Part shown: piece by piece, positions 1 through 64,000 of the stretch
Layout: each line of letters begins with the position of its first letter
Position numbering within the stretch: the first letter of the stretch is position 1
Source: a virus
IMG/VR virus record: IMGVR_UViG_3300045988_126562
DNA length: 64,000 nucleotides
Reading direction: 5' to 3' (one strand)
The notes under the pieces: model-generated
What the model was told of the DNA's origin: nothing
What the model saw: the letters and a program-made list of their open reading frames with translations, nothing else
Databases searched by the model: none
Translations under genes and position numbers: made by a program

Positions 1-646
1 TTGCCCAAGCTTCTAATGCTAGATAATTAGCGTTATCATATCCATATTGTGCTCCATGAAACATAAACCATTCATGTGGATGAGTTCCTATTGGAGTTAA
101 ATTGTATTTCATCGCCAAATAACAATTGGATGTTCCAGTCAAGGAATGTCTGGCATATTGAGCTAAATGTTTTACTACAGCGTCTTGTACTGCAAATGAA
201 GCTCTTCTTCGTGTTCCAAATTCACTAAACTTAATACCACTATTATCAGCTAAAGATGCTTTAGATACAGTCTTGGCTATAGTTGTAGCAAGATTTATAG
301 GGCTTTGACTCCTAGTTAATACTTCACTGACAATTGCCAAAATTGGAACTTCCCATAGTGTAATCCTATAAAGCAGTCCTGTAGCCTTTATATGTAAATG
401 ATTGTTTTCATCCAACCAGATATTTACTTCTTTTCTATCATATTTGTATCCAGATAACCATTCAAAATAGCATGGAGGAATGTAATAACAAGAATCAATC
501 ATAAACTTACGCTCTTCTTCGGTAAGTTTTAAAGAATCCATGTGAGTAATTTCCATACCTATTTGTTGTAATTGCTCTTTTGTGTATTCAGTGTTGTTTC
601 TGTCTACAAACTCAAACGTTCCTATCGCATGTGGATATAATTTCAT
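1..646 (-). CDS. pncB: Nicotinate phosphoribosyltransferase (PncB-like); C-terminal part cut off by window edge
   Basis: Manual minus-strand translation from ATG at 646 (MKLYPHAIGTFEF...) stays open to position 1. It contains the FGTRRR, TGTSN and PIGTHPHEWF motifs typical of NAPRTase. Absent from the ORF track because no stop lies in the window. Confidence 0.75.
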   Translation of the reverse strand, partial: MKLYPHAIGTFEFVDRNNTEYTKEQLQQIGMEITHMDSLKLTEEERKFMIDSCYYIPPCYFEWLSGYKYDRKEVNIWLDENNHLHIKATGLLYRITLWEVPILAIVSEVLTRSQSPINLATTIAKTVSKASLADNSGIKFSEFGTRRRASFAVQDAVVKHLAQYARHSLTGTSNCYLAMKYNLTPIGTHPHEWFMFHGAQYGYDNANYLALEAWA

Positions 647-695
647 ATACGCATAGGAAGTAGTAAATTTATATAAATCGTTATCTAAAATTGAA

Positions 696-908
696 TTAAT
701 TATCATATATTGCTTTTATGTTATTTGAAATTGTCAAAACTATAAATATAAATGTTATAAATATATTAACTATAGGAATTAAAGTCATAGTTACCATCAT
801 TCTAATATCTGATAAGCTTCCTATTTCTTCTTCTGGAATAGATCTAGTAAAGAGTAAAATCAGACATATACTCATTGGAATTAGCCAGATTGCAAGGAGT
901 GTTGTCAT
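696..908 (-). CDS. Small hydrophobic (2-TM) protein, unknown function
   Basis: 70-aa minus-strand ORF between pncB and pncA with two hydrophobic stretches. No motif recognised. Confidence 0.4.
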   Translation of the reverse strand: MTTLLAIWLIPMSICLILLFTRSIPEEEIGSLSDIRMMVTMTLIPIVNIFITFIFIVLTISNNIKAIYDN

Positions 909-1465
909 ATCTTCTTTAAATTATTACATTCTATCAGTCCATTTAATTTTATCCCTCCGTCTATAGAGGCTATGCAGTCAGTTAAAACTATTATATTAGA
1001 GAATCCCAATTTTAATAAATTTACAGTAGTATCGTATACGCAGTAATCACCAGCTACACCACATATATAGATTGGGTCAGATAAATTTACAATTTTATTA
1101 TAAATATAAGATTGAGGAATATCATATCCAAAAGCTCCATATTCCTCCTTATTTGGTTCACTACCTTTTTCTACTATATCAACTCCTATTCCTCTCTTGT
1201 TAAGTTCCACTAGCATAGAAGAAATATTAGATACGATAGCGGCTCCCCAAGTGTGTTGAATACAGTGTGTTGGCCATTCCCCTCCTTGTGTATTAAAACT
1301 ACAATGATTAAATGGATGCCAATCTACAGTTACTATTACTTGTGTATAATCCCCCATTACTAATTCAGAGACTATATTTTTCATGACTTCTTTAGCATCA
1401 TTTACAGCTAGATTTCCAGAAACAAAATCGTTCTGGGGATCTACTATAATTAAAGTTTTGTTCAT
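905..1465 (-). CDS. pncA: Nicotinamidase / isochorismatase-family hydrolase (PncA-like)
   Basis: Motifs LIIVDPQNDF, WPTHC and CGVAGDYCV (catalytic Cys context). Start moved to Met37 (MNKTLIIVD), which gives an ATGA overlap with the upstream small ORF. Confidence 0.75.
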   Translation of the reverse strand: MNKTLIIVDPQNDFVSGNLAVNDAKEVMKNIVSELVMGDYTQVIVTVDWHPFNHCSFNTQGGEWPTHCIQHTWGAAIVSNISSMLVELNKRGIGVDIVEKGSEPNKEEYGAFGYDIPQSYIYNKIVNLSDPIYICGVAGDYCVYDTTVNLLKLGFSNIIVLTDCIASIDGGIKLNGLIECNNLKKI

Positions 1466-1647
1466 TTTATTGATGTTATTACGACGATTATTAATAATAT
1501 GATAATACCTACAAAGGCTGGAATCCAAATTGGACTTAACACCCAAATCCAAGACCATGTTATCACATGACATAACTTTAGTACTATAAACACAATGGTA
1601 AGGAGTCCGAAGAATTCTATGCCTCCTGAACTTTTAGATTCACTCAT
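1462..1647 (-). CDS. Small membrane protein
   Basis: 61-aa ORF, almost entirely hydrophobic, start/stop-coupled to its neighbours. Confidence 0.4.
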   Translation of the reverse strand: MSESKSSGGIEFFGLLTIVFIVLKLCHVITWSWIWVLSPIWIPAFVGIIILLIIVVITSIK

Positions 1648-2351
1648 TTCTCTATTTCAATTATAAAAGGTTCGTATGTAGAGTTATAACGCTCATTATT
1701 TAAACTTACATTTACAACTTTTCCATCCATAAATTCTACTGGTCTATGATCTCCGCTATGTATGTGACCACAAAATAACCATTTAAATTTAGTCTTTTCT
1801 AGTTGTTTTCTTAGAGGGTAGTTGCCGTGATGTTCTGGCCCCACCGAACTACTGCGAGGATTTTCTAGAATACAATCACACCAACCTATGCCAAATGGAG
1901 GATCATGACTTACAATTATATCTACTGTTTCTGGAATAGATTTAAATTTCTCTTCTAATACCTCCTCCGATCTCATAAATGGCCAGTTACCAAATTGGTG
2001 ACAATATGGAGTGCCAAATATGTTCCATGTTTTCCCTTCATCATCTATGTATTCTGAAGAATTGTTCTTCAAATATACTAATTTCTGAGAAGATAGAAAT
2101 GACAATTCTGTAATCAAAGTATTAGAACAGGATTCAAAAACAGCATCGTGATTTCCAGCTACTAAATAGACTTTTTCCACATCCAAATGTTTTACCCACT
2201 GCATAAAATCATTCTTTAGCCACTCTTTCATAGCTGGCTTATTAAATTGTATATGCAATGGACTAATATCTCCAGCCACTACTGCAATATTAGCTTTTAC
2301 GTCTATTACTGGTAAATCTCCATGCAAATCGCTTATTGCTATTATTTTCAT
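1644..2351 (-). CDS. Calcineurin-like metallophosphoesterase
   Basis: Motifs SDLHGD, GDIS, GNHD and GHIHSG in canonical order. Confidence 0.7.
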   Translation of the reverse strand: MKIIAISDLHGDLPVIDVKANIAVVAGDISPLHIQFNKPAMKEWLKNDFMQWVKHLDVEKVYLVAGNHDAVFESCSNTLITELSFLSSQKLVYLKNNSSEYIDDEGKTWNIFGTPYCHQFGNWPFMRSEEVLEEKFKSIPETVDIIVSHDPPFGIGWCDCILENPRSSSVGPEHHGNYPLRKQLEKTKFKWLFCGHIHSGDHRPVEFMDGKVVNVSLNNERYNSTYEPFIIEIEK

Positions 2352-2523
2352 AACTTATTATTTTAAAATATGCTTGTCCAAAGTTTATACTCCTAAACCC
2401 CAATAAATCATGGCATATAGCTCCAGGATCATTTATTATTTCGTATAATTGATCTGGAGTAATAGTAAATTCTTCTGAATCTTCGTATTTAAAATTTGGA
2501 TTGATACTAACTAATACTACCAT
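2290..2523 (-). CDS. Hypothetical protein
   Basis: 77-aa minus-strand ORF in a co-oriented array. Its 3' end overlaps the next gene, so its extent is uncertain. Confidence 0.3.
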   Translation of the reverse strand: MVVLVSINPNFKYEDSEEFTITPDQLYEIINDPGAICHDLLGFRSINFGQAYFKIISYENNSNKRFAWRFTSNRRKS

Positions 2524-2782
2524 TTTTACAAGATTCTATCCATTTATTAAATTCCTCAAAGTTTTTGAACTGAGGAAATTCATCCCTGTTCATTACAAAG
2601 TATGTATTTACTGGTTTTAATAAAGACTTTCTATAATTATTGTATTTATCCAATAAGTATTGAAATTGCATAAACTCTGAGTAAGATTCACAAGCCTTAG
2701 CTAAATCTTCTATTTTTATTACAAAGTATTTACAATCTCTATCTTTATACCATTCTATTATATTTTTAATCCAACTTTTCAT
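2507..2782 (-). CDS. Hypothetical protein
   Basis: Intact minus-strand ORF in a tight co-oriented array. No motif recognised. Confidence 0.4.
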   Translation of the reverse strand: MKSWIKNIIEWYKDRDCKYFVIKIEDLAKACESYSEFMQFQYLLDKYNNYRKSLLKPVNTYFVMNRDEFPQFKNFEEFNKWIESCKNGSIS

Positions 2783-3002
2783 CTTCCAAATACCTTTTTG
2801 GCGCGAGAAATATAAAATATATAAACAGTACTATTATTGTTATTACTATTAAGAGAGGAATTAATAATAAAGTTGCGGGTAATAATATCACCCACACTGG
2901 TATAGGAAATATGACCTTTAATAGCAATAACAATATAGTACTATATAATAAAAAACTACTAAGAATTTTTAGTATTTTTACCTGAATTAACATGTTCTTC
3001 AA
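2766..3002 (-). CDS. Small membrane protein
   Basis: 78 aa with two long hydrophobic helices. Confidence 0.4.
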   Translation of the reverse strand: MKNMLIQVKILKILSSFLLYSTILLLLLKVIFPIPVWVILLPATLLLIPLLIVITIIVLFIYFIFLAPKRYLEDEKLD

Positions 3003-3330
3003 ACATAGTTAGTACAATATCCTGTAAATGAGATACATCTCTAACATATATCTCATCATTTTCTACATCCATTCTTGCGCTTATATTGGCATACATATTA
3101 TCAACAGCATGAATACATTCGTGCAACACAACTTTTCTAGTATTGTCTTTTCTTAACACAATATATATGTATTCACCTACTTGCTGACAATAAGCATCCA
3201 TTTTTTCATCTTCTCCTTCTTCCCACGGTAATGTATTTTCTAAACAGCATTCTTTTAGAGTATCTCCTATTACCACTTTTATCCCTTGTTCATATGTAGG
3301 GAAATATATTGGATTACTTACGTATACCAT
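2959..3330 (-). CDS. Putative zincin-like metallopeptidase (HExxH)
   Basis: LHECIHAV contains an HExxH motif. Nothing else recognisable. Confidence 0.4.
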   Translation of the reverse strand: MVYVSNPIYFPTYEQGIKVVIGDTLKECCLENTLPWEEGEDEKMDAYCQQVGEYIYIVLRKDNTRKVVLHECIHAVDNMYANISARMDVENDEIYVRDVSHLQDIVLTMFEEHVNSGKNTKNS

Positions 3331-3916
3331 TGTAATATGCTAACACAGGACTATTTTTATGTATCTCTGGAGGTTGCATATCTTTAAAGGATTGGGAATA
3401 TTTTAAGCAATCAAATGGTTTAGTTATTAAATGATAGCCATTTATTGTAGGAATAATATCGCATACTCCAATATTTGGAGGGCAATCTTCTACAATTTTA
3501 ATAGTAGTAGCTACTTCATCGTAGTTAGAAGTATCAATGTCTATCATCCAATATTTAGTTCCAGGTACTAAAGCTTCTTTGCCCCCAGAAATAGTTCTAG
3601 ATAGTCTGTGTACTTTATACTCATCACTAAGCAATCTCTTACTTATTTCGTGCATAGAAGCTATAGCCATCTTTCGGAAACTTCTAGCAGTTGGATGAAA
3701 ATATACTCTAGCATTAAAAAATTTACTTAACTCCACTATTTCATTTTTTAGTTGATCTAGCTGTTCCGGAGTTTGAATGTAATAATCCTTTATATACTTT
3801 TCACATCTTGGAAGGTCGGAATTATCTTTCCTTCTAGCTATTATCTGCAAAAACCAATAATAGTCTGGATTTGGAACTATATATTTTTTTATTACGTTTA
3901 GGTTATCAATTATCAT
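3314..3916 (-). CDS. Hypothetical protein
   Basis: 200-aa intact ORF, overlap-coupled to neighbours. No motif recognised. Confidence 0.45.
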   Translation of the reverse strand: MIIDNLNVIKKYIVPNPDYYWFLQIIARRKDNSDLPRCEKYIKDYYIQTPEQLDQLKNEIVELSKFFNARVYFHPTARSFRKMAIASMHEISKRLLSDEYKVHRLSRTISGGKEALVPGTKYWMIDIDTSNYDEVATTIKIVEDCPPNIGVCDIIPTINGYHLITKPFDCLKYSQSFKDMQPPEIHKNSPVLAYYNGIRK

Positions 3917-4169
3917 TGTAATAATTTACTTGTAAATGAAAAGATATTGCATTAAATCTAGCATCAAGATTATTACCTTTGCAGACCTTTCTGCATTCTC
4001 TAAATAAATAGTTAAAAATTAAATCATCATCCGAATACCAGTCTGAGTTAATGCTTGAAGTCCAATGTTGACCATATTTATCTGGAGTACTTGAGTATTC
4101 AGGCTTTTCTCCAGTTACTATCCATTCTCCACCAGTAGATTCTTCTATTACGTACCAGAATTGCATCAT
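3906..4169 (-). CDS. Hypothetical protein
   Basis: Intact minus-strand ORF in a tight co-oriented array. Confidence 0.4.
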   Translation of the reverse strand: MMQFWYVIEESTGGEWIVTGEKPEYSSTPDKYGQHWTSSINSDWYSDDDLIFNYLFRECRKVCKGNNLDARFNAISFHLQVNYYNDN

Positions 4170-4567
4170 TTCTTCAAATCTCCCATCACTCCTCTATCAA
4201 TTCTCTCTTGAACTCGCTCCTTGCAAGCATCCAAAAACATTTGCAAACCTGCAATTTGTTTTTCATTAGAGGGGTGAGGAAATCTCTCATTAAGCTTCTT
4301 AACTCTATCTAAAAGAATTAAAGCTACTTGTTCGGATTGCAAACCAGGCACTGTTGTTCCGTCTTCTTCCTTTTTAACAAATTGTAGAGTAACAGTTTTA
4401 TCTATATAGTTAGGTGCTCTACGTTTCGAATCGAATCCAGTACATAGCCTAATACGATATCTGTGTGCTCCATTATATTCGTTATCAACTATAGTTTCTA
4501 TTGTGGGTTCACTACTAGGAAATACCAACAAGTCTTCTAATGACGAAAATTTCTTTACTGCTGCCAT
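4166..4567 (-). CDS. Hypothetical protein
   Basis: 133-aa ORF with an ATGA overlap to the downstream gene. No motif I can name. Confidence 0.45.
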   Translation of the reverse strand: MAAVKKFSSLEDLLVFPSSEPTIETIVDNEYNGAHRYRIRLCTGFDSKRRAPNYIDKTVTLQFVKKEEDGTTVPGLQSEQVALILLDRVKKLNERFPHPSNEKQIAGLQMFLDACKERVQERIDRGVMGDLKK

Positions 4568-4568
4568 T

Positions 4569-4847
4569 TTAGCCTAATTTTTTAGTTATTGTTTTTATTA
4601 ATACTCTTTGAGAATTATATACTTTAGTCACTTGAAATCCAACTTTATGTGGATTACTTTCTATTGCACTTGTTACCGCACCAATCAATATATTACCCAT
4701 TCCATTTTGAATCATAGTTATACTATAATCAGGATTATATGGTACAGATGGGTTAATAGCCTTAGCTGCTAATTCCACATATGTAAGTGCATCCTCTAAA
4801 TTCATGATACTACCTGATATCACTTTTTTATATAATTTTTCAAGCAT
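4569..4847 (-). CDS. Hypothetical protein
   Basis: Intact minus-strand ORF in a tight co-oriented array. Confidence 0.4.
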   Translation of the reverse strand: MLEKLYKKVISGSIMNLEDALTYVELAAKAINPSVPYNPDYSITMIQNGMGNILIGAVTSAIESNPHKVGFQVTKVYNSQRVLIKTITKKLG

Positions 4848-5412
4848 TCTGTATATAATTTTTAGTAATTCTTTCTTTTACTTCTTGAAAGGAAAATGGA
4901 CAATAATTGTTATTATCCATTCCTATATTTAATTGGCCAGATGATAGTTTATTAAGCCAATTAGTATTTACTGCATCATTTTGATGAGTATGTCCATATA
5001 ACATCCAACAGCCTCTACTTTGTTCAGGCCATGTTATAAAAGGAAAATGATGCATAAAAACTTTTTGTTCTGGAATCTCCTCATCTCCTTCTACTATAAT
5101 CATTAATTGATCATAGACTCCTTTAAATAAATTTTGAGGAGGATGTTCCATATCATGATTTCCTTTTATTAAGTAAATATCTCCATCTAATTGAGATATC
5201 ATAGATTCCCATTTCTCTTTACCTCCGAAACATACATCTCCCAAATGAAATACAACTCCATTCTTAGGAACGGTTTCATTCCATAATGTAATAATAGCTT
5301 CATTCATTTCATTAACATCATTGAATGGCCTATCACAGTATTTTATAATATTCTTATGGAAGAAGTGAGTATCTGAAGTAAAGAAAACTTTATTATAAGG
5401 AACGCGTATCAT
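4840..5412 (-). CDS. Calcineurin-like metallophosphoesterase
   Basis: Motifs SDTHFFH, LGDV, GNHD and GHTH. Confidence 0.7.
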   Translation of the reverse strand: MIRVPYNKVFFTSDTHFFHKNIIKYCDRPFNDVNEMNEAIITLWNETVPKNGVVFHLGDVCFGGKEKWESMISQLDGDIYLIKGNHDMEHPPQNLFKGVYDQLMIIVEGDEEIPEQKVFMHHFPFITWPEQSRGCWMLYGHTHQNDAVNTNWLNKLSSGQLNIGMDNNNYCPFSFQEVKERITKNYIQNA

Positions 5413-6547
5413 TTTTCAATAATTTATATTGATTATACAATAACATAAAATCCAGAGGGCTATTAACCCATCCAGATTTATTTGGAGTTGGATATTTTTC
5501 TATATATTCTCCAAGTAAATTAAGATTTATATCTATTCTCTTACTTGTTAGAAATGCTAATTGGGGCATAAATAATTCAGAACCATCTCTTAAAGATGTT
5601 TCTAATGATTTGTTAAATTTTTTTACAATTCTGCTTTCATAATTGCCTCCATACCAGGCATTCCCAGCTATGGCTAAACTATAGTAAGAAGTGTTTTTAA
5701 CTGGAAGTTTAAACCATTTGCAAATATATGGGTGATATAACCTGTCTGCCAAAAATATAAATGGCTTGTACCATATACTTGACCAGAAAGTCTTGCTATT
5801 ACCTCCGAAATTATTATATGTCTTTTTAAATCCGTAGGAAAAATACCAATTATTAGCCCCTCTTTTTACTTTAATAGTGTATTTCAACTTTCTATTTCTT
5901 TCACTTATTCTTTCCCAATAAGGTTCAAATATACGAAGATATGTCCAGTTATGATATAAAGCACTATAATATGGATTATATATAACATGTTTGTTTTTAA
6001 TAACATATTCAGTTATATCTTTCCCTAATTCCTTAGCCTTTTCATAGGTATCAGACAAGTAAGACAATATAGGAACTAAATTCCATATTTGATCCTGGCT
6101 TACAAAGGGAGAAAAGCAGGGGTCTTCATCTATTCTTTCTATACCACTAGAATATCCGGTTCTTATACTCTTTAATCCAAATTTAGAAGCTAAACTGCTA
6201 TTGACATCATCTCTTAAAAAGAATCCTGGTTCTTTCTTAAAATACACATTTGGGCATTTGTCTACAAACATCTGATAACATCCATCTATCAATCTTCTTA
6301 GAGTGGACAGTACTTTATTTAATTCTTCTTCTGTAGATTCCCCTAATTTAACACAAGTAAAGATATACTGGATATAGGAAGCTAAATTTATAGTTCCATC
6401 TCCCATTTCTCCACTCATAGAATCAAAGTTGATTCTGGATAGTGGTATATTAGATCCAGGAATATCCGAATTATCATCATATATAAAATTATTATAGAAT
6501 AATTCTTTATATGCTTTGTATTTCTCTTCTTTTGTCATATTTTTCAA
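5393..6547 (-). CDS. Hypothetical protein (384 aa)
   Basis: Long intact ORF. No motif recognised. Confidence 0.5.
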
Positions 6548-6764
6548 TTAAAGCCATATCAATGTCCATACAGCAATTTTTATATTTTTTACCACTTCCA
6601 CATGGACATTTATCATTTCTAGAAGGTATCTTTATTCTTCTTACGGGTTTGGGTTTAGATTGAAAGATATTAGATAAATTTTTCATTGCCTCATTATACC
6701 TCTCCTCTTTTTCCTCTTCCCATTCTTCTATAGTAGTTTTAATATCTAAGTCTGATATTTTCAT
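6507..6764 (-). CDS. Small protein with SEC-C-type metal-binding motif
   Basis: [13 protein letters not shown] matches the SEC-C motif pattern. Confidence 0.5.
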
Positions 6765-6952
6765 TGTGAAATTTCTATTTTTTCAATATCTGCCCATTGA
6801 TTACAATCCCAAATTTCATCTCCCGTTTTATCCAATACCTCTTCCTTTGTAAGTTCCCCATTAAGGTATTTATTGTATAATTCTTCCTCTATTTCTATAG
6901 AGTACTTTTCTCTAGTTTCTATACTTAATGTAGCCATATTTTTACCAATCAC
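6761..6952 (-). CDS. Hypothetical protein
   Basis: 63-aa ORF, overlap-coupled to neighbours. Confidence 0.35.
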
Positions 6953-7313
6953 TAGAATCAGTTATGTCTTTTATGCAACCACAAGAGTTACATCTCACTT
7001 CAATTATATTCCCTAATCCAGTAGGGGTTATAATGTATGAGAAATTGCCTCCTGTAGTTGAAAAAAATTCTTTACCTAAATAGTCGCGACAACAATTCCT
7101 ATGTTCTTCCAAAAACTCATTTATTCCTATGGTTTCATTTGCATTTACTCTAAATCTAAGAGTATTGTCTATTTGCGATCTTTTGGTTTTCAATTCAGTA
7201 AGATAACTAAGAAGTTCCTCATGGTCTAATTTACAAGATTCATTGGCGCATGAATTTATAACTTCTTCACAATGACTTATTGCTTCTTCTAAGCTCATAG
7301 TTCTTCTAACCAC
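6942..7313 (-). CDS. Hypothetical Cys-rich protein
   Basis: 123-aa ORF with CNSCGC and other Cys pairs. Confidence 0.4.
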   Translation of the reverse strand: MVRRTMSLEEAISHCEEVINSCANESCKLDHEELLSYLTELKTKRSQIDNTLRFRVNANETIGINEFLEEHRNCCRDYLGKEFFSTTGGNFSYIITPTGLGNIIEVRCNSCGCIKDITDSSDW

Positions 7314-7480
7314 TGTAAATTAATAAAATAAGCAGAACTTCCAAAATCGTCTAGTCCCTTATCGTCGTTTATTAAATAAGAATTATCTTCAAAACCAGGT
7401 TTATCCATTAATTCTTGAATATCTGGCCACTGTACTACTTTATATAAACCTTTCATATTAGTATTCTTTTTATTTCCCAA
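7295..7480 (-). CDS. Hypothetical protein
   Basis: 61-aa ORF in a co-oriented array. Confidence 0.35.
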   Translation of the reverse strand: MGNKKNTNMKGLYKVVQWPDIQELMDKPGFEDNSYLINDDKGLDDFGSSAYFINLQWLEEL

Positions 7481-7836
7481 GTAAAATCTTTGACTAATGC
7501 TAATATTAATTCTTCTTTGGTCACTTCTATCAGCTCTCCATAATTTATGTCATAAAACCATTCAGGGTAATCCTTACTGATGAGTTCAAATTTTTTAGAT
7601 TGCCCGTACCATACAACTCCATATCCTTGAAGTTCTAACTCATCCATTTCCCCTCTAGCTCCTATACAGTGGAAATATCTAGTACCAGCCTCATACATAT
7701 TTTGAACAAAGTATTTTCCTATATAGTTATATTTGGACCCTCTTTCTTCTAAACTTCTTTTATGGGCTTCTAACTTAGCTAGATTTTTTCTGGCTTCTTC
7801 TATTTCTTTGTCAATATCACTTTTCATACAAGCCAT
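7453..7836 (-). CDS. Hypothetical protein
   Basis: 127-aa ORF in a co-oriented array. Confidence 0.4.
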   Translation of the reverse strand: MACMKSDIDKEIEEARKNLAKLEAHKRSLEERGSKYNYIGKYFVQNMYEAGTRYFHCIGARGEMDELELQGYGVVWYGQSKKFELISKDYPEWFYDINYGELIEVTKEELILALVKDFTWEIKRILI

Positions 7837-8804
7837 CCTCTTTTAATAAATTCCTCGTGTAATGGTTGTGCTAATTCTCTTGCTTGTGGATGAGCATCTT
7901 TGGCATCCCTAAGCTTAAAGAATCCCTTCCATTGGTCAATAGTACCAGTCATAATTAACTCAGTCTTTAGAGAGTTTGGTAATACTGCTCTTGCTTGCTG
8001 AGGTTTCCATCCTGTGTTAAGTAAACCTAGATAAGTATCCTCAGATATTTGTAGAGAACGCATAAAGGCTTCTGTTTCTTCCCAATTTGGATAGTGTCTT
8101 TTATAATCAGTATACTCGCACGGTTTATCTTTAAACCAAAGATTAGAGGAATCATCGTACCCAGCTTCTTCTACTGATAATCCAGCGGTTAATAAAGGAT
8201 TTTGATCCTCCCACATATATTCTCCTTCTCGCAAGCTTAACCAACTTGGAATAACAAAGGTAAGTTCATTATTAAACTTACTTTTAGAATAATTGCAGTA
8301 TCTTGTGCTCTCTTGAGCGAAGCTAAATACGCGATGGCGTACAAATTCGTGAGATACACCCCTATCACATATGAATTTAACAGTTATACGTTTAGTATGA
8401 TATTTTGTAGGTTCACATAAGAACTCTAAGTCCTCTAAACAATCATTTTCCAACAGAACTCTATAATTTGTAGTAACACACCAAGCACATACTTCATTTC
8501 CATATTTGTCAGTAAACACAAAATCATTACATTCATTTACTACAGAGTAGGGATTGTCTATGTAGGTATTAACTGCCTCTGGACAATAAGTAGTCATAGG
8601 TATAGCTAAATACACTGTACCTTGCTCTAATACAGCAGTATGACCTCTATTAATAATCATATCTACAAATTTCTTTGCACTATCTTTTGTTATTTTATCT
8701 TCTGATTTATAGCATGTACGGCCACATCTCTCGATGTGGCGTAGCATACCTTCATAGCTAGGTTCTTGCTCTAATATTTCAAAGCTAGGTTTTACCAACT
8801 TCAT
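7824..8804 (-). CDS. thyX: FAD-dependent thymidylate synthase ThyX
   Basis: The ThyX signature RHRxxSxxxxSxRY is present as FVRHRVFSFAQESTRY. 326 aa. Confidence 0.85.
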   Translation of the reverse strand: MKLVKPSFEILEQEPSYEGMLRHIERCGRTCYKSEDKITKDSAKKFVDMIINRGHTAVLEQGTVYLAIPMTTYCPEAVNTYIDNPYSVVNECNDFVFTDKYGNEVCAWCVTTNYRVLLENDCLEDLEFLCEPTKYHTKRITVKFICDRGVSHEFVRHRVFSFAQESTRYCNYSKSKFNNELTFVIPSWLSLREGEYMWEDQNPLLTAGLSVEEAGYDDSSNLWFKDKPCEYTDYKRHYPNWEETEAFMRSLQISEDTYLGLLNTGWKPQQARAVLPNSLKTELIMTGTIDQWKGFFKLRDAKDAHPQARELAQPLHEEFIKRGWLV

Positions 8805-9247
8805 TTTCCAGTAAATAAATTCTTTATAGGAGATATTATCTCCTCAGTTGATAAGTTATTAATTATCTTGGCATAATTACTAATTATCTCTAAACCTTCT
8901 ACTATAGATTTACCATTAAATCTTAAGGTATCAGAAATCATTTGGATAGACGAAGAAATTAATCCAATATCATTTGACTTAACTGGAATCAGTTGATAGG
9001 TTTCATCCAGTTTGTCTCTAAGTTCTTGAGTAAAACTTGATGCTATACATTGTTTTCTTATAAAAGTTACATTTTTCAAAATGCAAATACTATCTTCCAG
9101 GGTCTTCATATTGACTCCATTGTAGAATCCCAGACCAATTAAATATCCTCCTTTGTATACTTTATATAAGGTATCTCTTTTATATTTATTATTGCACCAA
9201 TTGTAAAATTGTTCGTAATTTAACATATTAATGAATCCAATGATCAC
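8801..9247 (-). CDS. Hypothetical protein
   Basis: 148-aa ORF, overlap-coupled to thyX and the polymerase gene. Confidence 0.4.
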   Translation of the reverse strand: MIIGFINMLNYEQFYNWCNNKYKRDTLYKVYKGGYLIGLGFYNGVNMKTLEDSICILKNVTFIRKQCIASSFTQELRDKLDETYQLIPVKSNDIGLISSSIQMISDTLRFNGKSIVEGLEIISNYAKIINNLSTEEIISPIKNLFTGK

Positions 9248-11414
9248 TTATTTCTATATCAGCATCTAACTTCACTATTTTACAAAATGTATCTCCCGCA
9301 CTTTTCATACATTTTATAAGTATATCTGGAACTGTATCTTTTAATTCTTCTGGAAATTCTATATTTATTTCATCATGAACTGGAATACAATACTTAACTG
9401 TAAATAATAAATTATGTTCTTTTAACCAATTAAAGAATTTTATACTGGCTAATTTAAACATACATGCTCCAGTTCCTTGAATACGATAATTAATAGATTG
9501 CTTTTCAGAGGCAGCCTTTCTTTGGAAATAATGCTTTACAACAGTAGCCATTACAGTATATTCACTTACTTGGTAAGCTTCTGCTAATTCCTCTATTGGG
9601 GTTTCATTTACTGTAAATTCTTCCCACATATATGATTTTTCCGATGGAGTAAGACTATCCAAACTCTCTCTATTGGCTTTATGTACTCTATATTCTGCCC
9701 AAAATTCTGGAGTAAATCTTTTAACAGCAGCCATTAACTTATCATAATCATATATATGGGCTTTATTTTTAACTACAGGATTCAATAATATATAACCTTT
9801 CTGCATTACATCATACCTACAAAAGTCAAAATAGTTCTTTAGCCCAGGAAATGCCTTTAAATAATTATCATATATCATTTCCCCTTCTGCTTTACTAACT
9901 CCCACATTTTGAGATATAGTATTTCCATCTCCCCCATAATTAGCAGCAAATTCTACTTTCTTGGCTATTTGTCTGTAATGTTTAGCTTTTTCCTTTACTT
10001 GGTCTAATGGTATATCTTTCAATTCTTCATGAAAAGTTAATTTGGCAACATAGCTATGCAAGTCACCCAAAGCATCATTGAAGAATGATATTAGATTAGG
10101 GTCTCTGGATACATTAGTTATAATAACTGATTCTTGTCCACTATAATCTGCTGATGCCCATAAATTACCTTTTTCAGATACAAAGCAAGCTCTAGTCTCT
10201 TTATCACTTGGAAGATTTTGAAGATTAAGATATTGTATCTTAGCATCTTTATTTTTTCCCCCACAACTTAATCTACCTGTATCCATTAATTGATTAAATT
10301 GTGTGTGTATTCTCCCACTAACTGGATTTATAGAATCTATAAAGTTTTGTCCATATGTAGAAGTGGTTTTCATAGCTGCCTTGTATTCTAGATATATAGG
10401 AGCTATAGAACTAATATCTTTCTGTGGTTCTATTATATTAGCGTCAATGGATTTTTTCATTTTACCTGCTTCTTTGTCCCAGGTATTTAAATTAAAGCCC
10501 AACTCCTCAAATAAAGGAATTACTTGCTTTCCACTATTCCAGTTTATAGCACATTTAGGTCCACTATATCCAGTAAACAGGTCTCCCTGCATATCATGGA
10601 ATATATATCTAGACCTCTGTTTTATTAGTTGGTCTCTCGGTATTCTGTTGAGTACACTTCCTTTTTGATCCTCTACATTAGGGTTTAACGCCCATTCTAC
10701 CACCCAATCGTTTAATGAAGAAAGAGCTTTGTCTAGCTTATCTTGGTCAGAGGACATCTTTTCTTTCCATTTTTTGACATCTAATTTAACACCACAATAT
10801 TCTATATAAGCTAGTACTTTTACAAACTCATTCTCTAAACTTAAAGCTGTTATAAGGTCTTTTTCCTTTAATACTTCTATTTGTTTTTCCCTTAAAGGAA
10901 TTAAATATTTAACATCGTCACCAGCATATACTATAACTCTTTCTGTTAGACCTTCCCATATTATGTTTCCTCTAACAGATTTGTCTAAGTCTACTCCTAA
11001 ATATTTTCTGGCACAATCTGCTAAACCTAATCCGTGCATTCCTGGGGGATATCCTAAATATATTAACTTCTCAGCTAAAAAAGTATCCCACACATTGGCA
11101 ATAATTATTCTTTTGTGATAAAAGAATTTTAAATCAAATTTAGCATTTACTAAAATAAAAATTCTTTCTGGATTTTCAAAATAATCTTTATATAATAGAA
11201 TATCTATAGTAGAACAATCTATAATTATCTGGAATTCATATGTTCCTAATTGAACAGATAATAAATCTTTTGTATAGGGGTCAAAACCTCTAGTTTCAGT
11301 ATCTAATCCTACTAATTTTAGAGGTTCTAACATGTTTAGAGATTCTTCAACAGATATTACTACATACTGCTCAGAATCAAACAATTCTTTTTGATTCGTT
11401 ACTAAGTATCGCAC
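9228..11414 (-). CDS. Family-A DNA polymerase with 3'-5' exonuclease domain
   Basis: ExoI VGLDTETRG, motif A ADYSGQESVI, motif B RQIAKKVEFAANYGG and motif C PVHDEI. The annotated start is GTG, so the true start is uncertain. Confidence 0.9.
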   Translation of the reverse strand: MRYLVTNQKELFDSEQYVVISVEESLNMLEPLKLVGLDTETRGFDPYTKDLLSVQLGTYEFQIIIDCSTIDILLYKDYFENPERIFILVNAKFDLKFFYHKRIIIANVWDTFLAEKLIYLGYPPGMHGLGLADCARKYLGVDLDKSVRGNIIWEGLTERVIVYAGDDVKYLIPLREKQIEVLKEKDLITALSLENEFVKVLAYIEYCGVKLDVKKWKEKMSSDQDKLDKALSSLNDWVVEWALNPNVEDQKGSVLNRIPRDQLIKQRSRYIFHDMQGDLFTGYSGPKCAINWNSGKQVIPLFEELGFNLNTWDKEAGKMKKSIDANIIEPQKDISSIAPIYLEYKAAMKTTSTYGQNFIDSINPVSGRIHTQFNQLMDTGRLSCGGKNKDAKIQYLNLQNLPSDKETRACFVSEKGNLWASADYSGQESVIITNVSRDPNLISFFNDALGDLHSYVAKLTFHEELKDIPLDQVKEKAKHYRQIAKKVEFAANYGGDGNTISQNVGVSKAEGEMIYDNYLKAFPGLKNYFDFCRYDVMQKGYILLNPVVKNKAHIYDYDKLMAAVKRFTPEFWAEYRVHKANRESLDSLTPSEKSYMWEEFTVNETPIEELAEAYQVSEYTVMATVVKHYFQRKAASEKQSINYRIQGTGACMFKLASIKFFNWLKEHNLLFTVKYCIPVHDEINIEFPEELKDTVPDILIKCMKSAGDTFCKIVKLDADIEISDHWIH

Positions 11415-11437
11415 TAATTTTCATAACAACATGTTTA

Positions 11438-11602
11438 TTACTGCGCATCTTTACATTGCTTGCAGTACTGAGGCTCCAGAGTATTATTCATATAAGCTTT
11501 TCTTTCTTCCTCAGTAAACTGTGATCCTACTTTGATTATTTTATGACACTTGGAACATAATAATGCTAGATTTCCTCCATTAAATTTTACTATAGCTTTC
11601 AT
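11438..11602 (-). CDS. Small zinc-ribbon protein (54 aa; below track cutoff)
   Basis: Manual translation MKAIVKFNGGNLALLCSKCHKIIKVGSQFTEEERKAYMNNTLEPQYCKQCKDAQ has two CxxC pairs. Its ATG overlaps the upstream stop (ATGA). Confidence 0.35.
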   Translation of the reverse strand: MKAIVKFNGGNLALLCSKCHKIIKVGSQFTEEERKAYMNNTLEPQYCKQCKDAQ

Positions 11603-11898
11603 AAAAAAGATAAAAATACTTCGTAAAGTTCATCGTAAGAGTCATATGGTATATTTTCTCCCCTCTCTGCTTCAAATCTGTCTATAGTACTATCAAATAC
11701 ATCATGATATCCACATTCTGGTCCCCATATATCATTTACATAATCTTCCCAGTTGTCATATTCTCTTTCATCGTAAGGATGATCTGATTCATCAATATGG
11801 TATCTTATTTCATTTATCTCATTGATAAGATCAGAAGAACTTTCATTAGTAGATAAATAATGTTTATATTCCTCAATTATGTTATACATCTCCATCAT
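11599..11898 (-). CDS. Hypothetical acidic protein
   Basis: 99-aa ORF, strongly Asp/Glu-rich. Confidence 0.4.
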   Translation of the reverse strand: MMEMYNIIEEYKHYLSTNESSSDLINEINEIRYHIDESDHPYDEREYDNWEDYVNDIWGPECGYHDVFDSTIDRFEAERGENIPYDSYDELYEVFLSFL

Positions 11899-12070
11899 AC
11901 AATCTTAAAATATCTTCTATGCAATCCAATTCTCTTTCAGCTTCCCTAAGATTACCCAATTTATTTAGCTCTTCTAGGTAAACTTCTTCAAAATCATCTT
12001 TATCTATTTTTTCTATTTTATCTTCTTGAGTACTAATTAACTCCGTCAATAATTCCCTTAACTTTCCCAT
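11882..12070 (-). CDS. Hypothetical protein
   Basis: 62-aa acidic ORF in a co-oriented array. Confidence 0.35.
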   Translation of the reverse strand: MGKLRELLTELISTQEDKIEKIDKDDFEEVYLEELNKLGNLREAERELDCIEDILRLYDGDV

Positions 12071-12404
12071 CTCTAAATACTTTTAATTTGGGCTCCCAAA
12101 TTTCTCCTACTTTTCCTTTGTTACATCCTAGACCTATCCACGTAATCTTTGGGAAATATTCAAAAATGTAACATAAGAATTTTACCACTACATCTGGAAT
12201 TTCAAAATCATTGGAATATAGCATTACATATCCATCTTTATCGCTGTAATATCCTCTTATCGTATGGATGAAAGGTATACCTTCATCATTAAACCATTCT
12301 GCATGAGACGAATTCATATGTTTAGCAGAAGGAAACTTTACAAGCAAAGTTTCTGGATGGATATACAAAGGTTTTCTGTTCTTATGAAATTCTTCTAGTG
12401 TCAT
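12033..12404 (-). CDS. Hypothetical protein
   Basis: 123-aa ORF. No motif recognised. Confidence 0.45.
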   Translation of the reverse strand: MTLEEFHKNRKPLYIHPETLLVKFPSAKHMNSSHAEWFNDEGIPFIHTIRGYYSDKDGYVMLYSNDFEIPDVVVKFLCYIFEYFPKITWIGLGCNKGKVGEIWEPKLKVFRDGKVKGIIDGVN

Positions 12405-12483
12405 TTGTATAATATGTTATTTTATTAAATGACATAGAGTAATTATGCCATTTGTTACTTACTACAATATTTATCATATAAAT

Positions 12484-12654
12484 TTATATTCTAGGTACTA
12501 CATCTAAATCTGTCAGATAAAAGGAATGATCATCTATATCTTTTTGTATAAAGTATCCGTTTACTTCTATATTTTCACCCTGGAGAGTATGTATCATAAC
12601 TTCTCTATCAAAGTCAAATTGTTTAAGTATTTCAATTAACTGTCCTACTAACAT
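12484..12654 (-). CDS. Small hypothetical protein (56 aa; below track cutoff)
   Basis: Manual translation MLVGQLIEILKQFDFDREVMIHTLQGENIEVNGYFIQKDIDDHSFYLTDLDVVPRI. Its start overlaps the upstream TAG stop. Confidence 0.3.
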   Translation of the reverse strand: MLVGQLIEILKQFDFDREVMIHTLQGENIEVNGYFIQKDIDDHSFYLTDLDVVPRI

Positions 12655-13031
12655 AATCTACATTTATCATAATAAGATTTTAGACAAAATATATATAATC
12701 TATTAGATGCTTCTACAGGAGTGTGACCATCCCATTCATTAGCCTTTTCTTTCTCTGGAATATCAAATAAATTCCAGTCTTCTACCCTATAATGGTTACT
12801 GATCTGACCTGTAGGTAATTCAGCCATCACAATAAACCAATCTCCTCCGAAACACATTTCTCCATCAGAATGCTTTCTTGACTTGTGAACATCATAGTTA
12901 CCGTGTAAAGAATTAAAAAATGCTGCATTATATAACATACGGTAACGATAAAGCTCATTAAAAGTATGAAATCCGTCTGAAACTTTATCCTCAGGAACAA
13001 ATAAATTTTTAAGTCTTTGTAATAATTTCAT
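12648..13031 (-). CDS. Hypothetical protein (HTFNELY / WDGH motifs)
   Basis: 127-aa ORF abutting the Pnkp gene. Function unknown. Confidence 0.45.
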   Translation of the reverse strand: MKLLQRLKNLFVPEDKVSDGFHTFNELYRYRMLYNAAFFNSLHGNYDVHKSRKHSDGEMCFGGDWFIVMAELPTGQISNHYRVEDWNLFDIPEKEKANEWDGHTPVEASNRLYIFCLKSYYDKCRLC

Positions 13032-13966
13032 TAGAATTTTCCTTCATTAGGTTGTAACACAGTTAAACCTAAATCTCTATACATTTGCACACATTTATAG
13101 TTATCGTCTAGTACAAACCATACATTATACTTAGGTTCGATCTTTTCCTTATAAATTTTCTCTTTAGTTGGAGCACCCTTGCTGTAATCTTTATATGGTT
13201 TAAAGAATATATCATCGTAAGGAATATAGTGATCTTTTAGCCAAGTTTTAGTAGCTTCCATAATATCTGGAGCACCTTCTCTTCCTGTTACAATAAGTAT
13301 CTTAAAGTTTTGCATATGCATAATTTGAACTAAGTCACATATAGGCTTATTTGGAATGTCAGTCAGCATACCTTCTGCTGCACCGTCTCCCCAGAAAGGT
13401 CTTTTAGTAGTATTGAAACAAAGAGTAGAGTCCATATCTACTATAATAGCATTTTCCTTATCATGGCTATATGAATCCTCCATCTTGTTCATATTATCCA
13501 CTACCCTCATTACTTCTTCGTGTATAATAAAATCTCTATATCTTTTCCAAGTATCACGAATAACTTTTTCTCCAACAGGGTTAGGTCTCATAGCATCACG
13601 ACGAATACATTCTTCAACTGGAATAAAGAAATCTTTATATTCAACTTTATATTCCCAGCCATAAATGTAATTTTCGTTAAAATCTTTAACCATATTTTCT
13701 AACTCAGCACAAGTCTTAGGGTTAAGGTTCATATTATCAACCACAATATTATAACCTTTTTCCATACTATTAGCTAGTACAGTATGGTAAGTTGCAGTAA
13801 CTATCTTCTCTCTGCTAGGAACCCAATAGTCTCCTAACATATTGCGAATATCATCATTATTAAACCTAACTCTGTGCTCTGGATCTTCATGGCACCATTG
13901 TTTAGCCCAAGTTGATTTACCAGATCCTTGAATGCCTCTACAAATAATTAATTTTCTTACCTCCAT
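13031..13966 (-). CDS. Bifunctional polynucleotide 5'-kinase / 3'-phosphatase (T4 Pnkp-like)
   Basis: N-terminal P-loop GIQGSGKST. C-terminal HAD phosphatase motifs IVDMDSTL (DxDxT), VTGR and LDDN. Confidence 0.8.
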   Translation of the reverse strand: MEVRKLIICRGIQGSGKSTWAKQWCHEDPEHRVRFNNDDIRNMLGDYWVPSREKIVTATYHTVLANSMEKGYNIVVDNMNLNPKTCAELENMVKDFNENYIYGWEYKVEYKDFFIPVEECIRRDAMRPNPVGEKVIRDTWKRYRDFIIHEEVMRVVDNMNKMEDSYSHDKENAIIVDMDSTLCFNTTKRPFWGDGAAEGMLTDIPNKPICDLVQIMHMQNFKILIVTGREGAPDIMEATKTWLKDHYIPYDDIFFKPYKDYSKGAPTKEKIYKEKIEPKYNVWFVLDDNYKCVQMYRDLGLTVLQPNEGKF

Positions 13967-13977
13967 AATTTTAGTTT

Positions 13978-14457
13978 TTATTCTTTAACTTCCCAGTCAC
14001 TATATCTGTTTTTAGGCACTACTTTTCCATAATCACAAGCAGGAGTATCTATTAACTTTTTAAGGTAATTAGGGATAAACTTCTCAAAATGACATTCAAT
14101 TTGTTCCTGAATATTAACTAGCTCTTGTCTAGATAATTCTGGAACTTTGAACTGACATACAGGAGTGTCTATATAGAATGTATATCCATCCAGTTCTTGA
14201 CTGTTATCAATATTCCATGTAATATCCAACCATTTTATTGGACTAGCTGCCTTTGATCTATTAAAAGGTTGCTTATTATATAAACCACATGATGGGGATT
14301 TTAAATGACTTTCCCTTTTTATCGTCCACCATATCTTAATGAGTTCTCCATTTACATTATAGACCAGACTACAACAATCTGTTATAATAGCTGGAGTTTC
14401 ATATATGAGAGAGAAAAATAGTTTCTTAATATTATCATCGAGATTTTCTAATTTCAT
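13978..14457 (-). CDS. Hypothetical protein
   Basis: 159-aa ORF in a co-oriented array. Confidence 0.4.
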   Translation of the reverse strand: MKLENLDDNIKKLFFSLIYETPAIITDCCSLVYNVNGELIKIWWTIKRESHLKSPSCGLYNKQPFNRSKAASPIKWLDITWNIDNSQELDGYTFYIDTPVCQFKVPELSRQELVNIQEQIECHFEKFIPNYLKKLIDTPACDYGKVVPKNRYSDWEVKE

Positions 14458-14711
14458 ACTTTTCTTTTTTCTTTATATACATTTAATATTTCTATGCTAT
14501 CATTATCCACCGAACCGTATCTAGCCCAGTCGCTTTCTTTTATTATGTTTCTAATCTCATCATTATCCACTACTCCATTAATGTATCCTCTGCCTATATA
14601 TTTTGGAAGTCTTATTTTCGGAGTTATCCAACAGCAATCAAACCATCCTTTTACATGATAAGAAGCATAATATTCGTTAGTATCAATATCGTTTTCCATT
14701 ATGTATAACAA
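14454..14711 (-). CDS. Hypothetical protein
   Basis: 85-aa ORF with an ATGA overlap. Confidence 0.4.
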   Translation of the reverse strand: MLYIMENDIDTNEYYASYHVKGWFDCCWITPKIRLPKYIGRGYINGVVDNDEIRNIIKESDWARYGSVDNDSIEILNVYKEKRKV

Positions 14712-15046
14712 AATCCACTAGCCACTTCAACCATAATTTTTAGAAGATCTTCGTCAGATAATATATTGTTTGCATCAGAAATGACTCTGTTTAATGATTC
14801 TCTAAATTCACTAATTGCATCATTCCTTATTTGTTCATAAATAGCATCAGAGCTAGATAATATATAACTTATTAGGTCACTCATTTGTTCTTCTACAAAT
14901 TCATAACCCCTGTCGTTAAGAAAATCCCTTAAACATTCTTCGGTCAAATTTTCCTCCTTTATAGGAAGTTCTTCGTCATTTGTAGAACACACAAAATCCT
15001 CGGCTAACTCATCGAGTTCGTAATCAGTAGGTATTTTTCTCTCCAT
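14699..15046 (-). CDS. Hypothetical highly acidic protein
   Basis: 115-aa ORF, very Asp/Glu-rich. Confidence 0.4.
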   Translation of the reverse strand: MERKIPTDYELDELAEDFVCSTNDEELPIKEENLTEECLRDFLNDRGYEFVEEQMSDLISYILSSSDAIYEQIRNDAISEFRESLNRVISDANNILSDEDLLKIMVEVASGFCYT

Positions 15047-15047
15047 T

Positions 15048-15554
15048 TTAACCTATATTACATAAAACTTCAGAAAATCCTCCATATTTTAGATTACAAG
15101 TATTTATGAAATCTTGAATAAATTGCAACTGATTCAGGCAATACTCATAATCTTCTAGTTCTTCTTTTGTTTCCTCTATATACCAATCTTCTTCTGTAAT
15201 AGAATTTGTAAATTCTTCATAACTTAAAACTTTAGGAAGACCTTGAAGATACTTAATGTACTCTTCTCTTTTGGATTTATATTTATCTATAGAATCTCTT
15301 AAAGATTTAATTTCTTTTTGACACTCTATAATACAACTATCAATTCCATCTTTTGTTAACACAGAGTATTTTTCTTCTTCACCGGCCCATACAGGATTAA
15401 TACAGTCACTTACTATTCTGTATATCTTACAATTTCTGCTATAGGAATCAAATAGAATAACATCTCCCTGTTTATGATATTCTGTGTCTTTGATTCTTTC
15501 TATTTTATATAGATCAGATCTTACTCTGACATAAATATTTAAATAACTACTCAT
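15048..15554 (-). CDS. Hypothetical protein
   Basis: 168-aa ORF. No motif recognised. Confidence 0.4.
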   Translation of the reverse strand: MSSYLNIYVRVRSDLYKIERIKDTEYHKQGDVILFDSYSRNCKIYRIVSDCINPVWAGEEEKYSVLTKDGIDSCIIECQKEIKSLRDSIDKYKSKREEYIKYLQGLPKVLSYEEFTNSITEEDWYIEETKEELEDYEYCLNQLQFIQDFINTCNLKYGGFSEVLCNIG

Positions 15555-15849
15555 ATATACTTATAATTTCTACTATCTCATTATTAACGAACCATTCTAA
15601 CTGTTTATACAAAGATTCCAATTCTGCCTCAGACAAATCAGGATTGGACATATCAGATAAAAGATCTTTTAGGGAAAAGTCCTTTTCCTCTTCTGAAACA
15701 AATAATCTTCCTAATTCGCTGCTTAATAAAATATCAGCTCTAATAAGCAAAGGGACACTTTCATCATGAATAGTGTCCCTTACAATACCTTCTACATTTC
15801 TTTTTATTCTTTTATAATCAGAGATTATTTCGTGTATGTTTTCTATCAT
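15547..15849 (-). CDS. Hypothetical protein
   Basis: 100-aa ORF in a co-oriented array. Confidence 0.4.
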   Translation of the reverse strand: MIENIHEIISDYKRIKRNVEGIVRDTIHDESVPLLIRADILLSSELGRLFVSEEEKDFSLKDLLSDMSNPDLSEAELESLYKQLEWFVNNEIVEIISIYE

Positions 15850-17210
15850 TATTGTTCAGCCTCAATATCAAATTCCCCTTTGTCCAAAGCTGCTCTCTCC
15901 TTTTCCAAGAATGCAAAACATTTTAGTTTATATACATCAATGTTAAGAGATTCATTTCTAATTACTATGCCTTCATGTGGCACTTTGTTAATGCAACGAG
16001 GACTATACATTTCCATATTAAATCTCTTATCTTTAGATAGACATTCAACGAAGTTATCATTCCAATGGTTTGTTACGTCTAAGTCAGGATATAGATTTTT
16101 TGCATACCCATAATAATATTGTTCTACAGGAGTCCATCCCATTTTTTCACATAATTGTTGAACTTGTCTAGCGCTAAACTCATATACAGCACCGTCAAGA
16201 TTGGTATAAGTAATACGATATACTTCTACTCCATAGTTTTTTCCATATTTCCATTTACTTGGAGATTCTGGTTTTTCAAATCCATAATCCCACTTTCCTT
16301 GAATAGGAGCACCATTAGGCCAATATCCTAGTATCTCGTAATATACAGTCATACCTTTTGGAAGACTACCAAATAAGAGATTATGAATCTCATTTCTTCC
16401 CATAACATCTGCTCCTCCATAATACCCAGATACTCTTTCATTTAGAATTGGATCTTGAATCACTTTTCTAGAACTGCAGAAACTATGGTATTCCTCTATA
16501 TATTTCTGCCTTCTCATTATTTTATCGAAGAATGATTTAGGAAGTTGCTTTTTAATCATTACATTTGCAGAGATTCCGGAGGTTCCATGTACTTTTGCAG
16601 TAATAGAAATCAATGAATCAGGTTTGATTACATAAGGACATTTCTTTAGGAGGGTGGTATCTACGTGATAATGGAACTGTCCTTCTAAAACTTCTGCATC
16701 TGCTTTCTTTTTAGGTTGTTTTCCTTGTTTAGATCCTGAAGTTCCAGGTGTCCTTTGATATTTCGGAACATACTTTTTACATAGCAATTTTCCATCTATA
16801 GTATCAAAATCTACTCCTACTTCAGAGTCATCAATTACAACAGGACTGTCTATAAAACAATTAAAGGATTCTATAGGAATAATAAATCCTTCGCTAATTT
16901 CTCCCTTTAATTTAATAGCCTTTACTCTTCCCTTGTCTTCAAACATCCCGGTTTTGGAATGATCAACATTCATGGAAGCATCTCTAAACAAATTATTTTT
17001 ACCTAAAAATTCTTTGTCTATACAGCACTCTACCGGAAAATAAATATAAAATCCTGGCTTTGAATCTATTCCGGTAATAACATTAAATCCATCTACCTTG
17101 CAGCATTTTAATTTAGTTACTTCTGGATTAGAATGAGAGTGAAATTCTTGGATATTCACGATTTTTGCTGCATAATTAGCATTGAAATTTTTACTTCTTG
17201 ATAAATTCAT
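15849..17210 (-). CDS. RNA ligase, Rnl2-like nucleotidyltransferase
   Basis: Motif I AKVHGTSG (KxHG, as in T4 Rnl2 KIHGTN), motif III-like YYEILGY, motif IV HEGIVIRN and motif V YKLKC. An N-terminal ~190-aa extension is unassigned. Confidence 0.65.
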   Translation of the reverse strand: MNLSRSKNFNANYAAKIVNIQEFHSHSNPEVTKLKCCKVDGFNVITGIDSKPGFYIYFPVECCIDKEFLGKNNLFRDASMNVDHSKTGMFEDKGRVKAIKLKGEISEGFIIPIESFNCFIDSPVVIDDSEVGVDFDTIDGKLLCKKYVPKYQRTPGTSGSKQGKQPKKKADAEVLEGQFHYHVDTTLLKKCPYVIKPDSLISITAKVHGTSGISANVMIKKQLPKSFFDKIMRRQKYIEEYHSFCSSRKVIQDPILNERVSGYYGGADVMGRNEIHNLLFGSLPKGMTVYYEILGYWPNGAPIQGKWDYGFEKPESPSKWKYGKNYGVEVYRITYTNLDGAVYEFSARQVQQLCEKMGWTPVEQYYYGYAKNLYPDLDVTNHWNDNFVECLSKDKRFNMEMYSPRCINKVPHEGIVIRNESLNIDVYKLKCFAFLEKERAALDKGEFDIEAEQ

Positions 17211-17466
17211 CTGTTATTTTTGTTTTAATTTCGTTTAAAGCTTGTTTTAATTCCTCTATAAATTCTTCTTTAGTTAGTACTTCGGCATCAAAACTTATAT
17301 TAGATACATTATCAAACCATTCCATATCTATAGGAATCATCAATTCTGTATCAATTTTTATACCAGCCACAGTACAACCTTCAGCTTCAGTTATATAATA
17401 AAGGCACTGGCAGTCCTTAATATATTTTCCTACCAATGCCTCTCCTATTAGTTTATCTATTGTCAT
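17191..17466 (-). CDS. Hypothetical protein
   Basis: 91-aa ORF in a co-oriented array. Confidence 0.35.
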   Translation of the reverse strand: MTIDKLIGEALVGKYIKDCQCLYYITEAEGCTVAGIKIDTELMIPIDMEWFDNVSNISFDAEVLTKEEFIEELKQALNEIKTKITDEFIKK

Positions 17467-17708
17467 AGCATACTTTCTAAATATTCATAAGTCTTGATCC
17501 CTACTATTCTTTCATTAGGTTTATCCTTTTTGATTATTAGTATAGTAGGAACATTTCTTACAGATTGTGCCCATTCATCAGGAACTCCGTCAGTACAATC
17601 AATTTCTTCGTATTCTATTTCTGGATGATTAGATATTAGTTTATCTACTATCGGTTTCATTACCTTACATGGGCCACACGTTTGAGTATAAAATTTAATT
17701 AGTTTCAT
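17463..17708 (-). CDS. Thioredoxin-like protein
   Basis: Active-site CGPC in FYTQTCGPCKVMKP; 81 aa. Confidence 0.7.
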   Translation of the reverse strand: MKLIKFYTQTCGPCKVMKPIVDKLISNHPEIEYEEIDCTDGVPDEWAQSVRNVPTILIIKKDKPNERIVGIKTYEYLESML

Positions 17709-17893
17709 ATAAGACTATTAATGTTGTCAAGTGTAGTTTTATCCCACACTTTCAGCGTGTTATAGAGTGATTCATATACTCCTTCATATAATTCCTCATC
17801 TTCTCCAGTTTCTTCTGTACCAGAAGCTTCAACTAGTCTTTCTGCTATTTTAGCAGCTATTTCTCTGGCATTTTGAAGCTTATATTTACTCAT
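17705..17893 (-). CDS. Hypothetical protein
   Basis: 62-aa ORF in a co-oriented array. Confidence 0.35.
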   Translation of the reverse strand: MSKYKLQNAREIAAKIAERLVEASGTEETGEDEELYEGVYESLYNTLKVWDKTTLDNINSLI

Positions 17894-18431
17894 AATCCTT
17901 AAATTTCCATATAAATCCTTTATGGGATTTTAATTTACCTCTACAACATTTACTTATAGCAGAATGATCAAATCCGTCAGTTTCAGCTGATTTAGCCGAA
18001 ATCCATTCTTTGATTAGTTTTCCGTCTAAAGAATATTGTAATACACTTTTTGCAACCTTTTCTTTTTCTGGACTTGTTATCTTTTTCCACAAATTGTTTT
18101 CATAATTACTACACCATTCTAGATTATCTATACAATTATTACTAGGATTATTGTCTTTGTGGTTAACTTGTGACAAATTGTTAGGATTTACTAGAAAGAT
18201 TTCTGCCACTAATCTATGTATCAAAAATCTATGAGATTTTCCATTTAAATCAAATAAATCTATTTGGTGATAACCTCTATTATTAATTTTGTGACGTAAG
18301 ATTTTTCCTGGACAAATTCTCACACTCCCTCCTCTACCTAGTCTTTTTCTAGTATAGCTCTTAATATTACCATAATTACTAACTTGATATAGTCCTTCAA
18401 ATTTTGGTATGTCTCTAAATATTTCTTTCAT
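17886..18431 (-). CDS. Free-standing HNH homing endonuclease (NUMOD4/HNH_3-like)
   Basis: N-terminal YQVSNYGNIKS, HRLVAEIF, and NHKDNNPSNNCIDNLEW. Confidence 0.75.
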   Translation of the reverse strand: MKEIFRDIPKFEGLYQVSNYGNIKSYTRKRLGRGGSVRICPGKILRHKINNRGYHQIDLFDLNGKSHRFLIHRLVAEIFLVNPNNLSQVNHKDNNPSNNCIDNLEWCSNYENNLWKKITSPEKEKVAKSVLQYSLDGKLIKEWISAKSAETDGFDHSAISKCCRGKLKSHKGFIWKFKDYE

Positions 18432-18508
18432 AATTTATTTGTTTTAATAAAACACAAAATTATAAAATAATTTAAAGATTTCAAAATAGAATTTAAGTTT
18501 TAAAGGGA

Positions 18509-19687
18509 TTATTCCAAATCATCCCTAAAAGCTTTAAAACTTGGCTGCAAGGGAATTCCGTCTTCCGAATAATAGAAAAATTTACATTCTCCTATTTTTC
18601 CCTTATACTTAGATTCAAAGTTTTCCCAATATTCCTTTTTTAGTTCTCTGTCTCCAAAAGGTTTGGCTTTAAAGCGTTTTCCATCTTGAGTTTCTAAAAT
18701 AAAAACCATATCTTCGGATCCCCTAAGACCAGGCTCTTTATCAACAACTTTAAAGCAATCGTCCAAATATGACTTTACCTTAATCATATCATTAGTTCTC
18801 TTATTGATTCCATATGTCTTACTTGGATTACGTATAACAACTCCTTCAAAGCCTTCAGAAACATACTTATCATGCAGGGTTTTTATTTCACTCCATCCTT
18901 CACATGGGGTATGTTCTACCATAACTACCTTTATATCAGAATCTTGAAAGTATGGAGTTACTACGTCCTCTAACATTTCTAGTCTATCTTCGAATGTCAA
19001 ATTAGGATCTACTACATCATAAATCCAATATTCTAAGGCTTCACATTTACTATAAACATCAGTTTCCAACCTAGCCAGACCACTTATGTATTGTAGAGGT
19101 CTTCCATGTATATACAATTCTCCATCCAGTATTATATCAGGGTTTTCTTCAAATAACTTAATCATATCCGAATGCCCTGTTATATGTTTGGTAGAATAGT
19201 CATAATGTTGCCCTCCTCTGCTAGCTGTATGAACTTCCCCATCTTTGTAGTACATCAAGCATCGCACTCCATCTATCTTACGGCTAGCTAACCATTTTTT
19301 CTCTAAAGCAGAACTAGCTACCTTATTAAAGTCTTTAGCTAACATAGGTTTTACCATTCCGTTAGCATCTGTAGTATCAGTAGGAAGGATTTTATCTAAA
19401 TCCTCCTTAGAATATTTGCTTATCTCTTTGTCTAAAAGTTTATATCCCTTGTCTTGATATTTTTTCAAGTGGGAATTATACTCTAATCTAGCTTGTTCAG
19501 TAACAGTACGTTTAGCTTTTCCTTTACTTATTACTATTTCAGGTTGAGTAGTTATTTTTCCTCCATATTGAGAAGTATATCGTCTAATAACGAATCCATT
19601 ATGATCATCTTCCCATTGATAACTTATTTCTACTACTCTTATCTTACCTTTAGAATCCCTAGAAATTAAAGTATTTTGACCTATCAC
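18509..19687 (-). CDS. ATP-dependent DNA ligase
   Basis: Motif I SRKIDGVR (KxDG), motif [10 protein letters not shown] and motif V IKVK. Confidence 0.85.
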
Positions 19688-20301
19688 TTTTTAGACTTTA
19701 CTGTATTTTTAGACTTAGGTTTTTCAGATAAGATCTCTTCTGCTGTTAAATTAGGAGTTATATTGTCTCTTACTGGTTCTGCTTCTGGAGTAGGTGTGGA
19801 AGATACTCCAGAATGCCCAAATCCTTGCTCTCCTCTGTCTGTAGAGTCTAACTCAATAACAGTTTTCCAAGATATTTGTTCTACTTTACATATAACCATT
19901 TGAGCTATTCTATCTCCTTGTTTAATTTCAAAATTCTCATTTCCTAAATTAACAAGAACAACTCCTACGTTTCCTCTATAATCAGCATCAATAGTTCCTG
20001 GGGTATTTAAACAAGTAATACCTTTTTTAATAGCTAGCCCACTTCTAGGTCTAACTTGAGCTTCGTATCCTTCCGGTAAAGCTATAAATAGATTAGTAGG
20101 AATTAATGCTCTTCCTCCTGGACGGATAGTAACACTTTCCAATACTGTTTTATCTTCATTCCAAGTAGTAAAGGAATTAAATGCCATAATTTTTGATGTT
20201 ACATCAGAAAAATCTGCCATTAAATCACATCCAGCAGAATTAGTTGTAGCATATTCTGGAAGTGAATTTTTTGATTTGTTTAATACTTTTACTTCAATCA
20301 T
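19684..20301 (-). CDS. dut: dUTPase with C-terminal extension
   Basis: Motifs [16 protein letters not shown] and GTIDADYRG, plus a ~50-aa low-complexity tail. Confidence 0.85.
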
Positions 20302-20545
20302 TTACTGAATAATTATTTTTAAAATCATTAGCTTTTAGTACTTTCAAAAGTCTATTATCTTCATCAAATACTAAATAATCTCCATAATCAACATTTTGCC
20401 ATCCATGTCTCTTAGTATTAACTAGTGATTGACCCATATGATCGTCCATATTATCTGGACCTATAGTATCAATTATTTCTGCAAGACTATGAGGTCCAAA
20501 TTGGATAGCTCCTCTTTTTACTGGTTTAGGTGTACACTTAATCAT
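20294..20545 (-). CDS. Hypothetical protein
   Basis: 83-aa ORF in a co-oriented array. Confidence 0.4.
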
Positions 20546-21239
20546 ATATTTTATGTTCTGTGTTAGTATCTATATCTAAAATAGAATTAGTCTCCAAGTT
20601 TAAACTAAATGGCCTTCTTACATCCAAACAAGCTATGTTTTTTGTAATATAGGGGGCACTCTCCAATTGAGTATGCCCCACTATTTGATAATATCCATCT
20701 ATTAACTTATGTCTTTGAGATTCATTAATATCTGCCCAAACACAACTACCTACATCATCAAACCCTCCCCTCCAAGAACTTATATCTTCTAAGAAATTGG
20801 TAGAAAAGTTTTGGGATTTTAAATCATATATAGATATATCATATTTGTCCAACCATTCTTGATGTATTGCAGCATGGGAAAATATGAAATTTTTCTCTAT
20901 ATGGATGGTCTGAAATAAATCACTATTATCTTGAAATAGTTGATTCATTTCACTTCTTTTTCCATAATTCAATCTGGAACAATCCATGAACTGTAGGCTT
21001 ATATAATGCCAATCATGATTACCTTTCAAAAGAATTACCTTGTCCATATTGTCTCTTTTGAATTTTATAATCTCTTTAAAGTTAGAAATGGCAAAATCAA
21101 ATGAGATAACTTCCCAAAAATAAGGATCTAAGTAATCTCCTAAAAATATTACTTTATCGTACTTGTCTATATTGTCTATAGCGTACTTCCAAAATGTTCT
21201 TCCATGAACATCTGGTATAATTAAAATCTTATTTGTCAT
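20538..21239 (-). CDS. Ser/Thr-phosphatase-type metallophosphoesterase
   Basis: Motifs IPDVHGR, LGDYLD, GNHD and VGHT. Confidence 0.7.
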   Translation of the reverse strand: MTNKILIIPDVHGRTFWKYAIDNIDKYDKVIFLGDYLDPYFWEVISFDFAISNFKEIIKFKRDNMDKVILLKGNHDWHYISLQFMDCSRLNYGKRSEMNQLFQDNSDLFQTIHIEKNFIFSHAAIHQEWLDKYDISIYDLKSQNFSTNFLEDISSWRGGFDDVGSCVWADINESQRHKLIDGYYQIVGHTQLESAPYITKNIACLDVRRPFSLNLETNSILDIDTNTEHKIYD

Positions 21240-21535
21240 AGTACTTCGTTATCTATATATTCTAAAATATTTGAAACAGTACATTCTCCTACTTCTGAAT
21301 AGAATGCTTTTATTATTTCTTTATCATCATTATATATTGCACAAAATGGCAATAATCTGGCTCCACAAGACGCTTTTAGTTGCAAAGCATCTTTTCTTTG
21401 TTTATGATGTTCTTCGTTATAAGATACTAAATTAAACTTTATCAAAGAATTTTCATCTCTTTTATCCAAAGCTTTTGTTAATTGTTCTCCTATACTATCT
21501 CCTTGCCCTATTGAATAAACAATTTTGATTGTCAT
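21236..21535 (-). CDS. Hypothetical protein
   Basis: 99-aa ORF with an ATGA overlap. Confidence 0.4.
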   Translation of the reverse strand: MTIKIVYSIGQGDSIGEQLTKALDKRDENSLIKFNLVSYNEEHHKQRKDALQLKASCGARLLPFCAIYNDDKEIIKAFYSEVGECTVSNILEYIDNEVL

Positions 21536-22947
21536 ACTAAAATATAAGCGTCCCCTCTAGTTCTAGATACAGCAACATACTGTAATTGTCTTAACTCTTC
21601 TGAATCTTGAACTTTTCCTATATTACCCATATCAACAAATACTCTATTGTAAGAACTTCCCTGTGACTTATGCACAGTAGAAGCATATCCATAATCAAAG
21701 GTTTTCTTTTTAATTACTCTATTGTCATAGAATAAATTAAACGGTGTAGCAAAACTATTTAAAGTTTCAAAATATCTTTTCCAAGTGTCAGTAGCTCTCT
21801 TGCCTTTAGACTTTAACTCCAATGCTCTTAATCTAGTAGTTTCTATTAAGTTAGATAAATTAATAAGGGTTTGAGTATCATTTTCTCTAGATATAACAAA
21901 TACACTATGAGTACTTTTATAAACAGAATCATATAACTCTAAATTGTATCCAAGTATAGATTCATTCATATTAGGTATCCTTTTACTTATTTGGAAGGGA
22001 TCATTAGTTATTACATAATCTAATGAATTCCAAAATTTATAATTATCATACTCAAAATTATCATATCCAGTTAAAATCTCCCCTTTATTGAACTCTTTGT
22101 CAGAGTCTTTCTCAAATATCACTTTTCTTGCTACGTTATTAAATGAATTAACTCTAGCATTAGTGTATGCTAATATTTTACAATTTAATACGTTTTTTGT
22201 ACTTACTGATTCCTTGAGAAATGGCTGAGCAGCTAACATAAAACCCTTTGCGGAATTATATACGTTAAACGAATCATGTTCTCCTTTCATTGTTTCAAAT
22301 TTAGAAGTAGCATGATCTCTAAGAGTTGATAATATAGATAATACAGGACTATCTTTTGCCTGCCTATATATCTTAGTTAAGGTTATAATATTTGGAAGAT
22401 TAAATACCTTAGAAGTAGTTTTTGCCTTTACTGGCTGAATTTGCTTTATATCCCCCACAAACACTATTTTAGCTTTTACTGATCCACATTTGTCAATTAG
22501 CAATTGAAATAGATCATCATTTATCATTGAAGCCTCATCCACTATAACTATTCCGTTATATGGTATAGTCATACTAAAATTAGGATTTGATTTTGATGTC
22601 TCGAAAATTAACTCTCTATAGTCTAGAGCAAATATTTCTATATTGGGAGACAATGCTAATAACTGATGCACCGTCTGCGCCTCATTGCCAGTAAGAGCTT
22701 CTATAACTAATTTAGCTTTATGTGTTGGAGCAGCTAAGGCATAACTAATTTCTTCATCATCCAAGTAATCAATGAACTCCCTTAATATTGTGGTTTTACC
22801 TGTTCCGGCACTGCCACTTAAAGTAATACATTTTTCCTTATTTGATACAAATTCTTCCAACTTTTTTAAAGCATCTATTTGTTCTTCTCCTAGTTTTACT
22901 GTTTCTATTTTTGGTTTTAATGAAAATGTAAATCCAGCTCCAAACAT
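21532..22947 (-). CDS. Dda/RecD-like SF1 DNA helicase
   Basis: Walker A GSAGTGKTT, Walker B IVDEASMI, and C-terminal TVHKSQGSS / VAVSRTR motifs. Confidence 0.8.
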   Translation of the reverse strand: MFGAGFTFSLKPKIETVKLGEEQIDALKKLEEFVSNKEKCITLSGSAGTGKTTILREFIDYLDDEEISYALAAPTHKAKLVIEALTGNEAQTVHQLLALSPNIEIFALDYRELIFETSKSNPNFSMTIPYNGIVIVDEASMINDDLFQLLIDKCGSVKAKIVFVGDIKQIQPVKAKTTSKVFNLPNIITLTKIYRQAKDSPVLSILSTLRDHATSKFETMKGEHDSFNVYNSAKGFMLAAQPFLKESVSTKNVLNCKILAYTNARVNSFNNVARKVIFEKDSDKEFNKGEILTGYDNFEYDNYKFWNSLDYVITNDPFQISKRIPNMNESILGYNLELYDSVYKSTHSVFVISRENDTQTLINLSNLIETTRLRALELKSKGKRATDTWKRYFETLNSFATPFNLFYDNRVIKKKTFDYGYASTVHKSQGSSYNRVFVDMGNIGKVQDSEELRQLQYVAVSRTRGDAYILV

Positions 22948-23436
22948 TTACTTCCAAAATACTTCTGTTATGTCTTCTAATCCATATATTGGATTACCTT
23001 TTTCATCTAATTCTTTACACATTTTGACTTCGTATAATCTTTGATTAGTGGTAGGACTTTTTAGACCTCCCAGTTCCTCAATATAAGGACCTAATTTAAT
23101 ATAGTTGAATTTGGATATATCTATATTTTTCGGAAGCTCTTGCCTTCCTGAATACCAGGCATATCTTAATCCAGCTATATTCCTTACTAATTCAGAAAAA
23201 TACTCTACTTCCTGTGGTTCAGAATCGCCTCCCATCATAGCTACACAGGTTATTCCTTTGTTCTTTTTAAGCAATTCCAAAAGAGAGTGGGCTGTTAATT
23301 CAGTTCCAATGTCCCCTGCCAAGTAAGAACTATGGCAGCCCTTACAATGGCATGGACAATTGGATATATTTATTGCTAAAGTAGTTTCATTAGGAATTTC
23401 CTGGAATACTACATCAGTGTTTACATATTTCAACAT
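22948..23436 (-). CDS. nrdG: Anaerobic ribonucleotide reductase activating protein (radical SAM)
   Basis: Cluster motif CPCHCKGCH, 162 aa, immediately downstream of nrdD. Confidence 0.8.
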   Translation of the reverse strand: MLKYVNTDVVFQEIPNETTLAINISNCPCHCKGCHSSYLAGDIGTELTAHSLLELLKKNKGITCVAMMGGDSEPQEVEYFSELVRNIAGLRYAWYSGRQELPKNIDISKFNYIKLGPYIEELGGLKSPTTNQRLYEVKMCKELDEKGNPIYGLEDITEVFWK

Positions 23437-25572
23437 TTATCCTTTATAATAATATCGTTTATTTGCTTCCCTTTGTCTAGCTTCACTAAAATTAGATACT
23501 CTTTTTAGATATCCTATAACTCTAGTAGCATAGTCTATATTTTTGCTTCCACAAGATGGACATTCATGTAAATATCTTTTATCTATATGTCCACACTCAT
23601 TACAGATGGTGTTAGGAATGTTAAAAGTAAAATAATTTGTTCCATTCACTGCTGCCACTTTCAGTAGATTTCTATATTGGTCTTTAGTTAAATGCTCCTC
23701 TAGGTTCATATGTAGAGCACTACCTCCATCAAGGTATTTAACATAGTCTCCACCATGTAGCTTGAATTTATCTAACACATTTAGTGTAGTATCCTCTACC
23801 TTATAGAAATAAGAATTATAACATTCTCTAGGTACTATATATCCCGATTCCTTATCCCATTTGGCATGTTTAACTCCAAGAGATTCAGCTGGAACAAATT
23901 CTGTATTAAACATAAGTTCTTTTGTTCTAGCTTTTTTATTTTCTTCACTTATAGAAGATAGAATAGATTGCATAAATTCCTTATATGTAGGATTATCACT
24001 TATGTCTATACCTAGGTATTCGGCTGCTTCTACTACTCCATTTATTCCTATAGTTAAATATTGCTTATCCAAGGAGATAAATCCAGCTTTATACACTGGC
24101 AATAATCCCTCTTCATAAAACTCTTTTAGTAGCTCATTAAAAGCAGTTTGATATTTATGTACTTTTCTAACATTTTCTCTTAGATAATCTAACATATCAT
24201 ATCCATTTCTTACTGCATTTTGCACTAAACGGTTAATATTAAGAGTCATTACTGATTTAGAACCAGTGGCAATACCCCCTGCTCCTAGAGAATAACTAAA
24301 TTGATTTTCAGTTACTTCATTCCTTAGTCTGCAACAACTTGATAAACTATCAGCAGAATCAGACATATAAGTGAAGAAGGAATGTCCTTCTGCGTACATT
24401 TCAGCGGTAAAATCAGCATACTCTTTATCGACTACATCTTGTCCATCTGTTAATAAAGCCATAGTTTCTACTGGAAACGTAAGAATAGTTTTAGTTCTTT
24501 CTTTATTGAACCACTTCATAAATTTCTTTTGAAGCCAATTAAGGGAATCCCACTTTGGTTGAGTTCCATCAGGAAAATAAAACTCTCCAAACATTCCATC
24601 GAAGTAGTTCTTATCAAAATAACTTATATTCCAGAAAATACTTTGAAATCCCCTTGCAGCAGCAGGCTGATTCATGGAATACACTATTTGTTGGAATTTT
24701 TGTTCAATTACTTTTTCTATTGTTCTGGTTTCAGTAAGTTTAGCAGAATTTATAGAATTTAATTGTGCTCCTTCTAGTGTGGTATCAGTTTCAAATCTCA
24801 TCTGGCAGTTAGCATCAGGATATTTATAATAGTCGTCACCCCATTCTTTACGGGCAAAATAATCAAAATACATTAAAAACTCACCAGTTGCTAAAGCTCC
24901 TGCAAACTGAGAACTTACAGCAAAGCACAAATTAATAAATATTCCACAGAAGGAATCTAAATTCTTTGGCTTTGCAGATAACCCTCCTAAGTCCTGTAAA
25001 CCATTTAAAAGAAATGGATACATAGTTATAGCTACACAGTATGGCATGATACTAGTTTCATCATGCTTATACAGCTCATGAGATTCCAATTGCCTAATAT
25101 ATTCTTTAGCCAAATCCTCTCCATAAAGTTCCCTAATTTTATCTACCAACCTAGCCCTATTTAATTTAATAGTATCAGCTTTAAATAATTCTGCATTAAG
25201 AGTAGCAACATTCTTCTCAGTTACGTTAGCATTAGAGTCTACTTTGCTGCCTGTGGCTGCATTAATAGCTCTGGCGTAATCTTTTATAAATTTCTTTTTA
25301 GCAATTATAGCCTGCTTTTCATCTTCCTTATACCTATATATAATAAATGTCTTAGCAACCTCTCCATAGTCATTCATCATGAGAGCGTTTTCTACTTGAT
25401 TTTGTATTTGCTGAGCACTTACTATATTTTGAAAACACATATCATCTACTATTTGATCTATGATTTCATCATCTACAGGTTCATTACAAGCATGAAATGC
25501 TTTAATTAAAGATTGTTCCAGTTTATCCCAATTAAACGGCTCTACTGTATGATTACGTTTTATTACTAACAT
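23437..25572 (-). CDS. nrdD: Anaerobic ribonucleoside-triphosphate reductase
   Basis: 711 aa with a C-terminal zinc site CNECGH...CPSCGS and a glycyl-radical motif RVIGYLKRV. Confidence 0.9.
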   Translation of the reverse strand: MLVIKRNHTVEPFNWDKLEQSLIKAFHACNEPVDDEIIDQIVDDMCFQNIVSAQQIQNQVENALMMNDYGEVAKTFIIYRYKEDEKQAIIAKKKFIKDYARAINAATGSKVDSNANVTEKNVATLNAELFKADTIKLNRARLVDKIRELYGEDLAKEYIRQLESHELYKHDETSIMPYCVAITMYPFLLNGLQDLGGLSAKPKNLDSFCGIFINLCFAVSSQFAGALATGEFLMYFDYFARKEWGDDYYKYPDANCQMRFETDTTLEGAQLNSINSAKLTETRTIEKVIEQKFQQIVYSMNQPAAARGFQSIFWNISYFDKNYFDGMFGEFYFPDGTQPKWDSLNWLQKKFMKWFNKERTKTILTFPVETMALLTDGQDVVDKEYADFTAEMYAEGHSFFTYMSDSADSLSSCCRLRNEVTENQFSYSLGAGGIATGSKSVMTLNINRLVQNAVRNGYDMLDYLRENVRKVHKYQTAFNELLKEFYEEGLLPVYKAGFISLDKQYLTIGINGVVEAAEYLGIDISDNPTYKEFMQSILSSISEENKKARTKELMFNTEFVPAESLGVKHAKWDKESGYIVPRECYNSYFYKVEDTTLNVLDKFKLHGGDYVKYLDGGSALHMNLEEHLTKDQYRNLLKVAAVNGTNYFTFNIPNTICNECGHIDKRYLHECPSCGSKNIDYATRVIGYLKRVSNFSEARQREANKRYYYKG

Positions 25573-26339
25573 TAAAGTTCAAGTATTGTTTTTAATAGTA
25601 AGGTCTTTTCTACCTTATTCATAATATCTTTATCGTCATCAGTTATAATCTGAGTAAAGGCATTATAAACAGTAAACATATCTACTTGGTCCACATCCTC
25701 CTCTATATAATAAGGAGATTTAGCATCTATGAATAATTTTTTAAATGCTGTTACTGGAGAAGATGTAGCTAATTTTACCTTACCATATCCTCCATCATAA
25801 CTTCTAACCATAGAATTATGAACCCATCTTCCTAATTCTCTTTCTAAACTTTCTCTGTCTCTACTAAAAAATGTGTCAGATAATTTTTCTAACCATACTT
25901 TCGCATCATTAGTTTGCTCCATTAAAGTTTTAATTGGTCTATAATCTATGGCTGTATTTGGTTCTAACTCTTGAGTATTTAAAAATGAAGGGTTAAATAC
26001 ACATAGGTTAGTACAAGCCATATTTAAAGCACCTCTATAAATCTTAACGATTGGCTTTCTAACATCCAATCCGTATAAGAATCCTACAACCTCTTGATGG
26101 TTATCAAATATACCTTCTCCTGGCATAACAGCCTGGACCCACACTCTATTATAAGTAATATCCTCTGTGGAATCCAATTTGGTAATCTGATCTGGCAATC
26201 TAACCTCTACTCTAATATCATCTGTGAATTTGCTCATTCGATCTAGGAACGGTTCTACATAGCTTTTAGTTGGAAGATATTCTCTATCTTTAATAATCGT
26301 TCCTTTACCTTTTAATAACTCATCAATACTAATTTTCAT
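25572..26339 (-). CDS. Hypothetical protein (255 aa)
   Basis: Intact ORF abutting nrdD. No motif confidently recognised. Confidence 0.45.
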   Translation of the reverse strand: MKISIDELLKGKGTIIKDREYLPTKSYVEPFLDRMSKFTDDIRVEVRLPDQITKLDSTEDITYNRVWVQAVMPGEGIFDNHQEVVGFLYGLDVRKPIVKIYRGALNMACTNLCVFNPSFLNTQELEPNTAIDYRPIKTLMEQTNDAKVWLEKLSDTFFSRDRESLERELGRWVHNSMVRSYDGGYGKVKLATSSPVTAFKKLFIDAKSPYYIEEDVDQVDMFTVYNAFTQIITDDDKDIMNKVEKTLLLKTILEL

Positions 26340-26344
26340 TCAAA

Positions 26345-26845
26345 TTATATTAAATAGTACCTACTACCGTAGTTAACTAATGAATTTTCCACTACCTTAT
26401 CAACACATTCTAAAGTATCTAATACATAAGATGCTTGAGTTCTAGTCATATCTAAACATTCAGTTAAAACTGAGTAGGCTGCCTCTCTATCAGACTCAAA
26501 TTCTCCAAAATACTCGTCTAAAGCTTCATACATAGCACTCTTTCCTAAAGATATGTTGTCTCCATTCAGGTCCAAGTAAGATAAAATAATGTCTTGATCT
26601 TCTTCATCAAACTCCATTAATTCCCTATATCCCTCAAAAATCTCATCTATTTTTGCACCATCAAAAGACATACACACATCTAGGCTTCCAGTTAACTCTA
26701 TAGTAAAGTCTTCCATAGTTCTATCTATTACTTGGTCTTGGTTACAATCAAGTAATTTCATAAGTCTGAATTTTAATAAATCGTATGTCTCAAACTTACT
26801 TAGAAATAATTCCAGATTTCCATCACTTAGTTTTATATCAATCAT
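26345..26845 (-). CDS. Hypothetical highly acidic protein
   Basis: 166-aa ORF, Asp/Glu-rich throughout. Confidence 0.4.
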   Translation of the reverse strand: MIDIKLSDGNLELFLSKFETYDLLKFRLMKLLDCNQDQVIDRTMEDFTIELTGSLDVCMSFDGAKIDEIFEGYRELMEFDEEDQDIILSYLDLNGDNISLGKSAMYEALDEYFGEFESDREAAYSVLTECLDMTRTQASYVLDTLECVDKVVENSLVNYGSRYYLI

Positions 26846-28238
26846 TATTTTGTAATTCTATAGTGCCATTAAGTAATATATTATCTTCTATTATGTGATA
26901 ATTTACATGTGCAGGAGTGTTGCCATATCCTAACATACAATAATCTGAAGAGCCGAAAAACGATCCAACTTTCCAATATTTGAAAGCTTTTCCTCTGCCC
27001 ATAGCTTCATTATGCAAATCTCCACTAACTATATTTACATTTTTCTTAAGATTTGGCTGAGATGCAATGTATTGAGTTAAAAGGACCTCATTTTTAGGAT
27101 CTAAGTTCATAGGTAATCCTTTTTTCATAAATTTATCATCTTTGCCATGACATATAAAATATGTATATTCATCAACATCATATCTCAAAAAGAATGAATC
27201 AGATACATATACTTCTATATCTGGATATTCCAATTTTAATTGAGCTGCTACTAGATTAGAAGCTGTCCATTCTGTAATACCTCCGTGATTACCGCAGGGC
27301 ACTGATAAAAAGCTATAAGATTCAGCCAGCTTTAAATTTATCATTTCTTGGAACAAATACCTAATAGCCGAAATATATCCATAAACTTGCTCTTTATTAT
27401 CCATATTTTGAGGCATGAAATGATCTCTCCTTGCAGTTTGATTGTCCATTCCATCCAATGCATCTCCCACATTTACTACTACTATTTTGTAAAATCTTCC
27501 CAGACTATACAAATAAGAGATAATAGTGATAATTCTTTCCTGCACTGCCTCCATATCATAGTTGTTTTCATACATAGATCCAGATTCTACTTTAGCTCCT
27601 ATGTGCATATCGGCTAGGAATAAGATCAGAGTCTTAGAGTTGTCATTTTTAATGATTGGAATAGGCTTTCTTTCAAATTCAATATTGGGGTTGTTGACGA
27701 AATTTTCCATAAGAGAATTAAAATACTCCCTAGAATTTTTCAATTCATTGATTTCCGAAGCCATTTTGTTAATGACATTCTTAAAATCCCTCTCTTGTCT
27801 AGCATCTGCACATTTGAAAGCTGCTCTTTCTTTTAGGCTCATTCTATATTCTGATAACTGCTCTTCTGTTAATTCTTCCCCCATGTGAGGAGGGAACCAA
27901 GCACTATCTTTAGTCAATTTGAATGCCCTGAATATCTTCTTTACTTCTGATAAAGTAAATCTTGGAAACTCATTTGTTACATTTCTAGCTGTAACATTAC
28001 CACCATAATAAGTATAAAGTCCAAACAATTTTTCAGCCTCATCCCTAGAAAGCTCTGCATAGAAATCTCTTGAATCTCGTACTTTAACATCTACCTTATA
28101 TTTTACAATCTTTCCTTTTCCAGAATCTAATTTAACAGTATTACTTCTAACGATAGTTACTGATGCTAAAGATTCTGATTCTTTATAATCTTCAACTTCT
28201 GTGCAAATTTCTTCCTTAAATGTACTCATATTTTTCAA
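26838..28238 (-). CDS. Metallophosphoesterase with ~190-aa N-terminal extension
   Basis: Motifs LADMHIG, VGDALDG, CGNHGG and SGDLH. Confidence 0.6.
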   Translation of the reverse strand: MKNMSTFKEEICTEVEDYKESESLASVTIVRSNTVKLDSGKGKIVKYKVDVKVRDSRDFYAELSRDEAEKLFGLYTYYGGNVTARNVTNEFPRFTLSEVKKIFRAFKLTKDSAWFPPHMGEELTEEQLSEYRMSLKERAAFKCADARQERDFKNVINKMASEINELKNSREYFNSLMENFVNNPNIEFERKPIPIIKNDNSKTLILFLADMHIGAKVESGSMYENNYDMEAVQERIITIISYLYSLGRFYKIVVVNVGDALDGMDNQTARRDHFMPQNMDNKEQVYGYISAIRYLFQEMINLKLAESYSFLSVPCGNHGGITEWTASNLVAAQLKLEYPDIEVYVSDSFFLRYDVDEYTYFICHGKDDKFMKKGLPMNLDPKNEVLLTQYIASQPNLKKNVNIVSGDLHNEAMGRGKAFKYWKVGSFFGSSDYCMLGYGNTPAHVNYHIIEDNILLNGTIELQNND

Positions 28239-28276
28239 ATTTCTTTGTTTTACTATAGTTTAATTTGAGAGAAATT

Positions 28277-28675
28277 TTAATCTATTAATTTCTCAATTTT
28301 TTCTTTCAATTCTTCTCCATTATATTCTGATAAGAGCCTCTTTATTTCGGCTTTTAGATCTAAATCAGGAAGCTCGTCAGTATACTCTTCCTTAAATTCG
28401 GTAGTACTTTTAATGACAGTATCAGAAAATATATCCTCTATATTTCTCCTATCAGTATCCCACCTTTTATTAACTACATCATCATATAATTGTACTACTT
28501 CTTGATATAGAGCATTTTCTATATCATGCTGTAGCTTTATGTTTCTTACAGCTTGATATAAGTAGTTACTGGATAAAGAATTGTTAATACATACTTTTTG
28601 CAAACTTATTTTTTGCTGTTTTGCTTCTGTTAATAAATCTATTACTTTATGATATGTATCTAATCTTGTTGCCAT
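28277..28675 (-). CDS. Hypothetical protein
   Basis: 132-aa ORF. No motif recognised. Confidence 0.4.
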   Translation of the reverse strand: MATRLDTYHKVIDLLTEAKQQKISLQKVCINNSLSSNYLYQAVRNIKLQHDIENALYQEVVQLYDDVVNKRWDTDRRNIEDIFSDTVIKSTTEFKEEYTDELPDLDLKAEIKRLLSEYNGEELKEKIEKLID

Positions 28676-28687
28676 AAAATTTTACTT

Positions 28688-28733
28688 ATATAAAAAAATA
28701 AAGGAGGACTATCTGTAATCAGATAACCCTCCT
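28688..28733 (-). terminator. Rho-independent terminator downstream of 28760..29299
   Basis: Hairpin AGGAGG(A)CTATCTG-TAAT-CAGATA(ACC)CTCCT at 28702-28733. On the minus strand it is followed by TTATTTTTTTATAT. Confidence 0.5.
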
Positions 28734-28759
28734 ATAAAGATATTGCGAGAGAAGTAAAA

Positions 28760-29299
28760 TTAGTCTTTCTCGATTCCGAAGAAGATGTAATGACCTTCTT
28801 TTGAACTCTTAGACGGAGCATAATCCATTGTAAATGCAATTGGTTCACCCTCTGCAACTTCCTTAGTATAATTGCAAATTACAGAACCTCTGTATCCACC
28901 TTCTGTATACAGCTTCTTAGCTAGTTCTTTAGCCTTAGCTTTGTTTTCAGTTGTCTTTGCTAGTTCTTCTCCAGTTTCTTTGTTCTTAATAATATAAGTA
29001 GTTACATACTTACGTTTTCCTTTTTCATTTACTACATCATTCATTTTGTAAGGACGTTCCCTTGTATCAGCAGACCCCGGTTTATAAGTGATGGAGCAAG
29101 CTGTTCCTGGTGCATTCTTCGTGTGCTTCTCTAAATAGTTAGCACAAAATGTCTTAAATTCCTTGTCTAATGGAGAAGGCTCTCCTGCTTTCTTCCATGC
29201 CTGTGTAGCATCACGTTGTACGAAAAATGTGTCCTTTACTCGTTCTACTGCTTCTGCTCTAGTAAATGCTTTTACTTCTACTCTCTTAAAATTAGCCAT
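28760..29299 (-). CDS. Hypothetical Lys-rich protein in a monocistronic, probably highly expressed unit
   Basis: 179-aa ORF flanked by two promoter-like motifs upstream and a strong hairpin terminator downstream. Confidence 0.5.
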   Translation of the reverse strand: MANFKRVEVKAFTRAEAVERVKDTFFVQRDATQAWKKAGEPSPLDKEFKTFCANYLEKHTKNAPGTACSITYKPGSADTRERPYKMNDVVNEKGKRKYVTTYIIKNKETGEELAKTTENKAKAKELAKKLYTEGGYRGSVICNYTKEVAEGEPIAFTMDYAPSKSSKEGHYIFFGIEKD

Positions 29300-29360
29300 A
29301 ATTATTACAATTTAAAAATTCATTAATTCATTATCCTTGATCTCGTTGCTTTTTGTACTA

Positions 29361-29368
29361 CAAAGATA
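29361..29368 (-). promoter_or_regulatory. Bacteroidota-type -7 promoter box (TATCTTTG), proximal copy
   Basis: The minus strand reads GTACTATCTTTGTAGTAC, matching TAnnTTTG, with a TTTG about 22 nt upstream. It lies 62 nt upstream of the start at 29299. Confidence 0.4.
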
Positions 29369-29449
29369 GTACTTTTAGGTGAGTCCACCAAATCTTTTTG
29401 TGTTAAATTTTGTAGTTTTGAACTACTCTTTCTTCCCGAAAGAGTGATA

Positions 29450-29457
29450 CAAAGATA
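29450..29457 (-). promoter_or_regulatory. Bacteroidota-type -7 promoter box (TATCTTTG), distal copy
   Basis: The minus strand reads GTAGTATCTTTGTATCAC, with a TTTG about 22 nt upstream. This near-duplicate of the proximal box is separated from it by a CTCTTTC/GAAAGAG hairpin. Confidence 0.35.
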
Positions 29458-29557
29458 CTACAAAAACTTGATCTGACCAAATGGTCTGTGGATAAAAAAA
29501 TCTAAAATTGTAATTTTTTGATCTGGCTTTTCTTGTTTATATAAAAGTTATTAATAC

Positions 29558-29767
29558 TTACTTCCTATGATTCATCTCATAATAAGTATCAACACTTTCT
29601 CTGAACCACAATTCTGGAGTATCCTCACAAATACCCAGATTTATAAGAGCTTGCCCAAATCTTAATTCAGGATACTCTTTTAACATATTAGATAGCTCGT
29701 CAAGAATTTTAATATTATATTCATTTCTGCAAGCTATTTTTTCATTTACATTCAAAATGGGAGCCAA
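29558..29767 (-). CDS. Hypothetical protein
   Basis: 69-aa ORF in a co-oriented array. Confidence 0.35.
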   Translation of the reverse strand: MAPILNVNEKIACRNEYNIKILDELSNMLKEYPELRFGQALINLGICEDTPELWFRESVDTYYEMNHRK

Positions 29768-30102
29768 TTGTCTAATATATTATTTATTTGAGTTATCATT
29801 TCCTTAGCGGACTTGCATCCACAGGTATTAAATGTTTTTACACCATACATGAAGTCTTCACATACTATAGATAATCCTCTAACATACTCCTGTGGAAAGT
29901 GTCTTCCCTCAGTCACTTTCATTATTACTTGATAACAAGTGGCATCTGGATTTTTTTGTCTAGCTTGATAAGTCAAAAATCCTACTAAGGAAATAAGACC
30001 AAATTTGTTATTTATATCTCCAGCTATACCTCCCAAACTAAAGTACTTAGAATATATTCCCTTTAGTTCCTCATAATTCGGGTTGTTCAATATCGTATCC
30101 AT
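29752..30102 (-). CDS. Hypothetical protein
   Basis: 116-aa ORF in a co-oriented array. Confidence 0.4.
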   Translation of the reverse strand: MDTILNNPNYEELKGIYSKYFSLGGIAGDINNKFGLISLVGFLTYQARQKNPDATCYQVIMKVTEGRHFPQEYVRGLSIVCEDFMYGVKTFNTCGCKSAKEMITQINNILDNWLPF

Positions 30103-31111
30103 ATTGTTCGTGATATGCTACTCTTTTAAGTAATTCAGAAAATTCATTCATGCCTCTCTTTATATGAGTATCTAGTACCTTAAATACTCCAGAATTATAA
30201 GGAGGTATTGTAGATACTAATAACATATTAGATTTCATACTCAATTTTTGATCTTGACCAAGTAACAAGAATAGTAGCCAACTATACATAGCCATCTGTC
30301 TATAATAGTGGTACTTATAAAAACTATTTTGAAACTCAGAGATTTCGTGCCCAGTAGTTTTTAAATCATTAATGACCAATTCCCCTATTGATTCATCCCA
30401 AGTATAATTATCTATCTTGGCTTTCAAAGATAATATTCTTTCTTCTTTACTTGGGTAAATGGCCTTTACATCTAAGAGAATACATATCTCATTCTTTGAT
30501 TCTGGTTCTGACAATAAACTATCAGGATTTAATAGTTTTTGTATTTCCTGATTATTTTTTACTGATTTTAAGCATTCTCTTAGCTTAAATCTAGATTTCT
30601 CATCTAAATAAATAGGCTCTTTTAACTCATTAAAACTACTTCCATTTTCATAGGCTCTCCTTTGAGAATGATAATCTTTACATTTCAACCTCAAAGCATC
30701 AGCCTTTTTATCATCCATTTTCCCCTTATAGTAGTCTATTTTGTCTGACGCTTTAATTATATCATCAAAAGTTATATCCCCATTTTTAATAAATATAGGA
30801 TATAATTCGTCTGCCATAAACCCAGCTTTAGCTGTAGGTCTATTTACATTTTCTATAAGAGTAAAATCATCTGGCTGCAATATTAGTTGATGAACAGCAC
30901 TTCCAAACACCATAGAATCCATGTACTTAGGATGAGCACTCAATCCCTCATAGTATAATTGAGGACTACCTCCTTGTTCGGGATTTATAAGAGATAGACT
31001 TGAATTACTTATGTATTTTTTGTATTCTTGGCTAAAATACTCCTGATCAGATATATCTAATGCTTTTATAGATTCTAATATAGGAATTATTTTTATATCA
31101 CTCAATTTCAT
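30071..31111 (-). CDS. PD-(D/E)XK (RecB/Cas4-type) exonuclease
   Basis: Motifs D...VINDLKT (D-(D/E)xK) and a downstream YYRQMAMY (QxxxY). Confidence 0.6.
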   Translation of the reverse strand: MKLSDIKIIPILESIKALDISDQEYFSQEYKKYISNSSLSLINPEQGGSPQLYYEGLSAHPKYMDSMVFGSAVHQLILQPDDFTLIENVNRPTAKAGFMADELYPIFIKNGDITFDDIIKASDKIDYYKGKMDDKKADALRLKCKDYHSQRRAYENGSSFNELKEPIYLDEKSRFKLRECLKSVKNNQEIQKLLNPDSLLSEPESKNEICILLDVKAIYPSKEERILSLKAKIDNYTWDESIGELVINDLKTTGHEISEFQNSFYKYHYYRQMAMYSWLLFLLLGQDQKLSMKSNMLLVSTIPPYNSGVFKVLDTHIKRGMNEFSELLKRVAYHEQYGYDIEQPEL

Positions 31112-31319
31112 GTATAAGAAAACTTAGTTCATATTCTACACAAGTATCTAAGTTTTCATATATCTTTATAATCCCATTTGAATAATCCATAAGTATAGAG
31201 CTTACCTTATCTCCTTTTTTATACTTTCCAACATCAGTATTAAAAGTACAATTATAAAACTCTACCACTAGAAAATCCATTTCATCCCAATCTTTCCAAT
31301 CAAAAAGTTGTTTTTCCAT
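31098..31319 (-). CDS. Hypothetical protein
   Basis: 73-aa ORF in a co-oriented array. Confidence 0.35.
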   Translation of the reverse strand: MEKQLFDWKDWDEMDFLVVEFYNCTFNTDVGKYKKGDKVSSILMDYSNGIIKIYENLDTCVEYELSFLIHEIE

Positions 31320-31815
31320 TCAATATTCTATATGCTTCAACAATTTCATCTATGTCCAAACTATATATTCTGTATTCTGGGCCAGCATATTGATTATGAG
31401 GTCTATCAATTAATAAAGCTGGAACTCCAGATTGAATACATTTATAAACATTAGATACAGAATCGTCGATTAGTACATCACATCTTCCTTTAATCAAATC
31501 AGCCTTATTCCCGTGTTGGTATATCATTTGATATATAGGTCTATCTGGAAAACCATTGTCAATCAACCATTTTCTGCTCCAAGATTTAGGATTTATTCTC
31601 TTAGTGCAGTACATTTCTGGAATAAAGTTAATCCAGTCTATTTTAGGAAGACTTAACCAGAAATCTCTATCTCTTCTTAATTTATAAACATTTCTAGTTA
31701 TTATATATCCTTCCATTACCTTAGGGTTTTTATCGGCATTAAATTTTTCTTTATATGCCTGATAAAAACCTCCTAATGTGTCGTCAATGTCTAACGCAAT
31801 TCTTAATCTATTCAT
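31300..31815 (-). CDS. 5'(3')-deoxyribonucleotidase-like HAD phosphatase
   Basis: N-terminal RIALDIDDTLGG (DxDxT-like) and a later LIDDS motif; 171 aa. Confidence 0.55.
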   Translation of the reverse strand: MNRLRIALDIDDTLGGFYQAYKEKFNADKNPKVMEGYIITRNVYKLRRDRDFWLSLPKIDWINFIPEMYCTKRINPKSWSRKWLIDNGFPDRPIYQMIYQHGNKADLIKGRCDVLIDDSVSNVYKCIQSGVPALLIDRPHNQYAGPEYRIYSLDIDEIVEAYRILNGKTTF

Positions 31816-31824
31816 CTTATTTGT

Positions 31825-32034
31825 TTAAAATTCAGATATTTCGTAAAAATTTCCTATTGCATATCCTGCTTCTTCCATAATGGCTACAAAGTCTTCCCAG
31901 TCTGCTGGAACATCCTCATCACTTGGAAGATATAGATCAATAAATCGATCCTCAGCAGATGCTAAACTTCTGGCTGTAATTTTTTCTATAAAAACAGAGC
32001 TTCCATCGAAAACAGGTATCAAATAAGTATTCAT
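31825..32034 (-). CDS. Hypothetical acidic protein
   Basis: 69-aa ORF with an ATGA overlap. Confidence 0.35.
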   Translation of the reverse strand: MNTYLIPVFDGSSVFIEKITARSLASAEDRFIDLYLPSDEDVPADWEDFVAIMEEAGYAIGNFYEISEF

Positions 32035-32831
32035 TGTTGTTTGATGAAATTATCGAAATCATTAATAACCTTAATCATCTCTTTTGGTAATATTTCCAGA
32101 GCGTAGTCTTTCATATCTTCATTCATTTCTTTCCAATAAGCATATGCTATGCTTCCAGATATTGCTCCTATTGTATCTGCATCCCCACCTAAATATATAG
32201 CATTTCTAATACAACTCTCATAGCTGGTAGATTCTAGAAAACATCTAATAGCCTGGGGCACAGACCCTTCACAACTAGAGTCAAAGGTATATCCTTTTCT
32301 TACTTTTTCAATAGGTGCATCAAAATCATAGTTTGGGTAATATTCAGAAGCAATATCAGTTAATTCTTTCTTTGTGTAACCTTCACGAGCAGACCATATC
32401 AAATCAGCTACACAATTAGCTCCTATAATTCCTTTCTTATGATTATGTGTTATTTCTGCTTGTTTGGTAGAAAAATAAAGAACATCCTCATATTCATACA
32501 AATATCCGCATGGACTAACCCTCATTGCCGAGCCATTACCATAACTACCATAAGGTTCTTTCTTGTCAGAAACTATCCATTTTTTAAATAATTTGCCGTA
32601 TCCAGCATATGGATACTTACTACACCACTTTGATACAAAAGTTGTAAAATCAGGATTCTTTGGATTATGAATAATAGCTTCAGCTACACCTATTGTACAT
32701 ACTGTATCATCAGTGAATTTCCCCTTATTTTCGAATAGGTCAAAACATGGACTATTTTGTCTAGATTTTTTAAATTCATAGGGCTGACCAAATATATCTC
32801 CTACTATTGCTCCTAATAATAAGTTATTCAT
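32031..32831 (-). CDS. ADP-ribosylglycohydrolase (ARH/DraG family)
   Basis: Motifs GAIVGDIFGQPYEF, FTDDT and GGDADTIGAISG. Confidence 0.8.
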   Translation of the reverse strand: MNNLLLGAIVGDIFGQPYEFKKSRQNSPCFDLFENKGKFTDDTVCTIGVAEAIIHNPKNPDFTTFVSKWCSKYPYAGYGKLFKKWIVSDKKEPYGSYGNGSAMRVSPCGYLYEYEDVLYFSTKQAEITHNHKKGIIGANCVADLIWSAREGYTKKELTDIASEYYPNYDFDAPIEKVRKGYTFDSSCEGSVPQAIRCFLESTSYESCIRNAIYLGGDADTIGAISGSIAYAYWKEMNEDMKDYALEILPKEMIKVINDFDNFIKQQ

Positions 32832-33106
32832 GATTGAGTTTTTGCATATTTTAAATAAGACCCTGGAAACCTATACTGTAGTTTATTATAAAATACTATT
32901 AAGTCATTTGTATTAGAATCACTACATAATGATGCTCCATTAGTAGCCGTTTCTAGCTTATAGGAATCAGAGTCCAAATCGTACAATATTACTCCTATAA
33001 AATCTCCATTTTTACTAAATACTAGAAATAAACCTTGATCTGCATTTCCATCACATAAATCTACCGTTTCATGAGAATCAGGTAGAACTACATCTAACAT
33101 TTTCAT
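32828..33106 (-). CDS. Hypothetical protein
   Basis: 92-aa ORF, overlap-coupled between the radical-SAM and ARH genes. Confidence 0.35.
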   Translation of the reverse strand: MKMLDVVLPDSHETVDLCDGNADQGLFLVFSKNGDFIGVILYDLDSDSYKLETATNGASLCSDSNTNDLIVFYNKLQYRFPGSYLKYAKTQS

Positions 33107-34053
33107 AAGTTGATTTCTTTGATTGGTTTTAGGTTAAATGAGCTGGGAGTTATTTTTACACAATCCTTAGTTAGAATAATATTCTTACTAAGAGATTCTG
33201 CTGGATACATCCAGGTTTTAATTTTATTACTCTTTTCTAGTTGATTAATAAAATGAGCACCAAAGGACACATTTTTATATTTCCAAGGATCTTTATACAG
33301 AACATCTTCTAGATACTCCCATGTTCCTTCTTGTAATCCTTCTTTACTTCTACCAGATGGCATCAGTGGTAATAACACATGATAATAAATATTTTTACCA
33401 TATTCTTCTACCACTTTTAAAAACTCATCCACTGACTTATTATCTGATATAATGTGGTGTATGTTCACTTTTACATCAGATAAAGACAATAAATTGTTTA
33501 CGGCTTTTGTAGCTCTTTCCCTTAAAACCGGGTTACTAAAGCTAACAGCTACTCCACCACAATATTTAGATGTATACTCCAATATATTTCTAGCCAAAGA
33601 AGTAGACTCATCCGATAATACAATTCCGTTAGTAGTATAATTAGGGACTACTCCGCTATCATATACTGTTTTTAGAAACTCACAAAATTGAGGATGAATA
33701 GTAGGTTCTCCAGTAGAACCAATTGCTATTTGAAAAGGTTTCTCTGTAACAATAACATTAGTACTTTCTACCTGTTTATCTTCAGGGAATGTAGCCATCC
33801 ATTTTTTCCATGTTTCACAAATGTCTTGAAAATCAGTTCCTTTATTTGTAGCACTCACATAGCAGAATGGACATTCAGCATTACACCTAGTGTTAATACC
33901 TACGTCATAAAACTCACTTCTGTCAGGTTCCAATTCACTAGCTACCCCTTTACCTAATCTTACTGTTTTAAGATTATGCCAAATAGCATGATAATTCTTG
34001 TTAGGAAATTTTCTTACTTTAATCTTACTAAATAAATCTTCGTGCTTGTTCAT
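33103..34053 (-). CDS. Radical SAM enzyme, subfamily unassigned
   Basis: CxxxCxxC as CNAECPFCY, a GSTGEPTIHP (GGEP-like) motif and NYTTNG. No C-terminal Cys cluster, so no SPASM/twitch domain. Confidence 0.8.
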   Translation of the reverse strand: MNKHEDLFSKIKVRKFPNKNYHAIWHNLKTVRLGKGVASELEPDRSEFYDVGINTRCNAECPFCYVSATNKGTDFQDICETWKKWMATFPEDKQVESTNVIVTEKPFQIAIGSTGEPTIHPQFCEFLKTVYDSGVVPNYTTNGIVLSDESTSLARNILEYTSKYCGGVAVSFSNPVLRERATKAVNNLLSLSDVKVNIHHIISDNKSVDEFLKVVEEYGKNIYYHVLLPLMPSGRSKEGLQEGTWEYLEDVLYKDPWKYKNVSFGAHFINQLEKSNKIKTWMYPAESLSKNIILTKDCVKITPSSFNLKPIKEINL

Positions 34054-34057
34054 ATTT

Positions 34058-34426
34058 TTATAAAAAATCTATTGTATAATTTCCTGGTATATTATGAGTT
34101 TTAAGAACAGCTTCTAATCCTGCTCTATAAAAGGTGTCACAGTCTTCATATCCAGAACCATATGGCATTGTTATATCAATCCATGCTTCTGGAAGATTAT
34201 TCCACTCTTCCTCACTATACCATATTTTATCCTCATCCTCCTTCTTTCTATAATCAACTACTGGGTGTATTTCTGAATCACCATCTGTAGGTAAAATCCC
34301 ACTCAGTATTTCATAGATAAATTCGCAGACGTCCTTTTCAGCGCTAATAGTGCAAAATACTTCACTACTACTGTTTGTTATTATGTCTCCGAATGATTGT
34401 ATATTAATGCCGATATTCTGATGCAT
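34058..34426 (-). CDS. TNSSSE-signature family paralogue A
   Basis: Start moved to MHQNIGINIQSFGDIITNSSSEVF (Met20 of the track ORF). Shares the N-terminal signature with five upstream genes. Confidence 0.6.
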   Translation of the reverse strand: MHQNIGINIQSFGDIITNSSSEVFCTISAEKDVCEFIYEILSGILPTDGDSEIHPVVDYRKKEDEDKIWYSEEEWNNLPEAWIDITMPYGSGYEDCDTFYRAGLEAVLKTHNIPGNYTIDFL

Positions 34427-34775
34427 AGCATTCACTCCTTGCATTGTCATAGACTTCTTCACATGTAGGAAAATGATCCTCAATCTTTACTATGTATAAA
34501 CCCTTTAAAGTATTAAATTCTTCAGAGTTATTATCTACGATTTCATCCCAATCATCAGTTCTCCAATTATATTTTATAGATAAGTAATTGCAGAACAACT
34601 CATCATATTCACTATGACTTTTTATCCAATCTAAATCTCCTATTGCACAAATATCTATGCACTCATCACTTATATTTCTATAATTGTCCACATAATATGG
34701 ATGCATTAGAAATACTTCCGAACTAGAGTTAGTTATCAAGTCACTGAATGATTGTATAGCACTTATAAATTTCAT
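34404..34775 (-). CDS. TNSSSE-signature family paralogue B
   Basis: N-terminus MKFISAIQSFSDLITNSSSEVF. Confidence 0.6.
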   Translation of the reverse strand: MKFISAIQSFSDLITNSSSEVFLMHPYYVDNYRNISDECIDICAIGDLDWIKSHSEYDELFCNYLSIKYNWRTDDWDEIVDNNSEEFNTLKGLYIVKIEDHFPTCEEVYDNARSECYASEYRH

Positions 34776-35302
34776 TGTTCTATTTTATTACCGTCATCAT
34801 CTACTATATAATCGTCTTCATTCCAGCTCAATAGCTTTACTACTCTCCCCTCTTTGTTTCTCGCTACTGGGCACTCGCAATCTACTACAAACAAATTTTC
34901 CAAAATCCAGTCTATAGTATGTGTAAACCCATGATCAATATCCACACTTATTTCCTTTTCTAGTTCTTCTAAAGGCTTCTTATTACCTATAGCATGTACT
35001 TCCTTAGTATATAAGTGTTTTTTGTTTTCGGGTATATAAGACAAATATTCTTGATAGTAATCATCAAAGGTTTTAACTTCTAATATACCTCCCATCCCTG
35101 AACTAATGTCATATTTTTCTTTTTCTTCATCTGACATTTCTACCCAATTTTCCCAACTTCCATTATACTTAAATTGGGAATGCACCTTCTCTATCAAGGA
35201 CTGTAATTCTTTTTTAGGCATATCAGTCCTAATACTGAATATTTCTGAACTGGAATTAGTTATTACATCTGAAATTGATTGGACTTTTATACTTAGTTGC
35301 AT
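34772..35302 (-). CDS. TNSSSE-signature family paralogue C
   Basis: N-terminus MQLSIKVQSISDVITNSSSEIFSIRTD. Confidence 0.6.
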   Translation of the reverse strand: MQLSIKVQSISDVITNSSSEIFSIRTDMPKKELQSLIEKVHSQFKYNGSWENWVEMSDEEKEKYDISSGMGGILEVKTFDDYYQEYLSYIPENKKHLYTKEVHAIGNKKPLEELEKEISVDIDHGFTHTIDWILENLFVVDCECPVARNKEGRVVKLLSWNEDDYIVDDDGNKIEQ

Positions 35303-35574
35303 ATCTCTAGTACTTTTAATTGTTTATTTATAAGAGGAAGTTCTTCCTTATCTATAGATACCCAAATAGACCTTTTCAAATCTGACAGAAGAGAATCATA
35401 AGATAAGGAAAAAATTTCTTCAGTGGCTAAGTTCCTCTTACTCTTTTTTACTGAATTTTTATACTTGGAAAACATTTCTCCAAATGTATATGTTATTGGG
35501 GAATATCCTAATAACTCCTTTAGAAGATTTAGAACATTATCACTATACTCAACAATAGCTAGCATCGTAATCAA
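35293..35574 (-). CDS. Hypothetical protein lacking the family signature
   Basis: 93-aa ORF interposed between paralogues D and C. Confidence 0.35.
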   Translation of the reverse strand: MITMLAIVEYSDNVLNLLKELLGYSPITYTFGEMFSKYKNSVKKSKRNLATEEIFSLSYDSLLSDLKRSIWVSIDKEELPLINKQLKVLEICN

Positions 35575-36073
35575 ATAAGCCGTTGATCTTATTCAGGATA
35601 GCTGCATTATGTATGTTACTTGGATCCTTTGATTTAATAACATAGGAAGAATCATAATACCACTCTGGATCTGATTCATTATGTGATTTAGCAAATTCAT
35701 CCAAGCTTAAACTACCACAATTATTTACCATATAGTGGTATATTTTCTCTTCTACATCGGACGCATCACTCCAGAGTCTTTTAGAAACTTTATCATCATA
35801 ATTTTTTAATAATTCCTCAAGATCTGGATGTTTACCAGGATTTTCTTCTATTTCCTCTTTAGCTTCATCAACATACCATCCATCTGTATCTCCAACTTCC
35901 AAATTATATTCCACTTTTATAGTGAATAGATCGTCGCAGGTTAAATCAGATCCAGCAGATTTTAAAACAGCATTTATAATCTCTTTTACAGCTTCTGGGC
36001 TAGTAGCCCAAGTAAAGACGGATGTAGAGCTATTTGTAATTAAGTCTACGTATGATTGTATAATGTATTTCAT
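35549..36073 (-). CDS. TNSSSE-signature family paralogue D (variant TNSSTS)
   Basis: N-terminus MKYIIQSYVDLITNSSTSVF. Confidence 0.6.
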   Translation of the reverse strand: MKYIIQSYVDLITNSSTSVFTWATSPEAVKEIINAVLKSAGSDLTCDDLFTIKVEYNLEVGDTDGWYVDEAKEEIEENPGKHPDLEELLKNYDDKVSKRLWSDASDVEEKIYHYMVNNCGSLSLDEFAKSHNESDPEWYYDSSYVIKSKDPSNIHNAAILNKINGLFDYDASYC

Positions 36074-36086
36074 TTTACTTGTGTAT

Positions 36087-36749
36087 TTATCCCAGATGTA
36101 TATGGAATCCGTTTAGTAGTTCTGTGATTATATCAAAGGTATCATAAGGAATAGAATTGTCTTCTGTACTTATTATAAGAATTTTTCCATCTAAGTATTG
36201 TAAAGTTTCTTCTTCCTTTGGATTCCACCATGACGGTAATGGTTTTCCGGATTTTTCATATTCCTGAAAAAAGATTTTGCATTTTTCTAAAGCTCCTGGA
36301 ATTTCCATCACATCATAATAATCACACCCTCTTTTTCCTTCCATTTTATATCCTAATCCCTCTAAAAAATCGAAATATTCTATAAGAAACATATAGGTAT
36401 TTTTATAGTATTTTCCATCAAGATTAGATGCACTCTCCATTCTATACCTCGCTAAAGCGTATTCGTCTTCTAAATCTATAAACCATCCTTCTACTGTGCC
36501 ATAGTAACTTCCATATCCCCAATTTCCTTTATACATTAAAGTGTATGGGTCTGCTGGTCTATTATAAAAAGCCTTTCTGTAGTCATTCAAAGAAAATCTC
36601 ATAGGTTCTTCAAACCCAGTGGTTATTTCTTTAAGAACATTAAATACTTGCTCTTCAGTTAATTTCGTATCAGTTACGAATAATTCTGAAGAAGAATTGG
36701 TCACTACGTCACTAAAGGATTGTACAGGTATAATTAGCAAATTAACCAT
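36087..36749 (-). CDS. TNSSSE-signature family paralogue E
   Basis: N-terminus MVNLLIIPVQSFSDVVTNSSSELF; 220 aa. Confidence 0.6.
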   Translation of the reverse strand: MVNLLIIPVQSFSDVVTNSSSELFVTDTKLTEEQVFNVLKEITTGFEEPMRFSLNDYRKAFYNRPADPYTLMYKGNWGYGSYYGTVEGWFIDLEDEYALARYRMESASNLDGKYYKNTYMFLIEYFDFLEGLGYKMEGKRGCDYYDVMEIPGALEKCKIFFQEYEKSGKPLPSWWNPKEEETLQYLDGKILIISTEDNSIPYDTFDIITELLNGFHIHLG

Positions 36750-37047
36750 AATATTCAGATGTTATATTTTGTGAGCCAAATATTAATTTAAGTATACTAG
36801 ATATGTCTTCTCCTACATTGCACATAACTGGATAACTTAATATCAATTCTCCAGGAGACTCTTCATAAATATCTCCAAGAATAGTATCATCGTCATCCTC
36901 TATATTATATCCCCATTTTTTAAGTATTTTATTCCATACTTCTCTGAAGGTTTCTGGAGATACGTCTGTGCGTATAGAAAATATTTCGGAACTAGAATTA
37001 GTTATTATATCTGAGACACTTTGTATATTTACTTTAAATCTTGTCAT
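36742..37047 (-). CDS. TNSSSE-signature family paralogue F
   Basis: N-terminus MTRFKVNIQSVSDIITNSSSEIFSIRTD; 101 aa. Confidence 0.6.
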   Translation of the reverse strand: MTRFKVNIQSVSDIITNSSSEIFSIRTDVSPETFREVWNKILKKWGYNIEDDDDTILGDIYEESPGELILSYPVMCNVGEDISSILKLIFGSQNITSEYYG

Positions 37048-37065
37048 AAATACAAAAAGCTGCCC

Positions 37066-37641
37066 TTATTGGGCAGCTTTAATTAATTGGTAAAAATATT
37101 CTTTAGGAAGGATTACTACTTCCCCCTCACTAGACATATTAACCTGTCCTTCTTTTACATTCTGTTTATTCCAGAATATAACGAGAGGTTTATCTTTTAA
37201 TGGACAAGCCTCTGCTATAGCATGATAAGAAGGAGTAGGTTTAGTACATTTTATTTGAGCATAAAAGGGAAGTCTGCCAGATGGATCTATTAAATCCACC
37301 TTCATGTTATCCATTTTCTTACTTTCTCCAGCCGAAGTTACTAGTTCTGGATATCCCAGTTCTTTTAATTCATTTCTTATTTTATACTCATATGCTCTTC
37401 CCTTATTTTTAGCATATTTTCCTCCTCTTCTTTTGGTTTTTGCTTTTTCCTCATCACATTTAATACATCCGCTTCTTACTAAATGCGATTTTGCTTTTTG
37501 GGTAACTTCCCCATGTATAGGGCAAATAAACGTAAATGGTTCATCTAATCCTTTGTATTCAGAAGAGGAATAGTCATATTTGTCTCCATGTTTTGGTTTA
37601 CATTTTTTCTCGATAAATTCTTCAGTCGTGTATTTAGCCAT
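37066..37641 (-). CDS. Putative endonuclease (N-terminal zinc ribbon plus PD-(D/E)XK-like core)
   Basis: CPIHGEV...CIKCDE Cys/His pairs, then E...VDLID...YAQIKCTK (D...QxK). The 5' end overlaps the primase 3' end by ~97 nt, so the start is uncertain. Confidence 0.45.
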   Translation of the reverse strand: MAKYTTEEFIEKKCKPKHGDKYDYSSSEYKGLDEPFTFICPIHGEVTQKAKSHLVRSGCIKCDEEKAKTKRRGGKYAKNKGRAYEYKIRNELKELGYPELVTSAGESKKMDNMKVDLIDPSGRLPFYAQIKCTKPTPSYHAIAEACPLKDKPLVIFWNKQNVKEGQVNMSSEGEVVILPKEYFYQLIKAAQ

Positions 37642-38621
37642 TGTATTCCGTCATTAATTAACTCGATCGTCTTATCTCTTCCATATTTTTTATAAAAATC
37701 TGAAATATCCTTTGCACCATAATGTTTAGGAATAAAAAGACAGTGACATCCGAATTTCTTCTTAATTTTGAACATGTTACTTATACCAGCTGAATCATTA
37801 TCATAAAAGACTACTATGACTTTAAATTTTCTCTTTAGTACTTCATACTGTTCTTCAGTTAAAAATAAGTTTTCAGAATTTGGAGCTATAGCTGTTATGC
37901 CTAATCCATATAAGCACATAACATCCTTCATGCTTTTAGTAATAACGCATAGATCCCCCGATTCAGGTAATTGTTTACTTCCTTGAATTAATTTAGATGG
38001 CCAATTAGATAAGAACCTAAATCTGGTTCTAAAAGGAAAATACATCCTCCATAATTCCATATTATTTTTGGATCCATAGTAATATCCAAAAATAAAATTA
38101 TTAGGAGATGAAGATGTAAAATAACCTCCATTTAGAAAAACTGATTTGCAAGAATATACATTAAATTTGCTCAGGGTAGATTCCTCTACTCCGTAAGATT
38201 TCCACCATTCCAATTCTTTTTTTGTAAATGGCTGTATTTGAGCTTGTAGAATACAAGATTCTGTTTCTTTAAGTATGTTTCCACTGTACTCTATAAGTTT
38301 TTCATGTTTTTTTAAATCCTTTCTATGTATAATTCCAAAATCATTAGCTATAATTTGTAAAGCTTTATGAAATGAACATCCATATTTATACATTACTAAA
38401 TTAAAACAATTTCCATAAAAATCGCCTCTAAAATCTTTAAAGATTAAGTCTCCACGCTTATTTTTAAAAAAAGCACATGTGGGATTTTCATCCTTCCTTA
38501 AAGGAGAACAAAACAACCCTTTGCCAACATGGACACCTAAATAGTGTTCCATAATGGCTTCTTGGGATAGTCTCTGTAATATTAATTCCTTAGTTATTGT
38601 TGGTTCAATTTGTATTTCCAT
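37545..38621 (-). CDS. DnaG-like DNA primase (zinc finger plus Toprim)
   Basis: CSPLRKDENPTCAF (CHC2-like) and the Toprim motif VVFYDNDSAG. Confidence 0.7.
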   Translation of the reverse strand: MEIQIEPTITKELILQRLSQEAIMEHYLGVHVGKGLFCSPLRKDENPTCAFFKNKRGDLIFKDFRGDFYGNCFNLVMYKYGCSFHKALQIIANDFGIIHRKDLKKHEKLIEYSGNILKETESCILQAQIQPFTKKELEWWKSYGVEESTLSKFNVYSCKSVFLNGGYFTSSSPNNFIFGYYYGSKNNMELWRMYFPFRTRFRFLSNWPSKLIQGSKQLPESGDLCVITKSMKDVMCLYGLGITAIAPNSENLFLTEEQYEVLKRKFKVIVVFYDNDSAGISNMFKIKKKFGCHCLFIPKHYGAKDISDFYKKYGRDKTIELINDGIQWLNTRLKNLSRKNVNQNMETNMTIPLLNTKD

Positions 38622-38658
38622 ATACTATCAATTAAACCACAAAGTTACTAAGAAATTT

Positions 38659-39351
38659 TTATAACTCAAAATCTAATGGATCAGAGTCTTCTGCTTGAAC
38701 AGGTTGTCCTACTGCATTTGGTTTACTTGCTCCTGAGTCTAGGGAAGGCATCTTAGTAGGAGTAGCTGTCTCCATATCCTTCTTCCTATCCAGTTCGTAA
38801 GGAGTAAATCCTAGTTTCTGACCAATACAATTATTTGTAATAACTGCTTCTCCACCTGGCTCGAATACAGACAATAAATAAGGAAAACGAGGTTTATTGT
38901 CCTTATCTCCTATTAACTTAATTTTGGTCTGGAAACCAATTTTTGATTTGGTTTCTGATTCTAAGAACTTACATAACTTCTCAAATGTGGTACTTTTCCC
39001 AGATAATTTATTTAAGGCTTCTGGACAAACCTCAGCTAATAAATGTCCAATGGTTTTAGTAAATACCTCTAGATTAGAAGGATTCTCCATTTCATGTCCA
39101 TTGCTGTTTTTACGGGTAGTTCTTTTCTCATCTCCTGGTTTAGGTGCAAACAGAGTATGAGTAAATTGACCTTCATCGTTCTTGAATTTGATTCTAAGAA
39201 CTTCGTACTTCGCAGTAGGATCTTTCTTACCATCAAATTGTGCATATTCTACACCATCAAATTGTACATCGTGAATTTCCCAAGCTTTTAATAAAGGTAA
39301 AGAAGTTGATACATATTTTTCGTTGGCTCCAAATCCAATATTCATTTCCAT
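38659..39351 (-). CDS. Putative ssDNA-binding protein
   Basis: Located in the replisome module, with an acidic C-terminal tail EDSDPLDFEL. No sequence motif confirms an OB-fold. Confidence 0.35.
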   Translation of the reverse strand: MEMNIGFGANEKYVSTSLPLLKAWEIHDVQFDGVEYAQFDGKKDPTAKYEVLRIKFKNDEGQFTHTLFAPKPGDEKRTTRKNSNGHEMENPSNLEVFTKTIGHLLAEVCPEALNKLSGKSTTFEKLCKFLESETKSKIGFQTKIKLIGDKDNKPRFPYLLSVFEPGGEAVITNNCIGQKLGFTPYELDRKKDMETATPTKMPSLDSGASKPNAVGQPVQAEDSDPLDFEL

Positions 39352-39366
39352 AATTGTGCAAATTTA

Positions 39367-39948
39367 TTAGAGTTCAAATTTAAATTCTTCAGTAATCTCT
39401 TCACTTCCGTCTCCATCTAATGTTGCTTCCATAGGAAGAACTTCTGGAATATCATCTTCAACTACTTTAATCTTTGGATCTACGCGTTTCTTTTTAGAGT
39501 CTTCTACGTAAGGAATATCAACCCCACCGTCCATGATAAATGTATCATTATTTAGTGGAATTAATTTAAATTCTGTACCGTGTTCAGCTAACTTAGTATT
39601 AGCTTTTCCTCTACAAGAAACAGTCTTGCTCTTAGTAAGTTTGTTTCCACTTTTACATCCGAAAACTTCATCCTTACCAATTACAGGAACTAACTTATCT
39701 TCATGTTTTTGGTATATTACAGAAATCCTATCTTCCCATTCTGCCCCTAAAACTTCTACAGCTTTAGAATTAAGAACTAATTTATTCTCTTCCAGAATAA
39801 CTATAGGCTCTGTACTACCATCATCTTTCATTACTGATTTAGCCTTTTTAGGAGTTGCTGCTCCTTCTTCGATTATCTCTCTGCTAATTGGAGTGTAATC
39901 TCCAGTTTCAGGATCAAAATCGAACTCTATCAACATTTTAACCCGCAT
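39367..39948 (-). CDS. Hypothetical protein with acidic ...FKFEL tail
   Basis: 193-aa ORF whose C-terminus resembles that of the downstream gene. Confidence 0.4.
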   Translation of the reverse strand: MRVKMLIEFDFDPETGDYTPISREIIEEGAATPKKAKSVMKDDGSTEPIVILEENKLVLNSKAVEVLGAEWEDRISVIYQKHEDKLVPVIGKDEVFGCKSGNKLTKSKTVSCRGKANTKLAEHGTEFKLIPLNNDTFIMDGGVDIPYVEDSKKKRVDPKIKVVEDDIPEVLPMEATLDGDGSEEITEEFKFEL

Positions 39949-40633
39949 TATACTCGCGTATTTTCTCTATAACGTATTCTAAATCGTTATCTATGTAAAG
40001 ATCTTCAAAACAACCAAATGGACTTTTGGCTGTATTTGTACCATCACTATTAGTCATAAACTTATATGCAATACCTCCATCATCATTTTTTCCAATGACT
40101 GTATATAAAACATAAGTAAATAAACCTTCTAGTACGATTACATTATCCAACATTTTACCTATGGTTTTAATCTTATAATTTGGATTCATTTCGTCCCCAG
40201 CATTCTCACTGTGAGTACAAACCACAAACATAAGATCATCACGCATATTCATAGCTTCTTTAAACACACTATACATATGTTGAGCCATTTCAGTAAACTT
40301 TTCGTAAGACTTTTCTTTAGCCCTATCCATAGCCTCAAACGACATCAAATACTGCATATCATCCAAAACTATAGTTTTAATATTAGGCATTTTACTATTT
40401 ATTAGCTTTAAAACAGTTCCAATTTTATCCACACTACTGGTTACGTAGTAATTACCTTCCCATGCTTTGGATTCTGGATCTTGCTTTAAGCTTTTATATT
40501 TAGCCTTAAATCCTCTAAACGGAAGAGGTTTACCGGTTGTACTTATGATGAAAGTTTCTTCTGGATTTAAATTACGAATAGAGGTGGATTTTCCACTCCC
40601 AGATGGACCAACGATTGCTATTAATTCAGCCAT
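39938..40633 (-). CDS. Sak4/RecA-like AAA ATPase
   Basis: Walker A IVGPSGSGKST and Walker B IVLDDMQY. Confidence 0.65.
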   Translation of the reverse strand: MAELIAIVGPSGSGKSTSIRNLNPEETFIISTTGKPLPFRGFKAKYKSLKQDPESKAWEGNYYVTSSVDKIGTVLKLINSKMPNIKTIVLDDMQYLMSFEAMDRAKEKSYEKFTEMAQHMYSVFKEAMNMRDDLMFVVCTHSENAGDEMNPNYKIKTIGKMLDNVIVLEGLFTYVLYTVIGKNDDGGIAYKFMTNSDGTNTAKSPFGCFEDLYIDNDLEYVIEKIREYNAG

Positions 40634-41746
40634 TTACATTACAAATTGATAATTTTTCTCAGAATTATCTATCTCAACTGGAGTATCTTTCTTTATTATT
40701 TCATCTTTTACTTGTTCTGGCCTACCATTTAAGGTTAAATATGGTTCATAATCATTTATTTCTTTACCTCTAGGAAGTTCTTTCCATACTCCTACATTAC
40801 CATAAAATCCATTGCCTATGGATACGTCTGTGTCTCCATATCTATTTTTTAATACTATTATAGCTCTAAAGGTATTTTCCAGCATACCTTTTATTTTATA
40901 GTCTTTATAAGTAACAAGTTTTTCCCTATGAGGATGAAATACAGCTAGTACTATTTCTGCATCTTCACTAGGTCCTCCACTATCTTTTATATCATCTAGT
41001 TGAGGCTCCTGAAATCCAGCATTTCTTCTATCCATAGAAGAACTTCCTCTATTCATTTGCATTAAAATAAGAGGACTTATACCACATCTGTTTCTAAGAG
41101 TAACTAAGTAATTGGAAGCTAAATCTATTTCTTCTTTTTTAGTTCTCCCTTTATCTTTCCTCATTAGTGCAATATGGTCTATTACTACTAAGATAACTTG
41201 ATTCTTATTATTAGGAATATATATTTTTCTGGTATCTGTTTCTTCAAATCGGCCATATTTACCTAGTTCTTTTAGAAGATGAGCATACATTCTATCAGCC
41301 GTTAAGCTTCTATCATATACTGTTATTATTTCTTCTATTCTATCCAACCAGTTTTTGGCATCTTTTACCAGTTCAAAATCCTCTTCAGAAAGAGTTTTAC
41401 CTCTTTTCTTGGAAAGAAGTTCCTTAAATGATAATTCTTTTCCATATTTTTCCCAAAGGTAGATACTTAAAAGTTTCACAAATAAAGCCTCAGCGGACAT
41501 TTCCAGAGAATAATATATAACTTTAAAATTCTCATTGTTTATATTATCCATTAAAGGCTTATATATATATGCATACAGAGCAAATGAAGTTTTTCCACTT
41601 CCAGTGGAGCCAAATATAAGAGAATATGTAGACTGAGTTACTCCGTCTATTACACTTTCTAACTTCGGTAAACCCATAGGTAAACCCCAGTTTTCCCCCT
41701 TCATTCCTTTCTCTATTTGCTCTAATACAGAATTTACTATCGACAT
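40634..41746 (-). CDS. DnaB-like replicative helicase
   Basis: Walker A GSTGSGKTSFAL, Walker B VVIDHIALM, RecA-fold C-terminal domain pattern. Confidence 0.8.
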   Translation of the reverse strand: MSIVNSVLEQIEKGMKGENWGLPMGLPKLESVIDGVTQSTYSLIFGSTGSGKTSFALYAYIYKPLMDNINNENFKVIYYSLEMSAEALFVKLLSIYLWEKYGKELSFKELLSKKRGKTLSEEDFELVKDAKNWLDRIEEIITVYDRSLTADRMYAHLLKELGKYGRFEETDTRKIYIPNNKNQVILVVIDHIALMRKDKGRTKKEEIDLASNYLVTLRNRCGISPLILMQMNRGSSSMDRRNAGFQEPQLDDIKDSGGPSEDAEIVLAVFHPHREKLVTYKDYKIKGMLENTFRAIIVLKNRYGDTDVSIGNGFYGNVGVWKELPRGKEINDYEPYLTLNGRPEQVKDEIIKKDTPVEIDNSEKNYQFVM

Positions 41747-42367
41747 TTATAATGATTTGATAGCATCCATGTTTATCACTTCGCCATCTCCATTTTGCAT
41801 TGCCTCTAAACTAAGCCAAGCTTGGGCTGATACAAATTCTGCCATACCCATATTTATAAGATTGCGTTCCTTGGCCCAGTCAAGTAAGGACATAATCTTT
41901 TTATGTGTTTCTGGATTATGTTTGATTGCTTTACCATATCCAAATTTTAAATCATCCAAATCTTTGAATTTTCTTCCAGGAGTTCTTAGCATGTGAGTTA
42001 CTCCGTTGATAATCATACTAACTGGATAATTATTGAATAAATCATTCCCCAATTCAGCAGAATATTTAAAATAATTATTTAGGAATATTTTATTAAATTC
42101 TACATCAGCGGGATCAAAAGATTGCCCCCTATCGGGAATTTTATAAGATTTGAGAATGACTCCCTTATTTTGAAGAGAAAGCATGACTTCTCTCAAATCT
42201 TGCCTATCAGATGTGGATAAATATCTAGCTAAATATTCTTTATGGTCTTCCTCCGCACTAGCTAGAAACAATAATCTAACAACTAACCACTCTTCAGCTG
42301 TTAGATGATATTTTTCGAGAACAGATAGCTCATTCTCTATAGTTAAACTTAACTTTTCCAAATACAA
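41747..42367 (-). CDS. Hypothetical protein (possible helicase loader/replication organiser by position)
   Basis: 206-aa ORF abutting the helicase gene. The track start is TTG, so the true start is uncertain. Confidence 0.4.
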   Translation of the reverse strand: MYLEKLSLTIENELSVLEKYHLTAEEWLVVRLLFLASAEEDHKEYLARYLSTSDRQDLREVMLSLQNKGVILKSYKIPDRGQSFDPADVEFNKIFLNNYFKYSAELGNDLFNNYPVSMIINGVTHMLRTPGRKFKDLDDLKFGYGKAIKHNPETHKKIMSLLDWAKERNLINMGMAEFVSAQAWLSLEAMQNGDGEVINMDAIKSL

Positions 42368-42479
42368 TTAGTTTAGATATTACAAAGTAATTATCTATCT
42401 AACTGCAATCAATTTATCCTCCTTTCAGAGTGTTGTCTTGCATATAAATTTGGAACCCTCCTATCAAAGTGTTTAGTTC

Positions 42480-42734
42480 CTATATGTCTCTATCACTTAT
42501 ATACATTCTTTTATTTGCCCAGTCAACGGATTTCTTTACTACATCAAGTAAAGAATCAGATTCGATGTACCAACACCTATACCCATCTTGGGTTATAGTA
42601 GCTTGCCAAATGAACTCTTCTGCACATGGGCCATCATAATCTTCCATATAGTCTAGGCAATTGATTCTTATATTCCAATACCCTATAAATCCTAAATCTA
42701 TAGTTATATCAGAATCTAAATCAGCTTGATTCAT
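42480..42734 (-). CDS. Hypothetical protein
   Basis: 84-aa ORF in a co-oriented array. Confidence 0.35.
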   Translation of the reverse strand: MNQADLDSDITIDLGFIGYWNIRINCLDYMEDYDGPCAEEFIWQATITQDGYRCWYIESDSLLDVVKKSVDWANKRMYISDRDI

Positions 42735-42922
42735 AGTATTAGTAGTTGAGATAGTCTATTACAATCTAATTTAAAATCACCTATACTAGCTTCTAATATA
42801 TTGATTTCTCCTATTTCATAGTCTTTAAGTATAGATAAAAATCTATCCACACTAAGTTCTACATCTTCAGACTTAATCCATTCCCCACTACCTACCCTAT
42901 CATAGTATGTACATCTTATCAT
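42731..42922 (-). CDS. Hypothetical protein
   Basis: 63-aa ORF with an ATGA overlap. Confidence 0.35.
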   Translation of the reverse strand: MIRCTYYDRVGSGEWIKSEDVELSVDRFLSILKDYEIGEINILEASIGDFKLDCNRLSQLLIL

Positions 42923-44172
42923 TAAAACCTAAATGTCATTTGTGTTTCCTTTTCTCGTTTCGGAGTATATTGTTCTCCAGATAAAAGTTTATCTAATCCC
43001 TCTTCATCAATGGTTATATAATTTCCAGTTGATGAATTTTGATACCATTTTTCTTCTACAGTGTTCTTTATTACTAAGGTAAATATAATAGCTTCCTCTT
43101 TCCCTTCAAAGATTCTTAATACTCTACCTAGTCTTTGTTCTTTTTTAGTTTGAGAACTATCGAATCCAAGTATAACTGCGATAGAAGCCTCTGGGCAGTT
43201 AAAGCCTTCATTTAATTTCATTACTGTATTAATAACTCCAGATCCAGGCTTTAAAAAATCTTCTATAGTAGCTCTACCTTGTTTAGCAGATGTTTTTCCG
43301 CTATAAACTTTTCCATAAGCTATCTTTTCAGCCATTTTTATTGTACTACTAAAGGTAATACATTTTTTGTCTTGATAGTGAGATAGTATTTTATTAGTAA
43401 CTTCTATTTTTCTTTGATGGTTTGCTATGAAAGCCTTTCTTTTTTGAAGATTTTGAGAAAACTGAAAAGTCATAGCTGTTACCTGTTTTCTGTAGTCAGC
43501 TTCTAATGCTTTATTTCTACACCTATCTTTTACTAATTGTTCTCTCTTTTTCCAGCCGTCAGGTCCAATTAAACTCATACATAATGAAAAATCATAATCA
43601 AAAAAGGAAAATGCCTCATAAAACTTCTCATTATATTTGTTATATTCAGATAAGTCTACATCAAGTACTACTTTATATTCTCTGAAGGATGATAGCCATT
43701 TATTCTTAATGGCTTCTTCCTTAGTTACAATATCTACTACTGGACAAAATTGTAATAAATAATTATGCATACCATCAACTCTTATAAGAGTTGCAGTTAG
43801 GCATAACAACATTTTATAGCGTACAACTTTAAATACTCTAATCAGAGTGGGAGCTAATATTTTATGACATTCGTCAATTATTAATAAATCGGTTATTATT
43901 TCTTTAGAATCTTTTGAAGACTCGTTCATGGTTACAACCTCGCAATTATAGCTGAATCCCCAATCCAATATTTCCGCATTCCATTGTTTTAATAATGGCT
44001 CATTTGGTACTACTATTAATACCTTCTTACTAGGATTTTTATTTAGGAATCTTTTAATAGCTAATAAAGCACACCTGGTTTTTCCATAACCAGTACAACC
44101 ATGAATTATTCCTTGACATTTGTTATCTACCCATTTTTGAACACTTAAAGATTGTCTTTCATCCCTTGTCAT
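42922..44172 (-). CDS. SF2 (DEAD/DEAH-SNF2-like) helicase
   Basis: Motif I GCTGYGKT, motif II IIDECH, motif III LTATL and motif VI QRLGRVLR. Confidence 0.8.
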   Translation of the reverse strand: MTRDERQSLSVQKWVDNKCQGIIHGCTGYGKTRCALLAIKRFLNKNPSKKVLIVVPNEPLLKQWNAEILDWGFSYNCEVVTMNESSKDSKEIITDLLIIDECHKILAPTLIRVFKVVRYKMLLCLTATLIRVDGMHNYLLQFCPVVDIVTKEEAIKNKWLSSFREYKVVLDVDLSEYNKYNEKFYEAFSFFDYDFSLCMSLIGPDGWKKREQLVKDRCRNKALEADYRKQVTAMTFQFSQNLQKRKAFIANHQRKIEVTNKILSHYQDKKCITFSSTIKMAEKIAYGKVYSGKTSAKQGRATIEDFLKPGSGVINTVMKLNEGFNCPEASIAVILGFDSSQTKKEQRLGRVLRIFEGKEEAIIFTLVIKNTVEEKWYQNSSTGNYITIDEEGLDKLLSGEQYTPKREKETQMTFRF

Positions 44173-44378
44173 AATAAAAAATTCTCCCTAACTGCGCTCT
44201 TGTCATTACGACGTGGACCGTATGCACTATTTTAGTTGGCAAGGAGGGCTCAGGTTTGGAGAATGCTTACTATAGCCCTTTATTCAGCATAATGCTAACA
44301 GCATTGTATATTGTTCTGGACTAAATTTATATATTCCAGAACTATAATACAGTAATTTTAATATTAATTTGTATAAAA

Positions 44379-45233
44379 TCATCCTACAAGATCATATCCT
44401 TTTTCGGAAGCAACCATTTCGATTTGCTCCATTCGTGATTCCCACTGAGAGATATGGAATCGAGCTTCATCGCTCAATGCAAATAAGATGACGTTTCTCA
44501 ACGTTTTTAATTGGTCAGTAGTTAACTCAGAATATTTCTTACTTTTAAGTAAGACCATAGCTCTTAATTGAGTATAACTCAGACCTTTAGGAGTAATATA
44601 AATGTTAATAGAAGGTTTTAGACCCAGCCTTTCTTTCACTACTTCAACTCTGTCCCTAGTAGTTCCGTCCTCATTTTTCACAGTTAAGTCTTTCAACTCT
44701 TGAGGTGAAAACCACAATCCTTGTTTCAATACAAAAGTTAAGGTAATATGTTGTTTATTAAATTTGCCAAGTCTGTCTAGGCATCCATCCATTACTAGAC
44801 TGATGGGTAACTCCTTAAATTCATCTGGACAACCACCTACAATAGCAGAAATAGGAACATTCTTTGTATCAGTGATTGAATCCTTATTATTGTCTAGAAT
44901 AGTTCTAATATCAGATAAAAAGTTAAATCTAGGTTTACCTTTTTCCTGCTCTAACCATCTTAGGAATAGCTCACAGTTACACCTTTCTATCTGATCTTTT
45001 ATGATATCAATTAATACATACCTTCCTGGATTTTGTTTGTCTTGATTGTATAACATAGATCTACAGTGAGCATAAAACGATTTTAGCTGACTTTCACTTG
45101 CATCAATCAATCTAATTTCTTCTTGTACTATTTCGCCATTAATTTCTTGTTTTCTACCTTTCCAGATAAAGCTTTTGATATCAGTTTTTTTGGACGCCAT
45201 TGCTTCTTCCAATCTCTCTCTAATTATTGTCAT
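44379..45233 (-). CDS. Hypothetical protein (284 aa)
   Basis: Intact ORF bounded by intergenic regions on both sides. Confidence 0.45.
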   Translation of the reverse strand: MTIIRERLEEAMASKKTDIKSFIWKGRKQEINGEIVQEEIRLIDASESQLKSFYAHCRSMLYNQDKQNPGRYVLIDIIKDQIERCNCELFLRWLEQEKGKPRFNFLSDIRTILDNNKDSITDTKNVPISAIVGGCPDEFKELPISLVMDGCLDRLGKFNKQHITLTFVLKQGLWFSPQELKDLTVKNEDGTTRDRVEVVKERLGLKPSINIYITPKGLSYTQLRAMVLLKSKKYSELTTDQLKTLRNVILFALSDEARFHISQWESRMEQIEMVASEKGYDLVG

Positions 45234-45304
45234 ATGTTCTCTACTAAATTTTATTTCATCATTTTTTCATCTTGTTATTAATTAATCATCTTGTTATTAG
45301 TAGG

Positions 45305-45601
45305 TTATATCATTATGGTATCAACAACTACTTGTTTTTCTACAAAATCTATAAATTGATCTGAATCGAATCTATAGGGAACAAATATGTTATTGACTGG
45401 ATCATACCAGGTTTCTTTACCTGCAATTATTTCTTTATATTTCAGGTATCCTACAGCACCTAGTTTTATAGGAGGAGAATCCCAATTAGGAAATTTAGTA
45501 CATAATATATATTCACCAGTATCTATATTTTGAAACACATATTTAGTATAATCTCCCATTTCTCCTCTTCCTGCTAGTAATCTAGCATAAATAGTGTTCA
45601 C
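45305..45601 (-). CDS. Hypothetical protein
   Basis: 98-aa ORF in a co-oriented array. Confidence 0.4.
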   Translation of the reverse strand: MNTIYARLLAGRGEMGDYTKYVFQNIDTGEYILCTKFPNWDSPPIKLGAVGYLKYKEIIAGKETWYDPVNNIFVPYRFDSDQFIDFVEKQVVVDTIMI

Positions 45602-45974
45602 GAACTAACTCATCTTCAGAAATTTCACTATCTTCAGAAGTAGCAACTACTTTGTAGGTAATCCAATTTTCTACTTCTTCATTATATCTTTCTGAAATTG
45701 TCTCTTCATCTTTGTCAGTTAATTCATCATCACAATCAAACCCCAATTCTTCAGCACAATCTTCCCAAGTCATTAGCCCATGAGACCCCTCATACATCTC
45801 ATACTCCTCTCTAGCAAGTTGATAGGCGTATTCTAATGCTTCTTCTTTATTGTCAGCCAAAATAGTAGAATAATATCTACTTCCTCCGAATCCCCCTTCT
45901 AATCCTACATAAATATTAAATTCTGTTTTATTCATCACATTCATATTTTCTACATCCATACTTAGCAAAATCAC
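45582..45974 (-). CDS. Hypothetical acidic protein
   Basis: 130-aa ORF in a co-oriented array. Confidence 0.4.
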   Translation of the reverse strand: MILLSMDVENMNVMNKTEFNIYVGLEGGFGGSRYYSTILADNKEEALEYAYQLAREEYEMYEGSHGLMTWEDCAEELGFDCDDELTDKDEETISERYNEEVENWITYKVVATSEDSEISEDELVREHYLC

Positions 45975-46158
45975 ATCTAGTAACCTCTTGCCCTAAGAAA
46001 CATTTATATAATTTACATTTTGTACAACTTCTATCTGGAAATTTCCACTCTTTTCTATGTAAATCAGCTATTTCTTTTTCCTTTGCTTTACCAGTAAGTA
46101 TAACATCATCACTAACCTTTTTAGCCATTTCTCTTTCTTTTCGGTTTATAATTTTCAC
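45928..46158 (-). CDS. Hypothetical Cys-rich protein
   Basis: 76 aa containing CTKCKLYKC...CDFAKYGCRKYEC. Confidence 0.35.
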   Translation of the reverse strand: MKIINRKEREMAKKVSDDVILTGKAKEKEIADLHRKEWKFPDRSCTKCKLYKCFLGQEVTRCDFAKYGCRKYECDE

Positions 46159-46357
46159 AAAAATTAAGAGCCTCTTCTAATGCTCTACTATAAGAGGTGA
46201 AACTACTAAACGTACATCCTTCATCTTTTTTAGAAAGCCAAGTCATTTTATCTTCCTTTCCTATCCTAACTCCAGCAGTCCACTCATGTTTACCCAAATG
46301 CAAAACTGGGAAAATACCAATTCTAAAGCCTTTTTCAGCCCACTCCTCTATACCCAT
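46121..46357 (-). CDS. Hypothetical protein
   Basis: 78-aa ORF in a co-oriented array. Confidence 0.35.
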   Translation of the reverse strand: MGIEEWAEKGFRIGIFPVLHLGKHEWTAGVRIGKEDKMTWLSKKDEGCTFSSFTSYSRALEEALNFCENYKPKRKRNG

Positions 46358-46359
46358 CT

Positions 46360-46782
46360 TTACTTAATTATTAGCAAAAAAATAAGGGATGCACAAACTG
46401 TGCATCCCCCTATAATAAATAGCTTATTCTGCACTTTATACTTTTTCAACTCACCATCTTTTGCTAGTAAGATAGATTCATTGATATTATTTATCTCGTG
46501 CAGGTTACTTATTTGCTGATCCTTTACTACTAGTGATTGCTGTAGTATCGTGTTTGCTTCTTGTTGTAAACCTATTTTTCTTTCTAACTGTGGAATCTCC
46601 AATTTGAGTTTCTGATGTTCTAGAAAGATTAAATTTGTTTTCTTTAATTGAGTCGGAGTTATTACTATTAACGAATCCTGAGTCAATTTTGGATAGATAG
46701 CTTGAGAAAAACTGGGCATCATCGGCAATAGACTGATTAGTAATACTATCAAGACCTTTCTCATACCAATGATCAATTTCAA
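46360..46782 (-). CDS. Coiled-coil protein with hydrophobic N- and C-termini; overlaps upstream gene out of frame
   Basis: Signal-like VLIVLLISLLPMMPSFSQA, a heptad-rich middle and a C-terminal TM FIIGGCTVCASLIFLLII. Confidence 0.35.
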   Translation of the reverse strand: MKLIIGMRKVLIVLLISLLPMMPSFSQAIYPKLTQDSLIVITPTQLKKTNLIFLEHQKLKLEIPQLERKIGLQQEANTILQQSLVVKDQQISNLHEINNINESILLAKDGELKKYKVQNKLFIIGGCTVCASLIFLLIIK

Positions 46783-47014
46783 TTATTATTGAGTCAGATA
46801 CTCCTACTTCTCCTTTTAAACTATCAATCTTACTTGTTAAGTCTATATTTATAGTACTTAATGAGTCATTTACTAGTTTTAAAGAGTCTATTTTGTTTTC
46901 ATAGGGGATGGTATTCTCTACCCTTCCCCAGTTATAGTAACAGTATAAAACTACTACATTAGTTATAGCTAATAAGATAGCTATACTTATAGCAATTTTA
47001 TTAATCTTGCTCAT
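46505..47014 (-). CDS. N-terminally anchored membrane protein
   Basis: N-terminal TM IAISIAILLAITNVVVLYCYY. The C-terminal third is low-complexity and overlaps the next ORF. Confidence 0.4.
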   Translation of the reverse strand: MSKINKIAISIAILLAITNVVVLYCYYNWGRVENTIPYENKIDSLKLVNDSLSTINIDLTSKIDSLKGEVGVSDSIIIEIDHWYEKGLDSITNQSIADDAQFFSSYLSKIDSGFVNSNNSDSIKENKFNLSRTSETQIGDSTVRKKNRFTTRSKHDTTAITSSKGSANK

Positions 47015-47471
47015 CTACTTTCTTACCTTCTGTATTCTTTTTAAGATAGCGTTCCTCCATCTCATTGTATCCTGGAATATATTTACCAGGAGCATATTGA
47101 ATGTCTGACACTACGCAATCTACAATCTGATGAGCCATTCTCATATTAAGAAGCAAAGAATTGGTACTTGTGAACACACAATTTGCCTTATCTTCCTTCA
47201 GGGCACGACCTTCAGCCAAAGTTTTTCCTAGTTCAGATTTAGCCTGATCATGTTCATGACAGAAAGAGATACCAATACGAAGAGTATTTTCCGGAAATTC
47301 CATGAAATCATCATCTTCCTTATGTCTTTGATTGAGCACTCCGTCTTCATTTTGAACTACTGTAGCCATAGTTACTCCATCTTTTTCATCAAGTAATACT
47401 CCACAGACAGTAAATGAACGTTCATTACCTTTAAAATCCTTAAACTTTGCTTCTTTAAAAATCTTTTTCAT
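47001..47471 (-). CDS. Hypothetical protein
   Basis: 156-aa ORF. No motif recognised. Confidence 0.4.
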   Translation of the reverse strand: MKKIFKEAKFKDFKGNERSFTVCGVLLDEKDGVTMATVVQNEDGVLNQRHKEDDDFMEFPENTLRIGISFCHEHDQAKSELGKTLAEGRALKEDKANCVFTSTNSLLLNMRMAHQIVDCVVSDIQYAPGKYIPGYNEMEERYLKKNTEGKKVDEQD

Positions 47472-47492
47472 ATCTTTATTTGTTTTAAAATG

Positions 47493-48158
47493 TTATTTTC
47501 TACCTAGTCCATTGTAAAAATCCAATATAGCATTTTCCTTACGGAGCCATGACGCTTCTTCCTTTGCCATATCAGATATAGTTCTGGAAATTGATTCCTC
47601 TTCTACTTGTTCTTTTACAAGTCTTCCTTCTTCCTCACTTTCTCCATTTAACCACTGAAAGGTAGCCCAATCAGCTTCTTTCAGAGCTTGGTCTACAATT
47701 TTGTTTATAGACATTGTAGTTTCTATTTCCCTATCTACTGTAGCCTCAAAAGGCATTATTCTGTCTTTTATATCTACATTAATAGGTGGAACAGGAGGAT
47801 ACTGAAATACAGCATCATTATCAGTTAAATATTTATATATCCATTCATGATGCAAATATTCCTCTTTAGCTCTGCCTATCCAATATATTTCTAATTTGGG
47901 TAAGCCTTCTACTGCAAAATAGTTAGCAAATGTTCTATACAGGCTATGATTAGCTAATTCTGCGGACATTTGTTTTACTAGCATTTCTATCATAGGAGTA
48001 CTTAATGTGCACTCTCTTCTAGACTTATCTATAATTTTGTTAGTGTAAGTCATAGTAGGTTCAGCTGCAACCGTCATTACTCCTTTATTTGGTGTGTCAA
48101 CCTGTATTGGATTTCCTCTTTCGTCTAGTTTTCTCATTAGTATATTCTGTAAAACCAT
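47493..48158 (-). CDS. Ferritin-like protein
   Basis: ELANHSLYRTFANYF...AKEEYLHHEWIYKYL...EIETTMSINKI...DWATFQWL follows the ferritin four-helix di-iron pattern. The true start is probably an internal Met. Confidence 0.6.
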   Translation of the reverse strand: MVLQNILMRKLDERGNPIQVDTPNKGVMTVAAEPTMTYTNKIIDKSRRECTLSTPMIEMLVKQMSAELANHSLYRTFANYFAVEGLPKLEIYWIGRAKEEYLHHEWIYKYLTDNDAVFQYPPVPPINVDIKDRIMPFEATVDREIETTMSINKIVDQALKEADWATFQWLNGESEEEGRLVKEQVEEESISRTISDMAKEEASWLRKENAILDFYNGLGRK

Positions 48159-48405
48159 TTGATATTAAATAATCTAGTGGAGCTTCTAACCAAGTAACAT
48201 ACTTAGATAAAATAAATCCATCCATTTTACAAAACTGAGGACTCTTATACTTTACAGGTTTGATAGCCGAAAAAAATCGGCTATCTACTATTTCAGACCT
48301 ATCTTTATAGTCTTTATACAGTGTAACTTCGTATAGAAATCGAGGTCCCACCTTTAACACGAGGTCTCCAGTAGGGGATTTCATTAGGTTGGTAGGTTCT
48401 TCCAT
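48097..48405 (-). CDS. Hypothetical protein (overlaps both neighbours)
   Basis: 102-aa ORF; extent uncertain. Confidence 0.3.
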   Translation of the reverse strand: MEEPTNLMKSPTGDLVLKVGPRFLYEVTLYKDYKDRSEIVDSRFFSAIKPVKYKSPQFCKMDGFILSKYVTWLEAPLDYLISNGFTEYTNEKTRRKRKSNTG

Positions 48406-48751
48406 TCCATTGATATTTCAGTAATTTTCTGTTTGGATCTCTTTTTATCCGTAGCAGAATATCTGGAATATCAGCCTGATTGCACTGTATAGATTTGGTA
48501 TTTTCTCCATATACATAAACAATCAATTTACTGTAAACAGGAATGACTGGCTTTTCCCTAGAAGCCCACTTTTGGTTGTAAAACCCTCTTCCCTCTCTAC
48601 GACGAAGTTTTTTTAATTCACGTTTTTCCTCAGCCGTTTTGCTGAAATCACAAATCACTCTATTTTTAGGATGTAATCCTAAATCAATCATTAATTGCTG
48701 ATCATGTACATTTACTGGATCAAGCTCCTTTTTCTTCTGCTGTTTAGCCAT
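48314..48751 (-). CDS. Hypothetical basic protein
   Basis: 145-aa ORF, Lys/Arg-rich. Confidence 0.4.
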   Translation of the reverse strand: MAKQQKKKELDPVNVHDQQLMIDLGLHPKNRVICDFSKTAEEKRELKKLRRREGRGFYNQKWASREKPVIPVYSKLIVYVYGENTKSIQCNQADIPDILLRIKRDPNRKLLKYQWNGRTYQPNEIPYWRPRVKGGTSISIRSYTV

Positions 48752-48782
48752 AATTAATCTAAAATATTAAACAGTTAATAAG

Positions 48783-48868
48783 CTCGGACGGTAGGATTCG
48801 AACCTACGTGAGAGTTTCCTCTCGGCAGTTTTGGAGACTGCTGGCATTAACCACTCGCCCACGGCCGA
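48783..48868 (-). tRNA. Type-II (long variable arm) tRNA with anticodon CCA
   Basis: Hand fold: Ser-type D arm GGC-GAGUGGUUAAU-GCC, anticodon stem GCAGU/ACUGC, loop CUCCAAA, 17-nt variable arm, T arm GUAGG-UUCGAAU-CCUAC and discriminator G. One C-U mismatch in the acceptor stem. Confidence 0.6.
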
Positions 48869-48870
48869 AT

Positions 48871-49143
48871 TTAATCTTCCACCATTTTTTTCAATTCTTC
48901 CACTGCATTTTTATATTCTTTTATATATTCTTTCAATGTAGTAACATCTCCAGTTTTTTTACAAGCTCTATAGTGAGCTATATACTTTAATGCAGTTTCC
49001 AAAGGGATACCGTAACTAGGTTTTCCCATTTCCTCTCTTTCATTTGACTTTCCTTTGTTTACTTTAACAAGTAATTGTAAATCAAAGAAATGTCCTGTGT
49101 CACTAGTAGATTCTAGTATAAAGTCTGATTCTTCTATTCTCAT
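48871..49143 (-). CDS. Hypothetical protein
   Basis: 90-aa ORF between two tRNA genes. Confidence 0.4.
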   Translation of the reverse strand: MRIEESDFILESTSDTGHFFDLQLLVKVNKGKSNEREEMGKPSYGIPLETALKYIAHYRACKKTGDVTTLKEYIKEYKNAVEELKKMVED

Positions 49144-49159
49144 ACTTTTAAGTTATTTG

Positions 49160-49232
49160 AGTCCGGGATGGGACTTGAACCCATGATGCAGGTTTTGCAG
49201 ACCTGTGCCTTAACCAACTTGGCGACCCGAAC
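49160..49232 (-). tRNA. tRNA-Cys (GCA)
   Basis: Cloverleaf GUUCGGG/CCCGGAC, anticodon loop CUGCAAA, T loop UUCAAGU, discriminator U. Confidence 0.85.
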
Positions 49233-49267
49233 AAAAGGAGATTGATTTAACAATCTCCAACTAATTT

Positions 49268-50470
49268 TTATTGTTTCATTTTCTTAGCTACATCCATTAG
49301 CATATTCAAACCAACTGCATCCATTGCACTACCGCTTCCAGAATTGTTACCATTCATCATAATTTCTGGAACCCAACGTACATTAGATTTGCTAAGAGCC
49401 TCTGCTACACCTACAGTAGTTTTATATTGCCACTCAGCTGCTTCCTGAGGAGTTAAACCAGCCTGTACTTTAAGACGATTAGCTTCAGCCTCAGCTTTAC
49501 CTTCCTCAATAATTTTCTTAGCTTTTTCAGCTGCTTCTTTTGCTTGTAATTGAGCTACCTCAAATGCTTGCTGAGCTTTTGTCACCTCTACAGCCTTAAT
49601 TTTTTCCTGCTCCCACTTTGCAGATTCTGCGGCTGCTTTACCTTCCTCTGTAATTTGAATTGTACGCTGTACTGCCTCAGCTGCTTTAGCTTTAGCTGTT
49701 ACAATACTCATATCTGCTTCACGCTGTTTAGAAATCTGATCCAGAGTTGCTTTTTCATATTTCAAATCAGCAATAGATACTTGAGCTACACGTAATCCAT
49801 AGAAAGTAAATGGGCTTTCCTCCTGGCGTTTCAAACCATTTAAAGCAGTAGAATCAGATACTGTTTCTGCTACTTTAGTAATTTGTGTTTCATTAGTTAG
49901 AGGATTAATAGTCTCAATTTCTCTAATTGTAGTTTTATAAATACCGGAATTAAGTTGATCTGTAATATACTGATACAAATCGGTTCTTTTCTCACTAACT
50001 GACTCCAATGAACTCATCAAAGGACCACAAGCAATAATAACCTTTCCGATAGTAGGTTTAATTAAGTCGTTTACCAAACGATCCATTGAACCATAATGAA
50101 TTTGGATTCTTTCCAAATATTTAGGTTCAGTAGGCAACTCAATTCTAAGAGAGCCTAAAACATAACCCTTACCCTTGTCATTGTAAGTGATAGGCATTGC
50201 AGGACTTTCTGCATCATCAGGAATGAACAAATTACCGTTCCCATCTTCTGAAATTTGATTGAACCAAATTTGAGAAGTCTTGTCATAAATAGTTACCGTT
50301 CCCATCTTCTGAAATTGGAATCCCCCATTTGTCCAATATTCTAAAGTTCCAGTAAACGGAATTTGATTGATTCCAATTTGTTTCTTATCCATGTCTTCTC
50401 CTAATTTTGGAATCATACATAAAAATGCGAAAACTACTACTGCAATAAGTGCCAATACACCTTTTCTCAT
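49268..50470 (-). CDS. SPFH/band-7 (prohibitin/flotillin-like) membrane protein
   Basis: N-terminal TM, SPFH-like core, then a long Ala/Glu/Lys coiled coil (AKAKAAEAVQR...AEKAKKIIEEGKAEAEA). Confidence 0.65.
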   Translation of the reverse strand: MRKGVLALIAVVVFAFLCMIPKLGEDMDKKQIGINQIPFTGTLEYWTNGGFQFQKMGTVTIYDKTSQIWFNQISEDGNGNLFIPDDAESPAMPITYNDKGKGYVLGSLRIELPTEPKYLERIQIHYGSMDRLVNDLIKPTIGKVIIACGPLMSSLESVSEKRTDLYQYITDQLNSGIYKTTIREIETINPLTNETQITKVAETVSDSTALNGLKRQEESPFTFYGLRVAQVSIADLKYEKATLDQISKQREADMSIVTAKAKAAEAVQRTIQITEEGKAAAESAKWEQEKIKAVEVTKAQQAFEVAQLQAKEAAEKAKKIIEEGKAEAEANRLKVQAGLTPQEAAEWQYKTTVGVAEALSKSNVRWVPEIMMNGNNSGSGSAMDAVGLNMLMDVAKKMKQ

Positions 50471-50504
50471 AAATCTTAATGTTTTAAAAAGTTATAAAAA
50501 ATAT

Positions 50505-50663
50505 TTATTCAAAAATTACATAATAAAAGGGAATAATAATCCTTCTAAGCTTATATTCTCTATTGGAAATTCTAGGAACTACCCCTCCCATTGATAAAAA
50601 TAACCATACATAATAAATGACTAGTAAAGCCATTAGAAATGGCATTAGAAACTTAAAAATCAT
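50505..50663 (-). CDS. Small membrane protein (52 aa; below track cutoff)
   Basis: Manual translation MIFKFLMPFLMALLVIYYVWLFLSMGGVVPRISNREYKLRRIIIPFYYVIFE. Its ATG overlaps the upstream TGA. Confidence 0.3.
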   Translation of the reverse strand: MIFKFLMPFLMALLVIYYVWLFLSMGGVVPRISNREYKLRRIIIPFYYVIFE

Positions 50664-50947
50664 AGTAATAATAATTCTATATCATTAATTTTTTCTGAAA
50701 TCATTTTACTATACCAATATTCCTTGGCTTTCTTTAATTCTTCTTGTGTTGTAAGATTACCAAAAATGCAATCTCTACAATACATTCCGCTACATGGAGA
50801 AGAATGCCTATTATTTTCATAGGCTACACTATAGTCAGACTCACCATCAGATTTTAGATTACATCTGACTCCTGTTGTATTGAGAAATTTATATTTTCTT
50901 CTAACTTCTTCAATTACTAATCTTGGACGTCTGTATTCTCTTTCCAT
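50660..50947 (-). CDS. Hypothetical protein
   Basis: 95-aa ORF in a co-oriented array. Confidence 0.4.
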   Translation of the reverse strand: MEREYRRPRLVIEEVRRKYKFLNTTGVRCNLKSDGESDYSVAYENNRHSSPCSGMYCRDCIFGNLTTQEELKKAKEYWYSKMISEKINDIELLLL

Positions 50948-51371
50948 ATCTTTTTTCTATTGATTTAACTTTAGCTATATAATTTGGATCCTCTGCATAT
51001 CCTATTCTTTTTAAAAATGCGTAATAGTCTCCTTTTTGATACTTATATTGTACCTTATTTTTATAGGCTTTTACACTAGATTGCCAAGTGTCAAAACGAT
51101 AATATCTCTTATTTCTAGAGTCATATAAACCGAATAGATTATTATGCTTAGTACACCCATCCGACTTATAATGACCAGTTTCTAAGATTGACTGAGCTAC
51201 TACTACATGTGCATGTTGTAATCCATAGTACCTAGCGCATTGATACACTAACTCAGGAGTGGGATTCTTAGCTGTCATAAACTCAGGAACTTTATGTTCC
51301 ATTCTTTTACTATTAGATTGTAAACTGAACATACAAACACATAGTAAAATAGTGAATAAAATTTTCCTCAT
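50910..51371 (-). CDS. Secreted N-acetylglucosaminidase-type peptidoglycan hydrolase
   Basis: Signal peptide MRKILFTILLCVCMFSLQS and an AQSILETGHYKS...NNLFGL motif typical of the glucosaminidase (LytD/FlgJ) domain. Confidence 0.65.
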   Translation of the reverse strand: MRKILFTILLCVCMFSLQSNSKRMEHKVPEFMTAKNPTPELVYQCARYYGLQHAHVVVAQSILETGHYKSDGCTKHNNLFGLYDSRNKRYYRFDTWQSSVKAYKNKVQYKYQKGDYYAFLKRIGYAEDPNYIAKVKSIEKRYGKRIQTSKISN

Positions 51372-51396
51372 TTTATTTAAGTTAAGTTATATATAG

Positions 51397-51468
51397 TGAT
51401 CCTATCAGGAATCGAACCTGAATTTAAAGTTTAGGAAACTTTTGTTCTATCCATTGAACTATAGGACC
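51397..51468 (-). tRNA. tRNA-Arg (CCU)
   Basis: Cloverleaf GGUCCUA/UAGGAUC, anticodon loop UUCCUAA, T loop UUCGAUU. Confidence 0.85.
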
Positions 51469-51474
51469 AATAAG

Positions 51475-51546
51475 TACCCCAACCAGGAATCGAACCTGGA
51501 CTGATTGCTTAGAAGGCAATTGTTCTATCCATTGAACTATTGGGGC
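51475..51546 (-). tRNA. tRNA-Arg (UCU)
   Basis: Cloverleaf GCCCCAA/UUGGGGU, anticodon loop CUUCUAA. Its D and T arms are nearly identical to the adjacent tRNA-Arg(CCU), suggesting a tandem duplicate. Confidence 0.85.
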
Positions 51547-51912
51547 ATTATATAACACAGAATTGCTACACTAATTTTACTTAGTCCCTGTAGATCTAAT
51601 TGCTAGCATAGGTGCTCTACAGATGTATCTCATTCGATTTATCCGGCCGGATTTACGAACTCTTGAATTGTAAGGTGGGTTTCCTCCCACGCTTCCGTGT
51701 TATAAAAAATAAGTAATTACCTAAGATCTCTAACAGATTAATACACTTGCTGTTAAAGATTACCTTAACCACCTCTACGCTTCCGTACCTTCACACCAGT
51801 GTATTGGTGTGGAAGCCTACCTCATTACTTTATTATATCTGCTTTCACGTATCAGACTAGTTCCTTCTTCTTGAAATCACGCTGAGATTCCACCCCAGAT
51901 GCCGGCTCGGAG
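51547..51912 (-). ncRNA. Candidate structured ncRNA of unknown class inside the tRNA operon
   Basis: ~365 nt with no ORF of 60 aa or more on either strand and visibly higher G+C than its surroundings. It has several hairpins (GUGGG-AGGAAA-CCCAC; CUUCCACACCA/UGGUGUGAAG; CUGUAGA/UCUACAG) and a duplicated ACGGAAGCGU element. Confidence 0.4.
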
Positions 51913-51984
51913 TGACCCCACAGGGATTCAAACCCTGATCGACGGATTAAGAGTCCGCAGCTCTAATCGTTGAGCTATGAGGTC
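51913..51984 (-). tRNA. tRNA-Lys (CUU)
   Basis: Cloverleaf GACCUCA/UGGGGUC, anticodon loop CUCUUAA, T loop UUUGAAU. Confidence 0.85.
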
Positions 51985-51990
51985 AATTAA

Positions 51991-52137
51991 TCACGTTTCC
52001 ATAAAGGTATATCGTGATCCTATAATTGCCAAAATACTTAGTATTACAGATTTGACAGTTAATTTTTTAAACACATAATATATTAAAGCAAGACATATTA
52101 AACAAACTGTCAAGCATCCTAAAAGATATGTTACCAT
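51991..52137 (-). CDS. Small membrane protein (48 aa; below track cutoff)
   Basis: Manual translation MVTYLLGCLTVCLICLALIYYVFKKLTVKSVILSILAIIGSRYTFMET. Confidence 0.25.
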   Translation of the reverse strand: MVTYLLGCLTVCLICLALIYYVFKKLTVKSVILSILAIIGSRYTFMET

Positions 52138-52159
52138 ATAAATTATATTTATTTATTTG

Positions 52160-52230
52160 TTGGGCTACTGCGATTCGAACGCAGAAATACAGAACCAAAA
52201 TCTGTTGTGTTACCATTACACTATAGCCCA
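52160..52230 (-). tRNA. tRNA-Gln (UUG)
   Basis: Cloverleaf UGGGCUA/UAGCCCA (U1-A72, as in bacterial tRNA-Gln), anticodon loop UUUUGGU. Confidence 0.85.
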
Positions 52231-52235
52231 AAATG

Positions 52236-52264
52236 GCAAGACTTATTTTTGAAATAAGTCCTGC
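52236..52264 (-). terminator. Hairpin (terminator or processing element) between the 52.3-53.7 kb operon and tRNA-Gln
   Basis: 9-bp stem GACUUAUUU/AAAUAAGUC with a 3-nt loop. On the minus strand it is followed by AUUUU, which runs into tRNA-Gln position 1. Confidence 0.35.
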
Positions 52265-52270
52265 TTTGTA

Positions 52271-52381
52271 TTATTTCTTTAACGATCCAGGTCTAGTAGT
52301 AGACGCTTGGTAATCCTTTGGTTGTTTATCCCACCAATCCTGTCTAGCTTTAAGCCTAGCTACTCTTTTCTTATATTTCAT
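52271..52381 (-). CDS. Small basic peptide (36 aa; below track cutoff)
   Basis: Manual translation MKYKKRVARLKARQDWWDKQPKDYQASTTRPGSLKK, with an ATGA overlap to the upstream gene. Confidence 0.25.
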   Translation of the reverse strand: MKYKKRVARLKARQDWWDKQPKDYQASTTRPGSLKK

Positions 52382-53688
52382 CGTACTGCAATTTTATAAG
52401 TTTTATTGTCTACAACTACAAAATAAACTCCAGAATGTACATTTAAATTTACTCTGTCAGAGTCTGATACTTTGTTATAAATAACTCTACCAACAGTATC
52501 TATTACTCTTATGGATTTCTTAGATACATTACTAACCAAAATATTGCCATTAGAACTGACTACAATGACTTCCTGTAAAGTTAATTCTTCATTAGAAGTA
52601 GGAAATTCAGATTTGAATGTAAATGAAGCCGTGATAGTAGTATCATTAGCTACCACTAAACAGTTATACACCCCATCCATATCTGGCTTTACATATTCCG
52701 AAATAGTTAGTACATTTTTATTTGATTTTACTCCTTCTGGGAGAGTTTTCCCATCTTTGTTCCAAGTATAAGTAATTTTAGTAGGATTCAACGTTTCCAG
52801 TATATTCGTTTCTACTTTTAAGGAGACAGAATCATGATTAAATACTTCTACTTCCAAATCTTTAATGTTAGGATTTTCTACAGTAATAGTTTTACCATTA
52901 CTAGAAGTAGAGTAAATTGTATTGGTTACATCGAATTTAGGATAAACTTCTAGTGTCTTAGTCCAAGTAAAAGGATACTCTCCAGTTTTATTTAAAACCA
53001 CCAAATTAATATCTTCAATAGTTTCATCTGGAATCAATTCAAAGTATCCAGAATCAGATTGTGCTATAATTTCATCATTTGATGATAACATATATTTTTG
53101 GATATCCAAGTCATTAACTGCTTTTACTGTAAATTTCGCAGTATCTCCAGAAGTCAATTTGATAACGTTGTCATCCATTCCATTTACTTGGAATGAACTA
53201 ACTAAGTCAGTAGGATTAGAAACCTTATTTAAATCCTTTAATATATGTAACGTAGCTACAGTATCACAAGTAAATCCATCAAATTCATTCCTACTATAAA
53301 AAGTTCCATATTCATCAGTAACGGATTTAGTTTCAATTTTATGAGTATAAAATAATTCTATGGTTCTAATATTCTGCCACGGATTCCATACATCAGGAAT
53401 TTCTTCCATATGTAGTAGTTTAGTTCCATCATCTAGTGTTGTAATAGCCTCTTTAGGTACTTTTTGAGCACATACTACATGCTTTCCTTGAGATTGGAAA
53501 TCTACTTCTAAATCACCAAATCCACAATACCAATTAACTTCTACATCTTTTAGATATGGATACTTCTCCGTATCTACCTTCAATTCATAATTGCCAGGTT
53601 TTCCTGGTTCAAACAACACCGTGTCTACCTGTGCATACGACATTGCAGTCATAAAGACTGCTACTAACATAAGTAAAAACTTCTTCAT
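52378..53688 (-). CDS. Secreted Ig-like-repeat protein with T9SS-type C-terminal sorting domain
   Basis: Signal peptide MKKFLLMLVAVFMTAMSYAQ. The C-terminus ...IRVIDTVGRVIYNKVSDSDRVNLNVHSGVYFVVVDNKTYKIAVR matches the Por/T9SS CTD pattern. Confidence 0.6.
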   Translation of the reverse strand: MKKFLLMLVAVFMTAMSYAQVDTVLFEPGKPGNYELKVDTEKYPYLKDVEVNWYCGFGDLEVDFQSQGKHVVCAQKVPKEAITTLDDGTKLLHMEEIPDVWNPWQNIRTIELFYTHKIETKSVTDEYGTFYSRNEFDGFTCDTVATLHILKDLNKVSNPTDLVSSFQVNGMDDNVIKLTSGDTAKFTVKAVNDLDIQKYMLSSNDEIIAQSDSGYFELIPDETIEDINLVVLNKTGEYPFTWTKTLEVYPKFDVTNTIYSTSSNGKTITVENPNIKDLEVEVFNHDSVSLKVETNILETLNPTKITYTWNKDGKTLPEGVKSNKNVLTISEYVKPDMDGVYNCLVVANDTTITASFTFKSEFPTSNEELTLQEVIVVSSNGNILVSNVSKKSIRVIDTVGRVIYNKVSDSDRVNLNVHSGVYFVVVDNKTYKIAVR

Positions 53689-53709
53689 TTAAAATAATTT
53701 AATTAAACC

Positions 53710-54204
53710 TTATTTTCTAATAAATTCCAATAATTTCTTTAAGCTGTCAGATATTTTATTCTCTATAGAATTAATTTGAAATATTACTTCTACATCTACT
53801 AAATATTCTGACGAGTAAGAATCTCCTAAACCAGTAGTACCTTCTAAATATCTAGTTCCTTTGGGAATTATACTTTTTACTACTCTAATATTCTGTCTAA
53901 CATTAGGATGAGGATGTGCAATAACTTGGCTATTACTCAAAATCATCATAATTATACTATCGATATTAGAATAAGTGTGTATTCCATCCCTAGTCTCCAT
54001 TTTATCATTTACATGAATGCCTAAAATATTAAAAGGTTCATTAGATTGCCTCTTTTCCCCTATTCGAGGAGCTTTAACATTTCTAATGGGAGTTACCCAT
54101 CTTCCATCATATCTTTCAATATAGAGTTTATAACACTCTACGTCTTCCTCTGATACTTTGAAAGTATCTTCTGTAAAAGACTCTGCTTTAATCTTTAAAC
54201 ACAT
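53710..54204 (-). CDS. Hypothetical protein
   Basis: 164-aa ORF. No motif recognised. Confidence 0.4.
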   Translation of the reverse strand: MCLKIKAESFTEDTFKVSEEDVECYKLYIERYDGRWVTPIRNVKAPRIGEKRQSNEPFNILGIHVNDKMETRDGIHTYSNIDSIIMMILSNSQVIAHPHPNVRQNIRVVKSIIPKGTRYLEGTTGLGDSYSSEYLVDVEVIFQINSIENKISDSLKKLLEFIRK

Positions 54205-54263
54205 AGTTTTATCTAGTTAATAATTAGTGGAGGAGGTGGGAGTCGAACCCACATCTCTGGATT

Positions 54264-54734
54264 TCAATAATGTGATGCGTTCTTACCAGAAAAAGTATCG
54301 GTTTGGGAATGACAATTAGGACATAGTAATCTAAGGTTTTCTATTCTATTATCCTTATTATTTCCATTAATATGGTCTAATTGTAATGATAGAGGCTTTT
54401 CTTGCCACTCATTAATACCACATATACTACACTTGTATTCTAGTAAATTAGATTCCAATAGCCTCTTCTTTAGAGAAGTGTTATTGGTGTAAGTAGAATC
54501 TTCTACTAGAATATCTTCTAAGGACTTATACCTTTCAGGTGAGTGATTTTTAGCATATCTATTAAAGTGGGATGTATCTATATCTAGCTCTCCTATCTTA
54601 TCTTTAATTAGTTTAGTAACTCCGCCTCCCTTTGACCTATAACCAAGCTTAAAAGCTATTTCGGAAACTGTCTCAGATTCTTTAACTATATTACTAAACT
54701 CTTCATCACTAAATTTACTTATTAAAGTTCCCAT
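54264..54734 (-). CDS. HNH homing endonuclease (paralogue of 60624..61130)
   Basis: Contains CSICG...HINGNNKDNRIENLRLLCPNCH. Start moved to MGTLISKF, because the track N-terminus is a read-through of tRNA-Phe. The stop TGA abuts the 3' tRNA half. Confidence 0.75.
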   Translation of the reverse strand: MGTLISKFSDEEFSNIVKESETVSEIAFKLGYRSKGGGVTKLIKDKIGELDIDTSHFNRYAKNHSPERYKSLEDILVEDSTYTNNTSLKKRLLESNLLEYKCSICGINEWQEKPLSLQLDHINGNNKDNRIENLRLLCPNCHSQTDTFSGKNASHY

Positions 54735-54739
54735 ATAGG

Positions 54740-54811
54740 TGGGACAGGAGGGAATTGAACCCCCAACGCCAGGTTCTTCAAACCTGCGCTCTACCATTGA
54801 GCTACTGTCCC
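54740..54811 (-). tRNA. tRNA-Phe (GAA), nested inside the split tRNA
   Basis: Cloverleaf GGGACAG/CUGUCCC, D arm GCUC-AAUGGUA-GAGC, anticodon loop UUGAAGA, T loop UUCAAUU. Confidence 0.85.
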
Positions 54812-54964
54812 TTTTATCTTAAAATCCAGCGCGAACTGACCACCTGCGCTACCCCTCCATTACGAGATCCATACTAATAGCCGACTATATTAGCGGTATC
54901 TCAACCTATCTTCTACTTTGGTCGTTGATAGGATAAAACTCCTCCTCTAGTGTGCATCAATATC

Positions 54965-54972
54965 CAAATTTA
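54965..54972 (-). promoter_or_regulatory. Bacteroidota-type -7 promoter box (TAAATTTG) upstream of the split-tRNA/tRNA-Phe unit
   Basis: The minus strand reads TAAATTTG (TAnnTTTG), about 100 nt upstream of the tRNA 5' end. Confidence 0.3.
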
Positions 54973-54996
54973 GAGAGGCAGTAGAAGGAAATATTT

Positions 54997-55323
54997 TTAC
55001 CAGCCATGACCATGCTCTCTTCTGTAAGCTTCAATTTGAGATTGCTCTCTTTCTATGCGGCAGTCTTTTATAAAGGTATCTTCTTTATCTTTACTAACAT
55101 TTTGTTCAAAAGTATTATTTTCTGGTAAATCAAGAAGATTTAAATCTATGGGAAAATCTGTACTATCAGCTAACCAATATATGTATTGCAAATCATAAGA
55201 TTTTATCCATCTCAAAGTCCTTCCTTTGTACTTTCCAAATTGAAGAGGCGAATCCAAATACGAAGATTTTAAATTTTTCAACTTATTAATTAGTTGAATA
55301 TATTCTTCTGAAGTAACTCTCAT
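54997..55323 (-). CDS. Hypothetical protein with FGKYKGRTL...YIYWL motif
   Basis: Start moved to MRVTSEEY (Met22), 1 nt after the upstream stop. The motif resembles small DUF3820-like phage proteins (from memory; unverified). Confidence 0.4.
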   Translation of the reverse strand: MRVTSEEYIQLINKLKNLKSSYLDSPLQFGKYKGRTLRWIKSYDLQYIYWLADSTDFPIDLNLLDLPENNTFEQNVSKDKEDTFIKDCRIEREQSQIEAYRREHGHGW

Positions 55324-55324
55324 A

Positions 55325-55552
55325 TTAATGTTTATTACATAGACAATCTGGATCGTGAACTGTACCATAATTCGTTCCAGTAGCATTATTCAGCATGAAA
55401 GTTATATAATGATGTCCATTATAATAAAACTCTCTAGTTGTTGGAGCAGAATACACATTACCTGCTTTTACTGTAGTAAAAGAGTCAGAAATAACTATAT
55501 ACAGCATTAACGCTATTGATAAAGCTATTAATATCTTTAAAATCTTCTTCAT
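55325..55552 (-). CDS. Small secreted protein
   Basis: 75 aa with signal peptide MKKILKILIALSIALMLYIVIS. Confidence 0.4.
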   Translation of the reverse strand: MKKILKILIALSIALMLYIVISDSFTTVKAGNVYSAPTTREFYYNGHHYITFMLNNATGTNYGTVHDPDCLCNKH

Positions 55553-55577
55553 ATCTTATATATTTTACTAAATTTTG

Positions 55578-55648
55578 TGATTCCAGTCGGACTCGAACCG
55601 ACGTATTTGGTTTTAGGGACCAACGGATAGCCACTCTCCCATGAAATC
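55578..55648 (-). tRNA. Predicted amber-suppressor tRNA (anticodon CUA)
   Basis: Cloverleaf GAUUUCA/UGGAAUC, D arm GGA-GAGUGGCUA-UCC, anticodon stem UUGGU/ACCAA, loop CCCUAAA (anticodon at 55614-55616), T arm GUCGG-UUCGAGU-CCGAC. Position 33 is an unusual C. Confidence 0.6.
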
Positions 55649-55724
55649 CTGAGGCACTATTTTTGCAGTACAGTGCCAATTCATCTGACTCTTTGGTCAA
55701 CCACTCGCATCCCACCAGTTTGTT

Positions 55725-56036
55725 TCACCTGCCAAAGCCTTGTCCGTTGTAAGAGATTAATTTAAGGTTTTTAAAAAGTTTTCCAGAATCTGTAATTGCT
55801 ATTGCTGTAGTTTTATTATTTAAATCAGGCTCTTTGAATAAAGAAAAATCTCTGTTTAACAAATTTAATTTTTCTTTCCATTCTATTATATTAGCAGACA
55901 GATAGATTAAATACTGATTATTCCATTTTTGGTTAGGATGATCAATAATCCATTGAGCAACGGCATGTCCGCCTTGTACACATCCATATATAGGATTAAG
56001 ATTCTGATCTATCAGAACGTATAATCTCTCCTGCAT
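55725..56036 (-). CDS. Putative PTH2-family peptidyl-tRNA hydrolase
   Basis: The by-eye pattern matches PTH2: LYVLIDQNL..YGCVQGGHAVAQ, LFKEPDLNNKTTAIAI, and a C-terminal NLKL. No alignment was run. Confidence 0.4.
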   Translation of the reverse strand: MQERLYVLIDQNLNPIYGCVQGGHAVAQWIIDHPNQKWNNQYLIYLSANIIEWKEKLNLLNRDFSLFKEPDLNNKTTAIAITDSGKLFKNLKLISYNGQGFGR

Positions 56037-56496
56037 ATTTGTCTACTAAACTATTAACCGAATTAATAAACACCTTACCTAAATAAGTTTTTGAAATGTC
56101 AGATTTAGAATCATATGGATCTAAGCCAAAACCATTCCATCCACTTAGCCATTTAGCATGATTAAGAATAGATTTAATATAGTCCTCACTATTCGAAATT
56201 AAGTTATGTTTTAAAATAAAATAAGTGACATACATAACAAATAACTCATCCCTATTCTTCTTTACTTGGTAATCCGCATTAGTTCTAGTTTTATAGTCAT
56301 TCGATTTTCTGTCTGATTTAGCTTTAATTTGCTTAGCTACTAATTCTTTTATTGCTTGTTTCATTGCTTCCATAATAAGTAATTTAAATTGAGTTTTTAC
56401 AACTAATCTATTGATTTTTGATTTCAAAGGTTCAGGTAAAACTCTTATGGAGGCCATAATTTTCGCAGCAACGTCTACATGTGTTTCATCATTCAT
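55996..56496 (-). CDS. Hypothetical protein
   Basis: 166-aa ORF. No motif recognised. Confidence 0.4.
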   Translation of the reverse strand: MNDETHVDVAAKIMASIRVLPEPLKSKINRLVVKTQFKLLIMEAMKQAIKELVAKQIKAKSDRKSNDYKTRTNADYQVKKNRDELFVMYVTYFILKHNLISNSEDYIKSILNHAKWLSGWNGFGLDPYDSKSDISKTYLGKVFINSVNSLVDKYAGEIIRSDRSES

Positions 56497-56541
56497 AAAT
56501 TTTTAATTGTTTAACATCTGGAAACTAAAAGTTTTAATTTG

Positions 56542-56626
56542 TGTACCCTCTGGGACTCGAACCCAGCGTGGGATTACTCCCTCCGGATTAAAAGTCCGGT
56601 GCAGTAGCCAGCTCTGCTCAGGGTAC
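56542..56626 (-). tRNA. tRNA-Lys (UUU) with a 16-nt long variable arm
   Basis: Cloverleaf GUACCCU/AGGGUAC, D arm GCAG-AGCUGGCUA-CUGC, anticodon stem CCGGA/UCCGG, loop CUUUUAA, variable arm AGGGAGUAAUCCCACG (GGGA/UCCC stem), T arm CUGGG-UUCGAGU-CCCAG, discriminator A. Confidence 0.7.
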
Positions 56627-56720
56627 AGATTACAGGATTCATATAAACAGTCCAATATATCCCTAATATACTCTAGTTTAAATTTGCTGTAAGAATCCTT
56701 ATTTCTTTAATACAGTGATG

Positions 56721-56728
56721 CAAAGGTA
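56721..56728 (-). promoter_or_regulatory. Bacteroidota-type -7 promoter box (TACCTTTG) upstream of tRNA-Lys(UUU)
   Basis: The minus strand reads TACCTTTG (TAnnTTTG), about 95 nt upstream of the tRNA 5' end. Confidence 0.3.
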
Positions 56729-56811
56729 GTAATTCTTTTTTACTATTCCAAAATTTTCTATAAGATTTTTATACTAATAGTATACGTATATACTAAATAA
56801 GCGACCTATTG

Positions 56812-57237
56812 TTATAAGTCGCCTTTCTTTATTTTTTTATACAAAGAATAAGGAATTTCATTAAAATTTTCCTTCCCTTCTTCTCTTAATGCTATCATTT
56901 TTACTCCATTTCTGTAGAATACAGTAGGATCAGATTCCAATACATAGTTATCTTTTATATGATTCTCATTGCAATATTCATGGGAATTAAGAAACGGCAA
57001 AACAAGCTTAACCATCTCTCTTATAGGAATAGTAACTTCCTGCATCATAGGAATCCAGTTTGCACAGGTATTTACTGTATGAAGTGGAACGTTACTACCA
57101 GATATAGTTTGCATTCCAGAATTACCCATAAATCGTACATAATCATGGGCTACTATAATTCTTTTTTCTCTAGAAAAATCTAGATCTTCTAATTCTACTT
57201 CAAATTTTCTTTCACTAATCTGTTTTGTTATCTTCAT
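56812..57237 (-). CDS. Hypothetical protein
   Basis: 141-aa ORF. A GCGAC/GUCGC hairpin spans its stop codon. Confidence 0.4.
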   Translation of the reverse strand: MKITKQISERKFEVELEDLDFSREKRIIVAHDYVRFMGNSGMQTISGSNVPLHTVNTCANWIPMMQEVTIPIREMVKLVLPFLNSHEYCNENHIKDNYVLESDPTVFYRNGVKMIALREEGKENFNEIPYSLYKKIKKGDL

Positions 57238-57253
57238 ATCTTAAAATTTAATG

Positions 57254-57594
57254 TGGACGATGAGGGATTCGAACCCTCGTCCTAACTACTTCTCAATAAC
57301 ATAGTATATGCGAAATTACCTTTTTATAGAAGGCTAACTAGGGGAAGCCGATTGGCATCCACTCCACCACTCCATTATAAGTTGGAGAACTATAGAAACC
57401 AATGGTCATTTCTGTTCCTAAGCTGACTTACACTCGACTCTCTTTGCAATTAAGCAGCGATACGAACTTCGTCGATTTCGCGAGAGAAAGAAATTGCATT
57501 ATTCTTTCCATTTAATTGTTTGTACTTATAAGGTAGTCACAACCTTTTCACCTATGTTACCGTTCGTCATAGCAGTCAAAAGCCTGTATCGCCC
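57254..57594 (-). ncRNA. ssrA: tmRNA (SsrA-like)
   Basis: 5' GGGCGAU pairs with 3' AUCGUCC-A, giving a G3-U70 pair and A73 (Ala identity). The 5' GGCUUUUGAC resembles the tmRNA D-loop analogue, and the 3' T arm is GAGGG-UUCGAAU-CCCUC. An internal frame GCA AUU ... AUC GCU GCU UAA (57450-57497) ends in ..IAA-stop. Length ~341 nt. Confidence 0.7.
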
Positions 57595-57897
57595 TTATTT
57601 GCTATAGAATAAAATTTCTCCGTCAATGGTCTTTACTTCCCAACCACTACTTCTATAGAAATTTTCAACATTTCCTTCTTTATTATCCTGGAATGCTTTT
57701 CTTCTTTTATCCTTCTCGTCTCCACTATATTTAGTAAGTACTGCATCCATTATCTCTTCGGTACTTATACTAATAGGAGCTGAATCAGAAAATCTTTTTA
57801 CTAGAAGATCGTTTACTATTGCTATTACTTCATCATTTGCTAATTTAGCACGCAACTCTCTAGCTTTTCCAGGAGTTATAGGATCAACCTTAGCCAT
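57595..57897 (-). CDS. Hypothetical protein
   Basis: 100-aa ORF whose stop codon directly abuts the tmRNA 5' end. Confidence 0.4.
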   Translation of the reverse strand: MAKVDPITPGKARELRAKLANDEVIAIVNDLLVKRFSDSAPISISTEEIMDAVLTKYSGDEKDKRRKAFQDNKEGNVENFYRSSGWEVKTIDGEILFYSK

Positions 57898-57898
57898 A

Positions 57899-58297
57899 TT
57901 ATAATTCTTTTTGACTAGCTGTTACAGCCAATTTATCACATCTATTGTTATATTTATCATCTTTATGCCCCTTTACCCAAGTAAAAGTAACCATGTGATG
58001 AAACCTCATTGCCTTATCGAATCTCTTCCATAGGTCTACATTTTTTCTTCTTTGCCAACCCTTGACAGCACATCCAATAACATACTGTGAATCAGTTATT
58101 ATATTTAGAGCAGATGGTTCAGAAATGGATTCCATAGCTACTATACATGCCATCATTTCCATCTGATTATTTGTAGTATTAATATATGTCTTACTATATT
58201 CTAATACTTCATATCCATCTTTATCTACAATAATTAAGCCTATTCCTCCTTGCCCTCTGGCATAGGAATAGGCTCCATCGGTATAAACTGTATACAT
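57899..58297 (-). CDS. rnhA: Ribonuclease HI
   Basis: DEDD pattern: VYTDGAY, NNQMEMMA, ITDSQYV, NRCDKLA. 132 aa. Confidence 0.8.
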   Translation of the reverse strand: MYTVYTDGAYSYARGQGGIGLIIVDKDGYEVLEYSKTYINTTNNQMEMMACIVAMESISEPSALNIITDSQYVIGCAVKGWQRRKNVDLWKRFDKAMRFHHMVTFTWVKGHKDDKYNNRCDKLAVTASQKEL

Positions 58298-58863
58298 TAG
58301 TAGATTACCAATGCTGATTTGGTCATATCAGAAGTTTGTAATTTATATACCTGCTTAATTGGAAGAATAATATTTCTATCCTCTATGTAAATTTCTGTAG
58401 TTTTGCCACAGTTTTTTCTTACCAAGTATTGTTGATATAGCCCTTCTCCTATGATATGATCAGAAGAAAAATCGGAAGGAGGGACAATAACATGATTAGT
58501 AGCCTGTTTCAACATCTCATTATTATAAGATAGTGAAGCTGATTCATCATATTCTACTACATTTTTAAACAAAGATCTTACTTTGTTTACTTTAGCAGGA
58601 TTAGCTTTATAGCTCACTCCTAGGAATGTAACATTCTCTGGCTCTTTACGCCATATTGTAGATGCCGTGTTCCAGGTAGCTAAATCAATAATCCCAAAGA
58701 GTAATGTAGATACTGGCCTTCTTACTTCGATGATGTTCTCAGAATTAATTCTTCCAGTTTCTGAAAAGAATAGTACATTGTCAAATGTTTTTACTGCAAT
58801 GCCTAGCACTCCAGTTTTAGTTTTTACTAAATCTCCTTGCTTTGCTACTAACTGCTTATTCAT
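58297..58863 (-). CDS. Hypothetical protein
   Basis: 188-aa ORF in a co-oriented array. Confidence 0.4.
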   Translation of the reverse strand: MNKQLVAKQGDLVKTKTGVLGIAVKTFDNVLFFSETGRINSENIIEVRRPVSTLLFGIIDLATWNTASTIWRKEPENVTFLGVSYKANPAKVNKVRSLFKNVVEYDESASLSYNNEMLKQATNHVIVPPSDFSSDHIIGEGLYQQYLVRKNCGKTTEIYIEDRNIILPIKQVYKLQTSDMTKSALVIY

Positions 58864-58864
58864 A

Positions 58865-59758
58865 TTATTTCTTTATTTTTAATGTTGCGTAATTTTGATA
58901 ATCCTCTCCTCCAATAGGCTGTTTAAATTTAACATATCCGGACACTCCATATATTTCTACTTTTGTATCATTAAAGCATACAACGGATACATCGCCCATA
59001 GAATGATTACTTAAAAATCCAATGAGTTCTGAATATAGTCCTTTTCCTATTGTTCTATTTTCTAGAAAATTCTTAGGAACTACAAGATAGAGTTTATCAC
59101 AAGTTTTAATATTTCTAATATTTTCCTCTTCTGATTTATCTCTATACCATTCTACTACTTCATATCCTTCTTGGGAAAGATAAGTAGCTGTTAAGTCTCT
59201 TCCAAAATACGGAGACATATAACTTACTCCTAAAAAGACTTTCACTTTTTGGATATTCATTCTGCTCCATACTACTTTGTACGAGTCAAATTCTCCAATT
59301 AATACCCCTCCTTCTGGATTTACTACTTTAGTTACTTTCTTCAAAAAGGAATCATTTACAACGGTTACACAATCCTTTGCTGGATTATAAGCCCTGAGCG
59401 TTCCTTTATAAGAGGAGATAACGTAAATACTTCCGTCCTCCAGTTTCACCATTTGTCCCTCAGATATGGAAGGAACATTGTTTTCTACCTCAACATCCCA
59501 AATTCCTTTAACAATCCAAAGAGATGCCTCAATTCCTTTTAAGAAGGAGGATACCATCCACTCCAACCATAAAATATCATCTAGAGTACATGCCATTTCT
59601 CCCTCTTTTAAACGAACGGCTCTTATCTTTTTTCCTAAAGATTTTGCTATAGGAGAAAGAGTTGTTACTATTTCTTCATCATTTTTGCATATGAAGTATT
59701 TACCTTCTAGATGCGTTTTGTAAAATTCTTGTTTAGTCATATTATTTAATTGTATCAT
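58865..59758 (-). CDS. Hypothetical protein
   Basis: 297-aa ORF. No motif recognised. Confidence 0.45.
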   Translation of the reverse strand: MIQLNNMTKQEFYKTHLEGKYFICKNDEEIVTTLSPIAKSLGKKIRAVRLKEGEMACTLDDILWLEWMVSSFLKGIEASLWIVKGIWDVEVENNVPSISEGQMVKLEDGSIYVISSYKGTLRAYNPAKDCVTVVNDSFLKKVTKVVNPEGGVLIGEFDSYKVVWSRMNIQKVKVFLGVSYMSPYFGRDLTATYLSQEGYEVVEWYRDKSEEENIRNIKTCDKLYLVVPKNFLENRTIGKGLYSELIGFLSNHSMGDVSVVCFNDTKVEIYGVSGYVKFKQPIGGEDYQNYATLKIKK

Positions 59759-59777
59759 AAGTTTCTAATTTGAAAGG

Positions 59778-59864
59778 CGGAGAGCACTGGAATCGAACCA
59801 GACACCCATACGGAGTGCAATCTGCTTAGCAGGCAGTCCCTATCACCATCAAGGATTACTCTCC
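59778..59864 (-). tRNA. tRNA-Ser (GCU)
   Basis: Acceptor GGAGAGU/GCUCUCC, anticodon loop CUGCUAA, long variable arm with a CACUC/GGGUG stem, T loop UUCGAUU, discriminator G. Confidence 0.75.
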
Positions 59865-59913
59865 AAGTAAATTATGAGGAAAGCATTATTATGCCCCCCC
59901 CCATTTTCTAGAG

Positions 59914-60156
59914 TTACAGCTTAATCATGTCCTCAAACTTTTTAGCCATAGCACGATTGTCAGAGGCAATCTTATTCAGAGCTTCCATTTCTTCCTGAGC
60001 CTTTTTCATCTCTTCTTGCTTCTTAGCTGCCTGAGCTTGAGCTTTATCAGCTAAATTTAACAACTTAGTAATGGTCTTATTAAATATACTTAAGATTGCA
60101 TTACTTTTACTCAGCATATTAGCTGAACTTCTTGAAAACGGATTTGTAAAAATCAT
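59914..60156 (-). CDS. Hypothetical coiled-coil protein
   Basis: 80 aa, with an Ala/Lys/Glu-rich heptad region. Confidence 0.4.
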   Translation of the reverse strand: MIFTNPFSRSSANMLSKSNAILSIFNKTITKLLNLADKAQAQAAKKQEEMKKAQEEMEALNKIASDNRAMAKKFEDMIKL

Positions 60157-60391
60157 AATCTTCTCTTACTTGTTAATTATTAGATATTATTTTAAATTTT
60201 TTATCAAAGGATAGACTATGTTTCTTTCTCCACATACTGTATCTATCCGGACAGAATCACTTCCCAGTAGGATATGGAAAGTCTTATATGAGTTCAATTC
60301 TCAAACGAGTCAGCGCTTTAAATTAACTCGTCATAGTCTATAAGTGCCTTCAGTGGGACTCGAACCCACACGGCCGAAGCCACTAGATCCT

Positions 60392-61228
60392 CAAGCTATG
60401 AGTCTTAGCTTCGACTATGTCTTAACCATATCTTTCGACTTAGGTTGCTGGTATATAGTCTGTACACATTTATAAATTGGGTTGGGCGTCAGGTGTCCCT
60501 CCGTTGTTTTCAGCCTATGTTTTCAAGGCATCCTTCTTTTAAAACATACGAACAAAAACGAATGTTCCCAATTTAACTTAGCTCGGCGTTATTTACATTT
60601 ATAAGGCTGTAACCTTCACCGAATTAGCCAGCTTCTACTTCAAGAGTTTCCTCTTGAGCACTCAATACCTTTCCTGAATAATTGTCTGTTTGTGCATGAC
60701 AATTTGGACAAAGAACTTGTAGATTTTCTAAACGATTATCTGTATGAATTCCGTTTAAATGGTGTAATTCAAGTGAAATAGGATGTCCTAACCACTCAGT
60801 TAAACCGCAGCATTCACATTTATGTTCTTTTATTCCTTCAGACAGAAGACGATTACGGATATTATGAGAAGTCCATCCTGAATTTTCAATTAAAATTTCA
60901 GAAATGTCTTTCTTTTTGATTGACGGATGTTCTCCACTTTTTAATCCTTTATTCCATCGTGCTCCTGTAAAATGACTCATATCTAAATTTAATTGTTGTA
61001 TCTTCTTTTTTACTGTATTAAGATTACCTCCTTTTGGAGATATTCCGATAATTCTACACACTTCGGCGTAAGAATGTCCTTCTTTTACAGCATTAATAAA
61101 TTGTTCTTCTGTATATTTTTTACTTGCCATGGTATATTATTTTAATACACTATTATACTAATAAAAATTGTATACACAAAAAATAATTTTAACTTAATAC
61201 TTCCAATTAATTTAGATGTAATTTTTTT
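60392..61228 (-). mobile_element. Group I intron carrying an HNH homing endonuclease ORF
   Basis: An R-like element CAGACUAUAUACC (60450-60466) and an S-like element AAGACAUAGUCG (60412-60423). A terminal hairpin AAGCUA..UAGCUU is followed by G at the 3' junction. Insertion position is 34/35, as in the classic tRNA-Leu intron. Confidence 0.65.
60624..61130 (-). CDS. HNH homing endonuclease (intron-encoded)
   Basis: Contains CECCG...HHLNGIHTDNRLENLQVLCPNCH. Alignable along its length with 54264..54734. Confidence 0.8.
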   Translation of the reverse strand: MASKKYTEEQFINAVKEGHSYAEVCRIIGISPKGGNLNTVKKKIQQLNLDMSHFTGARWNKGLKSGEHPSIKKKDISEILIENSGWTSHNIRNRLLSEGIKEHKCECCGLTEWLGHPISLELHHLNGIHTDNRLENLQVLCPNCHAQTDNYSGKVLSAQEETLEVEAG

Positions 61229-61277
61229 AAGTCTAGCGTGTCTACCAATTCCACCATGAAGGCTTTAACTCTTGGGT

Positions 61278-61610
61278 TTACAAGAGTAATAATAAAAATT
61301 CTTCTTCCACCGTATGACTGAAAGATAATTCCAATAGAGCCTTTTTAACTTTTATAAAAGCTTCTGTATCGCTAGAGTTCCATTCTGGCCATGCTCCACC
61401 TCCAGCCCTATATCCATATACTTTACTTAAAAAAGATTGATAGTCTCTTATTCCTAAGTCTTCGAATAATGAACATACTTTTGTACCAGAATGTCCAGTC
61501 ATAATTCTACCATCATTTAGAGTTTTACGCTCAACCACTTCTACGAATACAGACTTCTCCCTTAATTTAAATTCGTAGTGCTTTGTCCTTATTACAAATA
61601 CCTCTTCCAT
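61278..61610 (-). CDS. Hypothetical protein
   Basis: 110-aa ORF between tRNA-Met and tRNA-Leu. Confidence 0.4.
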   Translation of the reverse strand: MEEVFVIRTKHYEFKLREKSVFVEVVERKTLNDGRIMTGHSGTKVCSLFEDLGIRDYQSFLSKVYGYRAGGGAWPEWNSSDTEAFIKVKKALLELSFSHTVEEEFLLLLL

Positions 61611-61623
61611 AAAACATATTATT

Positions 61624-61700
61624 TGGTGTTCCCCACCGGGATTGAACCGATAACCGCCTGATTATGAGTCAGGTGCTCTAACCAATTGAGCTAGGGGAAC
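61624..61700 (-). tRNA. tRNA-Met/Ile2 (CAU), elongator-type, CCA encoded
   Basis: Cloverleaf GUUCCCC/GGGGAAC-A-CCA, D arm GCUC-AAUUGGUUA-GAGC, anticodon loop CUCAUAA. There is no 1-72 mismatch and no GGG/CCC anticodon stem, so it is not an initiator. Confidence 0.85.
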
Positions 61701-61708
61701 TTTAAAAA

Positions 61709-62785
61709 TTACATTATTTCTTTATCACAGTTAAACATAGACAATTCTATTCCTCTGAACTTAGAATATATTGGTTGAAGATCAGAAAAGCTACATTCTT
61801 TTAGATTGTTAATATAAGTTAGTTGGTCTTTGAGATCCCAACAAGTAAAACATATTTTGGAGGAAACGTTTATACCTTCTTTTTCCGTTATAATTCTGTT
61901 ACAATTAATGGAATGGTTAAGAAGATCTAAATCTAATTTAGCGTATTTTAAAGATCCTTGAAACTTATTATATACATTAATTTCTTCAGGATTAACAATG
62001 TTCTCTAGTGGTTCTGATAATATAGGCCCATTTCCATGTCTAGTTATATATATTCTAGATACATAATTTACTATTATATCTTTCACACCAATAGACTTTA
62101 TAATTTTATAAGCATTTTCTCCAGTTGTATTAGAAGGAGTAGTGTGTGGATAGAATCCAAATTTTTGATCTAGTAGTATTCCTTGAGATCCTTCAAATAT
62201 AATATTAGAAAAGCTAGGTTTTAAGAATCCTATTTTATTTCTTTTGAACCAGTTAATATAAGATTCTGCTAATTCTTCTATATTAACACAGGTTTCATTA
62301 TAATACTCTAATATAGAATTTAGCTTGGAGAGCAACACTTTTTTATTTTGACATTCTTCCACTGTAAGGGAGCAGCATTCCATAACTCTTTTAATAGCCG
62401 GCCAATATCCGGTTCCTACGGTTCCATGTTTTAAATTATCCTTATCTTTTCTTTGAAAAGATATATCCATAGGAGTAATTACTTGACATAAGGGATTATA
62501 TATTACCTTTGGAGTTACATTGAACTTTTCTAATAAAATTTTACTTTCAACTATAGCAGACAAGGGGTTTACAAAACAATACTCTGACCAATAAGTAGGA
62601 CATCCTTTAAAAGTTCCACTTCCAAAATTACTGAAAACGTGTTTTTTGTTTCCAGAAATAACTGTATGACCACTTTGTGATCCGCCACTAAATCTTACTA
62701 TAATGGAGTTTGAGTCAGATAGGTTATGCACTATCTGACCCTTGCCCTCGTCTCCAAAAAAGGCTCCTAAAACTATATGTATCAT
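61709..62785 (-). CDS. Short-form adenylosuccinate synthetase homologue (PurA family; PurZ candidate)
   Basis: N-terminal GDEGKGQIV P-loop, GGSQSGHT (compare GGHNAGHT in PurA) and GTVGTG (compare GTTGRG). 358 aa, roughly 70 aa shorter than bacterial PurA. Confidence 0.7.
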   Translation of the reverse strand: MIHIVLGAFFGDEGKGQIVHNLSDSNSIIVRFSGGSQSGHTVISGNKKHVFSNFGSGTFKGCPTYWSEYCFVNPLSAIVESKILLEKFNVTPKVIYNPLCQVITPMDISFQRKDKDNLKHGTVGTGYWPAIKRVMECCSLTVEECQNKKVLLSKLNSILEYYNETCVNIEELAESYINWFKRNKIGFLKPSFSNIIFEGSQGILLDQKFGFYPHTTPSNTTGENAYKIIKSIGVKDIIVNYVSRIYITRHGNGPILSEPLENIVNPEEINVYNKFQGSLKYAKLDLDLLNHSINCNRIITEKEGINVSSKICFTCWDLKDQLTYINNLKECSFSDLQPIYSKFRGIELSMFNCDKEIM

Positions 62786-63675
62786 AAAAACGTGGGAAAA
62801 TCCTCTACTTTTTTAGATATACTTTCTGAATTACAATTTTTAATAGCATTTCCAATAATTTCTGGAATATTTTCTGAGTTAGAAGAAAGAAGATTGTCCC
62901 CTACTAATCTTTCCCATCCGTTCTTTATCCTGCTAAATGGATAACTTCCATCGGTACAGTGAATGTGAAATACGTGATATTGCTCTTGTGCTTTTTCCAA
63001 AGCTTCTTTAGCTGTAATATCACTACATCCATTTTCATATTGTAAATGTCTATGTAGATATGTACTTTTAATGCATTCGTGACAAGGCTCATCACCTATG
63101 GTAAATAAAAATCCTTTCTTTCCTCTTTTGAACCAAGCATCAGTTTCTGTATGATAACCAGCTATAATCCAGGATAAAAGATAACTTTCCCCACCATTTC
63201 CTCCACCACCTCCTTCAATATAGAAGGTCTTAAGAGAATTAACTATTTTTTCACTGTCAATTTCAAATTGGTCTACTTGAATTGGATAAGAGTCAGAATA
63301 ATGGTCTCCAATAGCCATAAATAAAATCTGTGGGTCTTGAACTCCAATTTCTTTTAAATATGACATTAGATGAGGAAATTGATTTTTGATTAGATTTAGA
63401 GGAATCCTACCCATAGATCCAGTTACATCAAAAGCTATAATAATAGGAGTAGTATTAGGATGTTCCTCACTATCTCTACATTCTCTTACTCCTACATTTA
63501 ACATTTCTTTAGGAACAGAAGTATTATGTATCCTGGCTCCCAAATTAAAGTCTGACGATAATTTATTGGTCTGTATATGAGAACTAAAAGTATCTCTGAC
63601 GCTAGAGGATGCAGTAATATTAGCATTCTTTGTAGCCGCCATATATGAGCATTCAGTATAAACTCCGTATCCCAT
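62782..63675 (-). CDS. vWA-like domain protein
   Basis: MIDAS-like IIAFDVTGSMG (DxTGS) and a poly-Gly loop GGGGGNGGE. ATGA overlap with the PurA-like gene. Confidence 0.5.
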   Translation of the reverse strand: MGYGVYTECSYMAATKNANITASSSVRDTFSSHIQTNKLSSDFNLGARIHNTSVPKEMLNVGVRECRDSEEHPNTTPIIIAFDVTGSMGRIPLNLIKNQFPHLMSYLKEIGVQDPQILFMAIGDHYSDSYPIQVDQFEIDSEKIVNSLKTFYIEGGGGGNGGESYLLSWIIAGYHTETDAWFKRGKKGFLFTIGDEPCHECIKSTYLHRHLQYENGCSDITAKEALEKAQEQYHVFHIHCTDGSYPFSRIKNGWERLVGDNLLSSNSENIPEIIGNAIKNCNSESISKKVEDFPTFL

Positions 63676-63677
63676 TC

Positions 63678-63986
63678 TTAATCCTCCTCTTTAAACCATT
63701 CATCGTAAGTATCTTGAGCTAACTTTAACTCAATTTCTTTATTTCTTAACTTCACTTTCAAGTTTTGTACTTGACTTACAAACTCTGATGGATTGAATGA
63801 CTTTGAAGCTAAAGTTAAAGAATCAGACGTTCTAACTGATAAATCTGTTAAAGAAGCCAATTCATTTTCTAATCCAAACTTCTCCTTCTTTAAGTTATTT
63901 ACCAGAGATTGTTGTTCCATCTCTACAATTTGAGCAATCTGATCTGCTCTTTTTACTAGCAAGGCATTGCCAGTTTCTGATAACAT
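63678..63986 (-). CDS. Hypothetical coiled-coil protein
   Basis: 102-aa ORF in a co-oriented array. Confidence 0.4.
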   Translation of the reverse strand: MLSETGNALLVKRADQIAQIVEMEQQSLVNNLKKEKFGLENELASLTDLSVRTSDSLTLASKSFNPSEFVSQVQNLKVKLRNKEIELKLAQDTYDEWFKEED

Positions 63987-64000
63987 CTGCTTAAAATTTC

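Follow-up and report, generated by a model that had tools for sequence, protein, structure and literature searches.

Tandem TNSS-motif proteins beside a SPASM-less radical-SAM gene in large phages

Described radical-SAM systems and the phage locus

Radical-SAM (rSAM) enzymes with a protein or peptide client of their own are a source of new chemistry, and to our knowledge no conserved, virus-specific rSAM module with several folded clients has been described. Closest in gene order to the phage locus analysed here are the RiPP cassettes for sactipeptides, ranthipeptides and streptide (SkfA/SkfB, CteA/CteB and SuiA/SuiB), in which tandem genes with a conserved N-terminus precede an rSAM gene. The phage rSAM has the maturases SuiB, CteB and SkfB among its closest relatives of solved structure, and the N-termini encoded by the phage array are flexible in AF2 models, as RiPP leaders are. 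RiPP precursors are peptides, whereas the putative phage clients are folded proteins of 95–270 aa with conserved orthologues. RiPP maturases carry SPASM/twitch and/or RRE (PqqD-like) domains, RiPP chemistry uses a Cys or aromatic donor, and RiPP clusters include a leader protease or exporter; in contrast, the phage rSAM lacks SPASM/twitch clusters and has no detectable RRE, the phage motif has neither kind of donor, and no such protease or exporter lies near the phage cassette, which also differs in being apparently phage-only.

A second group of systems matures folded proteins: the glycyl-radical activases (PflA and NrdG, with the YfiD-type spare parts), anSME with sulfatases, and QhpD with QhpC. 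In each, the target is a defined loop of a cognate protein whose gene neighbours that of a single small rSAM, and the phage rSAM resembles the activases in its size (about 300 aa) and its single cluster. However, glycyl-radical enzymes carry an RVxG motif, and the phage proteins lack both this motif and an invariant Gly; anSME–sulfatase pairs combine a C/S-x-P/A-x-R client motif with a SPASM enzyme, and both are absent here. The phage proteins also have no Cys. The phage also differs from activase systems in possessing its own separate NrdD/NrdG pair and several different candidate clients per cassette enzyme.

The internal proteins of T4, with their capsid-targeting sequence, and phiKZ-type propeptides offer a third comparison, as here too a short N-terminal element, usually followed by Glu, is found on dissimilar small phage proteins. 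The phage array differs in that Glu is not present in all copies, the genes belong to a replication module, and the comparison leaves the rSAM partner unexplained.

The locus lies in a window of 64,000 nucleotides (the whole stretch of DNA analysed; IMG/VR record IMGVR_UViG_3300045988_126562), and its source is a large crAss-like gut phage. Intestinibacter was dropped as a candidate host; the PolA encoded in the window is closest to those of crAss-like Bacteroides phages, and the Intestinibacter MAG contigs are therefore probably mis-binned phage DNA.

The six-gene array and its protein family

Between positions 34058 and 37047 the minus strand carries six genes whose products each begin with a strand and continue into (Q)S-x-x-D-x-(I/V)-T-N-S-S. 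A six-frame scan found [TS]NSS with a preceding QS..D exactly six times in the window, as one set coinciding with these genes, which bears out the preliminary description of six open reading frames with a shared N-terminal motif. Q, S, D, T, N, S, S and F are invariant columns among the six copies. As had been described, each copy encodes the motif with different codons: pairwise nucleotide identity over its 45 nt ranges from 22/45 to 36/45, and the Ser codons vary by copy. The statement that the proteins cannot be aligned after about residue 25 proved too strict, since several pairs are alike to about residue 45 (46% over 46 aa for C and F, E = 1e-11).

Read along the minus strand, the array opens with paralogue F (36742–37047), at 101 aa a near-minimal family member of a rare type (5 loci). 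Paralogue E (36087–36749; 220 aa) represents the E-type, with DNSIP and a C-terminal HLG, and paralogue D (35549–36073; 174 aa) carries the motif as TNSSTSVF, lacking the Glu. Next comes a 93-aa gene without the motif (35293–35574, minus strand), kept in 9 loci with a dN/dS of about 0.18; all six tandem paralogues are real, and the array holds this additional gene. Paralogues C (34772–35302; 176 aa), B (34404–34775; 123 aa; again a type found in 5 loci) and A (34058–34426; 122 aa) complete the set, A having an MHQ start with AAGGAG 8 nt 5' of it.

The rSAM gene (33103–34053, minus strand; 316 aa, CxxxCxxC) follows A after a 4-nt gap with no overlap, and a 92-aa gene sits between it and the gene for an ADP-ribosylglycohydrolase (ARH), so that the overlap coupling of the array to rSAM and ARH described previously does not hold. 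A link to ARH is not supported either: this gene was found in only 3 of 76 loci, namely the window and two near-identical relatives, and lies outside the module. On the other side, a nuclease gene does stand upstream of F, as described, but the two are separated by a strong terminator-like hairpin (37056–37080, minus strand; 10-bp stem, T-rich tail), at which the transcription unit of the cassette probably has its 5' limit. The array genes form a tightly packed string within the replication module.

The family to which the six proteins belong comprises 1,867 clusters at 50% identity. Its members were found almost only on phage contigs, of about 90 to 500 kb and including large crAss-like gut phages, and it is apparently phage-only. 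No family-level match was obtained in Pfam and PHROGs with 117 members (the six window copies and 111 diverse ones) or in NCBIfam with three window copies. These scans returned just three matches, each a singleton, and at least the sulfatase one (SGSH_C) reflects a chimeric metagenome contig protein. No match came from sequence-profile searches of the PDB, for which alignments of all six copies, of the E-type and of the D-type were used. In Foldseek searches (E model against PDB and BFVD, D model against PDB) the best E-value was 0.29, and the best matches were only RRM/ACT-like beta-alpha-beta fragments of about 40 residues. The array had neither a DNA nor a protein match among GenBank phages, where no cultured member was found, and literature searches on the motif, phage rSAM/RiPP systems, anti-defence, and crAss phages with rSAM returned nothing relevant. 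The proposal of an undescribed family, for which these searches found no well-characterised domain, is thus supported.

The motif recalls several known elements, namely a PRTase-like PRPP loop, the PIN 'DTN', the metallophosphatase 'SD-x-H', pyruvoyl self-cleavage sites and an N-glycosylation sequon; each was rejected, having neither profile nor fold support. More broadly, no profile or structural match to PP-loop, HAD, PRTase, Toprim, metallophosphatase or PIN families was found in Pfam, NCBIfam, PHROGs, PDB profiles or Foldseek.

All types share a core made of an N-terminal hydrophobic strand, the S-D-x-(I/V)-T-N-S-S loop, a second strand and a helix, and a C-terminal strand, helix and strand, with a variable insert between the two halves; minimal members have about 95 aa. 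The earlier suggestion of a conserved leader in front of variable cargo was therefore half right: the insert varies, but a small alpha/beta core is common to all types. The alternative suggestion of a small fold with a variable insert fits the common core and the retained E, D/C and A types, but no second conserved catalytic motif or residue common to the types was found. Across 111 diverse members T, N, S and S are the sole invariant columns, and alignment of the E profile with the D profile in hhalign covered only columns 7–48. Judged by these comparisons, the N-terminal module appears to be the only part common to all types.

The E, D/C and A types usually occur as one copy per genome. A member ending in H[L/I/M]G (E-type) is present in 65 of the 76 loci, and the A-type occurs once per locus in 50 loci, usually as the last array gene, right next to rSAM. 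Loci carry between one and six copies, F and B being accessory types, and three loci (L055, L070 and L072) have a single family member beside rSAM. The paralogues show a dN/dS of about 0.2 and the rSAM one of about 0.06, values to be read with dS saturated. One relative, 98% identical, has a disrupted E gene.

AF2 models of E and D folded the protein bodies with confidence (mean pLDDT 82.8 and 81.3, respectively) and left the N-terminus unplaced, with residues 1–19 of E below 50 and about 20 N-terminal residues of D at low confidence; low pLDDT can stem from shallow alignments, and Neff was about 2 here. The unplaced segment is nevertheless the best-conserved part of the proteins, and its columns are fully populated in the alignments.

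The radical-SAM partner and possible roles of the TNSS proteins

Adjacency to rSAM is near-obligate. In 72 of the 76 loci, among them distant jumbo-phage contigs whose flanks are unrelated, the tandem set has an rSAM homologue as its same-strand neighbour; the four remaining loci are cut contigs or deletion chimeras, so that all intact loci in the survey show the pairing. The tandem set usually stands immediately upstream of rSAM with a stop/start overlap. This linkage persists even where the flanks (RtcB, RNA ligase, CoaE-like kinase, XPD-like helicase, ClpB) have been replaced entirely, and it is kept where rSAM has diverged down to 31–37% identity, including on contigs of 213–508 kb. The cassette is always located among replication, nucleotide and RNA-repair genes (NrdDG, ThyX, PNKP, ligases), and RtcB adjoins it in L052 and L072. 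No leader protease or exporter was found nearby; the neighbours are replication and RNA-repair genes that differ between clades.

Among 22 diverse rSAM homologues the Cys residues of CxxxCxxC are the only conserved ones, and the enzyme has a conserved N-terminal extension of about 45 aa. Pfam gives Radical_SAM only, with SPASM absent, and neither twitch auxiliary clusters nor an RRE/PqqD domain were detected. Its nearest solved relatives are the lipid synthase Tes, followed by the peptide maturases named above, and its best sub-threshold NCBIfam matches include protein and peptide maturases. The core also weakly resembles viperin and TYW1, which act on nucleotides or RNA, and QueE-like models. 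One source labels a homologue 'organic radical activating enzyme'. An identity as NrdG was rejected: a separate NrdG gene (22948–23436; TIGR02826, 156 bits) adjoins that of NrdD (23437–25572).

The motif varies in step within genomes. At position -7, comparison of the E-type with the other paralogues gave 59 (Q,Q), 15 (H,H) and no (Q,H) pairs in 39 distinct loci, and the H variant accompanies a diverged rSAM clade; this co-variation may reflect a single ancestral split and so few independent events. In locus L066, N, H, S and D all occur at this position within one genome.

Taken together, an array of one or more TNSS proteins followed by a SPASM-less rSAM points to a self-contained two-component cassette and an undescribed viral system, which is abundant, compact and under purifying selection. 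We tentatively favour, at somewhat less than an even chance, the reading that the motif is a docking and modification site for the dedicated rSAM, common to all paralogues. The N-terminal tail would then be not part of each protein's private fold but a common docking element, which the rSAM could bind as an added beta-strand, so that the Thr-Asn-Ser-Ser loop, invariant in the family, would come to lie at the [4Fe-4S]/SAM site. Hydrogen-atom abstraction there would lead to a post-translational change of the loop, with epimerisation, dehydrogenation or a cross-link to the conserved Asp or Gln/His as candidates. In this way between one and six clients (core E, D/C and A; accessory F and B) might be matured or activated early in infection. 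The family with its size, phage restriction and lack of annotation, the rSAM adjacency and the genome-wise motif co-variation are observed; the substrate role of the paralogues, and with it the docking mode, chemistry and downstream role, we infer.

This substrate reading is supported because rSAM adjacency survives flank turnover and rSAM divergence, because only the N-terminal module is common to all types, and because AF2 folds the body yet leaves the conserved motif unplaced. The matching of Q and H variants among paralogous types of one genome, the distinctness of the rSAM from NrdG and its proximity to SuiB, CteB and SkfB, and the purifying selection on both components argue in the same direction. 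Of the roles proposed in the preliminary description, that of the N-terminus as a handle for the adjacent rSAM is accordingly the best supported, given the conservation of this adjacency across very different phages. The reading is weakened because the motif lacks the Cys, Gly or aromatic residue used by characterised rSAM maturases, because the enzyme lacks SPASM/twitch clusters and has no detectable RRE/PqqD, because the clients would be folded proteins with conserved orthologues and not short peptides, and because the rSAM core has the viperin/TYW1 resemblance. The more specific claim, that a minimal rSAM installs a novel modification on the TNSS loop of one to six folded viral proteins whose fold is absent from the PDB, we regard as doubtful.

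If the rSAM does modify the paralogues, no earlier case of a viral rSAM maturing multiple protein clients would be known, and the product might be a protein-derived cofactor or an activated effector used early in infection. Such modification would define a new post-translational modification along with a new protein family, and assign a function to a group of genes listed as 'hypothetical' in viruses that rank among the commonest of the human gut. If the paralogues are not modified, a new rSAM-dependent nucleotide or nucleic-acid pathway would be suggested instead.

That outcome corresponds to an explanation we consider unlikely, in which the TNSS proteins are not substrates but work alongside the rSAM as subunits or accessory enzymes, the target being a small molecule or a nucleic acid (modification of nucleotides, tRNA or DNA), and the Ser/Thr/Asn loop is a ligand or phosphate site. 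The near-obligate adjacency fits it equally well, the conserved single-copy E, D and A proteins resemble a fixed subunit set and could equally be subunits of one complex, and the genomic setting (RtcB, NrdDG, ThyX, PNKP and ligases), the alpha/beta core common to all types and the likeness of the rSAM to viperin, TYW1 and QueE-like models are all consistent with such a pathway. However, the types have no second conserved motif or catalytic residue in common, the motif stays outside the fold in the AF2 models, and neither fold nor sequence searches linked the proteins to a nucleotide-binding family. Three to six different bodies with one identical loop per genome would also be unusual for the enzymes of one pathway.

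Concordance of motif variants across the paralogues of a genome, a fixed E/D/A composition and an amphipathic strand left unplaced in monomer models would also be expected if the N-terminal strand and loop were a hetero-oligomerisation element (for instance through in-register strand stacking with Asn/Ser ladders) joining E, D, A and perhaps the rSAM, in which the need for mutual fit of the copies preserved the motif. This explanation is improbable: a single member stands beside rSAM in L055, L070 and L072, L066 mixes four residues at position -7, and the model itself does not explain the constant presence of rSAM.

The proposal that the paralogues are a polymorphic arsenal of diversifying inhibitors of host immunity, with the rSAM a mere neighbour, did not gain support, because each type is conserved as a set of orthologues on which purifying selection acts. 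Phage-only distribution, variable copy number with accessory F and B, variable inserts and the broken E gene of the 98%-identical relative agree with it, but the retention of E, D and A, one copy each, across very distant phages and their near-perfect coupling to rSAM make it quite improbable. It is also a statement of role and not of mechanism, and is compatible with rSAM modification.

The S-x-E of the motif is reminiscent of the Ser/Ala/Gly-x-Glu sites cut by phiKZ-type prohead proteases, and Glu is the P1 residue of T4 gp21. A capsid-targeting propeptide cut after ...S-S-E by a prohead protease of this type, delivering variable proteins to the virion, would suit a short, conserved N-terminal element that is flexible in models, but this earlier suggestion is very improbable, as T-N-S-S is invariant and the Glu is not (TNSSTSVF in D; TNSSTV, TNSSSQ and TNSSTT in other members), the genes lie in a tightly packed replication string, and the always-adjacent rSAM would have no role.

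Among GenBank phages the rSAM had only 24%-identity matches, to Vibrio phage D479 and to a SPASM protein of E. coli phage UPEC03. The latter was set aside as an unrelated rSAM, since its neighbourhood contains no TNSS genes. In some relatives the rSAM gene, in which Rfam called no intron, is split at its most conserved motif by an insertion carrying a homing endonuclease.

The TNSS gene family and its common domain

Six minus-strand paralogues, designated A to F, lie in tandem at 36742–37047 (F), 36087–36749 (E), 35549–36073 (D), 34772–35302 (C), 34404–34775 (B) and 34058–34426 (A), and the ORF list places them exactly where the preliminary description had. At the start of each product, a few hydrophobic residues precede the motif QS-x-x-D-x-(I/V)-TNSS(S/T)-x-x-F, a combination that occurs six times when the full 64 kb is scanned in six frames, only in these genes. 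The copies encode it with different codons, as claimed before (pairwise identity of 22–36 out of 45 nt); recent duplication or gene conversion therefore does not account for the motif, which is kept at the protein level. The original observation of six motif-sharing paralogues is confirmed and strengthened, with some corrections to its surroundings. The array also contains a conserved, motif-less gene of 93 aa between D and C (35293–35574, minus strand), overlooked previously, which is present in 9 loci with a dN/dS of ~0.18 and matched no family. A nuclease gene does lie upstream, but a terminator-like hairpin at 37056–37080 separates it from F.

Similarity among the paralogues, thought to be lost after about residue 25, extends to approximately residue 45 in several pairs. 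AF2 models of E and D (mean pLDDT of 82.8 and 81.3, respectively) have the same layout: the motif leads into a strand–helix–strand unit, a helical insert of variable size comes next, and a second strand–helix–strand unit closes the protein. Minimal members of ~95 aa represent this core alone, and the C-terminal strand/helix/strand, corresponding to a weak pattern noticed earlier, is found in all six window copies. Together, these features show that the paralogues all represent a single small alpha/beta domain that carries a variable insert; of the proposed variable cargo behind a leader, the variability stands, but the cargo is not unrelated.

Columns conserved across types are confined to the N-terminal module, where T, N, S and S are invariant and at least 90% of members keep S, D, I and E; in a profile–profile comparison of the E and D types, only columns 7–48 align. 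It is this best-conserved segment, and no other, that AF2 left unplaced in both models (pLDDT below 50 at residues 1–19 of E; low confidence over the first ~20 residues of D).

A word-indexed search with a six-copy profile recovered 1,983 proteins (90% clusters), none with a Pfam domain, while an exhaustive HMMER search with a 47-column N-terminal profile returned 1,867 clusters at 50% identity, some of which are fragments or chimeric contig proteins. The latter members measure 90–260 aa and nearly always carry the motif inside the first 50 residues. No match was obtained in Pfam and PHROGs for 111 diverse members, in NCBIfam for three window copies, in PDB sequence profiles for the family, or in PDB and BFVD for the two AF2 models using Foldseek, and literature searches turned up no mention of the family. 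IMG/VR yielded 185 relatives. The strict motif pattern occurred at three loci among 185,579 species-representative genomes, all on MAG contigs bearing the same phage cassette: L076 and L078 (Intestinibacter sp.) and L077 (Methanobacteriaceae). These sole "cellular genome" matches are probably mis-binned phage DNA, since the window PolA points to crAss-like Bacteroides phages. By this evidence, the suspected undescribed family is indeed new, large and phage-restricted, with a common core fold.

Types, copy number and selection

Clustering of 265 members from 76 loci, with the motif removed, resolved recurrent types. E-type proteins are marked by DN(S/T)IP together with HLG at the C-terminus; 65 of the 76 loci have a member ending in H[L/I/M]G, and the two E-type clusters contribute essentially one member per locus. 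The A type is single-copy in 50 loci and usually comes last before the rSAM (radical-SAM) gene, the D/C cluster occurs in 61 of 76, and the F and B types are rare (5 loci each). Copy number varies from 1 to 6 per locus, and orthologue comparisons gave a dN/dS of ~0.2, a rough value because dS is saturated. This is the pattern of a conserved core set with accessories rather than a free-running hypervariable arsenal, and it speaks against the earlier idea of polymorphic anti-defence proteins; we consider such an arsenal, acting independently of the rSAM, improbable.

In a ~98%-identical relative (L006:7990–8670; also L007), a 24-nt deletion in the gene for E removes the first strand, VNLLIIPV, and the loss of 1 nt from a run of G shifts the frame after ~77 codons; either the gene is decaying or the assembly is wrong here.

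Coupling to a radical-SAM enzyme

The motif HMM and the window rSAM protein (33103–34053, minus strand) were used to search the ORFs called in every locus retrieved. In 72 of 76 loci, an rSAM homologue adjoins the tandem genes and shares their strand, usually immediately downstream with stop and start overlapping; the other four are contig ends or deletion chimeras. The linkage is kept in contigs of 213–508 kb where the rSAM is only 31–37% identical and the flanks are wholly different (RtcB, RNA ligase, CoaE-like kinase, XPD-like helicase, ClpB). The ARH (ADP-ribosylglycohydrolase) gene, previously listed with the array, is indeed downstream but confined to the window and two near-identical relatives, and a link to it is not supported. 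The unit is therefore a run of TNSS-protein genes followed by the rSAM gene, a near-obligate coupling to a distinct single-cluster enzyme.

The ARH gene (32031–32831, minus strand) is separated from the rSAM gene by an overlooked 92-aa gene (32828–33106, minus strand), found in the same three genomes and in L001 and L009; the two genes have the look of insertions specific to a lineage, placed just past the rSAM and outside the cassette. Several short ORFs fuse a family-member N-terminus straight to the C-terminal part of the rSAM (L046:8001–8381; P0169, P0178, P0190, P0219), and are either natural deletion variants lacking the array or chimeric assemblies.

The rSAM protein (316 aa) has CxxxCxxC, a GGE-like motif (STGEP) and other core motifs, with a conserved N-terminal extension of ~45 residues and a conserved C-terminal tail (...ITPSSFNL...). 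No cysteines beyond CxxxCxxC are conserved, so a SPASM or twitch cluster is lacking. Matches were sub-threshold in NCBIfam (tungsten-enzyme maturase, viperin, mycofactocin maturase, Tes) and PHROGs (QueE-like); a PDB profile search ranked Tes first, ahead of SuiB, CteB and SkfB, with TYW1 and spore photoproduct lyase following these. Source labels of relatives read "MoaA/NifB/PqqE/SkfB family" or "organic radical activating enzyme". NrdG was rejected as an identity, being a separate gene adjoining NrdD. The rSAM gene is split in several relatives (L045, L058, L060, L061, L063, L009, L051, L077); in L045 the break falls exactly between the conserved PFQIAIG and STGEP, at a 1.25 kb insert (L045:10710–11963) with a GIY-YIG homing-endonuclease-like ORF. 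Rfam called no intron at the split site, and two homologues (P0274, P0372) contain a Pfam intein domain.

Paralogous types of one genome carry the same motif variant. All copies in the window's clade have QS-x-S-D and all those in a second clade HSFVD, with E-type orthologues recognisable in both; over 39 distinct loci the counts were 59 (Q,Q), 15 (H,H) and 0 (Q,H), L066 being an exception with mixed variants. The H variant accompanies a diverged rSAM clade. The motif thus evolves in concert within genomes and is left unpacked in monomer models, and its co-variation fits a common partner reading it, although it may rest on few independent events.

Our tentative preference is that the rSAM would act on each paralogue via the N-terminal strand-loop, as its site of docking and modification. 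Among the earlier hypotheses, a handle for the adjacent rSAM is the best supported, given their adjacency. RiPP precursor–maturase and protein–activase pairs follow a similar logic; here, however, the putative clients are folded, SPASM and RRE are absent, the motif has neither Cys nor Gly, and the cassette includes no protease or exporter. Because several defining tests of those families fail, the cassette should not be filed among them. We read it tentatively as an rSAM enzyme with dedicated protein clients, with a real chance of being categorically new. In the main rival, which we regard as rather unlikely, the paralogues act together with the rSAM, as subunits or accessory enzymes, on a substrate that is a nucleotide or nucleic acid, the loop being a ligand site. 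It is doubtful that the motif is a hetero-oligomerisation tag. A capsid-targeting or protease site, once suggested by analogy with T4, is very improbable, as the Glu is not invariant.

Genomic setting

The window is a replication and nucleotide-metabolism block with its genes on one strand, encoding PolA, ThyX, PNKP, DNA and RNA ligases, helicases, NrdD/NrdG, a Toprim primase, a DnaB-like helicase and a PD-(D/E)XK exonuclease. No close relative was present in the GenBank phage set. PolA is nearest to crAss-like Bacteroides phages (48–51% identity), one rSAM relative was deposited as "Crassvirales sp.", and relatives reside on contigs of ~170–190 kb; the source is therefore a large-genome crAss-like gut phage.

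RNA-repair genes recur close to the cassette in several phages. In the window they are represented by PNKP and an RNA-ligase-like gene (RNA-repair coordinates 13031–13966, 15849–17210 and 18509–19687), and directly upstream of the array lie RtcB in two divergent loci (L052:6332–7543; L072:6714–7901) and an RNA ligase in a third (L062:6701–7834). A short adenylosuccinate-synthetase homologue (358 aa; 61709–62785, minus strand) falls far short of the cut-offs for the PurA family and reaches only 29 bits with the PurZ model; either a PurZ-like enzyme (2-aminoadenine DNA) or a divergent form of PurA is conceivable. A 168-aa ORF (60624–61130, minus strand) weakly matches HNH-type models (ZorE and IscB) and probably encodes a free-standing homing endonuclease. 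In a related phage, the replication module contains a group I intron (Rfam, 57 bits; L045:4121–4400) outside the cassette.

Follow-up and report, generated by a model that had tools for sequence, protein, structure and literature searches.

The tRNA gene at 54858-54228 on the minus strand of the window, i.e., the whole 64,000-nt stretch of viral DNA that was analysed, is interrupted in its anticodon loop by a second, complete tRNA gene and an HNH endonuclease gene. The insert is probably an intron-less homing-endonuclease cassette which brings along a substitute for the disrupted tRNA ('cleave and replace'). The outer tRNA would persist as a relic whose halves serve as homology arms. From 5′ to 3′, the locus is made up of the following components:

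54825..54858, minus strand: 5′ half of the outer tRNA-Phe ('type 2'), assigned by sequence reading and homology to contig L172

54812..54824, minus strand: left junction or spacer UUUUAAGAUAAAA, 13 nt, assigned by sequence reading

54738..54811, minus strand: nested intact tRNA-Phe(GAA) ('type 1'), 74 nt, assigned by ARAGORN and Rfam

54264..54734, minus strand: HNH homing-endonuclease ORF, 156 aa, 471 nt, assigned by Pfam (HNH/HNH_3) and PHROG 10822

54228..54263, minus strand: 3′ half of the outer tRNA-Phe, assigned by sequence reading and homology, with a decayed homologue in L009

Read directly, minus-strand positions 54858-54825 and 54263-54228 are two halves of one tRNA. The 5′ half consists of the acceptor strand GGAGGGG, U8 and A9, the D arm GCGC-AGGUGGUCAGUUC-GCG with a loop of 13 nt, and the anticodon-stem strand CUGGA. 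The 3′ half starts with the residual loop (U)GAAA and continues with UCCAG, the variable loop AGAU, the T arm GUGGG-UUCGACU-CCCAC, CUCCUCC, and the discriminator A. All four stems are intact, with 8 contiguous pairs at the anticodon stem. That these are complementary halves of a single tRNA, as the original prediction from the letters alone had it, is borne out by ARAGORN, which calls a 78-nt tRNA from the joined halves, and by a strict split-tRNA scan of both strands of the window (21 stem pairs, at most one G-U, T-loop motif required), which returned 54858-54229 as the sole match and no match in 200 shuffles; a laxer scan, with about one match per shuffle, was not discriminating. The scan also speaks against an assembly chimera or a chance resemblance, as could arise in a metagenome-derived sequence with repeat-rich tRNA arrays. 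The same HNH gene and 3′ half are present, with the same junctions, in two independent assemblies (L007 and L008), and the layout is found in unrelated contigs as well, including the L037/L038 pair; the probability of such an artefact is practically nil.

The insert has the predicted composition, namely a whole tRNA-Phe(GAA) plus an HNH ORF with a UGA stop abutting the 3′ half, as confirmed by ARAGORN, Rfam, and Pfam. The nested tRNA is called as tRNA-Phe(GAA) by ARAGORN, scores 70.7 bits with the Rfam tRNA family (threshold, 29), and possesses the acceptor stem GGGACAG/CUGUCCC and the discriminator A, followed by CC. The ATG of the HNH ORF lies 3 nt past the ARAGORN-called tRNA end and 5 nt past the discriminator, and there is an overlap between its stop codon and what is left of the outer anticodon loop. 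The spacer is composed of U32/U33 of the outer-tRNA loop and a cassette leader, to which the leader UAAGUAAAUAAAAA of L017 is similar.

By homology, the outer tRNA is a tRNA-Phe(GAA), too. Its best match among 763 intact tRNAs is the uninterrupted tRNA-Phe(GAA) of the Bacteroides-associated contig L172, which is identical to it in a 24-nt run of the 5′ half around the D arm (TAGCGCAGGTGGTCAGTTCGCGCT) and in the D arm and the variable loop. The anticodon stems differ by a compensatory change (CTAGA/TCTAG in L172 versus CTGGA/TCCAG in the window). L172 is the only intact homologue found, and its acceptor and T stems differ from those of the outer tRNA. The residual UGAAA stands immediately before the 3′ strand of the outer anticodon stem. 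Since the outer tRNA is a homologue of tRNA-Phe(GAA), the anticodons UUG and UAA initially proposed for it are not supported. In place of the proposed anticodon stem GGAUU/AAUCC, homology with L172 gives CUGGA/UCCAG and a 4-nt variable loop. A tRNA-Gly(UCC) of L017 resembling the 3′ half in its variable loop and T arm was superseded as a candidate relative by the L172 homologue. In exact-pattern scans of viral contigs, the outer 5′ half retrieved nothing and the outer 3′ half only three unrelated tmRNA-like 3′ ends (L001-L003). An intact outer anticodon stem-loop (CTGGATTTNNNAAATCCAGAGAT) was found neither in viral nor in genome contigs, the loop model in this pattern being wrong in hindsight.

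The locus is devoid of a hidden intron. The approximately 560 nt between the halves are fully used by the 13-nt spacer, the 74-nt tRNA, 3 nt, and the 471-nt ORF, and a group I catalytic core (P3-P9, G-binding P7) was not found in this interval. No ribozyme or intron family was retrieved for positions 54200-55020 from Rfam 15 (E≤10), a database that also missed the genuine tRNA-Leu intron at 60.4-61.2 kb. The earlier statement that there is neither a visible ribozyme nor room for a group I core is upheld by these two results, and because there is no ribozyme, nothing is spliced. Inspection by eye for P1 revealed no guide in the 13-nt spacer; a G precedes the 3′ half (in the TGA stop), the boundary being ambiguous. 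No join of the halves yields a 7-nt loop with GAA at positions 34-36, as opposed to the intact L172 loop CTGAAAA; the candidates either read UGA or UUA or have a loop of 6 nt. Unlike these halves, the exons of the window's tRNA-Leu(UAG), whose intron (60.3-61.3 kb) displays R/S-like core elements that are not seen in the split tRNA, again as predicted, rejoin exactly to the allele of L004; the intron-less allele is carried by both L004 and L005.

Comparison with such introns bears on the explanation that the HNH gene once resided in a self-splicing group I intron, which would have lost its core and captured a neighbouring tRNA-Phe, leaving a dead outer tRNA. Group I introns are carried at the anticodon loop by cyanobacterial tRNA-Leu(UAA), and HNH genes of the same PHROG 10822 family are found inside about a dozen true anticodon-loop introns of 700-1000 nt, one of them being that of the window's tRNA-Leu, with whose HNH protein (HNH2) the cassette enzyme is 42% identical. 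Insertion sites from 33/34 to 34/35 coincide with the classical tRNA intron site, presence/absence polymorphism is common to both, and the acceptor stem and the D arm of the L080 outer tRNA recur in intron-bearing tRNAs, e.g., the one in L035. Group I introns, however, restore the tRNA at the RNA level by means of their ribozyme core, whereas the cassette lacks one and, whichever way the halves are joined, the tRNA is not restored. No trace of P3-P9 is left, and the ORF, homologous to free-standing HNH genes right up to the stop, ends at the same residue as these relatives and abuts the 3′ half. Furthermore, a former intron would explain neither the nesting of tRNAs of the same isotype (four of four cases, see below) nor the reciprocal Phe types of L017, and this origin is accordingly regarded as unlikely.

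A functional split tRNA is far less probable still. The precursor would fold by way of the acceptor stem and the extended anticodon stem, RNase P/Z or some other nuclease would remove the nested tRNA and the mRNA, and a phage Pnkp together with a ligase would rejoin the halves, as offered in the original prediction. The window does encode a Pnkp-like ORF (13031-13966) and an ATP-dependent ligase (18509-19687), and the outer tRNA has kept its four stems and the eight contiguous anticodon-stem pairs. Several points nevertheless tell against this proposal: a 7-nt loop in which GAA is in register is not obtained from any junction; after RNase P cleavage, the 5′ half would retain a 3′ tail of 13 nt, and the enzyme generates 3′-OH/5′-P ends, while Pnkp heals 2′,3′-cyclic phosphate and 5′-OH ends; and the junctions are not defined by any known nuclease. 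A bulge-helix-bulge motif is absent from the junctions, the flanks forming a continuous 8-bp helix (CUGGAUUU/AAAUCCAG) without 3-nt bulges, and EndA, or any tRNA-splicing endonuclease, is not known in bacteria; the host context is Bacteroidota, as indicated by the Bacteroides association of L172 and a DUF6383 ORF. In addition, parts of the outer tRNA are missing from the homologous nested loci of L017, L038, and L009, and part of the 5′ half is deleted in L007. It is equally hard to credit that the nested tRNA is a built-in processing handle and that Pnkp and ligase rejoin a live outer tRNA, which would amount to ribozyme-free, protein-dependent tRNA splicing in a bacterial virus. A rejoined product could have an altered loop, e.g., UUUUAAA, corresponding to the anticodon UUA on a Phe body and reading the UAA stop codon. 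The window phage already carries a tRNA(CUA).

The endonuclease matches Pfam HNH with 27.4 bits (cut-off 21.4) and HNH_3 with 28.0 bits (cut-off 24.8), contains the motifs CSICG ... DHINGNN ... N ... CPNCH, and belongs to PHROG 10822 (E=8e-54). More than 590 relatives each were detected in viral and in metagenome contigs, nearly all of them inside tRNA arrays; 160 of the more than 1,000 PHROG 10822 loci in IMG/VR and metagenomes were inspected. Spacers to the neighbouring tRNAs frequently measure 0-10 nt, or the genes overlap. The ATG is often located 0-5 nt past a tRNA 3′ end, which suggests that the mRNA is released by tRNA processing; in the window, the near-leaderless HNH mRNA would probably be freed by 3′-end processing of the nested tRNA. 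The earlier idea that the nested arrangement times HNH expression is plausible in this part only, the position of the ATG being compatible with processing release. The metagenome scan with the HNH protein yielded no relative above 58% identity, and hence no close endonuclease-free allele was recovered. A PDB sequence search gave no meaningful relative, and the nested layout was not found at the homologue in the Pseudomonas phage L174.

The type-2 tRNA-Phe(GAA) is interrupted in its anticodon loop, at about 33/34, by a type-1 tRNA-Phe(GAA) plus a free-standing HNH gene. In the cleave-and-replace scenario, the HNH enzyme would act on type-2 tRNA-Phe genes that are uninterrupted, cutting their DNA within the anticodon loop or close to it, and repair of the double-strand break would copy the cassette in, the tRNA halves acting as homology arms. 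The first invasion probably proceeded via microhomology (UU.. on the left, UGAA on the right). The nested tRNA would supply the lost tRNA-Phe function and would itself be resistant to cleavage because its anticodon-stem sequence is different; this strategy would take the place of an intron or intein. Judged from the loop register and from decay in relatives, the outer tRNA would be dead. One of the original explanations, disruption of a tRNA by a mobile HNH plus tRNA cassette, is the best supported, considering that a ribozyme is missing, that the cassette recurs, and that the halves decay.

The layout of 5′ half, whole tRNA, HNH gene, and 3′ half is not confined to the window; at least three further phage genomes have it. 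L017 combines an outer type-1 Phe with a nested Phe whose D loop is type-2-like, which makes this locus the reciprocal of the window, the resemblance of its nested tRNA to type 2 being only loose. In L080, a Gln-like outer tRNA is split within the anticodon (UUU|...|GGU) around a nested tRNA-Gln(UUG), and in L037/L038, two independent contigs, a Gln-like outer tRNA encloses the HNH gene and, behind it, a tRNA-Gln. In all four nested cases, two of which derive from one genome, the break lies in or next to the anticodon loop, and nested and outer tRNA are of the same isoacceptor family (Phe/Phe twice, Gln/Gln twice), for which the chance expectation at the isotype frequencies of these arrays is about 1.4e-5. 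No split or nested tRNA with a homing endonuclease in phages was described in the literature searched. The statement that the arrangement is undescribed holds for this literature, but the arrangement is not a one-off.

The cassette is part of a larger block:

54226..57252, minus strand: approximately 3-kb module containing the cassette, missing from the closest relatives L004/L005

This module is composed of small ORFs, an 86-nt tRNA-Lys(UUU)-like gene, the tRNA(CUA), an ExoX-C-like ORF, a 138-nt element, and the split tRNA. At either junction, the sequence ...TCCAC marks the 3′ end of a tRNA-like gene; in L004 and L005, CTAATTATTAACTAG and a 164-aa ORF come directly after the tmRNA. No integrase or transposase Pfam match was recorded among the module genes, and the pieces are complementary halves and not a duplication, contrary to what an integrase-type attL/attR tRNA fragment would show. 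A megablast search of 24 kb against GenBank phages returned no relative.

The module junctions are relevant to a further explanation, in which the endonuclease would stimulate illegitimate recombination between paralogous tRNA genes without site-specific homing, and the halves would be junction debris from the shuffling of array modules. Besides the exact meeting of the module with its neighbours at tRNA-like 3′ ends, tRNA fragments are scattered in related arrays (L171, L014, L033, L085), the tRNA-Phe of L006 looks chimeric, and segmental amplification of tRNA regions through recombination is known to be driven by SegB (PMC13096335). The halves, however, complement each other exactly and without overlap as parts of one tRNA, and the break between them falls inside the anticodon loop, which would not be expected of such debris. 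Breaks at or near the anticodon loop in four of four cases, together with the matching isotypes, point to a targeted cut and not to random junctions, so that recombination alone appears doubtful as the origin of the locus.

Presence of the HNH gene is sporadic, homologous loci without it being found in L169, L006, and L172, with the whole module missing from L004/L005. Type-1 tRNA-Phe genes without an HNH gene are present in L169, where the stand-alone gene is 98.6% identical to the nested tRNA over 73 nt, and in L006, whose tRNA-Phe is identical to the nested tRNA body over 61 nt. The L006 gene combines this type-1 body with an acceptor stem matching the outer tRNA of the window; the history of these genes thus includes mosaicism below the level of the tRNA, and a single clean insertion is not sufficient to account for it. 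An uninterrupted type-2 allele, anticipated in related phages, is available from L172, but none was found in a close relative of the window phage, the nearest ones (L004, L005) being without the module. In L007, a phage 99.5% identical to that of the window, a 60-nt deletion spans the outer 5′ half and the nested tRNA. As the nested tRNA-Phe was lost there too, the 'replacement' is not strictly needed, and the phage tRNA is probably dispensable.

Compared across relatives, the sequences of the outer halves read as a decay series. In the window, all stems are intact and the loop is 1 nt short; the L080 outer tRNA has one stem mismatch; the L038 outer 3′ half contains a 10-mer in triple tandem repeat; positions 28-38 are missing in L017; and L009 retains, directly behind an HNH gene of 60% identity, nothing but a degenerate 3′ remnant that is homologous to the window's 3′ half. 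The deletion in L007 belongs to the series as well.

Several known systems share individual traits with the proposed cassette. The homing endonuclease SegB of phages T4/T6 has its gene in the tRNA cluster, cleaves within tRNA genes, and causes them to be rearranged (PMC2330249, PMC13096335). Like the window HNH gene, the SegB gene is embedded in a phage tRNA array and is missing from close relatives, and it needs no intron to drive the inheritance and the rearrangement of this region (PMC2330249, PMC13096335). SegB, however, belongs to the GIY-YIG enzymes, recognises the T-psi-C arm, and is encoded between tRNA genes (PMC2330249, PMC13096335), whereas the window HNH gene interrupts a tRNA gene at the anticodon loop and is accompanied by a whole replacement tRNA. 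In fungal mitochondria, mORFs (Allomyces atp6; Glomus atp6/atp9/cox2/nad3) carry a foreign replacement C-terminus of the interrupted gene (PMC3630166). They likewise couple a homing-type endonuclease gene with a divergent replacement, and the native piece remains as a relic that is unexpressed or decaying (PMC3630166). What they bring is a part of the coding sequence, joined in frame, and the displacement affects the 3′ piece alone (PMC3630166); the cassette, in contrast, nests a complete, independent RNA gene, and both native halves stay as flanks. ClvR follows the same logic as the cassette, pairing a nuclease that destroys a gene in one version with a tightly linked functional version that the nuclease does not cut. 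ClvR, however, is an engineered element that stays at a fixed locus and spreads because non-carriers are killed; the cassette is located within its presumed target, and homing would be its means of spread. In 'fractured genes' with split inteins (PMC2677866) and in archaeal split or intron-containing tRNAs (PMC4390854), the gene is divided into two co-linear pieces by an insert as in the window, and complementary stems are kept by the halves. The former rejoin by trans protein splicing (PMC2677866), the latter by means of a bulge-helix-bulge, EndA, and a ligase (PMC4390854); no rejoining machinery or motif is evident at the window locus.

Homing endonuclease genes are thought to persist by residing in self-splicing introns or inteins, or by being sited beside their target. 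The window locus and its counterparts suggest another solution, in which the gene resides inside the target along with a cut-resistant working copy, this being cheap enough for a 75-nt RNA gene. Should cleavage assays confirm the proposed specificity, a natural 'cleave and replace' element would be at hand. The two allele types of tRNA-Phe would then invade each other reciprocally (window versus L017), offering a tractable arms-race system for selfish nucleases, and the mosaicism and tRNA fragments of phage tRNA arrays would be accounted for in part. Split genes of such kind will be missed or mis-called by tRNA finders and annotators.

Immediately upstream of the outer tRNA, another conserved feature is located:

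54859..54996, minus strand: conserved structured element of approximately 138 nt, conserved in L006 and L171

The element reaches precisely to the point where the outer tRNA begins. It also precedes an intact tRNA-Phe in L006 and a tRNA-Ile in L171, and it is context and not part of the cassette. The upstream sequence AAUAUAGUCGG was considered as the 3′ part of a group I intron or as a trans-acting ribozyme, and this was rejected on grounds of its lack of homology to the window intron, its short length, and the absence of an Rfam match; it stands as an unexplained conserved element. No Rfam family was retrieved for the 138-nt element, whose consensus fold comprises three helices with 2 compensatory pairs.

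The HNH endonuclease gene of the window lies, together with a complete tRNA gene, between the two halves of another tRNA gene.

Features of the split tRNA locus in the window
55386-54997, minus strand: ExoX-C-like ORF
54859-54996, minus strand: non-coding element of 138 nt between the ExoX-C-like ORF and the outer 5' half
54858-54825, minus strand: 5' half of the outer tRNA, GGAGGGG-TA-GCGC-AGGTGGTCAGTTC-GCG-CTGGA
54824-54812, minus strand: spacer TTTTAAGATAAAA
54811-54738, minus strand: nested complete tRNA-Phe(GAA) (ARAGORN; Rfam)
54734-54264, minus strand: HNH ORF of 156 aa with TGA stop, 3 nt after the nested tRNA (Pfam, PHROGs)
From the HNH TGA to 54228, minus strand: 3' half of the outer tRNA, AA-TCCAG-AGAT-GTGGG-TTCGACT-CCCAC-CTCCTCC-A
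Next after the outer 3' half, minus strand: 164-aa ORF

When joined, the outer halves give a 78-nt tRNA that is accepted by ARAGORN. A strict scan for split tRNAs (21 stem pairs, at most one G-U, T-loop motif) had its sole match in the whole window at 54858-54229 and none in 200 shuffles; a lax scan, with about one match per shuffle, was non-informative. The nested tRNA-Phe scored 70.7 bits in Rfam against a threshold of 29, in agreement with ARAGORN, and Pfam and PHROGs identify the 156-aa ORF as an HNH endonuclease. The HNH gene and the 3' half are also present in two independent public assemblies (L007, L008). The original prediction of one tRNA split around a whole tRNA-Phe and an HNH endonuclease is thereby confirmed; the split is real, and the probability of an assembly or other artefact is negligible.

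Over 73 nt, the nested tRNA shares 98.6% identity with a tRNA-Phe that stands alone in the phage contig L169, with no HNH gene behind it. Its body also matches that of the intact L006 tRNA-Phe without a difference across 61 nt; in contig L006, as in the window, the tRNA gene comes after the ExoX-like ORF and the 138-nt element. On these matches, it is an ordinary, presumably functional phage tRNA-Phe, of a sequence type (type 1) different from that of the outer gene. For the latter, scanning of genome contigs for its unusual D arm gave one match, L172, a 163-kb contig filed under uncultured Bacteroides, which has an intact tRNA-Phe(GAA) (GGGACTG-TA-GCGC-AGGTGGTCAGTTC-GCG-CTAGA-CTGAAAA-TCTAG-AGAT-CCTGG-TTCAACT-CCAGG-TAGTCCC). 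The D arm (24 nt) and the variable loop are identical in both, and the anticodon stem differs by one compensatory pair. In addition, the outer 3' half retains (U)UGAAA directly 5' of the stem, where it overlaps the stop codon of the HNH gene. The outer gene is therefore also a tRNA-Phe(GAA), of a second type, with the interruption near position 33/34. The anticodons UUG or UAA proposed before arose from reading the stem in the wrong register; however the outer halves are joined, a 7-nt loop with GAA in register does not result, and the A-run is a base too short. Comparison with related phages for an uninterrupted allele had been proposed as a check, and L172 supplies an intact type-2-like gene; endonuclease-free alleles exist for both tRNA-Phe types. 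Three unrelated viral sequences (L001-L003) likewise terminate in the exact 25-nt T arm and acceptor strand seen in the outer tRNA; ARAGORN calls nothing there, and these ends resemble the tRNA-like domain of a tmRNA more than a tRNA. At the start of contig L008 (positions 1-75; ENA ERZ508791 NODE_1547), an Illumina adapter is joined to ...|AACCTGGCG, at a point that falls within the anticodon stem-loop of the nested tRNA-Phe; this could be a trivial contig-end artefact or a hint of a fixed DNA end at the nested anticodon loop.

All bases between the outer halves are assigned to a feature and the homology of the HNH ORF to free-standing HNH genes extends to its last residues, so that no space is left for a catalytic core. 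In Rfam 15 (E<=10), no intron or ribozyme family was found in 54200-55020. The space argument outweighs this result, because Rfam also missed a genuine group-I-like intron at 60.3-61.3 kb (no Intron_gpI match at E<=1), which provides a useful internal control.

The tRNA-Leu intron of the window
60344-61263, minus strand: tRNA-Leu(UAG) with a group-I-like intron of about 837 nt after U34; R/S-like core elements visible
61130-60624, minus strand: intron-borne HNH of 168 aa, a paralogue of the cassette HNH (42% identical)

Joining of the tRNA-Leu exons gives exactly the tRNA-Leu(UAG) gene that the closest relatives, L004 and L005, have without an intron. Both the R/S core elements noted in this intron and the lack of a visible ribozyme, or of room for a group I core, in the split tRNA-Phe have held up. 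With no core and no exact restoration, the split locus is not a group I intron; neither does it belong to the archaeal bulge-helix-bulge introns and split tRNAs or to integrase att-site fragments.

More than 590 relatives of the HNH protein were found in viral contigs and more than 590 in metagenome contigs. Among 160 inspected loci the gene is almost always located in a tRNA array, often flush with a tRNA (spacer of 0-10 nt or overlap); in the cultured Rhodococcus phage Dorin (L173 839-1428, PQ114736.1) its CDS spans the whole gap between tRNA-Glu(UUC) and tRNA-Gly(GCC) with 0-nt spacers on both sides. About a dozen loci carry it within a 700-1000-nt anticodon-loop intron with space for a ribozyme. 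The ribozyme-free nested layout recurs in three further genomes. In L017, an outer 5' part (GGGGCGG-TA-GCTC-AATGGTA-GAGC-A-C) is followed by the leader TAAGTAAATAAAAA, similar to that of the window, a nested tRNA-Phe, the HNH gene, and the outer 3' part (ATCTG-GCGTT-GGAGG-TTCGATT-CCTCC-CCGCCCC-A). This locus is reciprocal to the window, its outer tRNA being type 1 and the nested one having a D loop (AGGTGGT) that loosely resembles type 2. L080, on the same contig as L017, is a Gln-like tRNA split within the anticodon (UUU|...|GGU) by tRNA-Gln(UUG) and HNH, and in L037 and L038, two contigs, a Gln-like tRNA encloses HNH and tRNA-Gln(UUG). When each outer tRNA was scored against 763 intact tRNAs, its nearest relatives shared the isotype of the nested tRNA in all four cases, the chance of which is about 1.4e-5 given the isotype frequencies in these arrays. 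The nested layout is a recurrent class with a same-isoacceptor rule, which, with the tRNA-Phe identity of the outer gene, adds substantively to the original prediction. The arrangement had been thought undescribed; full-text searches of open-access papers indeed turned up no account of a tRNA gene that encloses a complete tRNA of its own isotype together with a homing endonuclease, but the layout is not unique. A group I intron that lost its core would lead to the same outcome, yet would leave the isotype rule unexplained, and is quite improbable.

The outer halves are preserved to different degrees. In the window all stems are intact and the loop is one base short; L080 has one stem mismatch. 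The L038 3' half (3545-3596) contains the 10-mer TCCTGGTTCG three times in tandem in the T-arm region of the split Gln-like tRNA, which suggests slippage in sequence that is no longer constrained. In L017 positions 28-38 are missing, so that the anticodon stem cannot form. In L009, which encodes the closest relative of the cassette HNH (60% identical), tRNA-Phe and HNH are followed only by a degenerate remnant aligning with the window 3' half; its T loop has 6 nt, its stem is mismatched, and a 5' counterpart is absent. In L007 (Logan ERR13965920), whose sequence is 99.5% identical to that of the window, 60 nt between two AGCGCAGGT repeats are deleted (L007 3937-3960, corresponding to window 54850-54782). 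The deletion removes the distal part of the outer 5' half as well as the 5' portion of the nested tRNA-Phe, whose anticodon arm is now fused to the outer 5' end; neither tRNA therefore survives. Mutation of the halves in relatives, which had been named as one of two marks of a plain pseudogene, is found, and from this graded decay the halves look like relics of different ages rather than a maintained split gene.

Two repair enzymes are encoded elsewhere in the window.

13031-13966, minus strand: Pnkp-like kinase/phosphatase ORF (HAD_PNKP 100 bits)
18509-19687, minus strand: ATP-dependent ligase (DNA_ligase_A_M 88 bits, RNA_ligase 42 bits)

Such a pair is the usual phage kit for repair of tRNAs cut by host anticodon nucleases. 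Its presence would suit protein-dependent splicing by RNase P/Z, the Pnkp-like enzyme, and the ligase, as originally considered, but the wrong loop register, the 13-nt tail, incompatible end chemistry, the segments missing from homologues, and the L007 deletion make this very improbable. The locus is probably an intron-less homing cassette, made up of type-1 tRNA-Phe and HNH, that has entered a type-2 tRNA-Phe at its anticodon loop, essentially the disruption by a mobile HNH plus tRNA cassette that had been proposed first, given the missing ribozyme, the recurrence, and the outer decay. In the key step, the HNH enzyme would cut the DNA of type-2 tRNA-Phe genes close to the anticodon loop. The nested copy would be resistant and take over the lost tRNA function, and the outer halves would serve as homology arms for further homing. 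In the window, L009, L017, L080, and Dorin, the ATG of the HNH gene follows a tRNA end by 0-5 nt, so that processing of the tRNA would liberate an HNH mRNA almost without a leader. Untargeted recombination debris is hard to reconcile with break points that are restricted to the anticodon arm across the nested cases, and with the isotype rule, and is improbable. The locus would work most like the free-standing endonucleases of phage tRNA clusters. Conceptually it resembles fungal mitochondrial mORFs, which bear a foreign replacement for the displaced gene end (PMC3630166), and, by the same logic as in synthetic Cleave-and-Rescue elements (PMC6442612), a nuclease would be linked to a working copy that it cannot cleave. 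It should surprise mobile-element specialists and is directly testable, the cleavage specificity being as yet a prediction.

The split tRNA belongs to a module of about 3 kb (57252-54226) between the tmRNA and the 164-aa ORF, which contains small ORFs and two odd tRNAs and is absent from L004 and L005 (5978-5979).

Further RNA genes and the conserved element
55577-55648, minus strand: tRNA(CUA), amber-suppressor-type
56541-56626, minus strand: 86-nt tRNA called Lys(UUU), with a long extra arm, 93% identical to one in contig L171
57253-57594, minus strand: phage-encoded tmRNA, tag GKNNAISFSREIDEVRIAA
Window 54859-54996 (minus), L006 6340-6476, L171 8103-8240 (minus): conserved element of about 138 nt

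Both module junctions lie at the ...TCCAC end of a tRNA-like 3' terminus, which suggests that array modules are shuffled by recombination at tRNA 3' ends. The L006 tRNA-Phe (6477-6549) starts at the same flank position as the outer tRNA of the window and combines a type-1 body with an acceptor stem (GGAGGAG/CTCCTCC) matching that tRNA; it looks like a sub-tRNA chimera. Together with other tRNA fragments in related arrays and the module junctions, this mosaic shows recombination at sub-tRNA resolution, in agreement with SegB, which cleaves within tRNA genes and causes recombination-dependent rearrangement of the T4/T6 tRNA region (PMC2330249, PMC13096335). The 138-nt element, which matched no Rfam family, has a consensus fold of three helices with two compensatory pairs and ends exactly at the 5' end of the following tRNA, which is the outer Phe in the window, the intact Phe in L006, and tRNA-Ile in L171. 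Upstream of the element in L171 are a tRNA-Leu 5' half and an intron-like start.

Follow-up and report, generated by a model that had tools for sequence, protein, structure and literature searches.

A crAss-like gut phage lysine tRNA with a conserved extra hairpin arm and similar arms on many phage tRNAs, possibly for escape from bacterial tRNA-cutting enzymes

Structure of the tRNA-Lys(UUU) gene

Long variable arms are a textbook property of only Leu, Ser, Tyr (in bacteria), and Sec tRNAs, whereas the tRNA-Lys described from cells are class I, with a variable loop of 4-5 nt. A gene in the virus record IMGVR_UViG_3300045988_126562, of which a stretch of 64,000 nucleotides was analyzed (hereafter, the window), appeared to break this rule, raising the questions of whether it is a genuine tRNA-Lys, whether its extra arm is maintained, and what the arm might do. 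An initial sequence-only reading had proposed a tRNA-Lys(UUU) with a type-II-like 16-nt variable arm that should still be charged with lysine and might sterically block anticodon nucleases. The features considered here are as follows.

56542-56626, minus strand: tRNA-Lys(UUU) gene, 85 nt including discriminator A73 (at 56542), with no encoded CCA
56567-56582, minus strand: variable region of 16 nt, composed of A (56582), 5′ stem GGGA (56581-56578), GUAA tetraloop (56577-56574), 3′ stem UCCC (56573-56570), and 3′ linker ACG (56569-56567)
56590-56592, minus strand: anticodon UUU (tRNA positions 34-36) within the loop CUUUUAA (56594-56588)
56618-56619, minus strand: G8 and A9, with a non-canonical G in place of U8
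56684-56693, minus strand: motif CTTACAGCAA, 58-67 nt upstream of the tRNA
56799-56824, minus strand: terminator-like hairpin at the end of the upstream ORF (56812-57237)
48783-48868, minus strand: tRNA-Trp(CCA) with an extra arm, C-GAGAG-GAAA-CUCUC-AC, and G73
51912-51984, minus strand: ordinary class-I tRNA-Lys(CUU), 73 nt with a 4-nt variable loop, for comparison
13031-13966, minus strand: T4-type polynucleotide kinase-phosphatase (Pnkp), context only
15849-17210, minus strand: RNA ligase, context only

ARAGORN called tRNA-Lys(UUU) at 56541-56626 on the minus strand, and the Rfam tRNA model RF00005 matched 56542-56626 at 52.4 bits (gathering score 29, E = 2e-8), treating GGGAGUAAUCCC as an insertion in the variable region. 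The minimum-free-energy fold was a 7/5 cloverleaf plus a fifth hairpin (-37.7 kcal/mol, z = -3.8, 0 of 200 shuffles as good). The RNA comprises a 7-bp acceptor stem GUACCCU/AGGGUAC, G8 and A9, a 4-bp D stem GCAG/CUGC enclosing AGCUGGCUA, a single A, anticodon stem CCGGA/UCCGG, the 16-nt variable region AGGGAGUAAUCCCACG, T arm CUGGG-UUCGAGU-CCCAG, and A73. Thus, the observation made from the sequence alone is correct, and every element it listed is present. Three corrections apply, however: the gene lies on the minus strand; it is not otherwise textbook, because position 8 is G rather than the near-universal U and no CCA is encoded; and the promoter-like box that had been assigned to it at 56728-56721 (TACCTTTG, of the TAnnTTTG type) carries no weight, since 75 matches to this pattern occur in the window against 84.6 expected. 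Of the conserved core nucleotides, A14, G18 G19, and the T-loop UUCGAGU are present but position 8 is G in all 16 aligned family members, a mixed outcome that neither secures nor excludes a fully canonical elongator core.

Sigma-70-like sites were likewise at chance level (10 against 9.9 expected), and promoter claims were therefore dropped. The terminator-like hairpin, which is a consensus match only, suggests that the tRNA is not simply read through from the upstream ORF. The motif CTTACAGCAA also lies upstream of the orthologous tRNA in two other sub-lineages (typified by related loci L148 and L021) but is not repeated in the window above chance, and its role is unexplained.

Genomic context

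The window has 32% G+C and carries, on one strand, 11 tRNA genes, a tmRNA, an amber-suppressor tRNA(CUA), and HNH endonuclease ORFs between tRNAs. Its family-A DNA polymerase is 48-51% identical to those of crAss-like phages of Bacteroides, an anaerobic ribonucleotide reductase is present, and related contigs are 95-240 kb, many from human-gut samples. This is thus a large crAss-like gut phage, probably infecting Bacteroidales.

The window also encodes a T4-type Pnkp and an RNA ligase, the classic tRNA-repair pair, which in T4 heals and seals tRNA-Lys cut by the PrrC anticodon nuclease. The full-length Pnkp matched Pfam HAD_PNKP (1.5e-28) and AAA_33, phrog_505 (3.6e-66), and, in the PDB, Pnkp1 4xrp (5e-26) and T4 PNK 1ltq (2.5e-19). 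The RNA ligase matched phrog_968 “RNA ligase” over its full length (3e-41) and has a KVDG motif at residue 38; however, its match to TIGR02306 was weak and a PDB sequence search returned nothing, so its assignment rests on PHROGs.

Conservation of the arm in related loci

To assess whether the arm is conserved, viral and metagenome collections were searched with a pattern covering only the D arm and the anticodon arm, leaving the variable region free. In total, 47 loci holding 19 distinct tRNAs were recovered, all with a 15-16-nt variable region forming a hairpin and none with a 4-5-nt loop. In the 16 sequences of equal length, three of the four pairs of the arm helix were changed on both sides (G-C/A-U, A-U/G-C, A-U/C-G) and 98.4% of cells were paired, and RNAalifold predicted both the cloverleaf and this helix independently. 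One related locus (L188) carries the identical gene and flanks, whereas another (L181) differs by one base, giving an A.C mismatch that is the expected one-step intermediate between the GGGA/UCCC of the window and the GGAA/UUCC of the commonest relative (L148 type). The loops are the stable tetraloops GUAA, UUCG, or GCAU, the acceptor and T stems also covary, as in a working tRNA, and both A73 and G8 are invariant. Absence or variability of the arm in close relatives had been put forward at the outset as grounds for calling it a neutral insertion; the relatives instead show an arm that is always present and maintained by selection.

No cultured phage was found to carry this exact family. A megablast search of the 14.5-kb tRNA region against 50,697 GenBank phages found only a 42-nt tRNA-Cys match, and a blastn search with the tRNA alone found nothing.

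Armed tRNAs in other phages and in cellular genomes

A looser pattern, requiring a Lys(UUU) anticodon arm, a gap too long for a class-I loop, and a T arm, recovered 22 IMG/VR viral contigs, in which all hits are tRNA-Lys(UUU) genes of 83-90 nt lying in phage tRNA arrays. Their bodies and arm sequences fall into several unrelated groups, one of which has a tRNA-Tyr-like D arm and a 12-nt loop. The same pattern gave only five hits in one genome each of 185,579 species, four of them inside arrays of 6-29 tRNA genes on MAG contigs, whereas with a class-I gap it hit at least 120 viral contigs. One array (L024) holds two Lys(UUU) genes with nearly the same body, of 73 and 91 nt, and L023 and L024 hold a Lys(CUU) of 74 and 92 nt, showing that arms arise by insertion into a class-I variable loop. 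An intron or mobile-element origin of the extra 11 nt was rejected, because the insertion lies in the variable region and forms a conserved minimal hairpin. In 67 of 74 loci, the armed gene was the only Lys(UUU) in the DNA examined, and seven loci keep an armed and an ordinary Lys(UUU) side by side. Armed tRNA-Lys genes of all lineages share a design consisting of a 3-4-bp stem, usually a GNRA loop (18/31), and a 2-4-nt 3′ linker that is never 1 nt, although arm sequences and lengths differ widely between lineages.

Armed tRNA-Lys genes also occur in cultured Caulobacter phiCbK-like phages. In the jumbo phage CcrRogue (JX100814, 50365-50546), tRNA-Lys(CUU) of 87 nt and tRNA-Lys(UUU) of 90 nt each have a 3-4-bp stem, a GCAA-type loop, and a 3-nt linker; however, the body differs from that of the window tRNA (tRNA-Tyr-like D arm, CCA encoded), as do the host phylum and the lineage. 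These genes are annotated simply as tRNA-Lys, and no comment on the arm was found in a literature search on phiCbK.

A census of 1,154 unique tRNAs from 193 loci was used to determine which isoacceptors carry variable regions of 10 nt or more. These were found in His (12/37), Asn (9/52), Thr(UGU) (5/31), Ile(UAU) (3/16), Trp (5/36), Cys (4/30), Lys(CUU) (5/43), Met (5/68), and Glu(UUC) (3/49), but not in Ala(UGC) (0/40), Val(UAC) (0/32), Pro(UGG) (0/39), Asp (0/40), Phe (0/32), Ile(GAU) (0/42), or Gly(UCC) (0/26). Heterogeneity was strong (chi-square 75, 19 d.f., p = 1e-8), and Thr(UGU) plus Asn(GUU), the other two targets of the PARIS nuclease AriB, were enriched against the remaining class-I tRNAs (14/83 against 44/720, p = 0.001); however, these tests were post hoc and run on non-independent loci that were chosen through their tRNA-Lys and contain related phages, so the p-values are indicative only. 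A complete census of IMG/VR, INPHARED, and GTDB corrected for phylogeny was not made, nor was a test of association with Pnkp/Rnl genes in phages or with tRNA-nuclease systems in predicted hosts. In contigs chosen for a normal tRNA-Lys, 22 of 571 class-I-type tRNAs still had long arms. Within the window, the tRNA-Trp(CCA) has the same kind of arm, and relatives (L148-L157) carry armed Lys, Trp, Thr, His, and Cys tRNAs. This wider pattern, the armed tRNA-Trp, and the replacement of U8 by G were all missed by the sequence-only reading.

Amino acid identity

Lysine identity rests on the anticodon triplet and A73 (PMC9976931), both of which are present in the window tRNA, although its 16-nt stem-loop departs from the class-I variable loop of cellular tRNA-Lys. 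AAA is the most frequent codon in the ORFs of the window (916 of 14,181) and encodes the Walker-A lysines of four ATPases (the kinase, two helicases, and DnaB), so a tRNA(UUU) carrying another amino acid would be harmful, and retained lysine charging, which was not assayed, is the economical reading. A nearest-body comparison with the anticodon masked and the arm removed ranked class-I tRNA-Lys first, but this was not accepted as evidence because the comparison set had been selected with part of the same sequence.

The arm is class-II-like in being a helix-forming variable region of 10 nt or more. Serine is argued against by A73 and U2-A71 (bacterial tRNA-Ser has G73 and G2-C71) and by the 3-nt 3′ linker, since 35 of 43 phage tRNA-Ser have a 1-nt linker. 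Leucine is argued against by G15, since E. coli LeuRS needs A15-U48 along with A73 and the D-loop arrangement, and by the 4-bp D stem, although A73 is present, and tyrosine is argued against by U34 and U36. The anticodon is not one of Ser, Leu, or Tyr.

Possible functions of the arm

The best explanation is that this is a functional elongator tRNA that reads AAA/AAG and is charged with lysine by the host LysRS through its UUU anticodon and A73, with a class-I body (4-bp D stem, ordinary D and T loops) to which a short, rigid hairpin has been added, and that selection maintains the structure of this hairpin rather than its sequence. The arm projects from the junction of the anticodon stem and the tRNA core and, in this view, would change the shape of that region, so that host defence nucleases or toxins recognizing host tRNA-Lys no longer bind or cut it, whereas the ribosome and EF-Tu, which already handle class-II tRNAs, should still accept it. 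The analysis itself demonstrates a real tRNA, an arm conserved with covariation, its recurrent and largely phage-restricted occurrence, the use of AAA for lysine, and nearby tRNA-repair genes; charging with lysine is inferred and likely, whereas the anti-nuclease role is inferred and only tentative, as is the full chain of functional tRNA, lysine charging, and protection. The interpretation in the sequence-only reading is thus partly supported: the arm is real and retained and the repair genes fit pressure from tRNA nucleases and show investment against tRNA damage, but a block of PrrC, RloC, or AriB is pure inference, without expression, charging, or cleavage data.

The position of the arm makes a steric or shape-based block plausible. 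tRNA-Lys(UUU) is a target of PrrC, and the Toprim nucleases AriB (PARIS) and P2-OLD cut the anticodon stem of Lys(UUU), Thr(UGU), and Asn(GUU) at 40/41 (PMC12409363; PMC12445682), three to four nucleotides before the arm leaves the core. Position 41 of the window tRNA is C; however, no host tRNA-Lys, defence system, or nuclease is known for this phage, so whether these differences lie where a relevant nuclease would dock is left undecided. The OLD study offers no data on armed tRNAs, since its phage-tRNA library holds only coliphage tRNAs. Against the explanation, class IIb synthetases such as LysRS are thought to approach tRNA from the variable-loop side, so an arm could hinder charging, PrrC cuts in the anticodon loop, far from the arm, and arms also occur on tRNAs with no well-known nuclease (Met, Cys).

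Several alternatives are less likely. The arm could tag phage tRNAs so that a phage-encoded nuclease that depletes host tRNAs, a modification enzyme, a synthetase, or a CCA-adding enzyme can tell them from host tRNAs; the similar design of arms on several isoacceptors in one clade would suit a common reader, and the phenomenon is tied to large tRNA arrays of big phages, but no synthetase or obvious tRNA nuclease was found among the ORFs of 250 aa or more in the window, most tRNAs of the same array have no arm, and arms differ widely between lineages. Such a tag is unlikely, as is a structural or biogenesis role in which the hairpin stabilizes folding, processing, or half-life of a tRNA weakened by G8 or a foreign modification pattern and has no role in conflict with the host. 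G8 and the arm could indeed be linked structural changes, non-U8 is more frequent among armed class-I tRNAs (25/95) than among unarmed ones (62/808), and GNRA and UNCG tetraloops are stability motifs; however, 70 of 95 armed tRNAs keep U8, so the arm is not a companion of G8 in general, and the near-absence of the feature from cellular genomes is hard to explain by stability alone.

A decoy that occupies the host nuclease rather than, or besides, replacing the cut tRNA is somewhat less likely still. The AriB study raises the possibility that overexpressed viral tRNAs act as inhibitors (PMC12409363), phage tRNA-Tyr partially suppresses Septu degradation of host tRNA-Tyr (PMC13096335), and seven loci pair an armed with an ordinary gene, but the armed gene usually stands alone, and the acceptor, T arm, and A73 are fully kept, as for a working tRNA. 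An identity switch, with AAA/AAG partly read as another amino acid through SerRS, LeuRS, or TyrRS, in parallel to the nematode nev-tRNAs (PMC3333845), is very unlikely: SerRS and LeuRS ignore the anticodon (PMC9976931), the 3-nt linker resembles tRNA-Tyr, and A73 fits Leu and Tyr, but the codon usage and determinants described above argue otherwise. A neutral insertion or pseudogene is the least likely, having nothing in its favor beyond the tolerance of variable loops for length changes, and is contradicted by the 47 of 47 armed loci with compensatory changes, the lack of decay in any other tRNA element, and independent acquisition in many lineages.

A broader and more speculative reading, possible but less likely than not, is that adding a short, rigid arm to class-I tRNAs is a general and repeatedly evolved phage strategy that disguises the most nuclease-exposed tRNAs (Lys, Thr-UGU, Asn, His, Ile-UAU, Trp, Cys), so that nucleases docking on the anticodon-stem/core junction fail while synthetases, EF-Tu, and the ribosome still accept them. 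The same phages may also do the reverse, since many phage tRNA-Leu genes lack the long arm. If so, the class I/class II division would not be fixed by the translation machinery but would be a free variable in phage-host conflict. If the arm protects against tRNA-cutting immunity, it is a third route of escape beside anticodon-loop or anticodon-stem point mutations and enzymatic repair, and would help predict which tRNAs are under attack in uncultured hosts such as gut Bacteroidales; if it is a self-marker, it points to unknown phage factors that read tRNA shape. Either way, LysRS, HisRS, AsnRS, and others would tolerate an extra arm, which is directly useful for engineering orthogonal or nuclease-proof tRNAs.

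Relationship to previously described tRNAs

Phage-encoded replacement tRNAs are already known, including those escaping nucleases through anticodon-loop and anticodon-stem mutations and through tRNA-Tyr variable loops, but no description of class-I phage tRNAs bearing conserved variable arms was found in the literature searched, which includes few subscription journals and so does not prove absence. The window tRNA is a phage-encoded isoacceptor of a tRNA cut by defence nucleases, but its membership in the defence-evading group is unproven, resistance to cleavage and rescue of infection not having been assayed. Phage T5 tRNA-Lys(UUU), which neutralizes PARIS (AriB), is likewise a phage copy of the tRNA most often targeted by defence nucleases that differs from the host tRNA so that it survives, and C41 of the window tRNA is the same base as the T5 “Mut2” change next to the AriB cut site (PMC12409363); however, T5 escapes through two substitutions in the anticodon stem and keeps a class-I shape, whereas here the difference is an added helix, and resistance is demonstrated only for T5. 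In the case of T5/T6 tRNA-Tyr, the variable region is the battleground, since PtuAB of retron-Eco7 and Septu cuts the variable arm of host tRNA-Tyr and T5 tRNA-Tyr resists through a distinctive variable loop (PMC13096335), but tRNA-Tyr is already class II in bacteria, so the change is within an existing arm rather than the creation of one. The T4 Pnkp-Rnl1 system counters the same threat with enzymes homologous to those in the window, but repairs the host tRNA after the cut rather than supplying a cut-proof replacement.

Outside of these systems, nematode nev-tRNAs also combine a long variable arm with an anticodon of a class-I amino acid (Gly/Ile), but they are class-II tRNAs that decode an alternative code for leucine (PMC3333845), whereas the window tRNA has a class-I body with Lys identity elements in a genome where AAA is clearly Lys. 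The allo-tRNAs and selC*-like tRNAs (Mukai et al., PMC5389517) are non-canonical bacterial and phage-associated tRNAs with long variable arms and many anticodons, found by metagenome mining, but they have 8/4 or 9/3 acceptor/T-stem geometry and Ser/Sec-like bodies, whereas the window tRNA-Lys is 7/5, with full pairing in all 16 aligned sequences. The tRNA-Ser(GCU) of the window, at 59776-59864, looks closer to that type.

Other tRNA and tmRNA features

Several further features of the tRNA region, all on the minus strand, were noted:

48783-48868 (-), tRNA-Trp(CCA) of 86-87 nt with a long variable arm
54264-54797 (-), HNH endonuclease ORF
55577-55648 (-), amber-suppressor tRNA(CUA)
56684-56693 (-), motif CTTACAGCAA
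57253-57594 (-), phage-encoded tmRNA (tag GKNNAISFSREIDEVRIAA)
59776-59864 (-), tRNA-Ser(GCU)
60624-61130 (-), HNH endonuclease ORF

The tRNA-Trp also carries a long variable arm (C-GAGAG-GAAA-CUCUC-AC), together with a class-II-like D arm, G73, and a C5.U68 mismatch; its Ser-like appearance raises the question of which synthetase charges it. Relatives (loci L149-L154) keep an armed tRNA-Trp, but with a different arm sequence. The tRNA-Ser(GCU) was drawn by ARAGORN with an 8-bp acceptor and a 4-bp T stem, an allo-tRNA-like geometry, and scored 44.7 bits on the Rfam tRNA-Sec model, just under the 47-bit threshold.

The amber-suppressor tRNA and the tmRNA flank the tRNA-Lys; the suppressor suggests TAG recoding, as in other crAss-like lineages, although in-frame TAG codons were not examined, and the HNH endonuclease ORFs are interspersed with the tRNA genes, recalling the homing endonucleases in the T4 and T5 tRNA regions. 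The motif CTTACAGCAA lies 58-113 nt upstream of the orthologous tRNA-Lys in three divergent sub-lineages, namely that of the window and those represented by loci L148 and L021, but is not a repeated motif in the window.

Alignment of the 16 tRNA-Lys family members showed that 12 have a G2.U71 wobble pair (alignment columns 2/83), whereas the window's tRNA has U2-A71. The G2.U71 pair is reported as a determinant for class-I LysRS and an antideterminant for E. coli class-II LysRS (PMC9976931). tRNA-Ile(UAU) genes of 91-92 nt with 22-24-nt variable arms of similar sequence occur in unrelated viral contigs (L004:4735-4826, L116:334, and L147:10543). The reverse of the extra-arm finding was also observed in the census of phage tRNAs, as many phage tRNA-Leu genes lack the long variable arm (loci L004, L020, L026, and others); for example, 10 of 16 Leu(CAA) and 12 of 28 Leu(UAG) genes have variable regions under 10 nt, and some genes are 74-78 nt long.

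Candidate RNA repair, DNA modification, and counter-defense genes

Outside the tRNA genes, the following ORFs were identified:

13031-13966 (-), T4-type Pnkp
15849-17210 (-), RNA ligase
18509-19687, ATP-dependent DNA ligase
32031-32831 (-) and 33103-34053 (-), ADP-ribosylglycohydrolase and radical-SAM protein
61709-62785 (-), adenylosuccinate-synthase homolog

The Pnkp and RNA ligase lie 2 kb apart and form a candidate tRNA healing-and-sealing module in a crAss-like phage; the ATP-dependent DNA ligase is separate. The adenylosuccinate-synthase homolog matched the PHROG family of PurZ-type enzymes (phrog_1211, 5e-50) and had a weak NCBIfam PurZ match, hinting at 2-aminoadenine (Z) DNA. The ADP-ribosylglycohydrolase and the radical-SAM protein, the latter with weak QueE/viperin-like matches, lie side by side and are possible counter-defense or nucleotide-modification genes.
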